Assembly: GCA_964422865.1 (NCBI GenBank)
Contig: CAYRCU010000004.1
Span: 1 to 61,265, forward strand
Direction of reading: 5' to 3'
From: an uncultured Gammaproteobacteria bacterium
GTDB taxonomy: Bacteria > Patescibacteriota > Microgenomatia > UBA8517
Length of the DNA: 61,265 nucleotides
Position numbers and translations under genes: made by a program. The notes beneath the pieces were generated by a model. That model made no database searches. It was given only the letters and a program-made list of their open reading frames with translations, and was not told the origin of the DNA. Shown here in pieces: positions 1 to 61,265 of the stretch. The first letter of the stretch is position 1; every line of letters starts with the position of its first letter.

Positions 1-734
1 CCAAAGGAGTTGTGGTCGTTGAAGTGACGGAAGATACTCCAGCTGAGGCGGCGGGTATATTGGAGGGAGATGAAATAATTGCTTTTGACGGCAAGGACAT
101 GGTTTTTACCGGAAAGTTCGGTGAAGTGGTTTTTGAAAATAGAGGGCAAAAAGTTACCCTTCAGATCAAGAGGGACGGTGTGGTGAGGGATATGGATATT
201 ATTGTTAGAAGTGAGGCACCAAGTGGGGAGGGGCTTTTGGGTGTTACATATGCGCCGCGGGAAACATATCAACCTCCTTTGTGGCAGAGGCCGTTTGTCT
301 ATCTTTATCTTGGGTTTTTGAATACCCTTGCTCTTGCGGGACAGATCGTTGCGGGATTTAGACACTTATTTTTGACGCTTTTGGGCGGGAAGGTTCCCGC
401 CGGTGTTGTTGGCCCTCTTGGGGTAACGGCGCTTGTGGCAGAGGCTGCAAAGATGGGGATTTTGCCGCTTTTGGATTTTTTGGCTTTGATTAGCGTAAAT
501 CTGGCAGTTTTGAATTTGATACCTTTTGCACCTTTGGACGGATATAGGATTTTTCTTATTGGAGTGGAGGGAGTGTTTGGAAAACGCCTTGTGCCAAAGG
601 CAGAGCAATATATTCAAATGGGAGGAATAGCAGTTCTTTTGGGACTGATGTTTCTTTTGACCGGAAATGAAATTTCAAGAATAATTGAAGCAGGAAGTTT
701 GAGTGGGTTTGTGAAAGGCTTACTTCAACAATAG
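1..734 (+). CDS. rseP: Site-2 protease (M50) RseP-like membrane metalloprotease with PDZ domain, 5'-truncated by window edge
   Basis: PDZ (TPAEAAGILEGDEII), GPLG, and NLAVLNLIPFAPLDG (NLLP..LDG motif); frame open to the window start. Confidence 0.85.
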   Translation, partial: KGVVVVEVTEDTPAEAAGILEGDEIIAFDGKDMVFTGKFGEVVFENRGQKVTLQIKRDGVVRDMDIIVRSEAPSGEGLLGVTYAPRETYQPPLWQRPFVYLYLGFLNTLALAGQIVAGFRHLFLTLLGGKVPAGVVGPLGVTALVAEAAKMGILPLLDFLALISVNLAVLNLIPFAPLDGYRIFLIGVEGVFGKRLVPKAEQYIQMGGIAVLLGLMFLLTGNEISRIIEAGSLSGFVKGLLQQ

Positions 735-769
735 GGGTTGGGGACAAGTTTTTGATATACTTTGGAATT

Positions 770-2203
770 ATGAGAGAGGGCTATGAGAAAAAGGAGCTAA
801 AAAAGCGTAGTGAGAATCTCAGTGATTGGTATAGAGATGTGATCTTAAAGGCGGAACTTGCTGATTATGGACCTTGTAAGGGGACAATGGTTATTAGGCC
901 TTATGGATATGCTATTTGGGAGAGGGTTAGGGAGATTTTTGACAGTTGGATTAAAGAATATGGTGTTGAGAATGCGTATTTTCCTCTTTTAATTCCTATG
1001 AGTCTTTTGGAAAAAGAGGAGAAGCATGTGGCGGGTTTTTCTCCGGAGCTTGCAGTGGTAACGCACGGGGGAGGAAAGAAGCTTTCGGAGCCTTTGGTGG
1101 TACGCCCCACTAGTGAGACTGTTATGTACCACATGTACTCAAAATGGATTAGTTCTCATAGGGATTTACCCATGATGATTAATCAGTGGAACAATATTGT
1201 GCGCTGGGAGCTGAGGACTTATTTGTTTTTGAGAACAACCGAATTTTTGTGGCAGGAGGGGCATACGGCTCATGCTACAAAAAAGGAGGCTGTGGAAATG
1301 CAGGAAACAGCTTTGGCGTGGTATAGAAAAATTTATGAGGAGTATTTTGCCATGCCTGTTATGGTTGGTGAAAAGAGTGTTGCAGAGAGATTTGCCGGGG
1401 CGGAAGCTACGTTTTCGGTTGAGGCTTTGATGCCGGATGGCAAGGCGCTGCAAGCTGCAACCAGTCATAATTTGGGACAGAATTTTTCGAAAGCCTTTGA
1501 TATAAGTTTTCAAGATAAAAACAGCAAAAATAAGTTTGTTTGGCAGACTTCCTGGGGGCTTTCAACGAGGAGTTTGGGAGGTTTGTTTTTGGTGCACGGG
1601 GATGATCATGGTGTTTTAATTCCTCCAAAACTTGCTCCTGTTCAGGTTGTTATTGTTCCTGTGAGGGTTGAAAAACCCTTGGTTGCTTATGCTCGGCAGG
1701 TGGAAGGTGTTCTTGGCAAGGTTGGTGTGAGGGTTAGAGTTGATGTGCGGGAGGGGCAGAGCATGGGGAGGAAGATCAATGATTGGGAAGTGAAGGGGGT
1801 CCCTTTAAGAATGGAGATTGGGGACAAGGAGAAGAGTGCAGAAAGCGTGACGCTTGTCAGAAGAGATAATGGTGAGAAGGTGGGTGCGGGGCTTGCGGAG
1901 GTTGGGGACGTGGTCGGACAGATGTTGGATGAAATTCAGAAAGATATGTTTGATCGGGCTAAAAGGTTTTTGGAAGAAAATACGCATGAGGTGAAAAATT
2001 ATGAGGAGTTTAGAGACGTTATGGTTAAAAAGCGCGGTTTTGTAAAAGTTTGGTGGAAAGAGGATGGTAAAGTTGAAGCAAGGATTAAGGAAGAGACGAA
2101 GGCGACTCCGAGAGTTCGACTTCTTGACTCTGAGGGGAAGGGGAAGTGTTTTGTGACAGGCAAGGAAACTAGTGAGCTTTGGTATTTTGCTCAAGCATAT
2201 TAG
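770..2203 (+). CDS. proS: Proline--tRNA ligase (archaeal/eukaryotic type)
   Basis: VRPTSET, FLRTTEFLWQEGHT, QTSWGLSTR, C-terminal AQAY; ATG 770 follows TATACT 756-761. Confidence 0.97.
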   Translation: MREGYEKKELKKRSENLSDWYRDVILKAELADYGPCKGTMVIRPYGYAIWERVREIFDSWIKEYGVENAYFPLLIPMSLLEKEEKHVAGFSPELAVVTHGGGKKLSEPLVVRPTSETVMYHMYSKWISSHRDLPMMINQWNNIVRWELRTYLFLRTTEFLWQEGHTAHATKKEAVEMQETALAWYRKIYEEYFAMPVMVGEKSVAERFAGAEATFSVEALMPDGKALQAATSHNLGQNFSKAFDISFQDKNSKNKFVWQTSWGLSTRSLGGLFLVHGDDHGVLIPPKLAPVQVVIVPVRVEKPLVAYARQVEGVLGKVGVRVRVDVREGQSMGRKINDWEVKGVPLRMEIGDKEKSAESVTLVRRDNGEKVGAGLAEVGDVVGQMLDEIQKDMFDRAKRFLEENTHEVKNYEEFRDVMVKKRGFVKVWWKEDGKVEARIKEETKATPRVRLLDSEGKGKCFVTGKETSELWYFAQAY

Positions 2204-2287
2204 TTGTTGGTGGTATTGCAAAGGCGGTTATTGGTCTTCTTTAACCTCTTGCCTGTTTCTTTTTAACTTATTATACTCAAGCTGGAA

Positions 2288-2608
2288 ATGAAAGACTGTG
2301 TTTTTTGTCAAATTGTAAAGGGTGAGATTCCCTCTGAAATTATTAAGCGAACCGATCGATTGATAGTGTTTAAAGATATTAATCCGAGTGCAGAGGTACA
2401 TGTTTTGATTGTTCCTAAAAAACATATTCCAACATTTGTTGATCTTGATGAAGAGAATTTTGCTGAAATGCTTGGCCTTGCCAGAGAACTTGTCGGGGAA
2501 TTGAAAATTTCCGGAAAATACAAACTTGTTATTAATGGAGGTGAGAACCAACTTGTTCCTCATGTGCATATGCATCTACTCGGTGGCAAAATGAAAGGCA
2601 GTGTATGA
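2288..2608 (+). CDS. HIT family nucleotide-binding protein
   Basis: DCVFCQI N-terminus and HVHMH histidine triad. Confidence 0.95.
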   Translation: MKDCVFCQIVKGEIPSEIIKRTDRLIVFKDINPSAEVHVLIVPKKHIPTFVDLDEENFAEMLGLARELVGELKISGKYKLVINGGENQLVPHVHMHLLGGKMKGSV

Positions 2609-3063
2609 TATCAAAGGATATTCAGAAACAAATTATTTCTGCCCTTAGAGCCGGAGATGAGATTCGCCTTTCCACTCTTCGTATGCTCAGTTCCGCTCTT
2701 AATTATGAGCGTATTGCTAAACAGCATAATTTGTCTTCTCAGGAGGAGGTTGCCGTTGTCAGGAAGGAAGCTAAAAAAAGAAAAGATGCAATAGAGGCTT
2801 ACAAGAAGGTTGGTGCTCATGATAGGGCAGAGAAGGAAAAGAAGGAGCTTAGTGTTTTGAGTGAGTTTCTGCCGGAAGAGATGGAGGACAGCAAGATCGA
2901 GAGAATTGTTCAGGAGGTGATTGTTGAAATTGGTGCGAGTGGTGTGGCTGATACGGGAAAAGTAATGGGGAGAGTTATGCAGAAAATTGAAGGGCGGGCC
3001 AGTGGAGATAGAGTTTCTGTAATAGTAAGAAACAGACTTCAGAAAGGTTTGTTTGAAAAATGA
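2605..3063 (+). CDS. GatB/YqeY domain protein
   Basis: RLSTLRML...KEAKKRKDAIEAY...FLP...DTGKVMG pattern of YqeY. Confidence 0.9.
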   Translation: MISKDIQKQIISALRAGDEIRLSTLRMLSSALNYERIAKQHNLSSQEEVAVVRKEAKKRKDAIEAYKKVGAHDRAEKEKKELSVLSEFLPEEMEDSKIERIVQEVIVEIGASGVADTGKVMGRVMQKIEGRASGDRVSVIVRNRLQKGLFEK

Positions 3064-3458
3064 TTAAGGTCGAAGTGGTAAAAAAGGTTGATTGTCCTGT
3101 GAGTGCCGGGAAAATCAAGAATGCAGTTTCTGAGATTTTCAAAAAAAACGGAATCATTTCCGATGCTTTGGCTTCCGTGACTTTTGTAAGGGCGGATGAG
3201 ATGCGGAAGCTTTCGAGGGAATATATTGGTGAAGAGAGAGAGGTAGTTAGGGGCCATCCGGTACTTTCGTTTGTTACTTCTGAGATTGAGGGTCCTTTTT
3301 CTTTTCCTCCGGATGGAAAAATACATATTGGGGAGATAGTTATTAACTGGGATTGGGTGTTGTCGGAGGCAAAAGAGAGGAATAGATTAATTGATGAAGT
3401 TGCGGTGGAGCTTGCCGAGCATGGTGCACTTCATCTTTTGGGGATTCACCACGACTAG
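3060..3458 (+). CDS. ybeY: rRNA maturation endoribonuclease YbeY
   Basis: VLSF, GEIVI, HGALHLLGIHH metal-binding motif. Confidence 0.88.
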   Translation: MIKVEVVKKVDCPVSAGKIKNAVSEIFKKNGIISDALASVTFVRADEMRKLSREYIGEEREVVRGHPVLSFVTSEIEGPFSFPPDGKIHIGEIVINWDWVLSEAKERNRLIDEVAVELAEHGALHLLGIHHD

Positions 3459-3514
3459 GAAAGTTAAATTGGTAGTTTCCAATGTCAGGGTGATTTGCTA
3501 AGTTGTTTGTGAGG

Positions 3515-5038
3515 ATGACACTTTATCTTAAGTATAGACCGCAGACTATTAGTGAGTTGGATTTAGAAAGAGTGCGGGAGCAGTTGACTAGACTTGTCGC
3601 TTCAGGGAGGTTTCCTCATGCATTTTTGTTTTCCGGACCGAAGGGCACCGGAAAGACGAGTGCGGCGAGAATTTTGGCTAAGGTGGTAAATTGTGAGAAG
3701 CCTCGGAAGAGTGGAGAACCTTGTAATAAATGTGGGCAGTGTATAGCAATTTCTCGTGGACAGAGCTTGGATGTAATTGAAATGGATGCTGCGAGCAATC
3801 GCGGCATTGATGATATCAGAGCGCTTCGAGAAAATATTGCGCTGTCACCAAATTCGGCACGCAAAAAGGTTTATATTATTGATGAAGTTCACATGTTGAC
3901 GACTGAGGCGGCAAATGCTTTTTTAAAGACTTTGGAAGAGCCGCCCGAGCATGTAATTTTTATTTTGGCTACAACTGATCCACAGAAACTTCCCGCAACG
4001 GTTCACTCACGTTTGACAAATATTGTTTTTACAAAGGCAAGCGAGAAGGAAATAGGAAGACAGCTGAGGCGAGTGGTTAGGGGGGAAAAATTGAAAATTG
4101 AAGACGGGGTTTTGTCGGTTATTGCCAAAAGAGTGGATGGTTCTTTTCGAGACGCTGTAAAGGTGCTTGAGAGCTTGATTGTTGGCAGGAGGAAAATAAC
4201 TTTGAGGGATGCTAAAGCACTCTTATTGTTTGGCGGGGAAGCGGTGGACGAGTTTGCGGAGGCTTTGGAGAAGAAGGATTTGGAAAAATCGCTTGGAATA
4301 ATTGAAGACTTTGCCGCAGGGGGAGGTAATGTACGCAACTTGGTGGATGGAGCGATTGAGAAGTTTCGAGTAAAACTATTGAATGGAGAGGAAGTAGTGG
4401 AGCTTTTGGAACTTTTAATAGAGACCAGAGCCAAAATCCCTTTGAGTCCCGTATCTGAACTTCCTCTGGAAATGTTGGCGGTTAAATGGTGTGCCTCGGG
4501 GCACCGGGAATTTGGTGGTGAGAAATCTGTTGATGATGAGGATGAAGAGGGAGACAGTGGGGATAGAAAAGAGGGTGCCACTGAGGGGAGTAAGGAAGAC
4601 GTGTTTGGTGGTAAAGGAGATATGGGAGTTGAGGAGGGAGTGCATGAAAATGGGAAGGCATTAACACAGGCCTCGTATTTCGGTGGAGAGGCGTGTTTGA
4701 CGAAAGAGATTTGGAGGAAGGTTGTGGAAACTGTTCGTAGCCAGAATGTTTCGGTCGATGCTCTTTTGAGAGCTGCAAGGCCGATGGGTTTTGATGGGAA
4801 GAATTTAAAGATCGGGGTTTATTATCAGTTTCACAAGGAGAAGCTTGAGGATCAGCGAAACAGAATGTTCTTGGAGGATGTTTTGAATGGGATTTTAGGA
4901 TTTCCTGTAAGAATTAGTTGTGCCTTGACTGAGAGGACTGAGCCTTCTGTTGTACAGAGAGAGGAGTCTGTGGATTCTTTGACGCGGGCAGCAGATGAGG
5001 ATATAATTTCAGCAGCCGAGGAAATTTTTGGCAGTTAA
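3515..5038 (+). CDS. dnaX: DNA polymerase III subunit gamma/tau
   Basis: LYLKYRP, Walker A GPKGTGKT, Zn cysteines, EMDAASN, IIDEVHML; precedes ybaB-recR. Confidence 0.96.
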   Translation: MTLYLKYRPQTISELDLERVREQLTRLVASGRFPHAFLFSGPKGTGKTSAARILAKVVNCEKPRKSGEPCNKCGQCIAISRGQSLDVIEMDAASNRGIDDIRALRENIALSPNSARKKVYIIDEVHMLTTEAANAFLKTLEEPPEHVIFILATTDPQKLPATVHSRLTNIVFTKASEKEIGRQLRRVVRGEKLKIEDGVLSVIAKRVDGSFRDAVKVLESLIVGRRKITLRDAKALLLFGGEAVDEFAEALEKKDLEKSLGIIEDFAAGGGNVRNLVDGAIEKFRVKLLNGEEVVELLELLIETRAKIPLSPVSELPLEMLAVKWCASGHREFGGEKSVDDEDEEGDSGDRKEGATEGSKEDVFGGKGDMGVEEGVHENGKALTQASYFGGEACLTKEIWRKVVETVRSQNVSVDALLRAARPMGFDGKNLKIGVYYQFHKEKLEDQRNRMFLEDVLNGILGFPVRISCALTERTEPSVVQREESVDSLTRAADEDIISAAEEIFGS

Positions 5039-5053
5039 TTAAAAAAAAGAAAA

Positions 5054-5332
5054 ATGTTTGACAAGGTTCAAAAAGGAAAACAGTTATTAAAGATGAGAGG
5101 GGAAGCCAAGAAGCTTCAGAAGCAAATGGCTGAAATTACGGAAACGGTGGAGGAGGGTGGTGTAAAAGTGAAGGTGAGTGCCGACCAGAAGATTTTATAT
5201 ATTGAGAAGGATGGGGAAAAATATGAAGATGTTGTGAAGGCCGTGAATAAGGCTTTTAAGAAGGTTCAGAAAAAAGCTGCTGTGAAAATGATGCAAGAGG
5301 GGGGACTTTCTTCACTTCTTGGGGGAATGTGA
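5054..5332 (+). CDS. ybaB: YbaB/EbfC nucleoid-associated protein
   Basis: Size, AKKLQKQM..GGVKVKVS pattern, position between dnaX and recR. Confidence 0.8.
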   Translation: MFDKVQKGKQLLKMRGEAKKLQKQMAEITETVEEGGVKVKVSADQKILYIEKDGEKYEDVVKAVNKAFKKVQKKAAVKMMQEGGLSSLLGGM

Positions 5333-6027
5333 TTATATTTAAGATGAAGAGGGACAAATTATTGTATGGCGTGTTTGTTTTTGTTTTGCTATTTGTTTTG
5401 GGAGGCATGTTCTTTTTTTTGAAAGATGAAACCGGTGGTGAGGAAAACCAAAAACTTGAGATAGCAGGAGAGTTGGAAGTGAAAAAAGATGAGAGCGGGA
5501 AGGAAAAAATGCAAAAACCTGAATTTATAATTGATGAGAGCAAGGAATATAGAGCGGTGCTTGAGACCAGTGCTGGGCCGATTACTATTTTGCTTAATGC
5601 AAATAAAACGCCAATTACGGTAAATAATTTTGTGTATTTGTCAAAAAGCGGATTTTATAACGGGACGGTGTTTCACAGAGTTATAAACGGATTTATGATT
5701 CAGGGGGGCGATCCCAGGGGAGACGGCACCGGAGGGCCGGGGTATAAATTTGATGACGAGCCTTTTGAGGGTGAATATAAGCGGGGTGTGGTTGCTATGG
5801 CAAATAGCGGGCCCAACACCAATGGGAGCCAGTTTTTTATAATGCATCAGGATTACCCGCTTCCGCCTAATTATGTAATTTTTGGGAATGTGGTTGAGGG
5901 GATTTCTGTGGTTGATGCAATTTCCAGTGCGGAGGTTGTAAAAGGTCTGGGCGGAGAGATGTCAAAACCTGTTGATCCGGTGGTGATAGAAAGAGTCGAG
6001 ATTATTGAAAGTGAGGCTTCGAACTAG
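5329..6027 (+). CDS. Cyclophilin-type peptidyl-prolyl isomerase with N-terminal membrane anchor
   Basis: FHRVINGFMIQGGDP, MANSGPNTNGSQFFI; hydrophobic N-terminal helix (start may be ATG 5344). Confidence 0.95.
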   Translation: MIIFKMKRDKLLYGVFVFVLLFVLGGMFFFLKDETGGEENQKLEIAGELEVKKDESGKEKMQKPEFIIDESKEYRAVLETSAGPITILLNANKTPITVNNFVYLSKSGFYNGTVFHRVINGFMIQGGDPRGDGTGGPGYKFDDEPFEGEYKRGVVAMANSGPNTNGSQFFIMHQDYPLPPNYVIFGNVVEGISVVDAISSAEVVKGLGGEMSKPVDPVVIERVEIIESEASN

Positions 6028-6067
6028 TTTGGCTTGTTTTGGTATGTTTTGCTAGAATGATGGGATA

Positions 6068-6691
6068 ATGAAGGTACCGAAGCCACTGCTTAGAGCGATT
6101 GAATCTTTTGAAAAGCTTCCCGGAATTGGCCCTAAGACTGCACAAAGGTTGAGCTATTATCTTCTTCATGTCCCGCAGAGTGAACTTGACAGTTTTTCTG
6201 AGGCGCTGGTTAGTTTGAAAAAGAAGACGGTGTTTTGTCGGATTTGCAAGAATGTTGGTGAGGCTGATCCTTGTTTGATTTGTTTGGATGATAACAGGGA
6301 TCATTCATTGATTTTGGTTGTGGAACAGCCTTTGGATATTTTGGCTTTTGAAAAGACCGGTAAATATCGGGGAGTGTATCATGTTTTGCATGGGGTAATT
6401 AATCCTTTGGAGAATATTGGTCCGGATGAGATTTATGTTGAGGATTTGCTGAAAAGAATTAAAAATAAAAATGGAGAGAAAATTGAAGAAATAATAATTG
6501 CCACGAATCCGACGATGGAAGGGGAGGCAACTGCGATGTATATTACAAAGAAAGTGCGAGAGATATTGCCTTCCAATGGAAAAGGCATGAGGATTACAAG
6601 GCTTGGAATGGGAATTCCCACTGGTGCTGCTTTGGAATTTGCGGATGAGACAACGTTAATTCAAGCTTTGGAGGGCAGGAAGGAGCTATGA
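6068..6691 (+). CDS. recR: Recombination mediator RecR
   Basis: LPGIGPKTAQR HhH, C4 zinc finger, ATNPTMEGEAT Toprim. Confidence 0.97.
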   Translation: MKVPKPLLRAIESFEKLPGIGPKTAQRLSYYLLHVPQSELDSFSEALVSLKKKTVFCRICKNVGEADPCLICLDDNRDHSLILVVEQPLDILAFEKTGKYRGVYHVLHGVINPLENIGPDEIYVEDLLKRIKNKNGEKIEEIIIATNPTMEGEATAMYITKKVREILPSNGKGMRITRLGMGIPTGAALEFADETTLIQALEGRKEL

Positions 6692-7158
6692 AGAAGAGCG
6701 GTAAGCGGGCGACCCGAGCTGTTGCTCGGCAGGTGAGAGAGGAGGGCTTTGAGATGCTTGGGTCTGCAAGGAAGCAAGTTGCTCCTTCGTTGGAGAAGGT
6801 GTCGAAGTTGAACGCGGTTCCCGGAGCGGTGGGAGTAGCAAGGCAAGTTTCGGAAGAAAATTATGATAAAGGTCGATATGATACGGAGGCAGAGGCTAAG
6901 CTCGAGGTTTTGAGGAGGAGGCTTAAGCAGATTCAGGAGGAGGAGCTTTTGAAGGCGAGAGGTGCGCGGGATGAGCGGGACCGGAAATGGGCGCAGGAGC
7001 AGGATGAAAAGATGGGGAAGGTGCCGGAGGGGGAGCAACGGAAGCCGGATTTTACTCTACCTGTGGGGAAGAAGAGAGCGGGATTTTTTAGAGGAAGGAA
7101 AGCGGTGGCGGAAAAGAAAACTCAAAGGCTGGAAACCGGGCGCGGAATTAAAAATTAA
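6688..7158 (+). CDS. Hypothetical basic/coiled-coil protein
   Basis: ATGA overlap with recR stop; host-like composition; no motif recognised. Confidence 0.7.
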   Translation: MKKSGKRATRAVARQVREEGFEMLGSARKQVAPSLEKVSKLNAVPGAVGVARQVSEENYDKGRYDTEAEAKLEVLRRRLKQIQEEELLKARGARDERDRKWAQEQDEKMGKVPEGEQRKPDFTLPVGKKRAGFFRGRKAVAEKKTQRLETGRGIKN

Positions 7159-7173
7159 GGTAAACTTAAGGTA

Positions 7174-8586
7174 ATGGGGTTGAAACTATATAACACACTG
7201 ACCAGAAGCTTGGAGGAGTTTAAACCTATTGATTCAAAACAAGTGGGGGTTTACTCCTGCGGCCCGACGGTTTATTGGAATCAGCATATTGGACATATGT
7301 ATGCATATGTCCAATGGGATATTTTGGTCAGGTTTTTGCGTTTTTCAGGAAAAAACGTTAAGTGGGTGATGAATATTACGGATGTGGGGCATATGACTAG
7401 TGATGAGGATTATGGAGAGGACAAGCTTGAGAAGGGAGCAAAGCGTGAGGGACTTACTGTTTGGGAAGTTGCCGAGAAATATACCAAGCAATTTTTGGAG
7501 AGCCTGGATCTTTTGAATGTTGTTCGGCCTGATGAAATGCCCAAGGCGACGGAACATATTGAGAGACAGATTGAACTGATTAAGAAGATTGAAGAGAGAG
7601 GATTTACATATAAAACAAGTGCCGGTGTCGTTTTTGATACCGGAAAATTTAAAGAGTACCCTGATTTTGGGAATTTGGATCTTGATATGCAGATGGCGGG
7701 TTCCAGGGTAAAGATTGATCCTGAGAAAAAAAATCCTTGGGATTTTATGCTTTGGGTTACTAATCAACCTAAACATATTATGCAGTGGGACAGTCCGTGG
7801 GGGAGAGGGTTTCCGGGGTGGCACATTGAGTGTACGGCGATGAGCACTCAATATTTAGGGGATCGCTTTGATATTCATACCGGAGGAAAGGAGCATATTC
7901 CCGTACACCACACGAATGAGATAGCTCAGGGTTATGGTGCATTCGGAGGGCAGACTGCAAATTGGTGGCTTCATAATGATTGGCTCCGGATGGATGGGAA
8001 AAAAATGAGCAAAAGTACCGGGGAGTTTGTAACAGCACAGGATTTAGTTAAGAAAGGGATTGATCCTTTGGCTCTTAGATATTTGTTTTTGAATTCACAT
8101 TACAGAAAAGGGATGAAGTTTAGCTGGGAGGCTTTGAGTGGAGCCGAAGTCGCTCTTTCAAATTTACGGGAGATAGTATCGGGTTTAAAAGGCGGTGGGG
8201 AAATCGGTGGCAAAGAGAAAATTGAGAAGTATGAGAAATATAAAAGCAAATTTATAGCGGCTTTGGAGAATGATTTAAATGTTCCTCAGGCTTTGGCTGT
8301 GACTTGGGAAGTGGCCAAGAGTAATCTGCCGCCAGGTGACAAATATGATTTGCTGATACTTTTTGATGAGGTTTTGGGGCTTAGGCTGGGGGAAGTTGGT
8401 GGAGTGGAAATTGAAATACCCATTGATGCACGAAAGTTAGCTGAAAGAAGGAGTAAATTGAGGGAGAAGGGTGAATGGGCAAAGGCAGATGAAGTCAGGA
8501 AAAAACTGGAGAAGATGGGATATGAGGTGCGGGATGTGGGCGGTAGAACTGAAATTGCGCGTAAATCTTTGAAGAAAGTTGACTAG
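7174..8586 (+). CDS. cysS: Cysteine--tRNA ligase
   Basis: CGPTVY, HIGH, PGWHIEC, KMSKS. Confidence 0.97.
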   Translation: MGLKLYNTLTRSLEEFKPIDSKQVGVYSCGPTVYWNQHIGHMYAYVQWDILVRFLRFSGKNVKWVMNITDVGHMTSDEDYGEDKLEKGAKREGLTVWEVAEKYTKQFLESLDLLNVVRPDEMPKATEHIERQIELIKKIEERGFTYKTSAGVVFDTGKFKEYPDFGNLDLDMQMAGSRVKIDPEKKNPWDFMLWVTNQPKHIMQWDSPWGRGFPGWHIECTAMSTQYLGDRFDIHTGGKEHIPVHHTNEIAQGYGAFGGQTANWWLHNDWLRMDGKKMSKSTGEFVTAQDLVKKGIDPLALRYLFLNSHYRKGMKFSWEALSGAEVALSNLREIVSGLKGGGEIGGKEKIEKYEKYKSKFIAALENDLNVPQALAVTWEVAKSNLPPGDKYDLLILFDEVLGLRLGEVGGVEIEIPIDARKLAERRSKLREKGEWAKADEVRKKLEKMGYEVRDVGGRTEIARKSLKKVD

Positions 8587-8616
8587 ATAGGACTTCTACT
8601 GGTTTACTTAGGTGAT

Positions 8617-9258
8617 ATGTACAGGCTTCTTTTAGCCTTCCAGATTGTTTTGGTTTTGATTGTTTTCTTGTTGGGTCTTTTGGTTTTTGATTTGAGAAGT
8701 AGGGTGTTTAGTATCTCGGAAAGGAGAGTTCCGGAAAGAGTAGTAAGAGAGGTTGTTGATTATAGTAAGGAAATTTCTGAGCTTCGGAAATATGTTGACA
8801 GCGAGATTACGGGAGTTACCGGGAAGATTGAGGAGAAGGAGTGTAATTGTGTTGGTACAACACAGGTAGTAACAACAACGGATGCTGTTAAACAGACTTC
8901 ATATATTGCAATGGGTGATGCTTTTGCAACCAGTTCAATGGATTGGGTGGATGTGCCCGGTAGCGGGGTATATGTGGATTTGGCTGATGACTATGGTGAG
9001 GATGCGATGGTGATATGGTCGGCAAGCTTGAAGGTTGCTCATGGGAATGGGCAAGCATATGCCAGGATTTATGATGCCACGAATAACATTACGGTTGCGG
9101 GAAGTGAAATAACAACTACAAATAACGCGGACTATGTGCAGGCAACAAGTGGTGGAATGGCCTTGTGGCGCGGGAGAAATTTGTATAAAGTGCAGATAAG
9201 GAGTTTGAATGGATTTGAGGTAAGTTACAGTGGTGGGAAAATTAAGATTAGTTATTAA
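8617..9258 (+). CDS. Membrane-anchored hypothetical protein (TM, short coiled coil, beta-rich C-terminal domain)
   Basis: N-terminal hydrophobic helix; Thr-rich linker; alternating beta-strand pattern. Confidence 0.75.
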   Translation: MYRLLLAFQIVLVLIVFLLGLLVFDLRSRVFSISERRVPERVVREVVDYSKEISELRKYVDSEITGVTGKIEEKECNCVGTTQVVTTTDAVKQTSYIAMGDAFATSSMDWVDVPGSGVYVDLADDYGEDAMVIWSASLKVAHGNGQAYARIYDATNNITVAGSEITTTNNADYVQATSGGMALWRGRNLYKVQIRSLNGFEVSYSGGKIKISY

Positions 9259-9263
9259 TTAAC

Positions 9264-10097
9264 ATGAGAAGAAATATTTTGGTTTTGTGTGTTTTGTTGC
9301 CCCTTTTTGTTTTTGTGTTGGGGGTGAGTGCAAGCGAGGAGTTTAATTATGCCCGGGCATATGGGGATTATGTGGAGGCTTTGGGAGAGTATAAAAATGT
9401 GCATTCCGAGTATCTTCTTGCGAGAAGCCAATATTTGCAGGCTCGGACTTTGGCTTCGCAAACTAAAGCTCAAAATGCGACAATGAACATGCTTAAAGAG
9501 AGAGATGAGGCAGTTGTAGCGTATTTGGTTGCCCTTCGCATGAGGCTTGGTGAGGCGATTGGGATAGATGAAAGAGACGAGGAGGGTTTGAACTTGCGTA
9601 TTGATAGTGAGAAGGCTTGGTTTGAAAATCATAAAGGGCGAGTGACGAGCGCCGGGACTATTGAAGATTTGGTGATTGATTCAAATGAAGCGGCTGATCA
9701 TTTTGAGGCGGTTACGGAACCTTTGTCTTATGAGGTTTTGTCTTTTTTGGCTTTGGGCAAGGTCGGAGCAATGAGGATGGAGGTTAATGATGCTATGTCT
9801 AGTGTAAAAATGAAACTGATGGATGTGAGAGCTGACGGGGATTATGATCTGGCGATAATTGACAGGTGGGTTTTGGAAACTGAGAATAAAATTACGAGAA
9901 GTTTGGATAAGGAAATTGAAGCGAGGACGTTGGTGTTTGGTTTGCAGGCGCTGGATAAAAATGCTTTTGGCAGAAAAGATGACAAGGTGGTGATATACAA
10001 CAGTGTTTTAACTAAAGTGCAGGAGAGCTATCAGTTTTTGAGAGAATCTGTGAGTTTTATGAATGAAATTGTCCGAAAGATTAAAACAAAAAAGTAG
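9264..10097 (+). CDS. Secreted alpha-helical hypothetical protein
   Basis: Signal peptide ending VSA-S; long helical/coiled-coil body. Confidence 0.75.
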   Translation: MRRNILVLCVLLPLFVFVLGVSASEEFNYARAYGDYVEALGEYKNVHSEYLLARSQYLQARTLASQTKAQNATMNMLKERDEAVVAYLVALRMRLGEAIGIDERDEEGLNLRIDSEKAWFENHKGRVTSAGTIEDLVIDSNEAADHFEAVTEPLSYEVLSFLALGKVGAMRMEVNDAMSSVKMKLMDVRADGDYDLAIIDRWVLETENKITRSLDKEIEARTLVFGLQALDKNAFGRKDDKVVIYNSVLTKVQESYQFLRESVSFMNEIVRKIKTKK

Positions 10098-10462
10098 TGG
10101 ATATGAATGAAAAGTTAACAGAACAGGTTGTTGTGAAGAGGAGGCTTAAACTGCCCAGAATTAACTTTCGAAAGAAAAATATTATTGTATTTGGGGTTTT
10201 ATTGATATTTCTTGTTGTTTTGGGGGTTGCGGCACCTTTTATTAGAAGAGTAATGAGGGATAACAGCGGTGGTGGCGTGGAACTTACTCCTTCTTTTGTG
10301 CCTGAAGCGGGGGAAACTCAGAGCACTTCAGTTTATGCGGATGACCCCGAAATCAGAAACATAGAAGAAAGACTTGAGAAGATAAATGAAAACTTTGGGA
10401 ATATGAATATAAGAGAAGATGATCTTAGGCCCCCGGGTTTGGATTTCAATGTAGTGTTTTAA
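10097..10462 (+). CDS. Small single-pass membrane hypothetical protein
   Basis: Basic N-terminus, one TM, C-terminal coiled coil and LRPP; abuts upstream stop. Confidence 0.7.
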   Translation: MDMNEKLTEQVVVKRRLKLPRINFRKKNIIVFGVLLIFLVVLGVAAPFIRRVMRDNSGGGVELTPSFVPEAGETQSTSVYADDPEIRNIEERLEKINENFGNMNIREDDLRPPGLDFNVVF

Positions 10463-10473
10463 AGTGAAATCAC

Positions 10474-10794
10474 TTAAGGCTTGATTTGGGGGATCTTGAA
10501 GGTGGTTATGCCGATGGAGTTGAAATGAGGGAACTTTTTTTGTACTTCTCCTATGAATTTTTCTGCAAGATTTCCCGTAAAACTTGCATATCCCGTGCCT
10601 TCTGAGCGGTTGCAGAGTTTGTCTTGCCATTCAAAGACTATTCGTTGGATTTTGGTGCCTTCCTGATTTAGCTTTTCTTGTAGTGCGTCTGGATTTAGGG
10701 CATATGCGTCGTGGATTTTTTTGAAACTATCGAACGCTTCGGAATTATTTTTTATCATTAGTTCGAAGTATTCTTTGTACTTTGCGCGCGCCAT
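10474..10794 (-). CDS. Hypothetical protein
   Basis: ATG preceded by TATAAT 9 nt upstream; fills gap between convergent genes. Confidence 0.7.
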   Translation of the reverse strand: MARAKYKEYFELMIKNNSEAFDSFKKIHDAYALNPDALQEKLNQEGTKIQRIVFEWQDKLCNRSEGTGYASFTGNLAEKFIGEVQKKFPHFNSIGITTFKIPQIKP

Positions 10795-10838
10795 ATGAAA
10801 GAAATTATACCAGGCAATTTTTGATTTGTGATAAGCGT

Positions 10839-11414
10839 TTAGTCAGAGGGTATTTTGTATTCGTAGATTTTGTAGCGAAGATTTTCAAGTTGCATCATTT
10901 GTTTGGATGTTAAGTTTTCAAAGTACTTAATTATTGGTCTTAATGAATTGCTGTGACAGATGACAAGAATGTTTATTTTTTCTCTTTTCATTCTTTTTAT
11001 TACATCTTTTACAAAAGAGAGAACGCGTTTTTCAACCTGTTTCATTGATTCTCCTCCCGGGGGTGGGACTGAATAACTTCTGTGATAGATTGGTGCGAGA
11101 CGCGGATGGTCGCGGAAATATTTATCTTTATTCATAGTTGTAAGTTTTCCGTAGTCACGTTCGATAATTCTTGGATCAACGTGAACCTCAATGTTGGGGT
11201 GATATTTTAGAATGTAATTTAAGGTTTGCCGTGTTCGTTTTAAAGGAGAGATATATGCAACATCAATTTTTACGTCTTTTAATTGTTTTGCAAGATTTGC
11301 GGCTTGCGCGTGCCCTTTATCCGAAAGAACCGATTCGGTGGTCCCGCAAAAGATGCGTGCGGCATTGTATTTTGTTTCCGTATGAGTGAGAGCTATGAAT
11401 TTTAAGTTTTTCAT
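10839..11414 (-). CDS. Histidine phosphatase / dPGM-like protein with altered RHG motif
   Basis: THTETKYN..IFCG, SPLKRT, IERDYGKL, PPGGES, CHSNSLR; ATG 11414 follows TATAAT. Confidence 0.85.
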   Translation of the reverse strand: MKNLKFIALTHTETKYNAARIFCGTTESVLSDKGHAQAANLAKQLKDVKIDVAYISPLKRTRQTLNYILKYHPNIEVHVDPRIIERDYGKLTTMNKDKYFRDHPRLAPIYHRSYSVPPPGGESMKQVEKRVLSFVKDVIKRMKREKINILVICHSNSLRPIIKYFENLTSKQMMQLENLRYKIYEYKIPSD

Positions 11415-11451
11415 TGGTTTTTTATTATACAGGTTTTTTGATCTTGTATAA

Positions 11452-12696
11452 TTGGTCAAAGTGCTTAAGCTGAAAGACTTCGGTTTTGGTGTGGTTTTTC
11501 TTTTGTCGTGGCTTGTTTTTTACCCAATAAGCTGGTTTTTTATTGGAAAGGACTTTCTTGGTGATCAGTTTTCTTTTATTGCGGTAATGCCCCTTTTGAT
11601 TTTTCTGATGCTGGTTTATATGGCTTATGTGAAGGTTTTTATGTTTCGGGGTGTGTTTTGGGGTAGAGCACTTTTGTTGATTGGGTTATTGAGTTTTGCG
11701 CTTCTTTTTGTATGGAATATAGCTTCTGATGATTTGTATACATATATTTATAGAGGAAGAGTGCAGGCTTTATATAACGCTAATCCGTATTTGACTTCCT
11801 ATTCGAATTATCCGCAAGATGCGTTTTATGATGAGTTAAAAAATATCTGGGTTTCAAAGACCTCGCTTTATGGACCTGTTTTTTCCTTTATATCTTTTGG
11901 GATTGCTACTGTGGCTGGTGACAGTTTGCTGTTTAGCGTGCTTTTATACAAGATTCTTTTTGCTTTCTTGTTTACTTTTTCCTCGTATGTAGTTTACAAA
12001 ACAACAAAGAGTAAAAAAGCTTTGATCCTTTTTGGACTTAACCCCGTGCTTATATTTGAATTTTTGTTGAATTCTCATATGGGTATTATTATGATTTTTT
12101 TTCTTCTTTTCTCTTTATATTTTATTGTAAGAGGGAGAGGTGTGGGGGATTACCTTTTGGGGTTGGTGCTTTTTGAACTGTCGGTTTTGACTAAACCAAC
12201 TGTAGCGATTTTTGCTCCGTTTATCGGTATTTATATTTTAAAGAAACTTGTCGGTTATCGTGCGAAGCTGTTGTTTATTATTGTTGGACTGGTTGTTTCT
12301 TTGATGATATTGATTCTGGCTTATGCTCCGTATTGGGAAGGATTAAGAATCTTTTCGTATTTGAGTGAAGTTTATAGGCATGTAACTCCAAGACCGTCAC
12401 CATTAATGTATGTTTTGCCGGTTTTTCTTTCCCGAGGCCTTTTTTGGGTGATTTATTTGTATTTGTTGTTAAGGTTTGCGATTTTTGCAAGGAAGTTTAC
12501 AAGTATCTTGCTTTTGAAATTGTTGATCGCGGTTTATTTTGCGGCTTTGCTTATGTATTTTACTGTCCTTATGCCTTGGTATTTGACTCCTCTTCTGGCT
12601 TTGTTGTGTGTTGTAGTGGGGCTCTTGCGACGAGGGGTTATGTGGATATATTTGGTCAGTTTTTTGGAGCTTCTTTTGTATACATTTACCAGGTAA
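11452..12696 (+). CDS. GT-C fold polyprenol-phosphate-sugar glycosyltransferase (MptB/GT87-like)
   Basis: About 11 TMs; SDDLYTYIYRG..NPY, YGP, NP...E...H, PWY motifs; likely start GTG 11461. Confidence 0.75.
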   Translation: MVKVLKLKDFGFGVVFLLSWLVFYPISWFFIGKDFLGDQFSFIAVMPLLIFLMLVYMAYVKVFMFRGVFWGRALLLIGLLSFALLFVWNIASDDLYTYIYRGRVQALYNANPYLTSYSNYPQDAFYDELKNIWVSKTSLYGPVFSFISFGIATVAGDSLLFSVLLYKILFAFLFTFSSYVVYKTTKSKKALILFGLNPVLIFEFLLNSHMGIIMIFFLLFSLYFIVRGRGVGDYLLGLVLFELSVLTKPTVAIFAPFIGIYILKKLVGYRAKLLFIIVGLVVSLMILILAYAPYWEGLRIFSYLSEVYRHVTPRPSPLMYVLPVFLSRGLFWVIYLYLLLRFAIFARKFTSILLLKLLIAVYFAALLMYFTVLMPWYLTPLLALLCVVVGLLRRGVMWIYLVSFLELLLYTFTR

Positions 12697-12704
12697 AAAT
12701 ATTC

Positions 12705-12736
12705 TTTCAGCTTTTTTTCAGGAAGTGAAATATAAT
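12705..12736 (+). promoter_or_regulatory. Putative response-regulator box TTTCAG-N5-TTTCAG plus -10 TATAAT
   Basis: 17-mer TTTCAGCTTTTTTTCAG at 12705-12721 is identical to 14418-14434; TATAAT 12731-12736. Confidence 0.65.
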
Positions 12737-12745
12737 ACTAGAGAG

Positions 12746-13402
12746 ATGCATTTGTTGGTTATTGAGGATGAAAAGAAAATTGCTGATTCTTTGAAAAAGG
12801 GATTTTGTGCAGAAGGGTTTGTTGTGGATGTGGCATATGATGGTGCGGAAGGGTATGATCTTGCTTTGAGTGAAGATTATGATGTGATTGTACTGGATTT
12901 GATGCTTCCTTCTATGGATGGGATGGAAATTTGCAAAACACTTCGAACAGAGAATGTGCAGACACCAATTATTATGCTTACTGCGAGGGGAGAAATTGAA
13001 GATAGGGTTGAGGGACTTAATTTGGGTGCTGATGATTATTTGTCAAAGCCGTTTTCTTTTGAGGAGCTTTTGGCCCGTGTACGCGCTCTTTCCAGAAGGC
13101 CGAAAGAAAGTGTGGGGACGGTGCTGACGGTTGGGGAGCTTGTGCTTGATACAGTAAAAATGGAGGTTAAAAAGGGTGGCAGGAAGATTAAGTTGTCGAG
13201 AAAAGAGTTTGCCCTTTTGGAATATTTGATGAGAAACAAGGGAAGGGTTGTCACGAGGGGTCAAATTATAAGAGGTGTTTGGGATTTTGATTCTAATATA
13301 TTGCCCAATACAGTTGAGGCTTTTGTAAGGAATTTGAGGAGAAAAGTGGGAAAAAAGACGATAATTACAGTAAGGGGGTTTGGATATAAAATGAGTTCTT
13401 GA
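12746..13402 (+). CDS. OmpR/PhoB-family response regulator
   Basis: IEDE, LDLMLP, LTA, GADDYLSKPF receiver; winged helix ending TVRGFGY. Confidence 0.96.
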   Translation: MHLLVIEDEKKIADSLKKGFCAEGFVVDVAYDGAEGYDLALSEDYDVIVLDLMLPSMDGMEICKTLRTENVQTPIIMLTARGEIEDRVEGLNLGADDYLSKPFSFEELLARVRALSRRPKESVGTVLTVGELVLDTVKMEVKKGGRKIKLSRKEFALLEYLMRNKGRVVTRGQIIRGVWDFDSNILPNTVEAFVRNLRRKVGKKTIITVRGFGYKMSS

Positions 13403-14415
13403 GAAAAATGATGTTTAAAAACGCGCGAATGAAACTCATGGGTTGGTATTTGCTGGTTATTATGCTTGTGAGTGTGTTTTTTAGTGTTGTTATATATAAA
13501 GCGGTTATTTGGGAGATTGAGAGGAGTGTGCACAGAATGCCCGCTAGGCTTCAAAGGATGCACCCCGAACTTAGAAATATAGGGCGGGATTTTTATAACG
13601 ATGAACTTTTAATTGCTAAAAGGAGAGTACTTTTAGGACTATTGGGTTTGAATGGGACGATATTTGTGTTTTCTGTAGGAAGTGGGTATTTTCTTGCGGG
13701 CAAGGCGCTTGAACCTCTGGAAAAGGCACATGAGGAGCAGAGGAGGTTTGTTGCTGATGCAAGCCATGAACTTAGAACACCTCTTACTTCTCTGATGGCT
13801 ATGGTTGAGATTGCCAGAAGAGACAAGGGATTTAAGTTGAAAGATGCAAGAAAATTGATGGATCAATCTTTGGAGGAAATTGAAGATATGAATAGATTGA
13901 TTTCTGACCTTTTGGATCTTTCAAAATTTGAAAGTGGGAGCGGAGGCTTGAAATTAGAAAAAATAAACTTTGGAAAGATAGTCGAAAAATCTATCAGGAG
14001 AATATCTTTGGTTTCGAGCAGTAAAAAGATAATTGTTAGAAAAAGTGTTGATGAGGGTTTGGTGATCAAGGGGGATGCGGCGAGCCTTAATAAAATGGTG
14101 ATGGTTTTACTTGATAACTCGATTAAATATACAGATAAGGGAGGAAAGGTTTTTGTTGAGGCGTATAGAAAGGGCAAGTGTGTTTATTTGAAGGTTCGTG
14201 ATACAGGAATTGGTATGGAGAGGAAAGCCATACCCCGTGTTTTTGACAGGTTTTATAGAGTTGAAAAGTCGAGAAGCAAGATAAAGGCGCGTGGTTTTGG
14301 ATTGGGACTTTCTATAGCAAAAAACATAGTTGAGTTGCATAGCGGTAAGATAAGTGTAAAAAGCAAGCTTGGCAAGGGAACAACTTTTACAGTGAAGCTT
14401 CCGATTTCTTCATAA
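13399..14415 (+). CDS. Two-component sensor histidine kinase
   Basis: Two TMs, ADASHELRTPL H-box, DNSIKY N-box, DTGIG, FDRFYR, GFGLGL. Confidence 0.96.
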   Translation: MRKMMFKNARMKLMGWYLLVIMLVSVFFSVVIYKAVIWEIERSVHRMPARLQRMHPELRNIGRDFYNDELLIAKRRVLLGLLGLNGTIFVFSVGSGYFLAGKALEPLEKAHEEQRRFVADASHELRTPLTSLMAMVEIARRDKGFKLKDARKLMDQSLEEIEDMNRLISDLLDLSKFESGSGGLKLEKINFGKIVEKSIRRISLVSSSKKIIVRKSVDEGLVIKGDAASLNKMVMVLLDNSIKYTDKGGKVFVEAYRKGKCVYLKVRDTGIGMERKAIPRVFDRFYRVEKSRSKIKARGFGLGLSIAKNIVELHSGKISVKSKLGKGTTFTVKLPISS

Positions 14416-14417
14416 TT

Positions 14418-14450
14418 TTTCAGCTTTTTTTCAGATTGTTTTATTAGATT
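14418..14450 (+). promoter_or_regulatory. Second response-regulator box plus -10 TAGATT
   Basis: Identical 17-mer at 14418-14434; TAGATT 14445-14450; strong SD (AAAGGGGGTGA) before ATG 14486. Confidence 0.65.
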
Positions 14451-14485
14451 TGAAGCATGATAAGGAGAAAGGGGGTGAGAAGAAT

Positions 14486-14839
14486 ATGAGTAAAAAAGTA
14501 TTTATTCCCAGCCTTTTGGTCTTAAGCTTACTACTGGTTGGGATAGTGAGCAGCGGATCTGTGAGCGCGAGCGATAGTAGCCAATTTTCTCCTTTGGTTC
14601 AAAGATTGGTTGAACGGTTCAACCTGCGTGAAGATGAAGTCCTTGAAGTGGTTGATGAGTTTCGCGCTGAACATTGGGCTGAGATGGAGAGTCGCTTTGA
14701 AGATAGACTGGACAGAGCGGTTGATGATGGAAGAATAACTGAGGATCAGAAAAAAGCGATTCTTGAGAAGAGGGAAGAGATGAGGGCGGATATGGGTATG
14801 GGTAAACACGGCTTTCACTTTGGACTGGGGCCAATGTAA
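14486..14839 (+). CDS. Small secreted helical protein, probable TCS target
   Basis: Signal peptide (VSA-S), RLDRAVDDGRITEDQ helix pattern, Gly/Met/His tail. Confidence 0.75.
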   Translation: MSKKVFIPSLLVLSLLLVGIVSSGSVSASDSSQFSPLVQRLVERFNLREDEVLEVVDEFRAEHWAEMESRFEDRLDRAVDDGRITEDQKKAILEKREEMRADMGMGKHGFHFGLGPM

Positions 14840-14858
14840 GACCTACCTCTATGTGGGC

Positions 14859-14896
14859 AATAAACACTCTCTGGTTAGCTCCAGGGGGTGTTTGTT
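14859..14896 (+). terminator. Stem-loop, probable intrinsic terminator
   Basis: AATAAACACTCTCTGG-TTAGCT-CCAGGGGGTGTTTGTT long stem with G-U pairs, 20 nt after stop. Confidence 0.6.
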
Positions 14897-14914
14897 GTGT
14901 AGGGGCTTTATTGG

Positions 14915-14944
14915 TTGACACACAATATCTTAAGTTAGTATAGT
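14915..14944 (+). promoter_or_regulatory. Sigma70-type promoter of IMPDH-like gene
   Basis: TTGACA 14915-14920, TATAGT 14939-14944 (18 nt spacer). Confidence 0.5.
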
Positions 14945-14974
14945 TAGTTGTAATGATTCATATCATTACGTGTT

Positions 14975-16588
14975 ATGGATCATCTTAGTCGTTTCTTTTC
15001 TCTTTCTAGGATTGGGGATAAAAACCCGGAAGTGGTTGAAGAGGTGACAAGATTAGGCTTTGAGGAGCTTCTTGAGCCTCCTAAAAATCTTTCTACAGAC
15101 AGGTCTAGGTTTAAACTTCAGAGGGAGCTGTACAGGAAGCTGAGTGGTGGAGATGACATTAGTTGGGAGGAGGCGGTATTTGGAATAAAGTCTCTTCCCG
15201 GTTTTTCTGCCCCAGAAAGATTTTATGAGGGACTGAAGATAACAAGGCTTCCTGACCCAATAATCAAAAATGCAGAGATTAGAAAGTTATATGCGCTTTT
15301 TATTTTAAATCACCCTGAGAGAATAAAGGCTTTAATGAGTTCTTATAAACTTGGGTTTCGAAAACCTTCACTTGGACATTCGAGAGTTCTTGATCGAGCG
15401 GAGACGGAACACAGGCTTATTTCGTTTTCGGATGTTGCAGCCGTGCAGCCTGAATTATCAAGTGACAGATTGCACAGGAGAAAACTTCTTTCTCAAGGTC
15501 CTTTTATCGCAACGTCTTTGAAAGAAAAAGGGGGTGTTAGACTGCCGATTGCGAGCGGGTCCATGATAACCGGTAATCCGGAGATGATTGCAACAATAGC
15601 AATGTGCGGTGTTCTTGCAACCGTGTATAGAGAAGGGCTTTGTTCGAGTCCCAAAGTTCAGGCAAAGATAACTTCTGCGGCGGTTGAAATCTTGCACAGG
15701 GCAATTGAAGATAAACTGTGGGACAAACATCCATACAGAAAGGTTCTGCTTGATTTTTGGCTTTCTCAGATAGGGATAACTGTTGGTGTTAACACGAGAG
15801 ATGCTGTTCAAAGAGTAAAACTGGTTATGCCCCTTATAACTGGCGCCAAGTTAAATGGTATTGCGGTACGGGTCTATAATCCCCAGGTGTCAAAGGAGAC
15901 GGTTGAAACAGTTAAGGTTTTAAGAAAGGAGTTTGGTGATGTTCTTGAGATTTTTGCGGGTCAAGCAAATAGTGTGGAAGCTGCGCAGGAGCTTGTTGAA
16001 GCTGGAGCTGATGCAATTGGACAAGGCATTGCGGGCGGGCTAAGGTGCACCACTTCAATTGTAAGTGGGGTGGCGGTTTCCGTGTTGAGAGATTTGTGGA
16101 GAATGAGAGGAAAGGTTGATGCACCAATATTTGTGGACAGCAGCGTATCTTATTTTTGGTCTTTGGCCTATCTTCTTGGAGCTTCAATGCTGGTAAAGCC
16201 CAGTCATATGGTTGGGATAGAGTCTATTGGAGGAAGGTTTCCTTTTTTTGACGGGAAGGACTATTACATTGCTTATAATGGTGAGGCTTCTGGAATAACC
16301 AAAGAGCATACTGGTAGATTGATGAGGAACGGCATGCCCTTTGCACCTGAGGGGGTTGGTGGTTTTGCAAAATTGGATCTTAGGTTATTGACGATTCCTG
16401 ATCAGATACTTGATGCGGTGATAAATTTTCTTATCCCGCCTTTTGTTTTTCAGGGGACTTTGAGTGGAAGGAGGTTTGAAAGCATTGCGGACATGCACAA
16501 AGAGTCGGACTTGGAGTTTTTATGGGAATTGTCGGAGGAGTCAAGAAAGGTTCGTGGAGCTTGGGGTCCGGTGTTTCACAATAGGTGA
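14975..16588 (+). CDS. Highly divergent IMP dehydrogenase/GMP reductase-family TIM-barrel protein with ~145 aa N-terminal extension
   Basis: ISFSDV (cf. LTFDDV), LPIASGSM (cf. IPLVSAAM), EAGADAIGQGIAGGLRCTT (cf. GADAVKVGIGPGSICTT), YNGEAS, PEGV. Confidence 0.8.
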   Translation: MDHLSRFFSLSRIGDKNPEVVEEVTRLGFEELLEPPKNLSTDRSRFKLQRELYRKLSGGDDISWEEAVFGIKSLPGFSAPERFYEGLKITRLPDPIIKNAEIRKLYALFILNHPERIKALMSSYKLGFRKPSLGHSRVLDRAETEHRLISFSDVAAVQPELSSDRLHRRKLLSQGPFIATSLKEKGGVRLPIASGSMITGNPEMIATIAMCGVLATVYREGLCSSPKVQAKITSAAVEILHRAIEDKLWDKHPYRKVLLDFWLSQIGITVGVNTRDAVQRVKLVMPLITGAKLNGIAVRVYNPQVSKETVETVKVLRKEFGDVLEIFAGQANSVEAAQELVEAGADAIGQGIAGGLRCTTSIVSGVAVSVLRDLWRMRGKVDAPIFVDSSVSYFWSLAYLLGASMLVKPSHMVGIESIGGRFPFFDGKDYYIAYNGEASGITKEHTGRLMRNGMPFAPEGVGGFAKLDLRLLTIPDQILDAVINFLIPPFVFQGTLSGRRFESIADMHKESDLEFLWELSEESRKVRGAWGPVFHNR

Positions 16589-16755
16589 ATTGTGGATGAT
16601 TTTAAGCTTCGATTGATTAAAGCATATGATAAAGATGTGTGGAGGAGAGATGGCGCGGAAGGAGTAGATTGAGCCATCCGGTGTCTTGGATGAGGTGGGT
16701 AAAAATGGAGGTAGATAAGTGGTGGTGGTATGTATTATAATTGTGAACCTTTTCT

Positions 16756-17508
16756 ATGGGGAATGTAGAAGTAGAGCGTGAAGGAAATCACTCATTAATG
16801 TTGCCTCAAGATCCCCCTGGCTTGGATCTTTGGGAGGAGAGGTCTCTGGTGATTGCGGAGTTTGTCAACCACCCAGTTAAGTCGCTTCCTGGACTGTTCT
16901 TCTTGGTAAGATCCTGCAGCACTGAAGAGCAGCAACAGATTATTGTCGGTGAAACACTAAATACTTTATTGGACTCTCTTGATAATGGAGAGATTACGCC
17001 AAAACAGTTTGATATGAGATTGTTGAAAGTATTGGAGGTTGATCAAACTAAAAATACTCAAGGAGAGAGAGCGTGTCGACTGGTGAGAGAGGTAATAAGT
17101 GGAATGATGTTTTCTGAAGAAGATGAAGAGGCTGAGAGGGCAAAGAGATTGTGTGCGGCCATATCCGTTTCAGCAATGGAGCGCTACCTTGAAAGGATAG
17201 ACATTCATGTTTGTTCTGCTAAGCGGATGGCAGCCTATATTAGAAATGTTGCTTTTCAGATTTTTCGGGCTGATCGGGGCGATATTCCAGAATGGAAAAA
17301 ATCTTCGTATTCAGAATTGTTAACGGTTTTGTTGGGTGTTGCTCTGGAGAGAGATGAGGATATTGATGATCGTGGGTTTGCAGATGAAGTTATGGCTGCC
17401 CTTTTGTGTCGGGATAGTTCAGAAGATTTAATTAATACTTTGAAGGAGTGCGGTGGGGATGCAGGTGCTATTTTTTTGAAAAATAATTGGCAGTATGGGA
17501 ATGCTTAG
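16756..17508 (+). CDS. Orphan acidic alpha-helical protein
   Basis: 250 aa ORF with TATAAT upstream; no motif recognised. Confidence 0.7.
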   Translation: MGNVEVEREGNHSLMLPQDPPGLDLWEERSLVIAEFVNHPVKSLPGLFFLVRSCSTEEQQQIIVGETLNTLLDSLDNGEITPKQFDMRLLKVLEVDQTKNTQGERACRLVREVISGMMFSEEDEEAERAKRLCAAISVSAMERYLERIDIHVCSAKRMAAYIRNVAFQIFRADRGDIPEWKKSSYSELLTVLLGVALERDEDIDDRGFADEVMAALLCRDSSEDLINTLKECGGDAGAIFLKNNWQYGNA

Positions 17509-17548
17509 ATCATGATGATATCGGTTTTCATGAAGGTGGGTTGTATCC

Positions 17549-20131
17549 ATGAGTAGTTCCGGTGGAGAGCAGTTTCCTCTTATCATTTCTGAACAGGACT
17601 TGTTTTCTGATGTTCAGCGGCGTGATATAGAGGCCGTATTGTTTAGCAAAATACTTGTCTATGCTCGAGAGGAAAGTGTTAGTTTGGATGATGAAGGTTT
17701 TGGTGTAGTGGCCAGAATTGTTACTGGTGCGTTTGTTGATGGTGCTCAGAGGCTTGGCGGGATTCCCGACAAAGGACTTAAGGGTTTTGCTGCTCGAGCG
17801 GTGAATGAGGGCTTGGAACAAAGGAGGACATTGATTCAGCAGGGTAGATTGGTACTGTGTGAGTTGAGGAAAACGAGTGTTTGGAGTGGTGATGTGGTTT
17901 CGGTATTGAGTGATGATTTGGCTATTGACAGATCGTTGGTTAGAGAGGCGAGTGATATTCTTTATGACCATTGGCGAGCAGGTGATCTTTCGGCTGTTAC
18001 CGAGATTGTCCGTTTATTTCAGCAACGTACGCAAACTGTTCGACTGTTGGCGGAGATTGTTTTAGCGAATCAAATGGGGCTTTTGCCAACAGATCGAGAA
18101 TTTGAGCGGTATCAGTCTCTTGTATCCACACCACAGAGACAGGCGATGGCCTTGCGTGGTTTTATTGCGGCAGCTATGTTGAAGATGGGTGATTCGGAGG
18201 CAGAGTATACACCTTTATATATTACCAATAAGGCCTTGGATGATTTGGTTGGTATTTCTGAGGATTTGTTTAACGATCCGGGGGTTGGTAGGGAAGTTTT
18301 ATTATCTCGCATCCTTCAGACGTTTTCCTCTACAATTCATGAGTTATATGGGGCATCCCGGGAATTGATGAATGTGCATTCGGATGTGGGAGAAGTTATT
18401 GATGGATATCTGAACCAAATTCTTAGGAATACCTCAAACTGGGTTCGCGCTGCTACCTTTAAATCCTTTGATAAAGGGTCTCCACAATACTGGAGAAAAT
18501 TGCGTTCGTTTTTTTATGGCTTACCTTTGGAATCCATGTTGCATGGTACGCGATTTTGTTTTGAACCGGAGAATGTTGAGCAGGCTTTGAAAGCAGGCTC
18601 GCTTCATTTGTGGACTCATGGGGTTACGTTTGGGGAGATTGTTGTGCCTTCTGCCCAGGATCTGGCTGCAGCCGAATATGTTTTAACTTCTGGGCGGGCT
18701 CGTGAGGGGAGGGGTTTTGATGGTGGTATTTCGGGGATGCTTAAGGATATTCGGAGGGCAAATGCTGCTTGGACAAGGTTCAGCGGGATTCGACGATCGC
18801 ATCCGCAAAGAATTGCCGATTTGAAATCAAAGCTTGAAGATGTTGAGCAAGCATTGGAGCCAATTGGGGATCGGGATCCAAAAGCCAAAGGTGAGTATCG
18901 TTTTTTTCGAGGATTGTACTCGCGTTATCAAAGGGCTATAGAGTTTCATGAGTATCTTCGTGACAGACTGGATCATTATCCGGAGACTTCGGAAGATGTA
19001 GTAGCCTTGACTCACCTTTATGTTGTTGCAAGGAGTTATTTTTTAGAAAAGAATATAAGCAGAGTTACTGCAAGAAAAGATAGATATATACAAGCTCTTG
19101 AACGGATCTCGATTTTGGATTTTGGATTATGGATGTCCGAAGAGAGTGTTTCTTGGGATAGAGATGAGTCGGATCTACGGGAAGTATTGGAGGAGAACAG
19201 GCGTGTATTGGAGCAAGTTAGGGGCTATCCGGATCAGTCGTGTGAGCTTATGGATTATTTTGGTGCTCACAGAAGTTGCTTGTCTGGATTTCTGTCACAC
19301 CTCTCGTCGCAGACGAAAAGTAGAAGAGTTAAGAGCGAGTTGACCAAGATGGCGGACATAGTTGCGAGCCAGCCTTCTATTGATCTTGTTTTTTTGGCAC
19401 CTGTTTTGGAAGAGAAGTTAGTCGTAAGAGTTCGGGTTATTGAGAAATTGATTGGGTTTTGGGAGAAGCTGGCTTTGCTGGAGGATGAATGGAAAGTGTA
19501 TAGAGAGTATCAGGATTCCGGAAAACATCGAGAACCCGGACGTTTAGTGGAAATAAGAAGAGATCGACTTCTGGAGCAATATTTTAAGGTGTTACCCTTT
19601 GGGATATCCGACAACCTGCACTCATATTTGAATGAACTGTCTGAAGCAGAGCGTCTATGCACACTCTATGATCAGTTCGGTCGCCGTACCTTTGAGATAC
19701 CCAGGAAAGAAGAGTTAGAAGAGTTTTTTGGACAACAAAAAGCCAGTTGTGAGTCAGTAAGAGGAGGAAGGGATCAAATTGGAGTTGATTTTTGGAAGGC
19801 CCTGGAAAAAGCGGTGACAAACCCGGTGATACCCATAAAGGAGGCCGGTGGAATGTGGTTTGGTTCATTTGTGGGGACTCTAAGACAGCGGTTGGCTACT
19901 GCCGAGGCACTTTTGAATTTGGAAAAAGTTGAAAGTGAGTTGGCACGGGCTCGAGAACGGGTGGATCGGGATACTGCTTATTCGGAACAATTGAAACTGA
20001 GAGAGCGATGCGAGGAGATTACTCGGCGAGTTGAGGTACTTCGGAAAGAGCTTGATGATTCCCAAGATGACTTGATTGCTGCTATGGATAAGTGTGGTTT
20101 TGTTGTTCGGGTGGAACAGCTTAGCGGTTGA
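17549..20131 (+). CDS. Large orphan alpha-helical/coiled-coil protein
   Basis: 860 aa uninterrupted ORF; C-terminal coiled coil; no TM or signal peptide. Confidence 0.8.
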   Translation: MSSSGGEQFPLIISEQDLFSDVQRRDIEAVLFSKILVYAREESVSLDDEGFGVVARIVTGAFVDGAQRLGGIPDKGLKGFAARAVNEGLEQRRTLIQQGRLVLCELRKTSVWSGDVVSVLSDDLAIDRSLVREASDILYDHWRAGDLSAVTEIVRLFQQRTQTVRLLAEIVLANQMGLLPTDREFERYQSLVSTPQRQAMALRGFIAAAMLKMGDSEAEYTPLYITNKALDDLVGISEDLFNDPGVGREVLLSRILQTFSSTIHELYGASRELMNVHSDVGEVIDGYLNQILRNTSNWVRAATFKSFDKGSPQYWRKLRSFFYGLPLESMLHGTRFCFEPENVEQALKAGSLHLWTHGVTFGEIVVPSAQDLAAAEYVLTSGRAREGRGFDGGISGMLKDIRRANAAWTRFSGIRRSHPQRIADLKSKLEDVEQALEPIGDRDPKAKGEYRFFRGLYSRYQRAIEFHEYLRDRLDHYPETSEDVVALTHLYVVARSYFLEKNISRVTARKDRYIQALERISILDFGLWMSEESVSWDRDESDLREVLEENRRVLEQVRGYPDQSCELMDYFGAHRSCLSGFLSHLSSQTKSRRVKSELTKMADIVASQPSIDLVFLAPVLEEKLVVRVRVIEKLIGFWEKLALLEDEWKVYREYQDSGKHREPGRLVEIRRDRLLEQYFKVLPFGISDNLHSYLNELSEAERLCTLYDQFGRRTFEIPRKEELEEFFGQQKASCESVRGGRDQIGVDFWKALEKAVTNPVIPIKEAGGMWFGSFVGTLRQRLATAEALLNLEKVESELARARERVDRDTAYSEQLKLRERCEEITRRVEVLRKELDDSQDDLIAAMDKCGFVVRVEQLSG

Positions 20132-20187
20132 TCTTGAAGTAGAAATTTTAACCAAAGTGCGAAATGTATGCCGTCCCATGCAAGATG

Positions 20188-20225
20188 TTGACAAATTGTA
20201 TGAGTAATGTATCATTAGTGTATGA
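20188..20225 (+). promoter_or_regulatory. TA operon promoter with phased operator repeats
   Basis: TTGACA 20188, TATCAT 20210, ATG 20222; TGTATSA at 20197, 20208 and 20219. Confidence 0.65.
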
Positions 20226-20455
20226 ATACTGTTAATGTGTCTTTGCCAATAAAACTTAAGGAACAAGCGCAGAAGCTTGTGGACGAGGGTTATTACGCCT
20301 CTTTTAGCGATCTTGTGCGTGATTCATTGCGTCAAATTTTATCAAAAAATATATACGATTTGATGGTGGAAGAAGCTATTGAAGACGAGAAGAAGGGAAA
20401 AGCTGTAATATTAAAAACAAAGAAAGACATCGACGAGTATATAAATTCTCTGTAA
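20222..20455 (+). CDS. Ribbon-helix-helix antitoxin (ParD/CopG-like)
   Basis: TVNVSLP...LVDEGYYASFSDLVRDSLR RHH signature; acidic C-terminus. Confidence 0.85.
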   Translation: MNTVNVSLPIKLKEQAQKLVDEGYYASFSDLVRDSLRQILSKNIYDLMVEEAIEDEKKGKAVILKTKKDIDEYINSL

Positions 20456-20466
20456 GCTTACGGTAG

Positions 20467-20727
20467 ATGTATGTACTCTTAGCCTCAAAGAGATTTCAAA
20501 AGCAACTTGATAAACTTTCAAGGCAAAATCCAAGACTTAAGAGCAGTGTTTCAAAAATTTTATTATTGTTGGTTAGAAATCCCAAGCATCCATCTTTGAG
20601 GCTTCACAAACTGTCGGGAAGAAATGTATATTCAGTTTCAGTGACGAGGAGAGTGCGAATAATTATTGGGATTCGTGGTAAGAGAATTTACCTTTTGAGA
20701 ATTGGATTACATGATGAGGTTTATTAG
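20467..20727 (+). CDS. RelE/ParE-superfamily toxin (YafQ-like mRNA interferase)
   Basis: FQKQLDKL, HPSLRLHKLSG, RII, IGLHDEVY; basic 86 aa protein downstream of antitoxin. Confidence 0.88.
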   Translation: MYVLLASKRFQKQLDKLSRQNPRLKSSVSKILLLLVRNPKHPSLRLHKLSGRNVYSVSVTRRVRIIIGIRGKRIYLLRIGLHDEVY

Positions 20728-20741
20728 AAAGAGTTTTTAAG

Positions 20742-21644
20742 ATGTCAAGTTCAAAACTATCAGTAGGGATAGTGGGGTTGCCTAATGCGGGGAAATCAAC
20801 GCTTTTTAATGCTTTGGCTAGTCGTCGCTTGGCTGAAACTGCACCTAGACCTTTTACTACAATTGATCCCAACGAAGCTGTGGTGGGAGTGCCGGATGAA
20901 AGATTAAAGAAACTGGTTGATATTATTAAGCCCCAAAAAACACTACCTGCAACTGTAACTTTTATTGATATTGCAGGTCTTATTAAGGGTGCTCATAAAG
21001 GTGAGGGGCTGGGTAATCAGTTTTTGGGAAAAATTCGTGAAGTTGATGCAATTGTTCATGTTGTGGCTGCTTTTGGTGATCAGTCAGCCGCTGAGATTAT
21101 GGAAAATATTGAAGTTGTTAATCTGGAGCTTGAGCTGGGTGAGATAGAAGCAAAGCCGACAATTTATGTGCTTAACCTTGCAGAAAACGGTAATACCCGG
21201 AATGATGAATTATCCACACAGATTAAGAAAAGGTTTGGTGGTGAGGTGATTGAGCTTTGTGCTAAATTGGAGGAGGAATTAATTGATCTTGAAGAGTCTG
21301 AGCGCACAGTTTATTTAAATGAAGTCGGCTTTGGGCAATCCGGCCTTGTTAATTTGATTCAAAAGTCTTATCAACTGCTTGGTCTGATTACTTTTTATAC
21401 TATTAAGGGAGGCAAGGAAGTATCAGCCTGGAGCCTGGAGAGCGGTGGAGGTGCGATTGTGGCTGCGGCCAAAGTGCACAGTGATTTTGCTGCCAAATTT
21501 ATTAAAGCAGAGGTGATTGGAGTTCATGAATTGTTGGGGTTGGGGACTTGGAAGAAAGCAAAGGAGAAGGGGAAAGTGAGACTTGAGGGAAAAGATTATG
21601 TTGTACGGGATGGAGATGTTATTGAGTTTAGGGTTGGTGTGTAG
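20742..21644 (+). CDS. ychF: Ribosome-binding ATPase YchF (internally shortened)
   Basis: GLPNAGKS, PFTTIDPN, DIAGL, GEGLGNQFL, TGS domain RLEGKDYVVRDGD. Confidence 0.93.
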   Translation: MSSSKLSVGIVGLPNAGKSTLFNALASRRLAETAPRPFTTIDPNEAVVGVPDERLKKLVDIIKPQKTLPATVTFIDIAGLIKGAHKGEGLGNQFLGKIREVDAIVHVVAAFGDQSAAEIMENIEVVNLELELGEIEAKPTIYVLNLAENGNTRNDELSTQIKKRFGGEVIELCAKLEEELIDLEESERTVYLNEVGFGQSGLVNLIQKSYQLLGLITFYTIKGGKEVSAWSLESGGGAIVAAAKVHSDFAAKFIKAEVIGVHELLGLGTWKKAKEKGKVRLEGKDYVVRDGDVIEFRVGV

Positions 21645-21696
21645 AGTGGGGGAGAAAGTGTTGTTTGGGATTGGCTCGTTTGGTATACTGTGCGGG

Positions 21697-21984
21697 ATGA
21701 ATAAGTATGAGCTTGTTGTTGTTCTTCCGGGGGACGCGACTGTTGCCAAGAAAAAGGCTGTTGGCGAATCTTTGGAAAAGCTTGTGAAGATTTTAAAAGG
21801 TAAGATTGAGAAGGTTATTGATTGGGGTAAGAAAGATTTGGCTTACGAGATTGAAAAAAACACCTCTGGAGTTTTTTTGATTTTTGAATTAGAATTATCT
21901 CCAGAAGCGGTTCGGGCGATGCCTGATAAGCTGAGGCTCAATGAGCAGATAATTAGATATCTTTTGGTTAAAAAGGAAGAATAG
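21697..21984 (+). CDS. rpsF: 30S ribosomal protein S6
   Basis: MNKYEL, DWGKKDLAYEI, IIRYLLVK; rpsF-ssb-rpsR order. Confidence 0.95.
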   Translation: MNKYELVVVLPGDATVAKKKAVGESLEKLVKILKGKIEKVIDWGKKDLAYEIEKNTSGVFLIFELELSPEAVRAMPDKLRLNEQIIRYLLVKKEE

Positions 21985-21989
21985 GGAAG

Positions 21990-22469
21990 ATGGCTAGAAG
22001 TTTAAATCGGGCGCAATTGATTGGGAATTTAACTCGTGATCCTGAGTTGAGATATACTCCTCAAGGAACTGCGGTGTGTACTTTTAGTGTTGCCACAAAC
22101 AGACAGTGGAAAACTGAGAGTGGAGACACCAGAGATGAAGCGGAGTTTCATAGGATAGTTGCTTGGGATAAGCTGGCTGAGATATGCAATCAGCTTCTTA
22201 AAAAGGGCAGGAAGGTTTTTGTTGAAGGAAGAATTCAAACCAGAAAGTGGCAGACGCAGGATGGACAACCAAGAAGCACAACTGAGATTGTGATTAGTGA
22301 TATGGTGGTACTTGACAAGATGGGTGGTGCGCCTTCCGGGGACGTGATTGATGTTCCGGATGATTTTGAAGCTGAGATAGATGTGAATGAAGATGTAAAA
22401 AAAGATGAAAAGAAGAAGGGCTCAAAGAAAGATGAGAAACCTGAAGGGGATGAAGATATTCCTTTCTAG
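21990..22469 (+). CDS. ssb: Single-stranded DNA-binding protein
   Basis: LIGNLTRDPELRYT OB fold; C-terminal DIPF. Confidence 0.97.
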   Translation: MARSLNRAQLIGNLTRDPELRYTPQGTAVCTFSVATNRQWKTESGDTRDEAEFHRIVAWDKLAEICNQLLKKGRKVFVEGRIQTRKWQTQDGQPRSTTEIVISDMVVLDKMGGAPSGDVIDVPDDFEAEIDVNEDVKKDEKKKGSKKDEKPEGDEDIPF

Positions 22470-22493
22470 TTTTTTTTAGTAAGATTTAATTGG

Positions 22494-22700
22494 ATGGCGA
22501 AAACAAGTACTGAAAGATATAAGATTGATGGTCAAATTTCGTACAGAAATTATGAGGAGCTGAGGAGGTTTATGAATGATCGCGGAAGGATTATTGGCAG
22601 AAAAAAGACAGGGCTTTCTGCAAAACAGCAAAGAAGGCTTGCAATTGCTGTTAAAAGGGCTAGATTTTTGGGTCTTCTACCTTTTCAAGTTCGCGTTTAA
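22494..22700 (+). CDS. rpsR: 30S ribosomal protein S18
   Basis: GRII...TG..AKQQRRLAIAVKRARFLGLLPF. Confidence 0.95.
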   Translation: MAKTSTERYKIDGQISYRNYEELRRFMNDRGRIIGRKKTGLSAKQQRRLAIAVKRARFLGLLPFQVRV

Positions 22701-22712
22701 AGTTATTGTTGT

Positions 22713-23957
22713 ATGACTAGAAAACTGATTGTGTTTTTTAGATCTTCTAATATGAGGAAGGTCTTTTTAATCTTTATTGCGGTATTTGTGTTTTCCTTTG
22801 GTTATGCTTTGGGTGATTTTAGAGCTGGTGACGGAGAAGGAGTTAAGGTTACCATCAATAGAGAGATTCCTCCCGACAAAGCTTTGGATTTTTCTCTTTT
22901 TTGGGATGTTTGGGATATTTTGGAGGAACAGTATTATGATTCTTCCAGGCTTCAGGAGACTAACATGGTTTACGGGGCCATTAAGGGTATGGTGGCTTCT
23001 TTGGGGGATCCGTACACAACGTTTTTGACTCCCAGTGAGAATAATTTGGTGGAGGAGGATATGCAGGGGAATTTTGATGGAGTTGGAATACAGATTGGGT
23101 TTCGCGGGACTCAGCTTGCTGTTATTTCTCCTCTCCCCGGGACACCTGCCGAGCAAAGTGGAATTGAAGCGGGGGATTTTATTGTTGGGATTAAGGATGA
23201 GGAGAGAGGTATTGACAGGGGTACGTTCGGAATTAGTTTGCAGGAGGCGGTGAGAGTGATACGGGGGCCTGCCGGAACAAAGGTGACATTAATGCTTTTG
23301 AGGGAAGGAGTGAGTGAGCCGTTGATGGTGGATGTGATACGCGGCAGGATAGAGGTGCCCAGTGTAACACTTTCTTTTGAGGGTGAAGGGGAATCGGTGG
23401 CGCATGTGAAGCTGATGAAATTTGGTGGGGAGACTGAGCGGGAATGGAACAAAGTTGTAAGTGAAATATTAAAGAAGAGAAATTTGAAAGGAATTGTTTT
23501 GGATATGCGAGGCAACCCCGGGGGGTATTTGCAGGGGGCGGTTGATTTGGGAAGTGATTTTCTTGAAGCGGGCGAGGTAGTGGTGATTGAAGATAGGGGA
23601 AAGAAGAAATATGACTATAAGGTTGAGAGAAGAGGAAGGCTTATTGGAGAAAATGTGGTGGTTCTTGTGGATGGAGGCAGTGCTTCTGCGAGCGAGATAT
23701 TGGCAGGTGCGCTTCGTGATCAATTGGGAACAAAAATAGTGGGGGAGGCGACTTTTGGAAAAGGAACAATTCAGGAGAGGCAGGAAATATCCGGGGGAGT
23801 TGCCTTGCATGTTACGAGTGCCAAATGGCTTACGCCAAATGGAATCTGGATTAATGAGACGGGGCTTGAACCGGACGTGGTAATTGAGGATAATATTGAG
23901 ACTGTAGAGGATGAACAGCTTTTGGAGGCGATGAAACTTGTTTATGAAAAGGTTTGA
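22713..23957 (+). CDS. ctpA: Carboxyl-terminal processing protease (S41)
   Basis: DPYT, PDZ, LDMRGNPGG, SASASEI, TFGKG. Confidence 0.93.
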   Translation: MTRKLIVFFRSSNMRKVFLIFIAVFVFSFGYALGDFRAGDGEGVKVTINREIPPDKALDFSLFWDVWDILEEQYYDSSRLQETNMVYGAIKGMVASLGDPYTTFLTPSENNLVEEDMQGNFDGVGIQIGFRGTQLAVISPLPGTPAEQSGIEAGDFIVGIKDEERGIDRGTFGISLQEAVRVIRGPAGTKVTLMLLREGVSEPLMVDVIRGRIEVPSVTLSFEGEGESVAHVKLMKFGGETEREWNKVVSEILKKRNLKGIVLDMRGNPGGYLQGAVDLGSDFLEAGEVVVIEDRGKKKYDYKVERRGRLIGENVVVLVDGGSASASEILAGALRDQLGTKIVGEATFGKGTIQERQEISGGVALHVTSAKWLTPNGIWINETGLEPDVVIEDNIETVEDEQLLEAMKLVYEKV

Positions 23958-25092
23958 TTTGAAAGGTTTTACAATAGGTGTGCTTCTTGTTGTTGTGGTT
24001 ACGGCTTCGGCTGTTGGGGGAGCTTTGGTGGATCGAGTTGGTGAAATAAGTTTTTTGGATAATTTTGTTCCCCGGCGAGAGGGAGCCTTGAAGCTTGAAC
24101 AAAGAGTGGTAAATGAGGAGAGTGTGGTTATAGATGTTTCTGCAAGAGTCAGCCCTTCCGTTGTTACGGTTAGTGTAGAGACTCCAAGAAGGCGTATTTT
24201 GGAGTTTAATCCCTTTGAGGGTTTTCGCTCGAGAGTTGAGGGAGGAAGCCCGCAGGATATTGGGAGCGGGTTTGTGGTTAGTGAGGACGGGCTTATTGTG
24301 ACCAACAAGCATGTTGTTTCCTTGAATGATGTTAAGTACAAGGTTATTACTAATGACGACAAGGAGTATGAGGTATTGGAGATAAATCGGGATCCTACTA
24401 ATGACCTTGCGATTTTAAAGGTTGATGCAAAGAATTTGCCTTCCGTGGAGCTTGGTGATTCGGGAAATTTGAAAGTGGGGCAATTTGTGATTGCGATAGG
24501 AACTGCTCTTGGAGAGTTTAGGCACACCGTTACTACAGGAGTTATTTCCGGACTCGGGAGAGGTATTGTGGCGGGGAGTGCATTGGAAGGATATGTGGAA
24601 AGATTGGACGATGTTATTCAGACGGATGCTGCGATTAATCCGGGAAACAGTGGTGGGCCGCTGCTTAATAGTGCCGGGCAGGTAATTGGTGTGAATGTGG
24701 CGGTGGCTTCCGGTGCTCAGAATGTGGGTTTTGCGATTCCTATTAATATTATTAAGGAGAGTTTGCGAGAATTTGAGAAAAACGGAAGGTTTGTTGGGAG
24801 GCCGTTTTTGGGGGTGCGGTATCAGATGATAGGCAAGAGGACGGCTCTTATGAATGATGTTCCGCAAGGGGCGTATGTTGTGGAAGTTGTGGAGGGGTCT
24901 GCTGCTGAGGATGCCGGGATTGAAGTTGATGACATACTTACCGAGTTTGATGGGAAAAGTGTTTCTGAAAGTGAGGATGGGCTTTCTGAGATACTGAAGG
25001 ATTATGAGCCGGGTGATAAGGTGAAAGTGAAGGTTTGGAGAGGTGAAAAAGAGGTGGAGCTTCAGGTAACTTTGTCTGAGTTTAGCGAATGA
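23938..25092 (+). CDS. HtrA/DegP-family serine protease with one PDZ
   Basis: TNKHVV, DLAILK, QTDAAINPGNSGGPL; N-terminal TM. Confidence 0.95.
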   Translation: MFMKRFDLKGFTIGVLLVVVVTASAVGGALVDRVGEISFLDNFVPRREGALKLEQRVVNEESVVIDVSARVSPSVVTVSVETPRRRILEFNPFEGFRSRVEGGSPQDIGSGFVVSEDGLIVTNKHVVSLNDVKYKVITNDDKEYEVLEINRDPTNDLAILKVDAKNLPSVELGDSGNLKVGQFVIAIGTALGEFRHTVTTGVISGLGRGIVAGSALEGYVERLDDVIQTDAAINPGNSGGPLLNSAGQVIGVNVAVASGAQNVGFAIPINIIKESLREFEKNGRFVGRPFLGVRYQMIGKRTALMNDVPQGAYVVEVVEGSAAEDAGIEVDDILTEFDGKSVSESEDGLSEILKDYEPGDKVKVKVWRGEKEVELQVTLSEFSE

Positions 25093-25772
25093 GTTTTTTT
25101 TAGGATTTTATCTAAGTTTCCCTCAATAATTGAGTCCAGGTTACCCCACTTTTTATTTATTCTGTGGTCGGTGACTCTATTTTGGGGATAGTTGTAGGTT
25201 CTTATTTTTTCCGCTCGCATTCCGCGACCTACTGCACTTCTGTAGTTTGCAATTTCCTGTTCCTTTTTTAATTCTTGAAGCTGCCAAAGCTTTGCGCGGA
25301 GCATTTCGAGAGCATTTTCTCTGTTTTGTTCCTGGCGACGCTCGGTTTGTGCTGTTACTGTTAGCCCTGTTGGTTTGTGTGTGAGGCGCACGGCAGTGCT
25401 TACTTTGTTTACATTTTGGCCTCCGCTTCCACTGCTTCTGAAAAACTGCCAATCCAGGTCTTGTGTATTTATTTGGATTTCTTTTTGGGTTACTTGCGGA
25501 AGAACTGCTACGGTTGCTGTGGAGGTGTGAATTCGCCCTCTTTTTTCTGTTTGTGGAACTCTTTGCACTCTATGGACCCCTGATTCGTTTTTCAGGATAT
25601 CAAAAGCGTTTTGTCCTTTTATTTTGATAGTTAGCTCGTCTGTTTGTGAGATTTTCCAATTTTTTTTTGCTGCAAAACGTGTGTACATTCGAAGAAGATC
25701 AGCTCCCCAGAGCTTTGCTTCGTCTCCACCTGCGGCGGGCCTTATTTCTATGTAGCAGATTTGATTGTTCAA
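25062..25772 (-). CDS. prfA: Peptide chain release factor 1 lacking N-terminal domain 1
   Basis: EIRPAAGGDEA, ESGVHRVQRVPQTE (PxT), GGQNVNK, EKIRTYNYPQNRVTDHRI; follows rpmE; TTG start. Confidence 0.88.
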   Translation of the reverse strand: MNNQICYIEIRPAAGGDEAKLWGADLLRMYTRFAAKKNWKISQTDELTIKIKGQNAFDILKNESGVHRVQRVPQTEKRGRIHTSTATVAVLPQVTQKEIQINTQDLDWQFFRSSGSGGQNVNKVSTAVRLTHKPTGLTVTAQTERRQEQNRENALEMLRAKLWQLQELKKEQEIANYRSAVGRGMRAEKIRTYNYPQNRVTDHRINKKWGNLDSIIEGNLDKILKKTHSLNSDKVT

Positions 25773-25777
25773 TGTTG

Positions 25778-26101
25778 TTATTTTTTCTTTGTGGTTTCTT
25801 TGCGAAGTTGTGAGAGAGATTCCAGGCCTCTGTATTTTTGTTTGATTCTTTTTTCTCTTTTTTCTGCCAGCCTTTCCCTTTTGGAGAGGACTTTTTTGTT
25901 TGCTTTGCTTTGTCTTGTTTTGAATTTTTCAACGCGACCGGCGCCGCTTGTGAATCTCATTTGGCCTGTGTAGAAAGGGTGACAAGCGGAACAAACCTCA
26001 ACTTCAAGTTCGGGTATTGTGGCCCCAGTTGTAAATGAGTTTCCACAGGCGCACTTTACTTTTGCTTCCGGATACCACTTGGGATGTATTTTGGCTTTCA
26101 T
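25778..26101 (-). CDS. rpmE: 50S ribosomal protein L31 with basic C-terminal extension
   Basis: [25 protein letters not shown]. Confidence 0.95.
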
Positions 26102-26127
26102 CTGCCGGTAATTATATCAGTCTGCAG

Positions 26128-27036
26128 TTATCCAATCAATTTTTTTCTTTTGGACTCTGCAATGATGAGCCCCAGAATAATAACTGCTGCCCCCATGATG
26201 GAGGGGATTGTAAAGCTTTCACCTAGCCAGATGATTGCTATGGGGATGGCAAAGACGGGATTCAAATATGAGAAAAGTGAGGCTTCACTAATTTCAACTG
26301 TTTTTTGACCCTTGACCCAGAGGGTGTAGGCGAGATTACCTGAGATGAGTGCCATGTATATGACTCCTAAGTGATAGGGTAGGGGAATGCTGGTGATTTG
26401 AGAAATGATTTGCGTGCCTTCTGTGAATAATGCTATTGGAACCATTGTGAGAAATCCTACTACAAAGGAGGTGCTGGTCATGATGGTAGGAGTGACCTTT
26501 TTCCTTGTGAGATGTTTGGCTAGAACTGCGGAGAACATGTTGACGATAAGATAGAGAGCTACAAAGATATTACCTGTGAGGGCTCCGTTGTGATGATTTT
26601 TGAGAAGAGGATCTATTGTTGTGAGAGCGACTCCGAGAATGGTAATTGTAATTCCCAGTTTTTCTCTTTTTGTGACGTGTTCTCCAAGAAGCTTTGTTCC
26701 TGCAAGTGTGATTAGGAGAGGATTTGCCATGGTGATAATTGTCATGTCTACTACCGTGGTTTTTTCAAGTCCCAGGAAGAGAAATCCTAACGCTACGGTA
26801 GAAGTTAGAAATCCCCAAAAGAAGAGTGTGAGGCGGACTTTTGGGTTTTTGGGCAAATGTCGTTTGGTGAGGAATAGAATAACAATTGAAACTGTGGTGG
26901 AGAGCATGAATCTGTACGCTAGAAATGTGTAGGCACTGAAGTTTTCCAGGGTAAATTTGATTATCGGACCTGCGATACCCCAAATTGCGGCGCTTGCGAG
27001 TAGGTAGATATAAGCTTTTGCTCTTCTTTTACTCAT
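26128..27036 (-). CDS. EamA/DMT-family transporter
   Basis: About 10 TMs in two repeats; IWG, LAYRF, LGE, YLNPVFA..LGE. Confidence 0.9.
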   Translation of the reverse strand: MSKRRAKAYIYLLASAAIWGIAGPIIKFTLENFSAYTFLAYRFMLSTTVSIVILFLTKRHLPKNPKVRLTLFFWGFLTSTVALGFLFLGLEKTTVVDMTIITMANPLLITLAGTKLLGEHVTKREKLGITITILGVALTTIDPLLKNHHNGALTGNIFVALYLIVNMFSAVLAKHLTRKKVTPTIMTSTSFVVGFLTMVPIALFTEGTQIISQITSIPLPYHLGVIYMALISGNLAYTLWVKGQKTVEISEASLFSYLNPVFAIPIAIIWLGESFTIPSIMGAAVIILGLIIAESKRKKLIG

Positions 27037-28276
27037 TTGTTGATAATTTTTCGATTAGCTGAACATGAGAAAGAGTTTCTTGGGATCCTGTCTCCATGTT
27101 TTTGAGAATCGCCTTTTTTCCTGTTTGTTCTTCGGTGCCTATTATTACTACATAGAGGAAGCCGTTTTTGTTTGCGTATTTGAGTTGTTTTTGGATGCTG
27201 TCTGTATTATTTGGATATAGCTCTGCCGGTATTTTGTTCTTTCTTAGTAATGAGGCTACTTTGATTGAGGAAAGAGTTGTCTGTTTGTCAAAAACAGTGA
27301 CGAGAATTTTTTCTTGTGTTTGCTTTTGCGGGAGCAAGTTAAGTGTTTTTGCACCTTCCATGATTCTATCTAGGCCAAAAGATATTCCGACAGCCGGGGT
27401 GGCTGGGCCGCCAATTTTTTCAATTAGTTTATCGTAGCGGCCGCCCCCTGCAAATGACCCGATGGGCACTTCCGGGATTGTTATTTCCAGGATAAGCCCT
27501 GTGTAGTAGTCAAGCCCTCTTGCCAGGGTTGGAGTGAATTTGATGGACTTTTCAGGTGTTCCAAGGTTTATTGCAGTGTTTGTAATTTCATTTAGCTTTG
27601 CTGTGGGTTTTTGACTGTTGATGTCATCCAGAGCTTTTAGTGCCTGGTCTTTGTCGAGTCCTTTTTGGGACAGCTCTTCGATTATTTTTGACTTTGAAAT
27701 TTTGTCCAGTTTGTCTATGGATTGGATTATGGAAAGGGTATTTACTTTGTTGTTTTCGTATTTTTTTAGTGTGTTAAAGAGCAATTGTCTGTCGTTTATG
27801 TTTATATTGATTGTTTCAAAGCCGATGTTTTTAAATAGAAGGTAGGCGCAGGAGAGTATTTCTGCGTCTGCCAGGGGAGATGTGCTTCCGAAGATATCCA
27901 CGTCACATTGGGTAAACTCCCGATATCGGCCTTTTTGAGGTTTGTCTGCACGAAAGACAGACTGAATTTGGAAACGGCGGAAAAATTTGGGAAGCTCGGC
28001 TTTGTATTGTGCGAGGACGCGGGATGTTGGGACTGTGAGGTCGTAGGGTAGTGCAACTTTTCTGCCCCCTCGATCCTTGAATGAATATATTAGTTTATCT
28101 GCGTCGGTGCCGTATTTACCCAGAATTGTGTCAGCATACTCGAGAGTGGGTGTTTGGATTTCTTCAAATCCGAAGAGACTGAAAACCTCTCTTATTTTTT
28201 GCAGCACAAATTCTCTTTTTTTCTTCTGCTGGGGGAGAAAGTCGCGAAACCCTTTTAGTGTTCGAGGTTTATTCAT
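27029..28276 (-). CDS. hisS: Histidine--tRNA ligase
   Basis: KGFRDF, YDLTVP, KPQKGRYREFTQCD, RGLDYYTG, GGGRYD. Confidence 0.97.
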   Translation of the reverse strand: MNKPRTLKGFRDFLPQQKKKREFVLQKIREVFSLFGFEEIQTPTLEYADTILGKYGTDADKLIYSFKDRGGRKVALPYDLTVPTSRVLAQYKAELPKFFRRFQIQSVFRADKPQKGRYREFTQCDVDIFGSTSPLADAEILSCAYLLFKNIGFETINININDRQLLFNTLKKYENNKVNTLSIIQSIDKLDKISKSKIIEELSQKGLDKDQALKALDDINSQKPTAKLNEITNTAINLGTPEKSIKFTPTLARGLDYYTGLILEITIPEVPIGSFAGGGRYDKLIEKIGGPATPAVGISFGLDRIMEGAKTLNLLPQKQTQEKILVTVFDKQTTLSSIKVASLLRKNKIPAELYPNNTDSIQKQLKYANKNGFLYVVIIGTEEQTGKKAILKNMETGSQETLSHVQLIEKLSTNE

Positions 28277-28296
28277 ATTAGTAATGTTATATTTTT

Positions 28297-28325
28297 AACA
28301 AACAAAAAACCAGCCTTAGCTGATT
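28297..28325 (-). terminator. Probable intrinsic terminator
   Basis: Minus strand CAGC-TAAG-GCTG followed by GTTTTTTGTTTG just after the 28338 stop. Confidence 0.5.
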
Positions 28326-28337
28326 GGAGTGGTCAAA

Positions 28338-29282
28338 CTATTGAATGATGAAGATGGTCCGAGCTATTGGAACGGTGTCTTCGTTTTTTTCTCCGACTAT
28401 GATTAAGATTAATTTTGAGCCTTCGTCTATATATTTCAATGATGATTTTTCTGCTTCATTCTCTTCTGAAATAGTGTAAACCGTGGGTTTGTCGGAAGTG
28501 TCAATTTTTTCTTTATCCAGGGTGATTGTGTTTTTGGTGTAGTCAGTGACAAGACCTGCAACGGGCTTGATAGCCATTTGTTCCGGTGGGGTTGAGATTA
28601 GAACTCTTTTTGCTTCAAGAATTTTATTTCCGTTTCTTGTTCCAAGGGCCGCGACAAAATCTCCGATTGCTACATCTGAGAAGGTAATGTTTTTTGTTGT
28701 TTTTATGATGTTTGCAAAGGAAGTTTCGCTTGGCTTGACCGTGACTTGTTTTATTTCCCCATCTTTTGAGCGGAGCTGTATGGTGTCTTCCGCGATGTCG
28801 GTGAGTGTACCGGTGTAGGAAGTTAAGCTCGCTTTTTCTTGGGGAGAGTCTACGTCTATTTCCGTGGTGTGAATTACGCTGATGAGCTTTTCGGATTGGT
28901 TGTTGTTTAGAGAGAAGATTTTGATTTGATTGATTCCACCCTCGAGCTTGATGATGGAGCTGAATTCGCCTGAGTCGGATGATTTTGTCAGATAGTCTTT
29001 GTTGGGGGTGGAGATAATTACAAAGGAGCCGGGAGCGGTGATACCTTGAATGTTTGTTTCGGGATCAATAATGACGGCGTTTTCCTCGGGGCTTAGGATT
29101 GCGAGAGTTTTTGGAATTTCTTTGTTTGATTCTTTGTTGTTGGTTGAGGTGTTTGAAGTTGTCGTCGGTTCGGGGCTTTTTCTTACTTTTTCTATAGTTG
29201 AGGATGCTTTCCAAATTCCAAAGGCCACGACTAGCCCAAGCAGGGTTCCGAAAAAGATTGCCAATAGGACTTCCTTTTGCAT
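28338..29282 (-). CDS. Membrane-anchored hypothetical protein (Ig-like plus OB-like beta domains)
   Basis: N-terminal TM; L.ILSPE...I.G.T.P...GEFS..I.L..G.N.I Ig-like pattern. Confidence 0.75.
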   Translation of the reverse strand: MQKEVLLAIFFGTLLGLVVAFGIWKASSTIEKVRKSPEPTTTSNTSTNNKESNKEIPKTLAILSPEENAVIIDPETNIQGITAPGSFVIISTPNKDYLTKSSDSGEFSSIIKLEGGINQIKIFSLNNNQSEKLISVIHTTEIDVDSPQEKASLTSYTGTLTDIAEDTIQLRSKDGEIKQVTVKPSETSFANIIKTTKNITFSDVAIGDFVAALGTRNGNKILEAKRVLISTPPEQMAIKPVAGLVTDYTKNTITLDKEKIDTSDKPTVYTISEENEAEKSSLKYIDEGSKLILIIVGEKNEDTVPIARTIFIIQ

Positions 29283-29302
29283 ATATTTAGTGAAGTGGGC
29301 AA

Positions 29303-29331
29303 AATATACTTAATATCCGGGCGATTGTCAA
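29303..29331 (-). promoter_or_regulatory. Sigma70 promoter TTGACA-17-TATATT
   Basis: Consensus -35 and 17 nt spacer upstream of ATG 29282. Confidence 0.65.
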
Positions 29332-29411
29332 TCCTGTATGGTGTTTTTTAATTATTTTTTGTTTTCCAGCTATGGACAAGTTTTTGTGGTTTTGCTAGGA
29401 TGGGTTGCTAT

Positions 29412-30062
29412 ATGGATATACAGTATTTAGGACATTCTTCGTTTAAGATTCAGGGGAAAAACATCTCTTTGGTTATAGATCCCTTTTCTCCTGATGAAGT
29501 GGGTTTGAATTTTCCTAAAGTGAAATCTGAGATTGTTCTTGTGACTCATGATCATCTTGATCACAATAGAGCGGATTTGGTGGGGGAGACCAGGATGGTT
29601 ATAGATAGTCCTGGGGAATATGAAATTGGTGGAGTAACGGTGATTGGGATAGATTCTTTTCATGATAATAAGAAGGGAGCTCTGCGCGGTAAGAATACGA
29701 TTTACTCTATTGAAGTTGATGATATTGTAATTTGCCACTTGGGAGATTTGGGGCATAAGTTGTCTGAGAAGCAAATCAGCGAGATTGGAATGGTGGAGGT
29801 TTTGATGGTTCCAGTCGGCGGGGTTTATACGATAGGCCCGGAGGAGGCAGTTTCTGTGGTGCAGTCTGTTGAACCCAAGTACATAATCCCAATGCATTAT
29901 CGGGTGGAGAAGTTAAAGCTGTCGAAAGCTTCCGAGATGGCTGGGGTGGATGAATTTATAAAAACAATGGGTGTTAAGTTTGAAAAAATGGATAAGTTAA
30001 GTATCAAGCAGGGGAGCCTGCCCTCTGATGATCAGATTGTTGCCCTTCTTGAAAAGAAGTAA
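29412..30062 (+). CDS. Metallo-beta-lactamase-fold hydrolase
   Basis: YLGHSSF, THDHLDH, HLGD, PMHY. Confidence 0.9.
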   Translation: MDIQYLGHSSFKIQGKNISLVIDPFSPDEVGLNFPKVKSEIVLVTHDHLDHNRADLVGETRMVIDSPGEYEIGGVTVIGIDSFHDNKKGALRGKNTIYSIEVDDIVICHLGDLGHKLSEKQISEIGMVEVLMVPVGGVYTIGPEEAVSVVQSVEPKYIIPMHYRVEKLKLSKASEMAGVDEFIKTMGVKFEKMDKLSIKQGSLPSDDQIVALLEKK

Positions 30063-30096
30063 AAGTAAACTTCTTGCGAAAATTATAAAATAGTAG

Positions 30097-31416
<1,320 letters not shown>

Positions 31417-31463
31417 TTTTTTCCTTGAGATTGGATTATAAGTCTGTTTATAATTATGGTTGA

Positions 31464-33683
31464 GTGAATATGAGAGCAAAGAAGCTTTTTGGTAAATATG
31501 GTGTGTACAGGATTTTCTTAGCTTTTTTGTTTTTTGCTTTTTTACTGCTTACTACTCACCAAACTACTTTTGCCTATTACACCAATATGCCCGCCAGTGT
31601 AGTAATCGGCCAACCCGACTTTACTTCTAGCTCTTCTGGTACGAGTAGAACCAGTCTTTGGGCTGATGGCGATGGCGGACTTTTTGTTGACAATAAAGGG
31701 AGACTAATTGTGGCAGATCATGGAAATAACAGAGTGTTGATCTGGAATGAAATTCCCACAGAGAATAATGCTCCAGCAGATTTGGTTCTAGGTCAACCCA
31801 ATTTCACCTCAAATTCTCAGGGAACTTCAGCCTCTACCATGAAAGAACCTAAACAAGTATATTCAGACGGCAACCGTCTTTTTGTTGCTGATAGGCTTAA
31901 CGGTAGGGTGCTCATCTGGAACACATTTCCCACGCAAAATGGTCAAGCCGCCGATATTGTTGTGGGCCAGCCGGATTTTACAACAGCACAACAACTGTGC
32001 AATCAATCTAACTTTAACAATCGCACCTCTGGAGTGTGGGTGTATGATAATAAACTGCTTGTTTTAGAGCGAAATCAAAACCGCGTATTAATCTGGAATG
32101 AGGTTCCAACTACGAACTATGAACCTGCAGATGTAGTATTGGGTCATTCAGACTTTACAACATGCACTTCTGAAAGCACTTCAGCCAGCTCAATAGGGGG
32201 AGGCTTCGGAACTTTAATGGTCGACAGTAATGGACGCCTATATCTTTCTGATGCTGGCAGAAACAGGGTTATGGTCTGGAATACTATTCCTACAACTAAT
32301 AACACTCCAGCCGATATTGTAATTGGCCAGCCGGATTTTACTACTGAGAGTTCAGATGCAACAGGCAACAAGCTTAATGGCGCTAAGTATTTATATTCAA
32401 ACGGAAAGCGTATCTTTTTGTCTGATCAAGGCAATCATCGCGTATTAATCTACAATTCCATTCCATCAACAAATGGAGCTAGTGCTGATTTAGTACTTGG
32501 GCAAGATGATTTTACAAGTACATCTGCTAACGGAGGTGAAGGTACATCTGCTACTGGATTTTATGCCCCTTCTGGAATATTTGAATATGATAACAAGTTA
32601 ATTGTTATGGATGATTTTAATAATAGAATTTTAGTCTTTGACAACATTATTTCCACTCCAGGGTTGGATGTTGACACTAGTCCGGAGCCTCTTTCTGATG
32701 GGCGTTTTAAGTTTAAAGGCAATGTTGTTTTGGGGGAGCGGGATCGCTATGCTTTGCAAAAGGTGGAGGTGTCTGTCAATGGTGAAAGCTTTGCTCCTGT
32801 TACTTCTCTGGGTGGGGGACGAGATGACGGCCCTGGCTCAACCAGATATGAATTTTGGCATGAGTTTAGTCCTTGGGTGAGCATGGATGGGGTGAGCCGG
32901 GAAACCTGGAATAGTGACCTTGGCTATACTCTAAAAGTTAAGGCCAGTTCTTTCAATGCTGATGACTCCACCTTGTTCTTTTTTGCACCTTTTAAGTTTT
33001 TGAGCTTTACAGACGGTCCCCTTCAAACTTTTAAGTTTTCTGTTCCCAGTAAACACACCCAAAGAGTCAGAGACAATCTTGATCACTTTGAAATTTGGGT
33101 GAAAAAGGAAAATGGGGAATGGAGCCAATATGTTTCTGATATTTCCACCTCTCAGATTAATACGGATACCGGGGAAGTGTCGTACTCCAAGGTTAACACT
33201 CTGAGTGGAGGGAAATATGAAATTAAGGTTGTGGCTGTTTCTAAGGATTCTGGGTGGAGACAGGACAGCAACATCCTAACTCAGGAACTTTCCGGAGTTT
33301 CCTTTAATAATCCCCTTAGTCTGCCCATTTCAAGTACCCTTCCCCTTCAGCTTAATAGCATTGCGGGAGCAAATACGGGTATTCTTTCCACTTTTAATAT
33401 TGGTGCTATCAAGCAAAGTTATACTGCCACTATCCTTGACACTACCTTTACAGGTATCTCATATGCTTTTTCTGAAATTAGCCTTACAGTTACGAATAAT
33501 GAGACCGGGGAGTACAAAACTTACAAGACTACAGTGAGGCCTGATTCTACTTTTACTCTTCCGGTTAGCTTGTATCCTTCTTCTACTATTGACATTTCCA
33601 GCTATCACTTCTTAACCAATCAATTTAATCTCCTTCCCAGTTTTGTTTTGGAGTTGAGTGTGCCGGTGTCTGCTGCTCCTTAG
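31464..33683 (+). CDS. Secreted NHL-repeat beta-propeller surface protein with Ig-like C-terminal domains
   Basis: Signal peptide (TFA-Y); about six ~60 aa repeats D..N.RVLIWN.IPT.N..PADxVxGQPDFT. Confidence 0.85.
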   Translation: MNMRAKKLFGKYGVYRIFLAFLFFAFLLLTTHQTTFAYYTNMPASVVIGQPDFTSSSSGTSRTSLWADGDGGLFVDNKGRLIVADHGNNRVLIWNEIPTENNAPADLVLGQPNFTSNSQGTSASTMKEPKQVYSDGNRLFVADRLNGRVLIWNTFPTQNGQAADIVVGQPDFTTAQQLCNQSNFNNRTSGVWVYDNKLLVLERNQNRVLIWNEVPTTNYEPADVVLGHSDFTTCTSESTSASSIGGGFGTLMVDSNGRLYLSDAGRNRVMVWNTIPTTNNTPADIVIGQPDFTTESSDATGNKLNGAKYLYSNGKRIFLSDQGNHRVLIYNSIPSTNGASADLVLGQDDFTSTSANGGEGTSATGFYAPSGIFEYDNKLIVMDDFNNRILVFDNIISTPGLDVDTSPEPLSDGRFKFKGNVVLGERDRYALQKVEVSVNGESFAPVTSLGGGRDDGPGSTRYEFWHEFSPWVSMDGVSRETWNSDLGYTLKVKASSFNADDSTLFFFAPFKFLSFTDGPLQTFKFSVPSKHTQRVRDNLDHFEIWVKKENGEWSQYVSDISTSQINTDTGEVSYSKVNTLSGGKYEIKVVAVSKDSGWRQDSNILTQELSGVSFNNPLSLPISSTLPLQLNSIAGANTGILSTFNIGAIKQSYTATILDTTFTGISYAFSEISLTVTNNETGEYKTYKTTVRPDSTFTLPVSLYPSSTIDISSYHFLTNQFNLLPSFVLELSVPVSAAP

Positions 33684-33701
33684 GCGGGCGCATTGTGTCT
33701 G

Positions 33702-33787
33702 TGCCGCGAGTCGGACTCGAACCGACACGGGAGATTAATCCCACAGGTTTTTGAGACCTGCGTGTCTACCTGTTCCACCATCGCGGC
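33702..33787 (-). tRNA. tRNA-Leu(CAA)
   Basis: GCCGCGA acceptor stem, CAGGT-CTCAAAA-ACCTG anticodon arm, long variable arm, GGTTCGAGTCC T-arm; CCA not encoded. Confidence 0.95.
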
Positions 33788-33848
33788 GTGTGTATATATT
33801 ATATCTCTTTGAGTTGAAAGTTTCACTTGCAGCTGGTTTAATAGGATC

Positions 33849-34412
33849 ATGATTTCGGCTACTGACTTAAAAAAAGGGATCACATTTAAAAAGGATGGGA
33901 AGCTGTATAAGGTTGTAAAGTATGATCATCAGAAGATTGGTAGAGGCGGGGCCAATGTTAAACTTAGTCTTAGGAATTTGGAGACGGGGAGTTTGGAAGA
34001 TTATACGTTTGGCTCCAGCAATAAGTTTGATGAGGTAAGGACAGAAAAGAGGCCTTTGCAATATTTATATAATGACGGGAATGACGCGAGTTTTATGGAT
34101 ACTAAGACTTTTGAGCAAGTAAGTGTTCCTTTGAGTGTGTTGGGAGATGATATTTTGTACATAAAGGAAGGGGAGATTGTGGATGTTTTGTTTGCTGAAG
34201 GAAGGGCTCTTTCCGTGGAGATTGCGCCGAAGGTTGTTTTAAAAGTTGAAGTGACTGCTCCGGGTGTTAAGGGAAACAGTGCTACTAATATTTACAAGTC
34301 TGCGGAGCTTGAGAATGGTCTTAATGTTAAGGTGCCTTTGTTTATTAAGGTGGGGGATAGAGTTAGAATTGACACGAGAACCGGCCAGTATGTGGAGAGG
34401 GTAAATAATTAG
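33849..34412 (+). CDS. efp: Elongation factor P
   Basis: DLKKG, LQYLY.DG...FMD..TFEQ, PGVKGNS, VPLFI..GD...IDTRTG.Y. Confidence 0.96.
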   Translation: MISATDLKKGITFKKDGKLYKVVKYDHQKIGRGGANVKLSLRNLETGSLEDYTFGSSNKFDEVRTEKRPLQYLYNDGNDASFMDTKTFEQVSVPLSVLGDDILYIKEGEIVDVLFAEGRALSVEIAPKVVLKVEVTAPGVKGNSATNIYKSAELENGLNVKVPLFIKVGDRVRIDTRTGQYVERVNN

Positions 34413-34873
34413 TGGTAGATGACAAAGAGAGAGAGGATAATGGTTGTAATTTGAGTTAATATTCCGGGAATGAAAGTTGTGTCTACCTGGAGAGTGCGCT
34501 CGTAATCAACCCACTTTTTTAGGATACCTTTCCTTAAGTTTTTAAAGAGAAAGAAGGGGTATTTTACGACATCCGGAAGTACCGATAGAAAGCAGCAGAT
34601 GATAATGAAGAGCACTTTGCCGACGTCGGGAAGGGCTTGTCCTGCTACGAAAAGCCCAAGGCTTGAGGCTAATGTGATGTCAGCAGCAGCGATTGAGAGG
34701 GTTTTTTTAGTTGGGTATCCGAACTTTTGGGTTTCTGTATAAGTGTGGGGATTCCAGTGGGGGATTTTATCGAGAAGAAAGTGACTTGCAAGACAAAGCG
34801 GCAGAGCTATTAGGGGGTTGGAGATTGATATTGCTATAGCGGCTCCAACTGCAACGTGAGGCGTTTCAAGCAT
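34409..34873 (-). CDS. Small membrane protein with putative metal-binding His/Asp motifs
   Basis: TPHVAVG, SHFLLDKIPHW, LPD; several TMs. Confidence 0.75.
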   Translation of the reverse strand: MLETPHVAVGAAIAISISNPLIALPLCLASHFLLDKIPHWNPHTYTETQKFGYPTKKTLSIAAADITLASSLGLFVAGQALPDVGKVLFIIICCFLSVLPDVVKYPFFLFKNLRKGILKKWVDYERTLQVDTTFIPGILTQITTIILSLFVIYH

Positions 34874-34899
34874 TTTGCTTTGTCTATGATATACTTTTC

Positions 34900-35550
34900 A
34901 TGAAATTTATGTCAATTACTGGGTTTTTGGCAGCTTCGATTTTGGCTTTTTTCCCTTATTTGTTTTTTTATTGGAGAAGACTTAGGGAGGATTATGAGCA
35001 GGAAAAAATTTTTACCAGTGGGATTGTGATGTATATGTCTTGTTTGGTAGGAGGAGTTTTGGTGGGAAAGTACGCTCCTTCTTTTTTCCGAAAAAGCGAA
35101 ATTTTTGACCCCTTGGGTTTGTGGTTTTGGGGTGGTGTGGTTTTTTATTTTTTGTCGCTTTTTTGGGTTGTTTTCTATGAAAAATTAAGATTTTTTGAGG
35201 TTTTTGAGGCTTCTTCTGTGGGACTTTTGTATTTGTATCTTTTTGTTTTTGCCGTGGGTTTTGTTTTGCTGGGTGACGCGAGGGTTTTGGTTGGTTCTTT
35301 GGCTGTGGTTTTGCTGATAGGTGTTTTTTATGTTTTGGATATGAAGTATAAGGGGTTTTCCTGGTATAAGTCCGGGAGAGTGGGCTTTTCGGGATTAACT
35401 ACTTTGGGGATGATGTTTCTTTTTCGTACTGTTGTTGCGGTAATAAATATTCCTATGATATCCTTTGTAGGAAAAATGGATGCTGTGATGTCTGGGGCTT
35501 TGGCGTTTTTGTTGTTTTTTTCGGTGTTTAATTTGTCTGAATTGCTATAG
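34900..35550 (+). CDS. Multi-pass membrane protein, possibly degenerate Lgt-like
   Basis: About 7 TMs; GLWFWGG resembles Lgt GxxFHGG; neighbours dksA-like and rluA-like genes. Confidence 0.5.
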   Translation: MKFMSITGFLAASILAFFPYLFFYWRRLREDYEQEKIFTSGIVMYMSCLVGGVLVGKYAPSFFRKSEIFDPLGLWFWGGVVFYFLSLFWVVFYEKLRFFEVFEASSVGLLYLYLFVFAVGFVLLGDARVLVGSLAVVLLIGVFYVLDMKYKGFSWYKSGRVGFSGLTTLGMMFLFRTVVAVINIPMISFVGKMDAVMSGALAFLLFFSVFNLSELL

Positions 35551-35552
35551 AG

Positions 35553-36011
35553 ATGAAAAAGAAAACTGTAACAAGAAAAAAGACGATGAGTGTAAAGAGG
35601 AGGGGTGTTGAAAGTGTTCGTGCTGTGGGAAAAGTTGCAAGCAGCACTTTTACTTATCCGGTTAGGCTGGTGAAGCCTGTTTCTATGTTTTTGAAGGATC
35701 AGTTGAAGAGACTTGAGAGAAGAAAGAAAAATGTGGAGGAGGATGATCCTTTTGTGAACTCTGATAGATTTGTGGATAACGCAGCGCCTGATGCGGATGC
35801 GGAAGAGCAATTCGGGCATGCAAGGACTTCTGCGGTAAAGAAGCAGCTTGAGGCGAAAATTAAGCAAACGAAAAGGGCTTTGAAGAGAATTAAAAAGGGA
35901 AAGTATGGGATTTGCGAGAAGTGCGGTAAGATGATTGACACTGACAGACTGAAGATTTATCCGGAGGCTACACTTTGTGTTAAGTGTGAAAGAGAGAGAA
36001 ACAGGAAGTGA
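35553..36011 (+). CDS. TraR/DksA C4 zinc-finger protein
   Basis: ALKRIKKGKYGICEKCG..I...RL..YPEATLCVKC. Confidence 0.92.
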   Translation: MKKKTVTRKKTMSVKRRGVESVRAVGKVASSTFTYPVRLVKPVSMFLKDQLKRLERRKKNVEEDDPFVNSDRFVDNAAPDADAEEQFGHARTSAVKKQLEAKIKQTKRALKRIKKGKYGICEKCGKMIDTDRLKIYPEATLCVKCERERNRK

Positions 36012-36727
36012 ATGATAGTTTTCCCGAGATTATTTTTGAAGATGACTACTTGTTGATTTTAAGTAAGCCCAGCGGGTGGATTGTGAATGATGCTTCTACT
36101 GTGGGGGAGACACCGACTATTCAGGCGTGGCTTTCTGGTAAGCATGATTTTTTGATATCGAAGTCAAGGGAGTTTAGAAGCGGCATTGTTCACAGGCTTG
36201 ATAAAGAGACCAGTGGGGTGTTGGTTGTGGCGAAAAACAAGCGGGTATTTGTCGAGCTTCAAAGGCAGTTTAAAGAGAGGGAGGTTAAAAAGAAATATTT
36301 AGCTTTGGTGCACGGGAGGGTAGTGCCCAGGGAGGGAAGCGTGAGTGTTCCTGTGGGGAGACTGCCTTGGAACAGAGAGAGGTTTGGGGTTTTACCCGGT
36401 GGGAGGCCTTCTCTTACGCGGTACAAGGTTACAGGTGATTACAGAAGGGGAGAGGAGAAGTTTAGCTTGATAGAGCTTTTTCCTGAAACCGGCAGGACGC
36501 ATCAGATTAGGATTCACATGAAGTACTTGGGACATCCATTAGTTTCTGACAGCTTTTATGCGGGGAGAAAGACCGCAAGGAGAGACAGAATTTGGTGTCC
36601 CAGGCTTTTTTTGCATGCCAGCGAGATTGTAATCGGGCATCCTCAGGACGGAAGAAAAATAAATGTTAAGGCGAAACTGCCCGGTGACCTTCAATCGGTT
36701 GTTGATAAACTTGAGCCTGTGGTTTAA
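36008..36727 (+). CDS. RluA/RluD-family pseudouridine synthase
   Basis: KPSG, GIVHRLDKETSG, TGRTHQIRIH, LFLHA. Confidence 0.95.
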   Translation: MNDSFPEIIFEDDYLLILSKPSGWIVNDASTVGETPTIQAWLSGKHDFLISKSREFRSGIVHRLDKETSGVLVVAKNKRVFVELQRQFKEREVKKKYLALVHGRVVPREGSVSVPVGRLPWNRERFGVLPGGRPSLTRYKVTGDYRRGEEKFSLIELFPETGRTHQIRIHMKYLGHPLVSDSFYAGRKTARRDRIWCPRLFLHASEIVIGHPQDGRKINVKAKLPGDLQSVVDKLEPVV

Positions 36728-36767
36728 AAAACTTGCTCGTTTTGCGCTTTCAGCGTAAACTTTTTTA

Positions 36768-38471
36768 GTGCAGGGTGAAGTAATACAGAGTTTGTTTTTT
36801 GTTTTAGTTTTGGCTTTAGTTGGTGGTTTTGCGGCCAGGTTGGTGAAAATTCCCGTCCTGGTTGGTTATTTGGTTGTTGGGATATTGGGGAGCTTGTTTT
36901 TTTCTCAAGATGGGATTGTTGTCGAGCTTTCTGAGATTGGGATGATTCTTCTTTTATTTTCTGTTGGGCTTGAGTTGTCGCTTTCAAAGCTTTCTCGGGT
37001 TGGCGGAGTGGCCGTGGTGGGGGCGATATTTCAGATGCTAATTGTCGGCAGTATATCTTTTTTGTTTTTGATATTGCTTGGGTTTGAGACGAATGTCTCT
37101 TTGGTTTTATCAAGCGGGTTTTCTTTGTCTTCTACTGCTGTCGTAGTCAAAATGCTTGAGGAGAGAGCTGAAACGGAATCGATCCATGGAGAGATAATGG
37201 TGGGTTGGCTTTTGACTCAGGATTTGGCGGTGGTCCCTATAATTTCTCTTATACCGGTTCTTTTGGCTGAGGGGGGAGGGGGTAGTTGGTTAAGTGTAGC
37301 CGGGAGCAGTCTTTTGATTTCGACTTTTATTCTTTCTTCCGTATTTTTTTTGGGGAGACTGGTTGCTCCTTTTTTGATTCACACGATAGCGTCGTCTAAT
37401 TCTCGGGAATTGATGGTGTTGGGTGGGGTCAGTTTGGCCTTGGGTACGGCGTATTTGGTTTCTTCTTTTGGGATTAGTGCTGCACTGGGTGCTTTTTTGG
37501 CGGGAGTGGTTTTGAGTGAGACTCAAGAGAATCATGCGGTTCTTGCTGAGACGCGGCCACTACGGGACTTGTTTGTTATTTTATTTTTTGTGACTTTGGG
37601 GATAATGGTTACGCCGAGTTTTTTGATTTCTCACCTTTTTGTAATCTTAGGGTTGGTGGTGTTTGTTTTGGTTTTGAAATTTGTGGTGGTTTATTTGGTG
37701 ATGTTGCTTTTGGGATATAGGGGCAAGGTTGTTTTGGCTACTTCTTTGGGGCTTTCCGAGATTGGTGAGTTTTCTTTTGTGATACTTATGTTAGGGAGAG
37801 AGGTGGGGATACTTAACGCGGAGACTACTTCTTTGGGTGTTTCTGTGGCTCTTATAACTCTTCTTATATCTCCGTTTTTGTTTAAATCTACGGGAGTAGT
37901 ATGGAGAAGGGTGAAGAAGCTTTCTAAGCTTATAGGACTTGAGGGCTTGTTGGTAGGAAAGAGGAATGTTTTTAGAGTGGAGGGAGAAGGAAAATATAAA
38001 AATCATGTAATAATTTGCGGATATGGAAGAATGGGGCGATGGGTGGGAAATGCACTTGAGGAGATTGGGGCTCCCTTTGTGGTTGTTGATTACAGTCAAA
38101 AGGTTATTCATGAAGCTCGAATGAGAGGGATTCCTGTTGTATATGGTGACCCCGCTGAGCCATCGGTTTTGGTGGAAGCTGGTTTAACGAGGGCACGTGC
38201 TTTGATTGTTGCGATTCCGGATCGTATTACTCAGGAGGAAGTGGTTGCTTATTGTCAGACGGTGGCTCCTACCTTGAAGGTTTTTGCAAGAGCACATCTT
38301 GATGAGGATGTTAAGAGACTTTCACGGTTGAAGGTAGAGAGGGTGGTTCAGCCCGAATTTGAAGCTTCGCTTTCTGTTGTGAAGGATGTTTTGAGATTGA
38401 TGGGGAAAGATAAGGATGAGGTTTCAAAAGAGCTAAAAAAGCTTAAGCGGCTGCATACTGTTTCATTGTGA
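36768..38471 (+). CDS. CPA2 cation:proton antiporter with TrkA-N domain (KefB/KefC-like)
   Basis: LLFSVGLE, LSSTAVV, QDLAVVP, GAFLAG, IGEFSF; ICGYGRMG Rossmann. Confidence 0.93.
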   Translation: MQGEVIQSLFFVLVLALVGGFAARLVKIPVLVGYLVVGILGSLFFSQDGIVVELSEIGMILLLFSVGLELSLSKLSRVGGVAVVGAIFQMLIVGSISFLFLILLGFETNVSLVLSSGFSLSSTAVVVKMLEERAETESIHGEIMVGWLLTQDLAVVPIISLIPVLLAEGGGGSWLSVAGSSLLISTFILSSVFFLGRLVAPFLIHTIASSNSRELMVLGGVSLALGTAYLVSSFGISAALGAFLAGVVLSETQENHAVLAETRPLRDLFVILFFVTLGIMVTPSFLISHLFVILGLVVFVLVLKFVVVYLVMLLLGYRGKVVLATSLGLSEIGEFSFVILMLGREVGILNAETTSLGVSVALITLLISPFLFKSTGVVWRRVKKLSKLIGLEGLLVGKRNVFRVEGEGKYKNHVIICGYGRMGRWVGNALEEIGAPFVVVDYSQKVIHEARMRGIPVVYGDPAEPSVLVEAGLTRARALIVAIPDRITQEEVVAYCQTVAPTLKVFARAHLDEDVKRLSRLKVERVVQPEFEASLSVVKDVLRLMGKDKDEVSKELKKLKRLHTVSL

Positions 38472-39361
38472 TGAGAGGCAACGAAAGAATTGCTCTGAGA
38501 AGGAAATACGGGGTATTTTTGGTTATTTTCCTTTTGGTCTTTTGGGTTTTTAGCAAAAAAACCTTATGGGACGGCCAGAGAAGAGTGACTTTGGTTGTGC
38601 CAATGAGTGACAGCAGTGTCTCGTTGGTTGTGTTTGACCCTTCGGATTTTTTAATAACAGTTATAAGTATTCCTTCCAATACAAGGATCGCAGTTCCTTA
38701 TGGGATGGGGGAGTGGCCCTTGCGGAGTGTATGGGAGTTGGGGGAACAGGAGGGTTATGGGGGAGAGTTTTTGATGAATGGGGTGATGAAGACTTTTAGG
38801 TTGCCTGTTGATTTTTGGGTAAGTCGGGAAGGGGAAGGCTTTGCCACCGGAAAGGTGAGATCTGTCTTGCAAGCGGTACTTGTGCCGTACGGGACTAATA
38901 TGACATACAAAGAAAAAATATTGCTTGGCATTTTTTCTTTGAGGGTGAGTGATAGCTCAAGAGTGATGATTGATTTAAGGGAGACGGGGGGAATAGAGAA
39001 GGTGTCGGTAGGTGGAGAGGAAGCTTATTTGGTGCGAGAAAGTGTCCCGGGTAAGTTGGTTAGGCTTTTTTCTTTGAGGAACGTATTAAATGAGGGGGCT
39101 TTGGTTGGACTTGTTGATGCCTCCGATGGGGGTGTTGAACGTGGGGTTCTGGCGGATTTGATTGAGCACGTGGGTGCGAAGGTTGTTTCTGTAGATAGTG
39201 TGGAATTGCAGGAGGATTTGGATTGTATCGTAAGATTCAGAAAGAAGATAACTTCAATGGAGCTCGCCAGGCTTTTTTCGTGTGAATTGAGGGACGGAGA
39301 ACCTGAGGGAAATGTGGATGTAGAACTTCAGTTTGGAGGTAAGTTTAAGGCTCGCTGGTGA
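38468..39361 (+). CDS. LytR-CpsA-Psr (LCP)-like membrane protein
   Basis: N-terminal TM; ITVISIPSNTRIAVP resembles LCP SIPRD.V; LytR_C-like C-terminus. Confidence 0.55.
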   Translation: MMRGNERIALRRKYGVFLVIFLLVFWVFSKKTLWDGQRRVTLVVPMSDSSVSLVVFDPSDFLITVISIPSNTRIAVPYGMGEWPLRSVWELGEQEGYGGEFLMNGVMKTFRLPVDFWVSREGEGFATGKVRSVLQAVLVPYGTNMTYKEKILLGIFSLRVSDSSRVMIDLRETGGIEKVSVGGEEAYLVRESVPGKLVRLFSLRNVLNEGALVGLVDASDGGVERGVLADLIEHVGAKVVSVDSVELQEDLDCIVRFRKKITSMELARLFSCELRDGEPEGNVDVELQFGGKFKARW

Positions 39362-39914
39362 CTTTTAGAAATACCTCCACCTTGCTTTTGGATGAACATT
39401 TTATGAAGCCTTTTAACCCTTTTCCGCTTTTTGTCAGTGTAATTAGGTTTGCTGCGACATTGTCGGGAATTCTTCCTATATGTTTTCCGTCTGAGTTTGT
39501 GATTGATGCTTTGTGTTTGCCGAGTTTTAGATTAATGGGCTCACCGATACAAAGGGAAAGCAGGATTTTTGCGTCTCCTAGGTGAATGAGTTTTATGGTT
39601 TTGGTTCTTCCCGGTTCTTCAATGAAGGAGATTGTTTTTGGTGGGTTATTGACCGGAGTGATTCTCGTTGTGCTGGAGTACTTCTCCAAACACTTAAAGG
39701 CAATTTGATTTAAAGGGTCGATTTTTATTGCTTTTTTTGCCAAAAGCACGGCTTTTTTTTGGTTTCCTGTCTCATGATATGCTCGTGAGAGTCTGTTGAT
39801 GGCATCTATGTCTTTAGGTTTCTTTTTGAGAATTTTTAGGTTTGTTGTAATTGCTTCTTTCCAGTTTCCTGAAAGGGCTTGGTCAATTGCTTTGCGGGAC
39901 AGGTTGTTGGCCAT
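39345..39914 (-). CDS. TPR protein with C-terminal HIRAN-like domain
   Basis: WKEAI..N..IL...P.DIDA.NRL.RAY TPR; G.HIG.IP..VA..L HIRAN-like; TTGACA-16-TATACT upstream of ATG 39914. Confidence 0.75.
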   Translation of the reverse strand: MANNLSRKAIDQALSGNWKEAITTNLKILKKKPKDIDAINRLSRAYHETGNQKKAVLLAKKAIKIDPLNQIAFKCLEKYSSTTRITPVNNPPKTISFIEEPGRTKTIKLIHLGDAKILLSLCIGEPINLKLGKHKASITNSDGKHIGRIPDNVAANLITLTKSGKGLKGFIKCSSKSKVEVFLKVTSEP

Positions 39915-39972
39915 TTTTAATGAGTATAGATTGGGGGAGAGTGTTGTCAAGGGTGTTTGGTATAATATACGT

Positions 39973-40683
39973 ATGAGTGGACACAGTAAATGGTCGACAA
40001 TAAGGCGGAAGAAGGAAGTAAAGGACATTTCCAGAGGAAAGGTTTTTTCGAAGCTTTCCAAGGCGATCTTTGTTGCGGTAAGAACAGGTGGAGGGGCTGA
40101 TGTCAGTTCTAACTATAAGCTTCGTGTGGCGATTGATGCTGCGAGGGCCGCGAATATGCCAAAGGAAAATATTGAAAGGGCAATTTCTAAGGGAAGTGGA
40201 GCGGGGGAGCATATTGAAGAGGTGGTATATGAGGGATTTGGCCCTGGGAAAGTGGGGATCTTAGTTGAGACAGCTACTGATAACAGGAACAGAACGGCGC
40301 AAGAAATGAAGGGGCTTTTTGAAAAGATGGGGGGGAGCCTTGGAGGGCCGGGATCCGTGATTCATAATTTTGAGAGCAAGGGATATATATTAGTGGAGCC
40401 CGTGGGAGACGTGGATGAAGATATACTGGCACTTATTGATCTTGGAGTGGAAGATGTCTCGAGTGAGAATGGAAACATAGTCGTATGGGTTCCCGCTGAG
40501 GATTTGAATAAGTTTGTTGGGAAGATTGAGAGTGTTGGATTTAGGGTGAAAGAGACGCAACTGGTTAAGAGACCATTGGCTAAGATTTCTTTAAGTGAGA
40601 AAGATGAAGAGAGATTGATGAAGATAGTTTCAAACTTAAGAGAACACGACGACGTTCAGAGAGTTTTTCACAATGCTCAGTAA
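39973..40683 (+). CDS. yebC: YebC/PmpR/TACO1-family protein
   Basis: MSGHSKW, NMPKENIERAI, YEGFGPG, TDNRNRT, DDVQRVFHN. Confidence 0.96.
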   Translation: MSGHSKWSTIRRKKEVKDISRGKVFSKLSKAIFVAVRTGGGADVSSNYKLRVAIDAARAANMPKENIERAISKGSGAGEHIEEVVYEGFGPGKVGILVETATDNRNRTAQEMKGLFEKMGGSLGGPGSVIHNFESKGYILVEPVGDVDEDILALIDLGVEDVSSENGNIVVWVPAEDLNKFVGKIESVGFRVKETQLVKRPLAKISLSEKDEERLMKIVSNLREHDDVQRVFHNAQ

Positions 40684-41446
40684 AAGAGTCAGATTTATTA
40701 TTTCTTCGGTGTTTTTGAGTCTTGGTTTTATTGGGATTGGTTTTTTGGAGGATCGGTTGAGAATGATTGGAATAGTTGTATTGAGTTTTGGGACTTTGCT
40801 TTTTTCTGTTTGGTCTTTATGGGAGGGATTAGGGTTTAATGCTACTCTTTTGGCCTTGATTTTGCCGATTTCCTTTACATTGGGGGTAGGATTGTTTTGG
40901 TTTCTTTTGCCTTCAAGCCTTTTGGCTCGGCTTCCCGTGGTCTTGGTGTATGGGGTGGGAACGTATGCATTGGGTTCTACGATGAACATTTTTACGGTTT
41001 CTGCTGTTCGAAACATTGCACTTGTGCGGGCCGCTAAGGGGGTTGGTTTTGTGGCCACTTTGTTTGTGATGTTTCTTCTTTTTGATGCTATTCTTTCTTT
41101 GAGAACTTCCGTATCGATTCTTTTTGGATTAGTGTTTATTGTATCTTTTCCTTTGCTTTTGCAAGGACTTTGGATGAGCAAGTTGAGTTTGAAATTGTCC
41201 GGGGATGTTTTGATATTTTCTCTGGTTTTTTCTTATAGCTTGAGTCTTTTGTCCGTTGTTATGTATTTTTGGCCGGTGAGTGTGGTTGTGGGAAGTTTGT
41301 TTTTGACGGTTGGGGCATATGAGTTGTTGGGTTTAGGTCAGGTTGAGCTTGAAGGGAGGCTTTTTAAACGGACAGTGAGAGAATATTTGACGGTTGGTGT
41401 GATGGTTTTTCTGTCGATGCTTTTTGCAACCAGCTGGCGGGGCTAG
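40673..41446 (+). CDS. Multi-pass membrane protein of unknown function
   Basis: About 9 TMs; overlaps yebC stop. Confidence 0.8.
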   Translation: MLSKRVRFIISSVFLSLGFIGIGFLEDRLRMIGIVVLSFGTLLFSVWSLWEGLGFNATLLALILPISFTLGVGLFWFLLPSSLLARLPVVLVYGVGTYALGSTMNIFTVSAVRNIALVRAAKGVGFVATLFVMFLLFDAILSLRTSVSILFGLVFIVSFPLLLQGLWMSKLSLKLSGDVLIFSLVFSYSLSLLSVVMYFWPVSVVVGSLFLTVGAYELLGLGQVELEGRLFKRTVREYLTVGVMVFLSMLFATSWRG

Positions 41447-41490
41447 ATTTTTTTTATGGACAGGTCAAGGTGGGGGAGAGAGGTGGCGCT

Positions 41491-41514
41491 ACATCCTATA
41501 ATGTTATAGGATGT
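41491..41514. repeat. Perfect palindrome ACATCCTATAA-TG-TTATAGGATGT
   Basis: 11 bp arms, 2 bp centre, followed by TTT; terminator or protein-binding site. Confidence 0.85.
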
Positions 41515-41591
41515 TTTAACAGGATTGTTTTCATGATTTCACAAAATGTTTTCACGGTTTGTAATGGTTTGATATAGTTGCTGATCTGTAG

Positions 41592-41600
41592 TGTGGATAA
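41592..41600 (-). promoter_or_regulatory. Consensus DnaA box
   Basis: TGTGGATAA = reverse complement of TTATCCACA, intergenic. Confidence 0.4.
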
Positions 41601-41718
41601 CTTTAGTGTAGTGTTTTTTCCAATTGTTTTATATTTCTACTTAACTAACTACAAATGACGGTGGTGTTATTGGTGTTTGTTTTGGTTGTATTCTCCGGAA
41701 TGAGCGTGTCTTGGTATA

Positions 41719-41746
41719 TTGTCGTACAATATAACTTTTACGACGT
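41719..41746. other. dif-like tyrosine-recombinase site (11-6-11)
   Basis: TTGTCGTACAA-TATAAC-TTTTACGACGT; inner 9 bp of arms inverted with 1 mismatch; 0.5 kb upstream of the Xer gene. Confidence 0.55.
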
Positions 41747-42198
41747 AAAGCAAAATGGTTGGAGTGGAGAGGTGTTAATTATGAATTGTATATGGAACTG
41801 GGATCTGGATATACTTTTATAAGTATAGGAAAGTGGCTAAATACTACATTTTTAAAGTTGTCTACCAATTTCATTTATCCGAACAAAGGCCGAAGAAAAA
41901 TATTGTTGTTTACACGGCAGGTGCGTGAAAACCCCGTATTATTGGGGCGAATTCAAACAACCATTTTTATGTGAGATGATATATACGTTGTCTTTTTGTC
42001 TAGAGTGCCTTTAGAATTGATTTGGTGAAGGGCTTTATTGTGTATAAAACGGCACTCCGGCTTTTTGGTATCTAAATTGGAAAATTAATAATGAATATCC
42101 AAGGTTGCACCGGATCAGAGTTCATGGTGGTTATAGAGACATGAGTCATACTATGGATTTTTTGTTGTGCAGATATGATTTGTTGGTGTCGCACAATG

Positions 42199-42227
42199 TT
42201 GACTCCCCCTCTTTTTTTAGGTAGAGT
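42199..42227 (+). promoter_or_regulatory. Promoter of the Xer recombinase, TTGACT-17-TAGAGT
   Basis: In-frame GTG 7 nt downstream at 42235. Confidence 0.6.
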
Positions 42228-42234
42228 GGAGTTG

Positions 42235-43206
42235 GTGAGACACTCAAAAAATACAGAGTTACCCTCAAAGATTGAAGATTTTTTAGAGTATTTACAAGTT
42301 GAGAAGGGTTCTTCCCCTCTTACGATTCGCAACTACAGACATTATTTGGATAGGTTTTTGGGCTGGATGGAAATGGAGGGAATCAGGCAAAGTGTGAAAG
42401 ATATTAATCCCGAGGTTGTAAGGATGTACAGAGTGTATCTTTCGAACTTGCCGGCTCGTCCGGCAAAAGTGAAAGGAAAAAATTTTTTACCTATATCTTC
42501 GAAAACTCAAGGATATCATGTGATTGCCCTGAGGAGCTTTCTTAAGTGGCTTATTAAAAATGATTATAAAGTAATGAGCCCGGACAAAATTGAGCTTCCA
42601 AGAATAAAAGAACGACAGGTTAGCTTTTTGACCGGAGAGCAAGTTGACAGGATGTTGAATGCTCCGACACTTTCCACTATTTCCGGGAAGCGTGATAAGG
42701 CAATCCTTGAGATGTTTTTTTCAACAGGACTTCGGGTAAGTGAGTTGGTGGGTATTGATCGGGATGATATAGACTTTGACAGACGAGAACTGGGTATTGT
42801 GGGTAAAGGAGGAAGAGCCAGGGTAGTGTTTTTGTCGGCTCGTGCCGCAGATTGGCTTCAAAAATATTTGGATGCAAGACATGATAAGTACTCTCCCCTA
42901 TTTATTCGTCACAGTGGAAGGGTGGGACCTGGTGTGTCGGATGAAAAGATGAGGCTTACTCCCAGGTCGGTTCAGAGAATGGTTAAAAAATATGCCAGAA
43001 AGATGAAGATCCCTGTGGAGGTTACACCACACGTCTTGAGGCATAGTTTTGCTACGGATCTTCTTATGGCGGGGGCTGATATAAGAAGTGTTCAAGAAAT
43101 GCTTGGGCACAAAAATATTGCCACAACTCAGATTTATACTCATGTGACAAATAAACAGTTAAGGGAAGTTCATGAAGCTTTTCATGGAAGAGGTGGAAAA
43201 AAGTGA
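42235..43206 (+). CDS. XerC/XerD-family tyrosine recombinase
   Basis: SAM-like FLEYL..EKG.S..TI.NY; TGLRVSEL, GKG, PHVLRHSFAT, LGH, TTQIY (all catalytic residues present). Confidence 0.95.
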   Translation: MRHSKNTELPSKIEDFLEYLQVEKGSSPLTIRNYRHYLDRFLGWMEMEGIRQSVKDINPEVVRMYRVYLSNLPARPAKVKGKNFLPISSKTQGYHVIALRSFLKWLIKNDYKVMSPDKIELPRIKERQVSFLTGEQVDRMLNAPTLSTISGKRDKAILEMFFSTGLRVSELVGIDRDDIDFDRRELGIVGKGGRARVVFLSARAADWLQKYLDARHDKYSPLFIRHSGRVGPGVSDEKMRLTPRSVQRMVKKYARKMKIPVEVTPHVLRHSFATDLLMAGADIRSVQEMLGHKNIATTQIYTHVTNKQLREVHEAFHGRGGKK

Positions 43207-43210
43207 ATTG

Positions 43211-43234
43211 TCTATTGATATGTATCAATATAGT
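43211..43234. repeat. Palindromic direct repeat, copy 1 (in promoter spacer)
   Basis: TCTATTGATATGTATCAATATAGT; core TATTGATA-TG-TATCAATA sits between TTGTCT (-35, 43208) and TAGTAT (-10, 43231). Confidence 0.9.
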
Positions 43235-43242
43235 ATAAAGGT

Positions 43243-43692
43243 GTGACGCAGATTTCTCGACGAACGCTTGGTCCGAAGGTTTGGGACAGAATATATGACT
43301 TGTTTTTGGAGACTGTTTCGAGTTTCAGTGACAAGAAAAAGTTGGGGCGTTTTCTTGATGATTTTTTGACTCCTACGGAGAAGATTATGCTTTCGAAGCG
43401 ATTAGCTATTGTAGTACTTCTTTCCAAGGGACACGACTACAGATCAGTTTGTGAACTTTTAAAGGTGACTCCTACTACGGTTTCAAAGATGAGTTTGAAA
43501 GTTAGGTATTCGAATGAAGGGATAAAACCTGTTATTGGCGATATTTATAAAAAACAGGCTTTGAAGGTGCTTTGGGAAGAAATGAGGGATGTGTTTGATT
43601 TACCTACTAAGGCAACTTATAAGTCGCCTTCGAGATATAAGAGGATATATTTGCGAAGGAAGAAAGTTCAGAGATTGAAGAGTGAATTTTGA
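43243..43692 (+). CDS. TrpR-like (YerC/YecD) helix-turn-helix protein
   Basis: FLDDFLTPTEKIMLSKRLAI..LL.KG.DYR.V..LLKV...TV TrpR/YerC pattern. Confidence 0.85.
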   Translation: MTQISRRTLGPKVWDRIYDLFLETVSSFSDKKKLGRFLDDFLTPTEKIMLSKRLAIVVLLSKGHDYRSVCELLKVTPTTVSKMSLKVRYSNEGIKPVIGDIYKKQALKVLWEEMRDVFDLPTKATYKSPSRYKRIYLRRKKVQRLKSEF

Positions 43693-43699
43693 ACTTCGC

Positions 43700-43723
43700 T
43701 CTATTGATATGTATCAATAGAGT
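43700..43723. repeat. Palindromic direct repeat, copy 2
   Basis: TCTATTGATATGTATCAATAGAGT; 20 bp identical to copy 1; 11 bp arms (43699-43722) between convergent stops. Confidence 0.9.
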
Positions 43724-43726
43724 GGA

Positions 43727-46333
43727 TTATTTTTTTTCTAGGGTGGTGACTGCGGCAAGGGAGTCGTCTTTTTTGGCAAATCTCATGAGAATTACTCCTT
43801 GGGTACTTCTTCCCATTTGAGGGATGTTTTTGATGGGAAGCTTGATTATTTGCCCTTTGGCGCTTGTGAGGATTGCCTGGTCATCGTTTTGAGTGACCAG
43901 AACTGCTGAGGCGAGAGGGCCTGTTTTGGTGTTTAGAGCCATTGCTTTTACCCCTTTCCCGCCGCGGCGCTGTGTTGGGAAAAGGTCAACTCTTGTTCGT
44001 TTTCCAAGGCCACTCTCGCTGATTGTAAGGATATCTCTGAACAGTTTTTTTCTTTTGTCCTTTGGAACTTTGAGTTTTTCCGAGAAAACTTCCATTCCTA
44101 TTACGCAGTCTTTGGGATCCAGGCGGATTCCTTTCATCCCTTTGGTGGCTCGGCCCATTGGACGTACGTCTTTTTCGCTGAATTTGATTGCTTTTCCATT
44201 TTTTGTGAGAAGCATGACGAGATCGTTACCTGTGGTTGGTTGGATTTTGACCAAAGTGTCCCCTACCCCAAGGCGCATTGCGATCAAGCCGTTTGCTCGG
44301 AGATTTGAAAAATGTCTGAGTGCTGTCTTTTTTACGACGCCCTTATTGGTAACCATCATGAGGTGATTACTCTTCTTTTCCCCCATGGCTACTACCGAGA
44401 GAACTGTTTCTCCCTGATTAAGATTGACAAGATTTACCAAAGCCTGCCCCTTGCTCTGCCTGGCTGTTTCGGGTATTTCCCATACACGGGTTCCAAATAC
44501 TCTGCCTCGATTTGTAAAGAACAGGATTGTGTCGTGGGTGGAGGCTCTAAGGAGGTGTTCGATTTCATCTTCCTCTTTTGTGGTCATACCTATTACTCCC
44601 TTACCCCCTCTTCTTTGGGTTTTGTATGTTCCGACGGGTACTCTTTTGACATAGCCTGTTTTTGTGATAGTGACGAGAGTTTCTTTTTTTGCTATCAAAT
44701 CTTCTTCCGTGAATTCGCCTATTTTTTGTTTGTAGATTCTGGTTCTTCTTTTATCCCCGTGTTTTTCGTCCAGTTTTTTAAGCTCTTTTACGATTATATT
44801 TAAAACTTCTTTAGGATTATTAAGAATTGAAACCAGCCGATCGATAAGACTCATGATCTCTTTGTATTCTTTGTCTATTTTTTCTCTTTCGAGTGCTGCG
44901 AGGCGCCTTAGTTGCATGTCTAGAATTGCTGTTGCTTGAACTTCTGTCAGCCCGAACTTTTTAATAAGATTTTTCTTTGCGTCTTCTTGAGTGCGGGATG
45001 CGCGAATCGTTTTTATGACAGCGTCCAGGTTGTCGAGAGCAATTTTCAAACCTTCCAGAATATGGGCGCGTTTTTTTGCCATTGTGAGATCGAAGATTGT
45101 TCTTCTGACGATTACTTTTTGGCGATGTTTTATGTATTCAACTAGAATTTGTTTTAGATTTACCGTGTGGGGAGTGCCGTTTACCAGAGCTACAAAGTTG
45201 GCCGGGAAAGTGGTTTGGAGCTTGGTGTATTTGAAAAGATTGTTTAAAACGTTTTTCGGGCGAGCTTCGCGCTTCAATTCAATTACAACACTCATTCCCT
45301 TCTTGTCACTTTCATCTCTGAGTGCGGAGATTCCCTTTAACTTTTTGTCTTTAACAAGGAGAGCGATGTGTGACACGAATTTTGCCTTGTTGACTTGATA
45401 GGGCAGCTCCGTGACCTCGATAATGGATTTTCCTCTGGATCCTTCCTTGATTTCTGCTATTCCTCTGACTGATATACGGCCGCGACCGGTTGAGTAGACA
45501 TCCACAAGTGACGGAGTGTCGTAGATGGCTCCTCCGGTGGGAAAATCCGGGGCGGGAATGAACTTTGTGAGCTCTTCTATGGTAATGTCGCTTTCAAAGC
45601 TGGCTTTCGTGGCTGTCTCTTTTTCTGAAAGGTTCTTTTTTTGTTCTCCAGAGGCGATTAAATTTATTTTTTCGATGAAGAACTCCACTTCTTTTTTTTG
45701 GGTTTCTTCTTTGACAACGGGCTTGCCTTTTTTGATGGTTGCGATGATTGCCGCAACGACCTCGGAGAGGTTGTGAGGGGGAATTTTTGTTGCCATTCCG
45801 ACGGCAATTCCTTCGGAGCCCATGAGGAGCAAGTTTGGCAGGAGAGCCGGGAGATATACAGGTTCTTTTAGAGTTGCATCGAAATTGTCTGAATAATCTA
45901 CTGTATCTTTTTCGATATCAACGAGCATGTAAGGTGTGATTGGGGCAAGTTTTGTTTCTGTGTAACGCATGGCAGCTGCCGGATCTCCGTCGATTGATCC
46001 AAAGTTTCCTTGACCATTTACTAAGGGGTAGCGCAGGTTAAAGTCTTGCGCCATTCTGACCATTGCGTCGTAGACTGCGGTGTCTCCATGGGGATGGTAT
46101 TTTCCTAAGACTTCTCCGACGACTTTGGCGCTTTTGGTGAAAGCTGCTTTAGGCTGAAGACCCATCAAGTGCATTGCGTAGAGAATTCTTCTATGGACAG
46201 GCTTTAGGCCGTCACGAATGTCCGGGAGGGCGCGGGCGACTATTACGCTCATGGCGTAATTCAGATAGCTTTTTGAGAGCTCTGTGGTTATATTTGTTTC
46301 TTCAATTTTTCCTGTGTTTGTGTGGTTAGACAT
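43727..46333 (-). CDS. gyrA: DNA gyrase subunit A
   Basis: [23 protein letters not shown], GyrA-box QRRGGKG, C-terminal pinwheel. Confidence 0.97.
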
Positions 46334-46410
46334 ATCTTAAGAAGGACAAAAAAATCAGGCCTTTTGCCCTGTTCCATTGTACCTTTTTTGAGGCGGAAGA
46401 GCAAGGGTTT

Positions 46411-46638
46411 TTAAGTGTTTTTGAAGACTTGATAGGCTTCAAGCATTATGGTTATGAAAGATGCTATGGCAAGGGAGGATGTCAGTGGAAAATAGATAAA
46501 GTTTCCAATCTTTATGTCGCCCGGAAGTGTGGTATCGATATTGAACTGAGAATTTAAAGCTATCAAGGTGATGAGTGACAAGAAAAATGAAACCCCAAAA
46601 ACCAAACCGTATTTTTTCATAAATTTTTTTCTATTCAT
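46411..46638 (-). CDS. Small membrane protein (DUF2905-like)
   Basis: LPGDI...YFPLTSSL motif between two TMs. Confidence 0.7.
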   Translation of the reverse strand: MNRKKFMKKYGLVFGVSFFLSLITLIALNSQFNIDTTLPGDIKIGNFIYFPLTSSLAIASFITIMLEAYQVFKNT

Positions 46639-48631
46639 TTGATTGCTTTGTGAGATCTAGTGTTTGCACGATATCCCAAGTGTTTTCGTCCAGAGCGATT
46701 ATTTCATTTGAAGCAAGCAGGTAAAAATAGTTGCCGATGTAGAGTCCCCTCTTGATTTGGGAATTTGCGGCTGAATATTTTAGGGTAAGTGTGTTGTTCT
46801 CATATGAGAATATATATCCACCTTGGCTTGCCGGAATGAAAAATACTTTATGTTCGGGGTCTTGGAGAAATGCGTGATGGTTGTTTATGGACTCCGACCA
46901 GTATTCATTAAGTGTGTATTTACTTATTTCTTTGGGGTTGTTGGGTGAGCTGACATCAAAGAGAGAAAGCTTGACGCTTTGGTTTTCTTTTCCGATTCCC
47001 AAGATTAGGTTGTCGGTCAAAGGATGTAGGTAGGACGAGAAGCCCGGGATTTTTAGTTCTCCTGAAAGAATTGGATTTTTAGGGTCTGCCAGATTAAGGA
47101 CATAGAAAGGATCTGTTTCTTTGAAAGTTACGAGATATCCTTTATCTTTAATGAATCTTGTTGAATAGATTTTTTCTTTTAGACCTAAGTTAAGAAGAGA
47201 CCCTGCAACTTTAAGATTTTTGTCGAGGATGTAGATATCATTAGCCGAAGTAGTGGGAATTAGGGTTTGTGGTCCTCCTGAGGTGGTTGCGATTCTCAAG
47301 AAACCTTCATGCTCATCCAAGGAAAATTGGTTTAGGGGATGCCCCGGAACGCTTCCTATAACCGAGACCTCCATTTTTAAGGGGTCAACTTTTACTATTT
47401 CTGTGGTTTCAAGCTCTCTTATTTTGCTATTGAAGTATGTGGTTAATCGGTTTTGCAGTTCTGTTTCTACTCTTAATCTTTCATCTTTTGGGAGTGTGGC
47501 TTTGTAATTTGTCAGAAGGATTTCGATTTCCATAAGTTTGGTCTGCGGGCTTAAATCGTAATTTGCAAGCTTTTGGAGTTTTGTAATTATATTGATTGGC
47601 AGGAGGTCTTTGGCTTGGTTTTCCAGGAATGTTAGATATGTATCTGGTGTTGAGTTTTCGCGCGTGTAGGTAATGTAGAGAAAGTTTTCTGACATGTAGG
47701 TTACAGAGGAGCTTGTGGACCCGACAAATGAGATTTTGTTTTCGATTTGACCTGTTTGTGAATTGAGAGAGAAGGCGGTGTAGACGGTATTTGTGGGTGT
47801 GGAATATATGGGATGGTAGATTTCAGTACATTCTACATTAGTGGTCCGTCCGTTTTTTTCAACGAGAGGCATGGGACACGGGTGGGCTTGGTTGATGAGT
47901 GTCCTTGTAATGATATAAATCTTTTCGTTTTTTAGACGCGCTGTCTTAACAAAGCTTTCATCAAGATTAAGAGACCAAATCTCTTGGGGGTTTGTGGGAA
48001 TAGAGATGTTGTAGGCTGTGATGGAATCGTTTGAGAAAATTATCAGGACATCCCCGGCAAGTAGAAGGTTTCCGGATTTTTGAATTGTGGAATTTTGAGA
48101 AAGATCCTGGGGAGGGAATGCTTGAATGATTTTTGTAAGGGTTTTGATTTGAGGCTGAAAGGGCATTGTTTGTATATCTTTCTCGGGGATTTGACCGCGC
48201 AAGGTGGGGAGTGTTTGAAATGACGGTTCGTTTGAAAAATAGATTTTTGTACCGTCTGTTTTAACGATATCCGGTTCGTCAATGTTTTTTACTTGAACGT
48301 TTGTTTGTGAGTATCTTTCTTGCGAACTAACTGGTGTTTTTTGGGAGAGCTCGGCTGTGAGAAGGGAGGGTTGGTCTGTGAGAAAAGAGACTTTGTTGGT
48401 ATTGGCTGATTGGAGGTAACTTAGAAAATCTTCCCGAGAGGAGAACTTTTCAAGGTTTTTTGGAGAGGACGTGAATATTCCGTTTTTTTGAAATGGTATA
48501 AGATTTTTGTAGAAGAGTGCTGTCACAAGAGCGATTGAAAGCATCATAATGACAAGGATGAAAGTGATGGTTCTGTAGACAGCGGTCTTGTTTTTTTTGA
48601 CGTAGAGATGTTTGGTTTCTTGGGAGTCCAT
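46631..48631 (-). CDS. Membrane-anchored beta-propeller domain protein
   Basis: YSQTNVQV.NIDEPDIVKTDG, LNQFSLDE..G.LRIATT, TF..TDPFYV, GELKIPGFSSYLHP. Confidence 0.88.
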   Translation of the reverse strand: MDSQETKHLYVKKNKTAVYRTITFILVIMMLSIALVTALFYKNLIPFQKNGIFTSSPKNLEKFSSREDFLSYLQSANTNKVSFLTDQPSLLTAELSQKTPVSSQERYSQTNVQVKNIDEPDIVKTDGTKIYFSNEPSFQTLPTLRGQIPEKDIQTMPFQPQIKTLTKIIQAFPPQDLSQNSTIQKSGNLLLAGDVLIIFSNDSITAYNISIPTNPQEIWSLNLDESFVKTARLKNEKIYIITRTLINQAHPCPMPLVEKNGRTTNVECTEIYHPIYSTPTNTVYTAFSLNSQTGQIENKISFVGSTSSSVTYMSENFLYITYTRENSTPDTYLTFLENQAKDLLPINIITKLQKLANYDLSPQTKLMEIEILLTNYKATLPKDERLRVETELQNRLTTYFNSKIRELETTEIVKVDPLKMEVSVIGSVPGHPLNQFSLDEHEGFLRIATTSGGPQTLIPTTSANDIYILDKNLKVAGSLLNLGLKEKIYSTRFIKDKGYLVTFKETDPFYVLNLADPKNPILSGELKIPGFSSYLHPLTDNLILGIGKENQSVKLSLFDVSSPNNPKEISKYTLNEYWSESINNHHAFLQDPEHKVFFIPASQGGYIFSYENNTLTLKYSAANSQIKRGLYIGNYFYLLASNEIIALDENTWDIVQTLDLTKQSNE

Positions 48632-48826
48632 TTATTTTTGCGGCATTATGAAACTAGCTCCGATGTATACCAATAGTCCCGGGATAAAGCCTGTGATGGA
48701 AAAAACCAGAAGCAGGGCGATTCTGAGAATTGTCGGGTCTATGTTGTAGTAGTCCCCCACTCCGCCGATGACGCCGGCTATAATTTTATTTTTTGATTTT
48801 TTGAGACGTCTTTTTTTTGTTGCCAT
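48632..48826 (-). CDS. PspC domain protein
   Basis: L.KS..NKIIAGVIGG...YYNIDPTILRI...YI....IMP. Confidence 0.9.
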   Translation of the reverse strand: MATKKRRLKKSKNKIIAGVIGGVGDYYNIDPTILRIALLLVFSITGFIPGLLVYIGASFIMPQK

Positions 48827-48860
48827 CTAGAAAACAGTATCCGGTATTTTCAGCTTGATA

Positions 48861-49211
48861 TCAAGTGCCGGAGGCACTTTTGGTTTGTGGGGGGTAAAGG
48901 CGCATTAGTTGAATACCAAGGCTTGCTATTTTATATCCGATGCTTGCCATAAAGCCCATCAAAAAAAGCTGAGACATAAGATTTAGCGGCTTGTTGAGCA
49001 TGTCTGCTGAGAACAGTTCGAGTTGTGGATTTTGGTTTGACGGAAGCTCGACTCCCGTAATGTCTGAGGCGCTCATTGAGACACTATTGAAGTTAAAAAT
49101 TTGGAGCGGCTGTTTGGAGAGTATAAAGACCTGATAAATATTTAGGGCGGAGGCTACTATAATGACAAGACCTAGAATTAAGAGAATGTAGCCGATGAAT
49201 TTTTCTGGCAT
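48861..49211 (-). CDS. Small two-TM membrane protein
   Basis: Two hydrophobic helices; start ATG 49211 avoids overlap with upstream gene. Confidence 0.7.
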   Translation of the reverse strand: MPEKFIGYILLILGLVIIVASALNIYQVFILSKQPLQIFNFNSVSMSASDITGVELPSNQNPQLELFSADMLNKPLNLMSQLFLMGFMASIGYKIASLGIQLMRLYPPQTKSASGT

Positions 49212-49227
49212 CTTTTGGATAATCTTA

Positions 49228-50061
49228 CTATAAAATGTATATGTCTTGGTAGGAGCTTGTTGAGACCTTTTCTCCTTTCCCTTTAAGAATTGCTTCGTAT
49301 GGGAGGCAGTGAGTGCAACCATTGTCTCCTTTGGGACACTTGAAATGTTCCAAGGACCTAGCAAGTTTTATTCTTTTTCCGATTGTAAGTAGTTTTTTAT
49401 GAGCGGTTGAAAGGTCGGGGAGGCTTACTTTGGTGGGGGCGTTTTTTAACTCGAGATACCAAAAGCTTGCTTTTGAAACGGGACGGCTTTGTGTGTTTGT
49501 GGCAAGAAGATGGTAAATGAGGAGCTGGAGTGAGTTTTTCTCCTCTTCTTTGCGGCGGTTGGTTTTAAAGTCTATGATGTGGACCGAGTCGGAGTTTTCA
49601 ATGTATTCCAGCCAGTCGATTTTTCCACAGAGGATTATTTCTTCATCACTGCTTAACCAGTAATTTGGAAGATTTAGATCCGCTTTGATTTTTATTGCTT
49701 TTTTTAGGATGGGTCCCGGGTTTTTCTCGATTTTTTTGAGCATTTGGACTCCTCTTTCTTTGTACTCGTCCTCTTGGCTTTTTGATTTGAATCCGCCCTT
49801 TTTGCCTGCTACTTTTTCCCAAGATTTCTCGAACCTTTTTAGGAGGGGTGTTTTGAGGCGTTCTTCAACGGGCAGGGTTGATAAGGATTCGATAGTATCG
49901 TGGACGGCTTGGCCCAATGCCAGGGGAGGAGAGATAATTGATATTTTTTGCCTCGTTAGGGGGTCTTTGTAGACGGCGCGAAGATAATATAGTCTGGGGC
50001 ATTTTAGGAAATCTGAGATACTTGAGTGGCTTATCCAAGTAGCTTTGTAGGGATCCGGCAT
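49228..50061 (-). CDS. PD-(D/E)XK nuclease (RecB/AddB-like)
   Basis: S.SSISDF..CPR.YY, G..VH..IE, GKID, IIDFKT, QL.IY, C-terminal cysteines. Confidence 0.88.
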   Translation of the reverse strand: MPDPYKATWISHSSISDFLKCPRLYYLRAVYKDPLTRQKISIISPPLALGQAVHDTIESLSTLPVEERLKTPLLKRFEKSWEKVAGKKGGFKSKSQEDEYKERGVQMLKKIEKNPGPILKKAIKIKADLNLPNYWLSSDEEIILCGKIDWLEYIENSDSVHIIDFKTNRRKEEEKNSLQLLIYHLLATNTQSRPVSKASFWYLELKNAPTKVSLPDLSTAHKKLLTIGKRIKLARSLEHFKCPKGDNGCTHCLPYEAILKGKGEKVSTSSYQDIYIL

Positions 50062-50145
50062 TTAGTTATTTTACCATTTTTAACCTTTGAGGAGGGAATT
50101 TTAGTTGGAATTGGGGGTTGGGCCTTCTTTTCAGGTGTCATGGTT

Positions 50146-51486
50146 TTATAGATCGAATTCCTGGTTCATACTTGGTGTGAAAGCTTCGGGGATGTGGAGT
50201 TCTTTTTTGAGTTTTTGGGCGAGAGGGATTCTTTGATTGTTTTCTCCGTGGACGAGAAAAACTTTTTTTATTCCTTTTATATTTTTAATCCAACCGATGA
50301 GTCTTTTTTGATCTGCATGCGAAGAAAGTGAATGGATTTCTGAGATTTGTGCGTTCACTTTTATTTTTTTGTCATCTATTACAATTTCTTTTGCCCCTTC
50401 TTGGATTTCGCGTCCCAAGGTTTCTTCAGCCTGATATCCGACGATTAATAATCTTGTGTCTTTTCTTGAGAGAAATTCCATGGCGTGGCTTAGAATTCTT
50501 CCTCCTGTCATCATCCCTGATCCGGCAATTATCACTTTGGGTCTTCGATTTTTTTTGATTGCTTTGCTTTTGCGTGAATTTCTTATGATGTTTAGCTCGG
50601 GAAAGAAAAACGGGTCTTTGTGAGTGGGCTTGTGGAGGACTTCTTTGTTAAAGAGGTGACAGTAATCGCGGTATGCTTTGGTGGCGCGAATGGCCATTGG
50701 ACTATCAAAATAAATAGGTGTTGTGTTTTTTACTTTCTTTTCTTTTTTTAAATTTTTGATCATGTAGAGAAGCACTTGGGAGCGCTCGATTGAGAAGGCC
50801 GGGATGAGGAGTGTTCCTCCGTTTCTTTCAATTTTGTTTATCTCTTGAGCTAAAAGAAGATCCGGGTTTTCCGGAGGGTGGTTGCGGTTTCCGTATGTGG
50901 ATTCCATGACGACAAAATCCCCGCTTTTGGCGAATTCGGTGGGTTTCATTAGCCGCTCCGGATAGTTTCCGATATCTCCGGAGAAAATGATTTTTTCGTT
51001 TGTTTTAGTGTTTTTTATTTCAATAAAAGAGGAGCCCAGGATGTGGCCTGCGTCTCGGAAGGTTATTTCTAAATCATCTACCCTGAAGGGCTTTCTGTAT
51101 GAGATGGGTTTAATTTTATTTAGTGTATCTACGACATTATCCTCCGAATATATGGGTTCGTTTTCTTCGTCGAATGAGGCGATTTTTGCGGAGTCGAACA
51201 TGACGATTTCTGCAAGAACGGAGGTTGCCTTTGTCATATAGAGTGTGCCCTTGAAGCCAAGCTTTGTTAAAAGCGGAAGGCGGCCGCAGTGGTCCAGGTG
51301 AGCGTGGGTAAGAAAGATTGCCGATACTTCTTCCGGCTTGAATTCCAAAGGAAGCCTGTTTAGTTTTTGTGTTTCTTCGGGGCCTTGAAACATCCCAAAG
51401 TCTATTATGTATTTTTTGTTTTCAACGGTAAGGAGGTATCCGGAGCCTGTTACAGTTCCCGCCGCACCTAAAAATTTAATTTTCAT
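50146..51486 (-). CDS. MBL-fold beta-CASP ribonuclease
   Basis: GAAGTVTGS, THAHLDHCG, AGHILGS, SGD, ESTYG, SSHAD, VHGE. Confidence 0.93.
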   Translation of the reverse strand: MKIKFLGAAGTVTGSGYLLTVENKKYIIDFGMFQGPEETQKLNRLPLEFKPEEVSAIFLTHAHLDHCGRLPLLTKLGFKGTLYMTKATSVLAEIVMFDSAKIASFDEENEPIYSEDNVVDTLNKIKPISYRKPFRVDDLEITFRDAGHILGSSFIEIKNTKTNEKIIFSGDIGNYPERLMKPTEFAKSGDFVVMESTYGNRNHPPENPDLLLAQEINKIERNGGTLLIPAFSIERSQVLLYMIKNLKKEKKVKNTTPIYFDSPMAIRATKAYRDYCHLFNKEVLHKPTHKDPFFFPELNIIRNSRKSKAIKKNRRPKVIIAGSGMMTGGRILSHAMEFLSRKDTRLLIVGYQAEETLGREIQEGAKEIVIDDKKIKVNAQISEIHSLSSHADQKRLIGWIKNIKGIKKVFLVHGENNQRIPLAQKLKKELHIPEAFTPSMNQEFDL

Positions 51487-51592
51487 TGTTCCAAGTATAT
51501 TATCATAAGGAGGAGGGCAATCCGGTGTTTCTTTGGGTACCCTCCCCCTTGTTTATGCTACTTTCCTCCTCTCCTGTTCGTTATTTATTTCT

Positions 51593-51835
51593 CTAAGGAA
51601 GATGAAAACCGTTTTCTTTAGCTTTATCCCAGAAAGGCTCCAAGCCTCCTGGGAATATTTTTGTAATTTGGATGAGAACTTTTCCTGCTGGCACGTAGGC
51701 CGGTTGGCCATTGCGGTCTGTATATGTTTGGCCAGACTTGGCCAAGGTTTTCACTTTTACATCTACAAAGCTTTTTGCTGTTCTTTGTAGATTTGGAAGG
51801 TCCTCCTCGTGAACAATCATGAGAACTTTTATCAT
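51593..51835 (-). CDS. Small hypothetical protein
   Basis: SD AAGGAGAGG and TATAAT upstream; fills intergenic gap. Confidence 0.55.
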   Translation of the reverse strand: MIKVLMIVHEEDLPNLQRTAKSFVDVKVKTLAKSGQTYTDRNGQPAYVPAGKVLIQITKIFPGGLEPFWDKAKENGFHLP

Positions 51836-51884
51836 CTTCCTCTCCTTTAAGGAATATGGAAAGCGAGGCTGGTATTATACCATA

Positions 51885-52622
51885 TTATAGGTTGGTTTTG
51901 AAGTGGAGGTTTTCAAGTCTATTTATGGCTGTTTTCAGGTATTTTTCTTCTTTTTCTATACCTGTTAATTTTCGATTGTAATAATTGGCTACGACTGCGG
52001 TTGTTCCTGATCCTAAAAAGGGGTCCAGAATATTATCTTCTTTTTTTGTTGAGGTGAGAATTATTCTTTGCAGGAGTTTTGTAGGCTTTTGTGTCGGGTG
52101 GCGGGTAAATTTTGTTTCTTCTTTTTTTGGGGGGGAGATGTACCAGATGGAGTCCAGCCATTTTTTTGTTTTGGCGAGATTGTGGTTGAAGTAATGTTTG
52201 GTACTTTTTTTCTTTACCCAGAGAATGGTTTCATGAGAATGTGCGAATTGTCTTTTTGTGAGAGAAGGAATATTTTTGTTTTTATGCCAGGCTATTTCGT
52301 TTATTATTTCAAAGCCCTCTTTTGTCAGCAGATGGCCGATTGTGTGGATTGAATGGAAAGTTCCTGTTATCCACATGGTTCCTGCGGGTTTTAGGAGTTT
52401 TTTACAGTGGGTGATCCAGGATTTGTGGAATTTTGTTTTTTGTTCCAGTGTTTCCAAATTGTCCCAATCCCCTTTTCCTTTTGTTATCCCTTTTCCTGAA
52501 AGAAAGTATGGCGGATCTACAAATATCATGTTGAAATTTTCTTTTTCTAATTCCTTTATTATTTTAAGAGAATTTCCTTTGTAAAGTGTTATGTTTTGTT
52601 TTTTGTAATATGGTTTTGTCAT
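51885..52622 (-). CDS. Solitary N6A/N4C DNA methyltransferase (beta class, DpnA-like)
   Basis: DPPY first, then HPTQKP and LDPFLGSGTT; KGDWD and WITGTFHSI resemble DpnA-type enzymes. Confidence 0.9.
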   Translation of the reverse strand: MTKPYYKKQNITLYKGNSLKIIKELEKENFNMIFVDPPYFLSGKGITKGKGDWDNLETLEQKTKFHKSWITHCKKLLKPAGTMWITGTFHSIHTIGHLLTKEGFEIINEIAWHKNKNIPSLTKRQFAHSHETILWVKKKSTKHYFNHNLAKTKKWLDSIWYISPPKKEETKFTRHPTQKPTKLLQRIILTSTKKEDNILDPFLGSGTTAVVANYYNRKLTGIEKEEKYLKTAINRLENLHFKTNL

Positions 52623-52672
52623 ATCTGGTGTGCCTGTAAAGTATATAGGTGAGGAAATAAAAGTGAAATAAT

Positions 52673-52710
52673 TTTGTCACTTTGTGATGTTTGTCACTTT
52701 GTGATAGAAT
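52673..52710 (+). promoter_or_regulatory. Tandem 16-bp repeat/operator overlapping promoter TTGTGA-17-TAGAAT
   Basis: TTTGTCACTTTGTGAT at 52673-52688 and 52690-52705. Confidence 0.65.
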
Positions 52711-52717
52711 CGTCTTT

Positions 52718-53344
52718 ATGCTGAGGTTTTTGAAATTGAAATCTTTGGGTGGGGCTTTGGGTTTGGTTCAAAAAAGGAAGAAGTTTTTCTACGGAGCTGG
52801 TGTTTTGGGGCTTCTGGCAGTGCTTTATTTTTATAAATCTATTTTTGTTGCGGCAGTGGTTAATGGCTATCCGATTACGAGGATTGAGCTAATGCGGGAG
52901 CTTGAAAAGCAGGCCGGCAGGGAAGCTTTGGATACGGTTGTTTCCAAAAGACTTGTGGAGCAGGAAGCTAAAAAGAAAATGATTAAGGTTACGAGCTCTG
53001 ATGTTGATTTGGAGATAGAGAAAATCAAGGCACAGCTGGCATCACAAGGTCAAGAGTTGGATACGGTTCTTGCTCTTCAAGGGATTGATCCTTCTGAGCT
53101 TGAGGACAGAATTAGGTTTCAGCTTATTTTAACCAAGCTTGTGGGGGATGTTAGTGTCAGCGGTGAGGAAGTTGATAGTTATCTGGAGGAAAACAGGGAG
53201 TTTTTGGGTGAAGATGCGGATAGCCGGGAAGGCAGGGCGGCTGTTGAAGAGCAGCTTGCGGCTCAGAAACAGGGCCAATTGATTCAAGAACTTCTTGAGA
53301 GGCTTCAAGAGGAAGCTAAGATAAATTATTTTTTAAGTTTTTAA
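52718..53344 (+). CDS. SurA-N/PrsA-like membrane-anchored chaperone (no PPIase domain)
   Basis: AAVVNG.PIT..EL, L..QEA....I.V...DVD, L.E.AKI. Confidence 0.8.
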   Translation: MLRFLKLKSLGGALGLVQKRKKFFYGAGVLGLLAVLYFYKSIFVAAVVNGYPITRIELMRELEKQAGREALDTVVSKRLVEQEAKKKMIKVTSSDVDLEIEKIKAQLASQGQELDTVLALQGIDPSELEDRIRFQLILTKLVGDVSVSGEEVDSYLEENREFLGEDADSREGRAAVEEQLAAQKQGQLIQELLERLQEEAKINYFLSF

Positions 53345-53359
53345 TACTAAAATAACCTC

Positions 53360-54148
53360 GTGCGAAAGCTTTTTGCCGCATTGTTGATAGGGTTCTTGGC
53401 TATTGGTGGGATGTACCTGTACGGTTTTTTTGACGGGAGAATGCGGCCGGCTGATGGAGAGTCAGAGATTGTATTGGGAGTTGTTGAGGAAAATGTGTTG
53501 GAGTTTACTCAAGTTGGTGATCATTCTGTTGCTTGGGTGGAGGTACTTGATAATGACAGGCTCTCAATGCGGCCCAATTTTAATAAGAAGCGAGTGGCCA
53601 GTGAAATATTTGAAAATGAAGAGTGTAAGTTTTTAATTAATGGCGGATTTTACTTAAGAGGAGGAAATGGTTTGTCCGCACCTACGGGGTTATTTATTTA
53701 TGAAGGAAGAAGAGTAGAGGATTTTATTAAGAATGATACTTTGAATGGTGTGTTGAGCGTTAATCAATTTGGGGTGGTCAGGATTACCAGAGAGGTGCCC
53801 AGGGGAGATCTTAGGTGGGCGCTTCAAACGGGCCCGGTGCTTATAGAGAACGGTTTTTTGCAGCCTATTTCCATGGTAAAAGACAAGAAGGCAAGACGTG
53901 TGGTGGCTATTGTTACGGGAGAAAACGAATTGTATTTTGCGATCTTTTATAACAAAGATTCCGTGTATGATGGACCTGGTTTGGAGGAGCTACCAAATCT
54001 TCTAATGAAATTTGCAGAGAATGTTGGGATCAATATTGCGGATTCTGTTAACCTTGACGGGGGTAGTGCAAGTGTGTTTGTGTCAAATGACTTTCGCTTG
54101 ATTGAGCTCTCCCCTATCGGGAGCTATTTTTGTTATGAGGAGGATTAA
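53360..54148 (+). CDS. Phosphodiester glycosidase (NAGPA) family protein
   Basis: INGGFY, QTGPVL..NG, NLDGGSAS; N-terminal TM. Confidence 0.8.
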   Translation: MRKLFAALLIGFLAIGGMYLYGFFDGRMRPADGESEIVLGVVEENVLEFTQVGDHSVAWVEVLDNDRLSMRPNFNKKRVASEIFENEECKFLINGGFYLRGGNGLSAPTGLFIYEGRRVEDFIKNDTLNGVLSVNQFGVVRITREVPRGDLRWALQTGPVLIENGFLQPISMVKDKKARRVVAIVTGENELYFAIFYNKDSVYDGPGLEELPNLLMKFAENVGINIADSVNLDGGSASVFVSNDFRLIELSPIGSYFCYEED

Positions 54149-55397
54149 GACTAAGTACAGTGAATTTAAGGTGAATGGAGTTAAAGTGGCGATTTATCCC
54201 ATGAAGAGTGTGCGATCTGTTGTGATACGTGCTTGTGTTCGTGCCGGATCCTGGTATGAGAAGGGTCCGCGGTGGGGAGCTTTGCATTTGTTGGAACATT
54301 TGATGCTTGACGGGTCGGCTAATATACCCACTGAGCTTGAAGTGGAAAAATACAAGGAGAGACATGGAATATCCAACAACGCTTCGACATCTGGATCAAA
54401 GATTGAGTTTTGGTATAAGTTTCCATACGACAAGCTTGAGGAAGGTATGAAACTTTTTGAGGAGATGGTCTTTAGACCGCTTATAAAAAGAGACGATTTA
54501 GCTCGAGAGATAAAAGTTATAGAGCAGGAATATGTGGATAAGTGGAGCGATCCGTATAACAGGTTTTTTAAGGCTGTGCGTGAGCATATGGTTGGTACTG
54601 GTAATCCTTATGCTCGTGATGGAATTGGGCAACCTGAATATCTCAAGAGTTTTACGAGAAGGAGACTTGTTGAAGCGCATAGAAGATTTTTTGTTCCCGA
54701 CAATATGTGCATTGCTGTTGCAGGAAGGGTTAATGAAGAGGGTGTGAGGAATAAGCTGGAGAGAATTCTTTCTGGATTTGAGCGAGGAAGGGAAATGGAG
54801 GGGAAATTTGGCGCGGTGAGAACGAAGAAAGGAACATTGTGGCACAAGGAAGATTTGGATCAAGTTGTGTTGAGTGTTATTTGGAAATTGCCGGGTGCAA
54901 AGAAGATGTCTTTGAAGGAGAGGTATGCCCTGAATCAAGTGCGGTATATTCTTGGTGGCTCAGCAAGATCCCGTCTTTTTCGCGAATTGAGGATGAGAGA
55001 CGGCTTGGTGTATAAGACCGGGGCTTCCCTTTTTAGTTTTCCGACGTATGGTGAATTTGAGATTTGGTCCTCGACAAACGGAAAGAATTATAAACGGACT
55101 TACGAAAAAATGAGAAAGATTATTGATGAGTTTGCCGGGAGCTTGAATAGGAGTGAGTTTGAAAGCGCTATGGGTTTTCTTAATATGGGGACTTTTTTGC
55201 GCTTTGATTCTGTTGGGAGTATCTCGGGGGAGATAGCAAGTGACTTGTTTTATGAAGGAAGGTTTTATCCTCCTGAGGAGAGAGTTGATATTGGCAGCAG
55301 CGTTACTTTGGAGTATTTGAAAAGAGTGTATAAAAAATATCTGGCTGGCGGGGATTTTCGTGTTTGTGTTATGGCTCGAGAGAAACTGCTAATTTAG
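54135..55397 (+). CDS. M16 family zinc peptidase
   Basis: AGS..E, HLLEH inverted zincin, NAST, SRLFRELR...GLVY. Confidence 0.92.
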   Translation: MRRIKTKYSEFKVNGVKVAIYPMKSVRSVVIRACVRAGSWYEKGPRWGALHLLEHLMLDGSANIPTELEVEKYKERHGISNNASTSGSKIEFWYKFPYDKLEEGMKLFEEMVFRPLIKRDDLAREIKVIEQEYVDKWSDPYNRFFKAVREHMVGTGNPYARDGIGQPEYLKSFTRRRLVEAHRRFFVPDNMCIAVAGRVNEEGVRNKLERILSGFERGREMEGKFGAVRTKKGTLWHKEDLDQVVLSVIWKLPGAKKMSLKERYALNQVRYILGGSARSRLFRELRMRDGLVYKTGASLFSFPTYGEFEIWSSTNGKNYKRTYEKMRKIIDEFAGSLNRSEFESAMGFLNMGTFLRFDSVGSISGEIASDLFYEGRFYPPEERVDIGSSVTLEYLKRVYKKYLAGGDFRVCVMAREKLLI

Positions 55398-56018
55398 ATT
55401 GTGTTTTTTTCTTTCTTTGGCGACTGTTGAGAGTTCTCCGTGCCCCGGGTAAATTATTGTGTTTTTTGGGAGTGAGAGGATTTTGTTTACGGATTTAAGG
55501 AGTAATTTTTTGTCTGCGTAGGGAAAATCCCAGCGGCCTATTGCGCCATTTGCGAAGATTGTGTCCCCTGAAAAGACTACTCCTTTGTCTTTTTGGTAAA
55601 GCGATATGCTTCCGGGGGTGTGTCCGGGTGTGGAGATGACTTTCAGTTTGCGATCTGCAATTTTTAGTTTTTTGCCATTTGTTAAAAATTTGTCCGGTAT
55701 GGGAGGAGGGCCGGGATCAAAACCGGTAAAGTGAACTGCACTTTTTCTCATCCACGACAAGAGAGGCACGTCTTTTTTATTGCAAAGAAAGGGAATATTG
55801 AATGCGAGTTTTAGTTCGTTTACTGCCATGACGTGATCGAAGTGGCAGTGAGTAGCTATTATTTGTGTGGGGGTTATTTCAAGATCGGAGATCTTTTGAA
55901 TAAGAAAATCCGCTTCGTCGCCGGGGTCAAGGATAATTCCTTCATTTGTGTTTGTATCTGTGATTATATAGCAATTGGTTTTAAGCTGTCCTACTTCAAG
56001 AGTGGTGGTTTCAAGCAT
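55389..56018 (-). CDS. MBL-fold hydrolase (glyoxalase II-like)
   Basis: TNCY, DPG, THCHFDH, TPGHTPG, SGDTIF, YPGHG. Confidence 0.92.
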   Translation of the reverse strand: MLETTTLEVGQLKTNCYIITDTNTNEGIILDPGDEADFLIQKISDLEITPTQIIATHCHFDHVMAVNELKLAFNIPFLCNKKDVPLLSWMRKSAVHFTGFDPGPPPIPDKFLTNGKKLKIADRKLKVISTPGHTPGSISLYQKDKGVVFSGDTIFANGAIGRWDFPYADKKLLLKSVNKILSLPKNTIIYPGHGELSTVAKERKKHNLN

Positions 56019-56023
56019 GTTTA

Positions 56024-58132
56024 TTATGCTTCAGGTGAGGGTTTTTGAGATGAATAGAGGGAATAGATTAATATAGCTGATGCGGTTAATATACCGATCC
56101 AGTGAATTGTTGTAAGAGTTTCTGTTGCGACAATCATTGGTGCTATTAGTATTGCCACAAGATTCATGACTTTTAGAAGGGGGTTTATGGCGGGACCCGC
56201 AGTATCTTTTAGAGGATCTCCCACAGTGTCTCCCACCACTGTTGCTTTGTGGGCTTCTGAGCCCTTTCCACCGTATAGGCCTTCTTCAATCATCTTTTTG
56301 GCGTTATCCCATGCTCCTCCCGCATTGGCCATGAATACTCCGAGAAGCTGACCTGTGAGGATGGTGCCTGCCAGGAAGCCTCCGAGAGCTTCTGCCTTGA
56401 GAAGGAATCCAATTAAAACGGGAACAATGATTGCAACAAGTGCTGGGGCTGCAAGGGCGGAGAGCGCCGCTTTGGTGGTGAGATCTACGACTTTGGCGTA
56501 ATCCGGTTTTTGAGTTCCTTTCATGATTCCGGGCATTTCTTTAAACTGTCTTCTTACTTCGTTTATCACGGCAAAAGTGGAGTCACTGACAGCTTTTATG
56601 GTAAGAGATGAGAAAAGAAAAGGGACAGCTCCTCCAATGAGAAGGCCCACAAATACTTCCGGGTGGGAAACGTCAATGTGCGAGAGGCCGTTATCTGTTA
56701 GATAGCTTTCAAAAAGAGAAACTGCTGCTACTACGGCTGACGCTATTGCAAAACCTTTGGTTGTTGCTTTGGTTGTGTTTCCGATTGAATCGAGTTTTGC
56801 GAGAATTGAATTTGCTTTGCCTTTCATGGCGGTGAGCTCCGCTATTCCTTGGGCGTTGTCGGAGACCGGCCCGAATCCGTCCATGGAGACGATAAATCCT
56901 GTGGTTGTTAACATTCCCATGCCTGCGAGCGCTACGCCGTAAGCTGCTACTACGGGATCGGTGAACAAATAGAATGAGGCGAGGACTGTAACTCCTATGG
57001 CGAGTGCTGCCCAGACGGTGGAGTTGAAGCCTGAGACGAGTCCGGCAAGAATTACAGTGGCAGGTCCGGTTTGGGATTGTTTTGTGATTCCCCTTGCTGG
57101 TGCATGGTCCCCCGTTGCGTAGTCGGTGAGATAAAAGATTACGCCTGAAAGGATGATTCCGATGGTTGTGGCGAGACCCAAGTTAAAACTTCCTGTGAAG
57201 TAGTTTGAAAGCCAAAAAAAGCCGACTATTGATACTAGTGACGAAATTGCAAAAGAGTAGAGAATGGCGTTCATTCCGTCTCTTATTTCACTTTTACCCT
57301 TGGCTTTTATGGTGAAGATGCCGATGGTTGAAGTCATGACTCCCAGAGCGCGGACTGCCAGAGGAAAGAGAACTCCCGGAAGACCGAATGTGACGGCTCC
57401 TAAAATCATTGCGGCAACGAGGGTTACTTCATAGCTTTCAAAAAGATCAGCCGCCATTCCCGCACAGTCTCCGACGTTATCCCCTACTTGATCTGCAATG
57501 ACGGCGGCGTTTCTTGGATCATCTTCAGGAATGCCTTTTTCTACTTTTCCCACGAGATCTGCACCTATGTCGGCGGCTTTTGTGTAAATTCCTCCTCCTA
57601 CTCTCATAAATAGTGCTATAAGACTTCCACCAAAGCCGAATCCTATTAATACTTCTGTTGCGTTATCGCCGTATATCCAATAGATGATTGTAGCTCCCAA
57701 AAGGCCGAGTCCCACAGTGAGCATTCCGGTTGTTGCTCCGGCTTTGAACGCAAGCTCCATAGCCTGCCCGAACCCTTTTTTGGCGGCTTGGGCAACTCTT
57801 ACGTTTGCGCGGGTTGCTATGTTCATGCCGATGGTTCCGATGAGAGCCGAAAACACTGAGCCCATAATGAATGCCAGTGCCCGGCCTAATCTTAGGCTTG
57901 GATCCGGAGATGTTAGGTAGAGAAATGCTGTTAGAACGACAATGATTGGGGCTATTGTTGTGAATTGTCGCTTGAGATACGCATTTGCTCCGGCTTTGAT
58001 GGCATCACTTACTTCTACCATTTCCTTGTTACCTGTGGGTTTTGAAAGAACCAGGCGGGCAAGATAGAAAGCAATTGCGATTCCTGCGAGGGATGAAAGG
58101 AGAATTATTGTTAGAAATAGGTTGAGATTCAT
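56024..58132 (-). CDS. hppA: Membrane proton-translocating pyrophosphatase, predicted K+-independent
   Basis: GGIYTKAADIGADLVGKVE, EDDPRN, GDNVGD, GNTTKA, GDTVGDPLKDT. Confidence 0.96.
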   Translation of the reverse strand: MNLNLFLTIILLSSLAGIAIAFYLARLVLSKPTGNKEMVEVSDAIKAGANAYLKRQFTTIAPIIVVLTAFLYLTSPDPSLRLGRALAFIMGSVFSALIGTIGMNIATRANVRVAQAAKKGFGQAMELAFKAGATTGMLTVGLGLLGATIIYWIYGDNATEVLIGFGFGGSLIALFMRVGGGIYTKAADIGADLVGKVEKGIPEDDPRNAAVIADQVGDNVGDCAGMAADLFESYEVTLVAAMILGAVTFGLPGVLFPLAVRALGVMTSTIGIFTIKAKGKSEIRDGMNAILYSFAISSLVSIVGFFWLSNYFTGSFNLGLATTIGIILSGVIFYLTDYATGDHAPARGITKQSQTGPATVILAGLVSGFNSTVWAALAIGVTVLASFYLFTDPVVAAYGVALAGMGMLTTTGFIVSMDGFGPVSDNAQGIAELTAMKGKANSILAKLDSIGNTTKATTKGFAIASAVVAAVSLFESYLTDNGLSHIDVSHPEVFVGLLIGGAVPFLFSSLTIKAVSDSTFAVINEVRRQFKEMPGIMKGTQKPDYAKVVDLTTKAALSALAAPALVAIIVPVLIGFLLKAEALGGFLAGTILTGQLLGVFMANAGGAWDNAKKMIEEGLYGGKGSEAHKATVVGDTVGDPLKDTAGPAINPLLKVMNLVAILIAPMIVATETLTTIHWIGILTASAILIYSLYSSQKPSPEA

Positions 58133-58217
58133 CTTTAATATGGATAAACAAATTGACTCGCTTTTTACGAGTCTGAGGGTATTTTAGGAAAAAGTCGAGT
58201 GGAATGCAAGTGTAAAT

Positions 58218-60218
<2,001 letters not shown>

Positions 60219-60272
60219 TTATGTGTTGGGTGTATTCAAGCTGGGAAATGCGGAAAGTGTGAGTTTGTGTTT

Positions 60273-60584
60273 CTGGATTCCCGATCGAGTCGGGAATGAC
60301 ACACACCTGTCATTCCCGCCCTCCATTGTCATTCCCGCGAAAGCGGGAATCTAGTGAGAATGACAGTGGGAGTCGGAAATGACAGAACACTCCCTTTGTC
60401 ATTCCTGCCCTCCATTGTCATTCCTACCCTTCGTTGTCATTCCTACCGCCCCCTATTGCCGTTCCTGCCTTCCGTTGTCATTCCCGCCCTCCATTGTCAT
60501 TCCCGCGAAAGCGGGAATCTAGTGGAAGTGGCAGTGGGAGTCGGGAATGACGGGGGGAGGAGTCGGGAATGACGGGGGGAGGAG
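60273..60584. repeat. Cluster of dRS3/REP-like palindromic repeats and derived tandem units
   Basis: ATTCCCGCGAAAGCGGGAAT at 60331 and 60499; ATTCCCGATCGAGTCGGGAAT at 60277; many GTCATTCC/GGAATGAC units. Confidence 0.9.
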
Positions 60585-61193
60585 TTAGAATGTATTGGTT
60601 TGCAAACAAAGGTTTATAAGCTGGAGTGTGGGGTTGCCGTTTTTTTGGAGAGCTGTGAGTGTTTTTTGAGCTTTTTCGAGTGGAAAAGCGAGATTGGGAG
60701 TTTTTTTCATTAATTTATATCCCCCAAGGATTAGGGAAGTCGTAAATTCCACTGCCTCTTCCCTACCCTTTATTCTTGAAATTGTTTCGAGCTTTTTGAT
60801 GGTGGACTGGGAGAAAAATTTTTTTGCTTTTTTAATTTCTTCTCTTGAGATTTTGGGTTGATTGTTGATGTTAATCAATTGACAGCGAGAGAGAATTGTG
60901 GGGAGGACGGAGTTTTCTGAGCTTGCCGTGAGGATGTAGATAAGATTTTCTTGAGGCTCTTCAAGGGATTTTAGAAACGCGTTTTGCGCGGGTTCTGAGG
61001 CTTTGTCAAATTCTTTAATTATTACTGCAGTTTTTTGATTCAGGGAGAGGCGGGTGAATCTTCCAAGGGCGCGCACATCATCAATTTTTTTAAGTTCGAA
61101 TGGATATGGCTTTGCGTCAAAATTATCAAGAAAGTCTTTAATTTTTCGGTCAGCCGCCTTGTTTGTGCGACTTGTTATGAGAAAAGCGTGCAT
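60585..61193 (-). CDS. holB: DNA polymerase III delta' subunit (short form)
   Basis: IDDVR, AQNAFLKSLEEP, VLPTILSRC. Confidence 0.85.
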   Translation of the reverse strand: MHAFLITSRTNKAADRKIKDFLDNFDAKPYPFELKKIDDVRALGRFTRLSLNQKTAVIIKEFDKASEPAQNAFLKSLEEPQENLIYILTASSENSVLPTILSRCQLININNQPKISREEIKKAKKFFSQSTIKKLETISRIKGREEAVEFTTSLILGGYKLMKKTPNLAFPLEKAQKTLTALQKNGNPTLQLINLCLQTNTF

Positions 61194-61206
61194 ATTTGTG
61201 TTTTTG

Positions 61207-61265
61207 TTACGGATTAATCTCCCTCCACACAATCCTTTTTCGTGAAAGGTTTCTGGGGTAGTTCA
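61207..61265 (-). CDS. 3' end of an upstream gene (partial)
   Basis: Open frame from window edge reading NYPRNLSRKRIVWREINP* and ending just before holB. Confidence 0.4.
   Translation of the reverse strand, partial: NYPRNLSRKRIVWREINP

Follow-up and report, generated by a model that had tools for sequence, protein, structure and literature searches.

A Patescibacteria gene for a TrpR-fold protein bracketed by matching palindromes: a candidate autorepressor with a second operator at its 3′ boundary

The regulator locus between xer and gyrA

The window, that is the whole stretch of 61,265 nucleotides that was analyzed, is contig C4 of a 766-kb genome (G000; 28 contigs, 41.5% G+C). The locus described here consists of a gene for a Xer-type tyrosine recombinase, a short regulator gene and gyrA, which runs convergently toward the regulator gene (Table 1). 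The product of the latter neighbor matches the Pfam families DNA_topoisoIV (516 bits) and DNA_gyraseA_C (223 bits). Two copies of one palindrome flank the regulator gene, which is the sole open reading frame between them and begins with a GTG codon. The 20-nt word TCTATTGATATGTATCAATA is found at 43211-43230 and again at 43700-43719 with 0 mismatches. A chance origin of this repeat was ruled out, since 0.00 matches were expected from 100 dinucleotide-preserving shuffles. Extended to 24-mers, the two copies differ in a single T/G position and are spaced 489 bp apart. Both contain the palindrome TATTGATA-TG-TATCAATA, and the downstream copy forms a perfect 11-2-11 palindrome with 11-bp arms at 43699-43722. 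The Xer-like reading frame, stop codon included, ends 4 nt before the first copy and the gyrA reading frame ends 4 nt past the second.

This layout agrees with the original prediction, which had been made from the sequence of the window. It had described a directly oriented repeat pair with one mismatch at 489 bp distance, palindromic in both copies and enclosing only a TrpR/YerC-like gene, with the Xer gene ending 4 nt before the first copy and the second copy lying between the regulator stop codon and the convergent gyrA stop codon. The exact 20-mer and 24-mer comparisons, the ends of the reading frames and the Pfam assignment of the enclosed gene (see below) reproduce each of these points.

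Table 1. Features of the regulator locus and further sites of the same palindrome in the genome (positions without a contig name refer to the window).
Feature	Position	Strand	Remarks
Xer-type tyrosine recombinase gene	42175..43206	+	343 aa; Pfam Phage_integrase; neighbor outside module
Putative core promoter TTGTCT-17 nt-TAGTAT	43208..43236	+	read from sequence; spacer = palindrome
Candidate operator O-up (upstream palindrome copy)	43211..43234, core 43213-43230	.	center 21.5 nt before GTG
TrpR/YerC(HisR)-fold regulator gene	43243..43692	+	149 aa; PF01371; two additional C-terminal helices (predicted)
Candidate operator O-down + terminator-like stem	43695..43736	+	24-mer 43700-43723; center 18.5 nt after stop
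gyrA	43727..46333	-	868 aa; convergent with regulator gene; neighbor outside module
Extra G000 palindrome site	C3:44085		inside 564-aa membrane ORF
Extra G000 palindrome site	C10:16099		intergenic

The upstream palindrome appears to lie within a promoter. The hexamers TTGTCT (43208-43213) and TAGTAT (43231-43236) are separated by a 17-nt spacer and match the consensus at 8 of 12 positions. Our promoter scan required 9 of 12 positions and the pair is therefore absent from its list. Thus, the proposal that the first copy fills the spacer of a promoter stands as far as boxes and spacing are concerned, with a consensus match below the scan threshold. From the sequence we infer a promoter TTGTCT/TAGTAT over the palindrome. 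The mRNA would then start at or beside the GTG codon, giving a leaderless or near-leaderless transcript. Alternatively, the transcript could carry a short leader and be translated from the GTG start, which has AAGG just 5′ of it. Several homologous sites are flanked by clear TTGAC-type -35 boxes. The aggregate flank profile of the family showed a T-rich upstream flank and no promoter consensus, a clear -35 box being visible only at individual loci.

The downstream copy has properties of a terminator. On the + strand only, a 14-pair stem is followed by TTATTTTTTT, which matches the pattern of an intrinsic terminator, and the corresponding RNA hairpin has a calculated energy of -17.2 kcal/mol (z = -4.0). 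For the upstream copy the calculated RNA fold is poor (-3.9 kcal/mol, z = -0.14). Stem, following tract and fold energy together imply that the downstream copy in the window can also act as a terminator.

Fold and family of the regulator and its paired palindromes

Proteins of the TrpR family form intertwined dimers that bind palindromic operators under the control of a small-molecule corepressor. The 149-aa product of the regulator gene belongs to this family according to Pfam (PF01371, Trp_repressor; 43.8 bits, cut-off 27, residues 19-97). It stays under the cut-offs of the two more specific NCBIfam models, scoring 28.4 bits for YerC/YecD (TIGR02531, cut-off 42.2) and 17.3 bits for TrpR proper (TIGR01321, cut-off 67.25). 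An AlphaFold2 model calculated from an alignment of 28 relatives (pLDDT 84) contains five TrpR-type helices and extra helices at residues 94-118 and 129-148. When this model was compared to the PDB with Foldseek, the best matches were the YerC-like structures 3kor, 3frw and 3g1c, followed by E. coli TrpR. The match to 3frw reached a target-normalized TM-score of 0.86 (rmsd 1.7 over 90 columns, probability 1.00) and that to E. coli TrpR 0.74-0.79 (probability 1.00), both at weak E-values of 5e-3 or weaker. A phmmer search of the PDB sequences agreed with Foldseek, finding 3frw at E 4.6e-6. The model and its structural matches thus describe an all-helical TrpR fold with a helix-turn-helix motif. 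Neither Pfam nor Foldseek detected a nuclease or HUH-Y1 domain in the protein; only TrpR-fold and HTH families were matched.

Homologs were searched in 60 related genomes and in G000 itself, and 54 of the 61 genomes contained matches. These fall into two types, a long one of about 145-150 aa, to which the gene in the window belongs, and a short one of about 110-120 aa. G000 also encodes a short paralog, a 123-aa open frame beside metG on contig C5. The closest relatives of the regulator gene come from records titled Candidatus Woesebacteria, and remoter ones from other Microgenomates groups and from a few records labeled Parcubacteria or Saccharibacteria. In a profile search the family comprised 2330 clusters (50% identity) at E ≤1e-10 and 206 clusters at E ≤1e-30. 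Judged by sequence and model, the 149-aa protein is best read as a member of a large subfamily of proteins of about 147-150 aa that is specific to Patescibacteria and in which a TrpR core is predicted to be extended by two C-terminal helices.

When the flanks of the long-type genes were read, the same palindrome was found before the start and after the stop codon, its sequence varying from gene to gene. The short-type loci behaved differently: the flanks of ten such loci (110-119 aa) shared only words of 6-8 nt, a palindrome pair was present in 0/10, and the flanks of the short paralog of G000 are likewise free of the palindrome. We extended the comparison to 80 further loci from a collection of species-representative genomes, which together with the window locus gave 81 loci, 71 of them usable. 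A segment common to the upstream and the downstream flank with a score of at least 14 was present in 64 of these 71 loci (Patescibacteria, mostly Microgenomates). In a control that paired the upstream flank of one locus with the downstream flank of another, 34 of 419 combinations reached a score of 14; since orthologs share a palindrome, even this proportion is an overestimate. A stricter test asked for paired 26-bp palindromes with at least 18 of 26 positions identical and found them in 73 of 97 non-redundant loci. The paired palindrome is therefore a conserved trait of the long-type family. The check proposed in the original prediction, namely whether each homolog is flanked by a palindrome pair of its own that co-varies with the protein, turned out in favor of such a pairing.

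The placement of the two copies is regular. In 43 loci, the median distance from the center of the upstream palindrome to the start codon is 19.5 nt (IQR 16.5-24), and that from the stop codon to the center of the downstream palindrome is 16 nt (IQR 12-20). The two centers are a median of 484 bp apart. The family consensus reads TACTT.AATGATTT to the left and AAATCATT.AAGTA to the right of the center. Among the 73 loci, the downstream neighbor is co-directional in 40, convergent in 31 and absent in two. Hence, the second copy belongs to the 3′ end of the regulator gene and is not simply the promoter of the next gene.

If the downstream copies served as RNA hairpins only, they should be the more perfect ones. 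This was not seen, the degree of palindromy being the same on both sides (11.4 of 13 positions upstream versus 11.6 downstream; Wilcoxon p 0.18). Nor were T-tracts enriched after the downstream copies; they occurred in 10 of the 73 loci, compared with 284 of 1460 background windows (19%). A canonical terminator role is consequently not general in the family. The differences between the two copies of one locus follow an unexpected pattern: 37 were compensatory across the arms, 119 were one-sided and 11 were other, with an expectation of about 21 two-sided differences, about 7 of which would be complementary. The compensatory changes are concentrated 8-10 nt from the center. Such an excess is not predicted for a dimer that reads each half-site independently. 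It suggests either that pairing in a hairpin or cruciform matters, or that template-switch correction, a mutation bias, keeps the palindromes perfect.

Candidate operators, structural elements and the neighboring recombinase

Genomes with several family members allowed us to compare palindromes between paralogs. In a relative with a 1.14-Mb genome (G019), the profile search gave 15 matches. Two of them are parts of a single gene split across two contigs, so that G019 has 14 family genes. Of the 13 unsplit ones, nine have a word of at least 16 nt that is particular to the gene and present on both flanks, and the two halves of the split gene likewise share a palindrome. Two other genomes, G022 and G030, have seven matches each. 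Throughout, the palindrome differs between paralogs and matches within each locus. One paralog in G019 is 44% identical to the window protein and has the same palindrome core together with a similar recognition helix. Mutual information between protein columns and operator positions peaked at residues 3 and 7, in the N-terminal arm, and at residues 76-80, at the start of the recognition helix. These peaks mark co-variation between protein and candidate operator which, with the relatedness of the sequences uncontrolled, is suggestive only.

The palindromes are not confined to the regulator genes. Allowing at most one mismatch and a free 2-nt center, the 18-mer core has four sites in G000. Two are the copies of the bracket and two lie elsewhere (Table 1), and the next-best matches differ at four positions. 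A decayed paralog beside the intergenic site on C10 was not detected with the family HMM in six-frame ORFs of at least 60 aa. In G019, seven of the eight tabulated palindrome classes have 1-6 further copies each and the eighth has none. Most of these copies fill short gaps between genes, directly after stop codons, and some lie inside reading frames (uvrA, recX, a PMT-type glycosyltransferase gene and a Wzy-like gene). The sites in uvrA and recX substitute residues without an indel relative to the G000 orthologs, showing that they arose in place and not by insertion. The Pfam assignments of the genes beside the extra sites of G000 and G019 revealed no common functional theme, and there was no overlap between the genes beside such sites in G000 and those of the G019 paralog with the same palindrome core. 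No his or trp genes were found by Pfam among the genes flanking the palindromes examined in both genomes. By its sequence matches, the regulator probably acts at a few other copies of its palindrome and thus controls a small regulon.

We consider it probable that the locus encodes a TrpR-fold autorepressor with one operator over its own promoter and a second operator at the 3′ boundary of its gene. In this model the product of the reading frame would be a dimeric DNA-binding protein and the 24-26-bp palindrome its operator; that it binds DNA and represses, and what the downstream site does, we infer from the fold, the bracket and the co-variation. The upstream copy would fill the putative core promoter, hence the proposed autorepression of a leaderless or near-leaderless gene. 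The downstream copy, directly past the stop codon, would be a second operator for the same protein and would mark where the transcription unit ends on its 3′ side. One conceivable role is that of a roadblock or terminator, which would stop read-through as well as transcription arriving from the convergent gyrA; another is that of the second anchor in a repression loop of about 490 bp. Autorepression with a second operator was one of two options in the original prediction, and the conserved co-varying pair, the promoter overlap and the site after the stop codon fit it, the operator itself being a candidate read from the sequence. The looping part fared less well. The center-to-center distances of 63 of the 73 loci (those with D < 520) showed no helical phasing for periods of 10-11.3 (Rayleigh p 0.33-0.97), so that looping receives no specific support.

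A more speculative reading, doubtful in our view, is that regulator/palindrome modules are radiating in Patescibacteria and form a large set whose members are orthogonal to one another. Every gene would stay permanently enclosed by a 26-bp boundary element of its own, portable and combining promoter, operator and hairpin. This element would reach further gene junctions, and even the interior of reading frames, by copying or by creation on the spot. This would amount to a co-evolving partnership similar to REP/RAYT, built on an HTH protein, with a DNA hairpin or cruciform as part of the mechanism.

Another explanation, which we regard as quite unlikely, takes the palindromes primarily as structure-forming elements of gene boundaries, either RNA 3′ hairpins and terminators or DNA cruciforms, that were spread or homogenized as short repeats. 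The TrpR-like protein would then be their cognate partner, as in REP/RAYT systems, and not the regulator of a regulon. The arm compensation described above is in line with this idea. So is the abundance of such sequences: G019 contains 47 long perfect palindromes, dominated by family-type ACT...AGT 26-mers (shuffles 2-4), and G000 contains ten (shuffles 0-2). In one G019 class, moreover, eight copies share a near-identical core of up to 27 nt. The location of the sites, mostly in gene junctions directly after stop codons, the lack of conservation of their flanking-gene sets and the terminator pattern of the downstream copy in the window also suit structural elements. RAYT genes, too, are described as inherited vertically in single copy and as linked to palindromes of their own. 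Against this stands a protein with an HTH fold and no detected nuclease or HUH-Y1 domain, and a copy number of 2-8 per class instead of hundreds. The same core is kept in two genera despite proteins that are only 44% identical, suggesting a constrained recognition code and not a fast turnover of repeats. The sites within reading frames arose without indels. Finally, the two copies are equally palindromic although only the downstream one lies in the gene's own transcript, the upstream copy is a poor RNA fold, and T-tracts are not enriched.

The second option of the original prediction was a mobile mini-cassette, a 489-bp unit integrated into a palindromic xer/gyrA terminator and excised via its direct repeats by the adjacent tyrosine recombinase. 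We now consider this highly improbable. The direct orientation of the window copies, which share the same TG center, and the close end of the Xer gene speak for it, as do the many paralogs in some genomes and the presence or absence of the regulator gene at the xer-gyrA junction among relatives. In the DNA downstream of gyrA from 30 genomes, xer was present within 1.5 kb in 12; in four of these 12 it abuts gyrA (gap 3-62 nt) and the regulator gene is missing. The regulator gene is present in three. Excision should have left a single restored site at such empty junctions, and none of the four carries a comparable palindrome.

The recombinase itself is, by its sequence, of the chromosomal Xer type. 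It scores 148.7 bits for Pfam Phage_integrase, and among the NCBIfam models it passes XerA_Arch (232.5, cut-off 220) and stays under XerD (254, cut-off 329.6). One Xer-like gene is present in each of the genomes G000 and G019 (by tblastn in G000), and that of G019 would have to serve at least eight palindrome classes. Moreover, a Xer gene lies within 2 kb of the regulator gene in only 8 of the 81 loci. Neighbors assigned by Pfam define several positionally conserved groups. One has xer upstream (the window locus, G022 and G032), and others are found beside M23 peptidase/LTD, S7/EF-G, RecR/Prs or gyrB. The symmetry of the sites is equally difficult to reconcile with recombination. In place of a crossover core of 6-8 nt, such as had been read into the palindrome, the sites have centers of 0-2 nt. 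Among the 73 pairs, 43 are fully symmetric and consequently have no orientation, 23 fit better as direct and seven better as inverted repeats; the ten pairs with asymmetric centers divide into seven direct and three inverted.

In the tree, a clade of 16 rows with 100/100 support contains the gene in the window. Those members of the clade that lie next to xer come from several genera and are spread over different subclades, and each has a diverged palindrome of its own, which indicates a long residence at this position. Contigs from three runs of one sample, the probable source, showed no joints, indels or variants at the unit; this counts as weak evidence, rare excision being invisible in contigs. 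Two of these contigs overlap and end at 43673-43686, next to the downstream palindrome. The rarity of Xer, the symmetry of the pairs, the palindrome-free junctions and the clade structure all argue against excision by the neighboring recombinase. They point instead to a resident gene family of long standing, whose members multiplied by duplication and whose operators diverged each time.

Comparison with known systems and significance

We found no description of the bracket layout or of the long-type subfamily in the literature searched, in accordance with the original prediction, which knew of no element with such a layout. The autorepressor proposed here is closest to HisR and TrpR. YerC has been renamed HisR and is a histidine repressor of the TrpR family with 20-bp palindromic operators, autoregulated in roughly half of the genomes studied (PMC9413887). 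The window protein shares the fold and passes the Pfam family cut-off, and its gene is preceded by a palindrome, as HisR genes often are (PMC9413887). It differs in falling under both NCBIfam cut-offs and in about 50 extra C-terminal residues, which form the two additional helices of the model. The palindrome is also longer in Patescibacteria (24-28 bp), and the sites examined had no his or trp genes beside them. As a rule, the stop codon of the genes described here is directly followed by a second, matching palindrome, and the consulted parts of PMC9413887 show none for HisR. In our best reading, the bracket with its second palindrome is a variation on a known general kind, the autoregulated repressor of the TrpR family.

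Bracketed regulators are familiar from other folds, among repressors that use auxiliary operators and looping. The operators OL and OR flank the immunity region that contains lambda CI, LacI acts on O1, O2 and O3, and heteroimmune phages differ in their specificity. By analogy, the regulator genes described here would be bracketed by operators, candidate ones in our case, with a specificity that varies between related modules. Unlike CI and LacI, they have the TrpR fold, form single-gene units of about 480 bp and show no helical phasing; unlike lambda CI, they are chromosomal and reside at housekeeping loci, not in prophages.

RAYT genes are flanked by their palindromes as well. The resemblance to REP/REPIN-RAYT systems extends to a single-copy, vertically inherited gene tied to a cognate palindrome, to the coexistence of different palindrome classes in one genome and, in part, to further copies in extragenic gaps, of which there are only two in G000 and 1-6 per class in G019, some of them inside reading frames. 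In contrast to the HUH-Y1 (IS200/IS605-like) transposases of those systems, the protein has the fold of an HTH regulator. Copies number 2-8 per class here and tens to hundreds there, and the palindromes described here overlap promoters at a fixed distance from the start codon.

The short gene unit between repeats, with a tyrosine recombinase gene adjacent in the window, also recalls pdif/IMEX modules and integron cassettes. Modules of the pdif type use one Xer site type with arms around a central region of 6-8 nt, and integrons carry arrays of attC-bounded cassettes. We rejected a Xer-mobilized module of the pdif/IMEX type, since several site types occur per genome and many palindrome classes per Xer, most without orientation and with 0-2-nt centers in place of the 6-8-nt central region, in conserved gene contexts, and Xer adjacency is confined to one orthologous group. 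An integron gene cassette was rejected too, the recombinase scoring 121.8 under the integron integrase cut-off of 265 and the locus being a single unit between housekeeping genes with no array of attC-bounded cassettes.

Hardly anything is known, to our knowledge, about how CPR/Patescibacteria regulate transcription. For each family member, the two flanks of the gene directly reveal the probable operator. This provides dozens of natural regulator/operator pairs of differing specificity, up to about ten of them in one genome, and thereby a ready data set for the recognition code of the TrpR fold. Operators read from the flanks may allow the prediction of small regulons in uncultured organisms, and the regulator/palindrome pairs may be a source of orthogonal repressor parts.

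Candidate operators and their neighbouring genes

A variant palindrome, GTAATGAT-TCAT-ATCATTAC, lies at positions 14951-14968 of the window, preceded by a TTGACA box and centred about 15 nt 5' of the ATG of a gene for a 537-aa protein with an IMPDH/GMP-reductase domain. It departs from the operator core, the 18-bp candidate operator of the TrpR-like regulator, at three positions, two of which form a symmetric pair. This variant may be a weaker candidate site of the same regulator.

The orphan copy of the candidate operator at C10:16099, on another contig of this genome, is found 279 nt from a HEPN_LA2681-domain gene, and a 42-codon ORF on the same strand as that gene is located between them.

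Genes in this genome (G000) and in a relative with 14 TrpR-like paralogs (G019); C, contig; L, locus
Feature	Position	Strand	Remark
IMPDH/GMP-reductase-domain gene	window 14975-16588		537 aa, ATG start
HEPN_LA2681-domain gene	G000 C10:15002-15820 (L004 404-1222)	-	
Short TrpR-family paralog, second of G000	G000 C5:32407-32631	-	123-aa open frame
TrpR-like paralog near gyrA	G019 C2:40902-41348		~940 bp from gyrA end
TrpR-like paralog near xer	G019 C2:49668-50114		one ORF between paralog and xer

Other palindromes and contig ends

ACATCCTATAATGTTATAGGATGT, a perfect 11-2-11 palindrome at window 41491-41514, occurs once in the genome, directly 3' of a DUF5656 membrane gene (40673-41446), and differs in type from the family motif, the 26-bp palindromes with ACT...AGT ends that are paired around long-type TrpR-like genes. 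The 2.2-kb contig C28 of G000 carries a perfect 36-bp palindrome with 18-bp arms and ACT...AGT ends (2124-2159), as well as a second perfect palindrome at its very start (nt 1-24). G019 contains three copies of a GC-rich 20-bp palindrome, CCTGCCTGCCGGCAGGCAGG (C28:310, C3:61760 and C5:88324), which has no relation to the family motif.

Two contigs from a public run overlap and terminate at window 43673-43686, just 5' of the palindrome downstream of the regulator gene. These ends probably reflect a break in the assembly graph due to the repeat or the palindrome.

Short paralogs and the xer-gyrA interval in relatives

The flanks of the short TrpR-family paralog are without palindromes. This gene is located immediately 5' of a gene whose predicted product, judged from its sequence, begins like a methionyl-tRNA synthetase, and by eye the same arrangement recurs in several relatives (short-type loci L023-L033).

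Within the region C2:39212-51832 of G019, the interval from xer to gyrA spans about 11 kb. The gyrA open frames of G023, G024, G037, G044, G045 and G046 are 1111-1733 aa long, compared to about 870-890 aa elsewhere, pointing to insertions, for example inteins, in the gene of some relatives.
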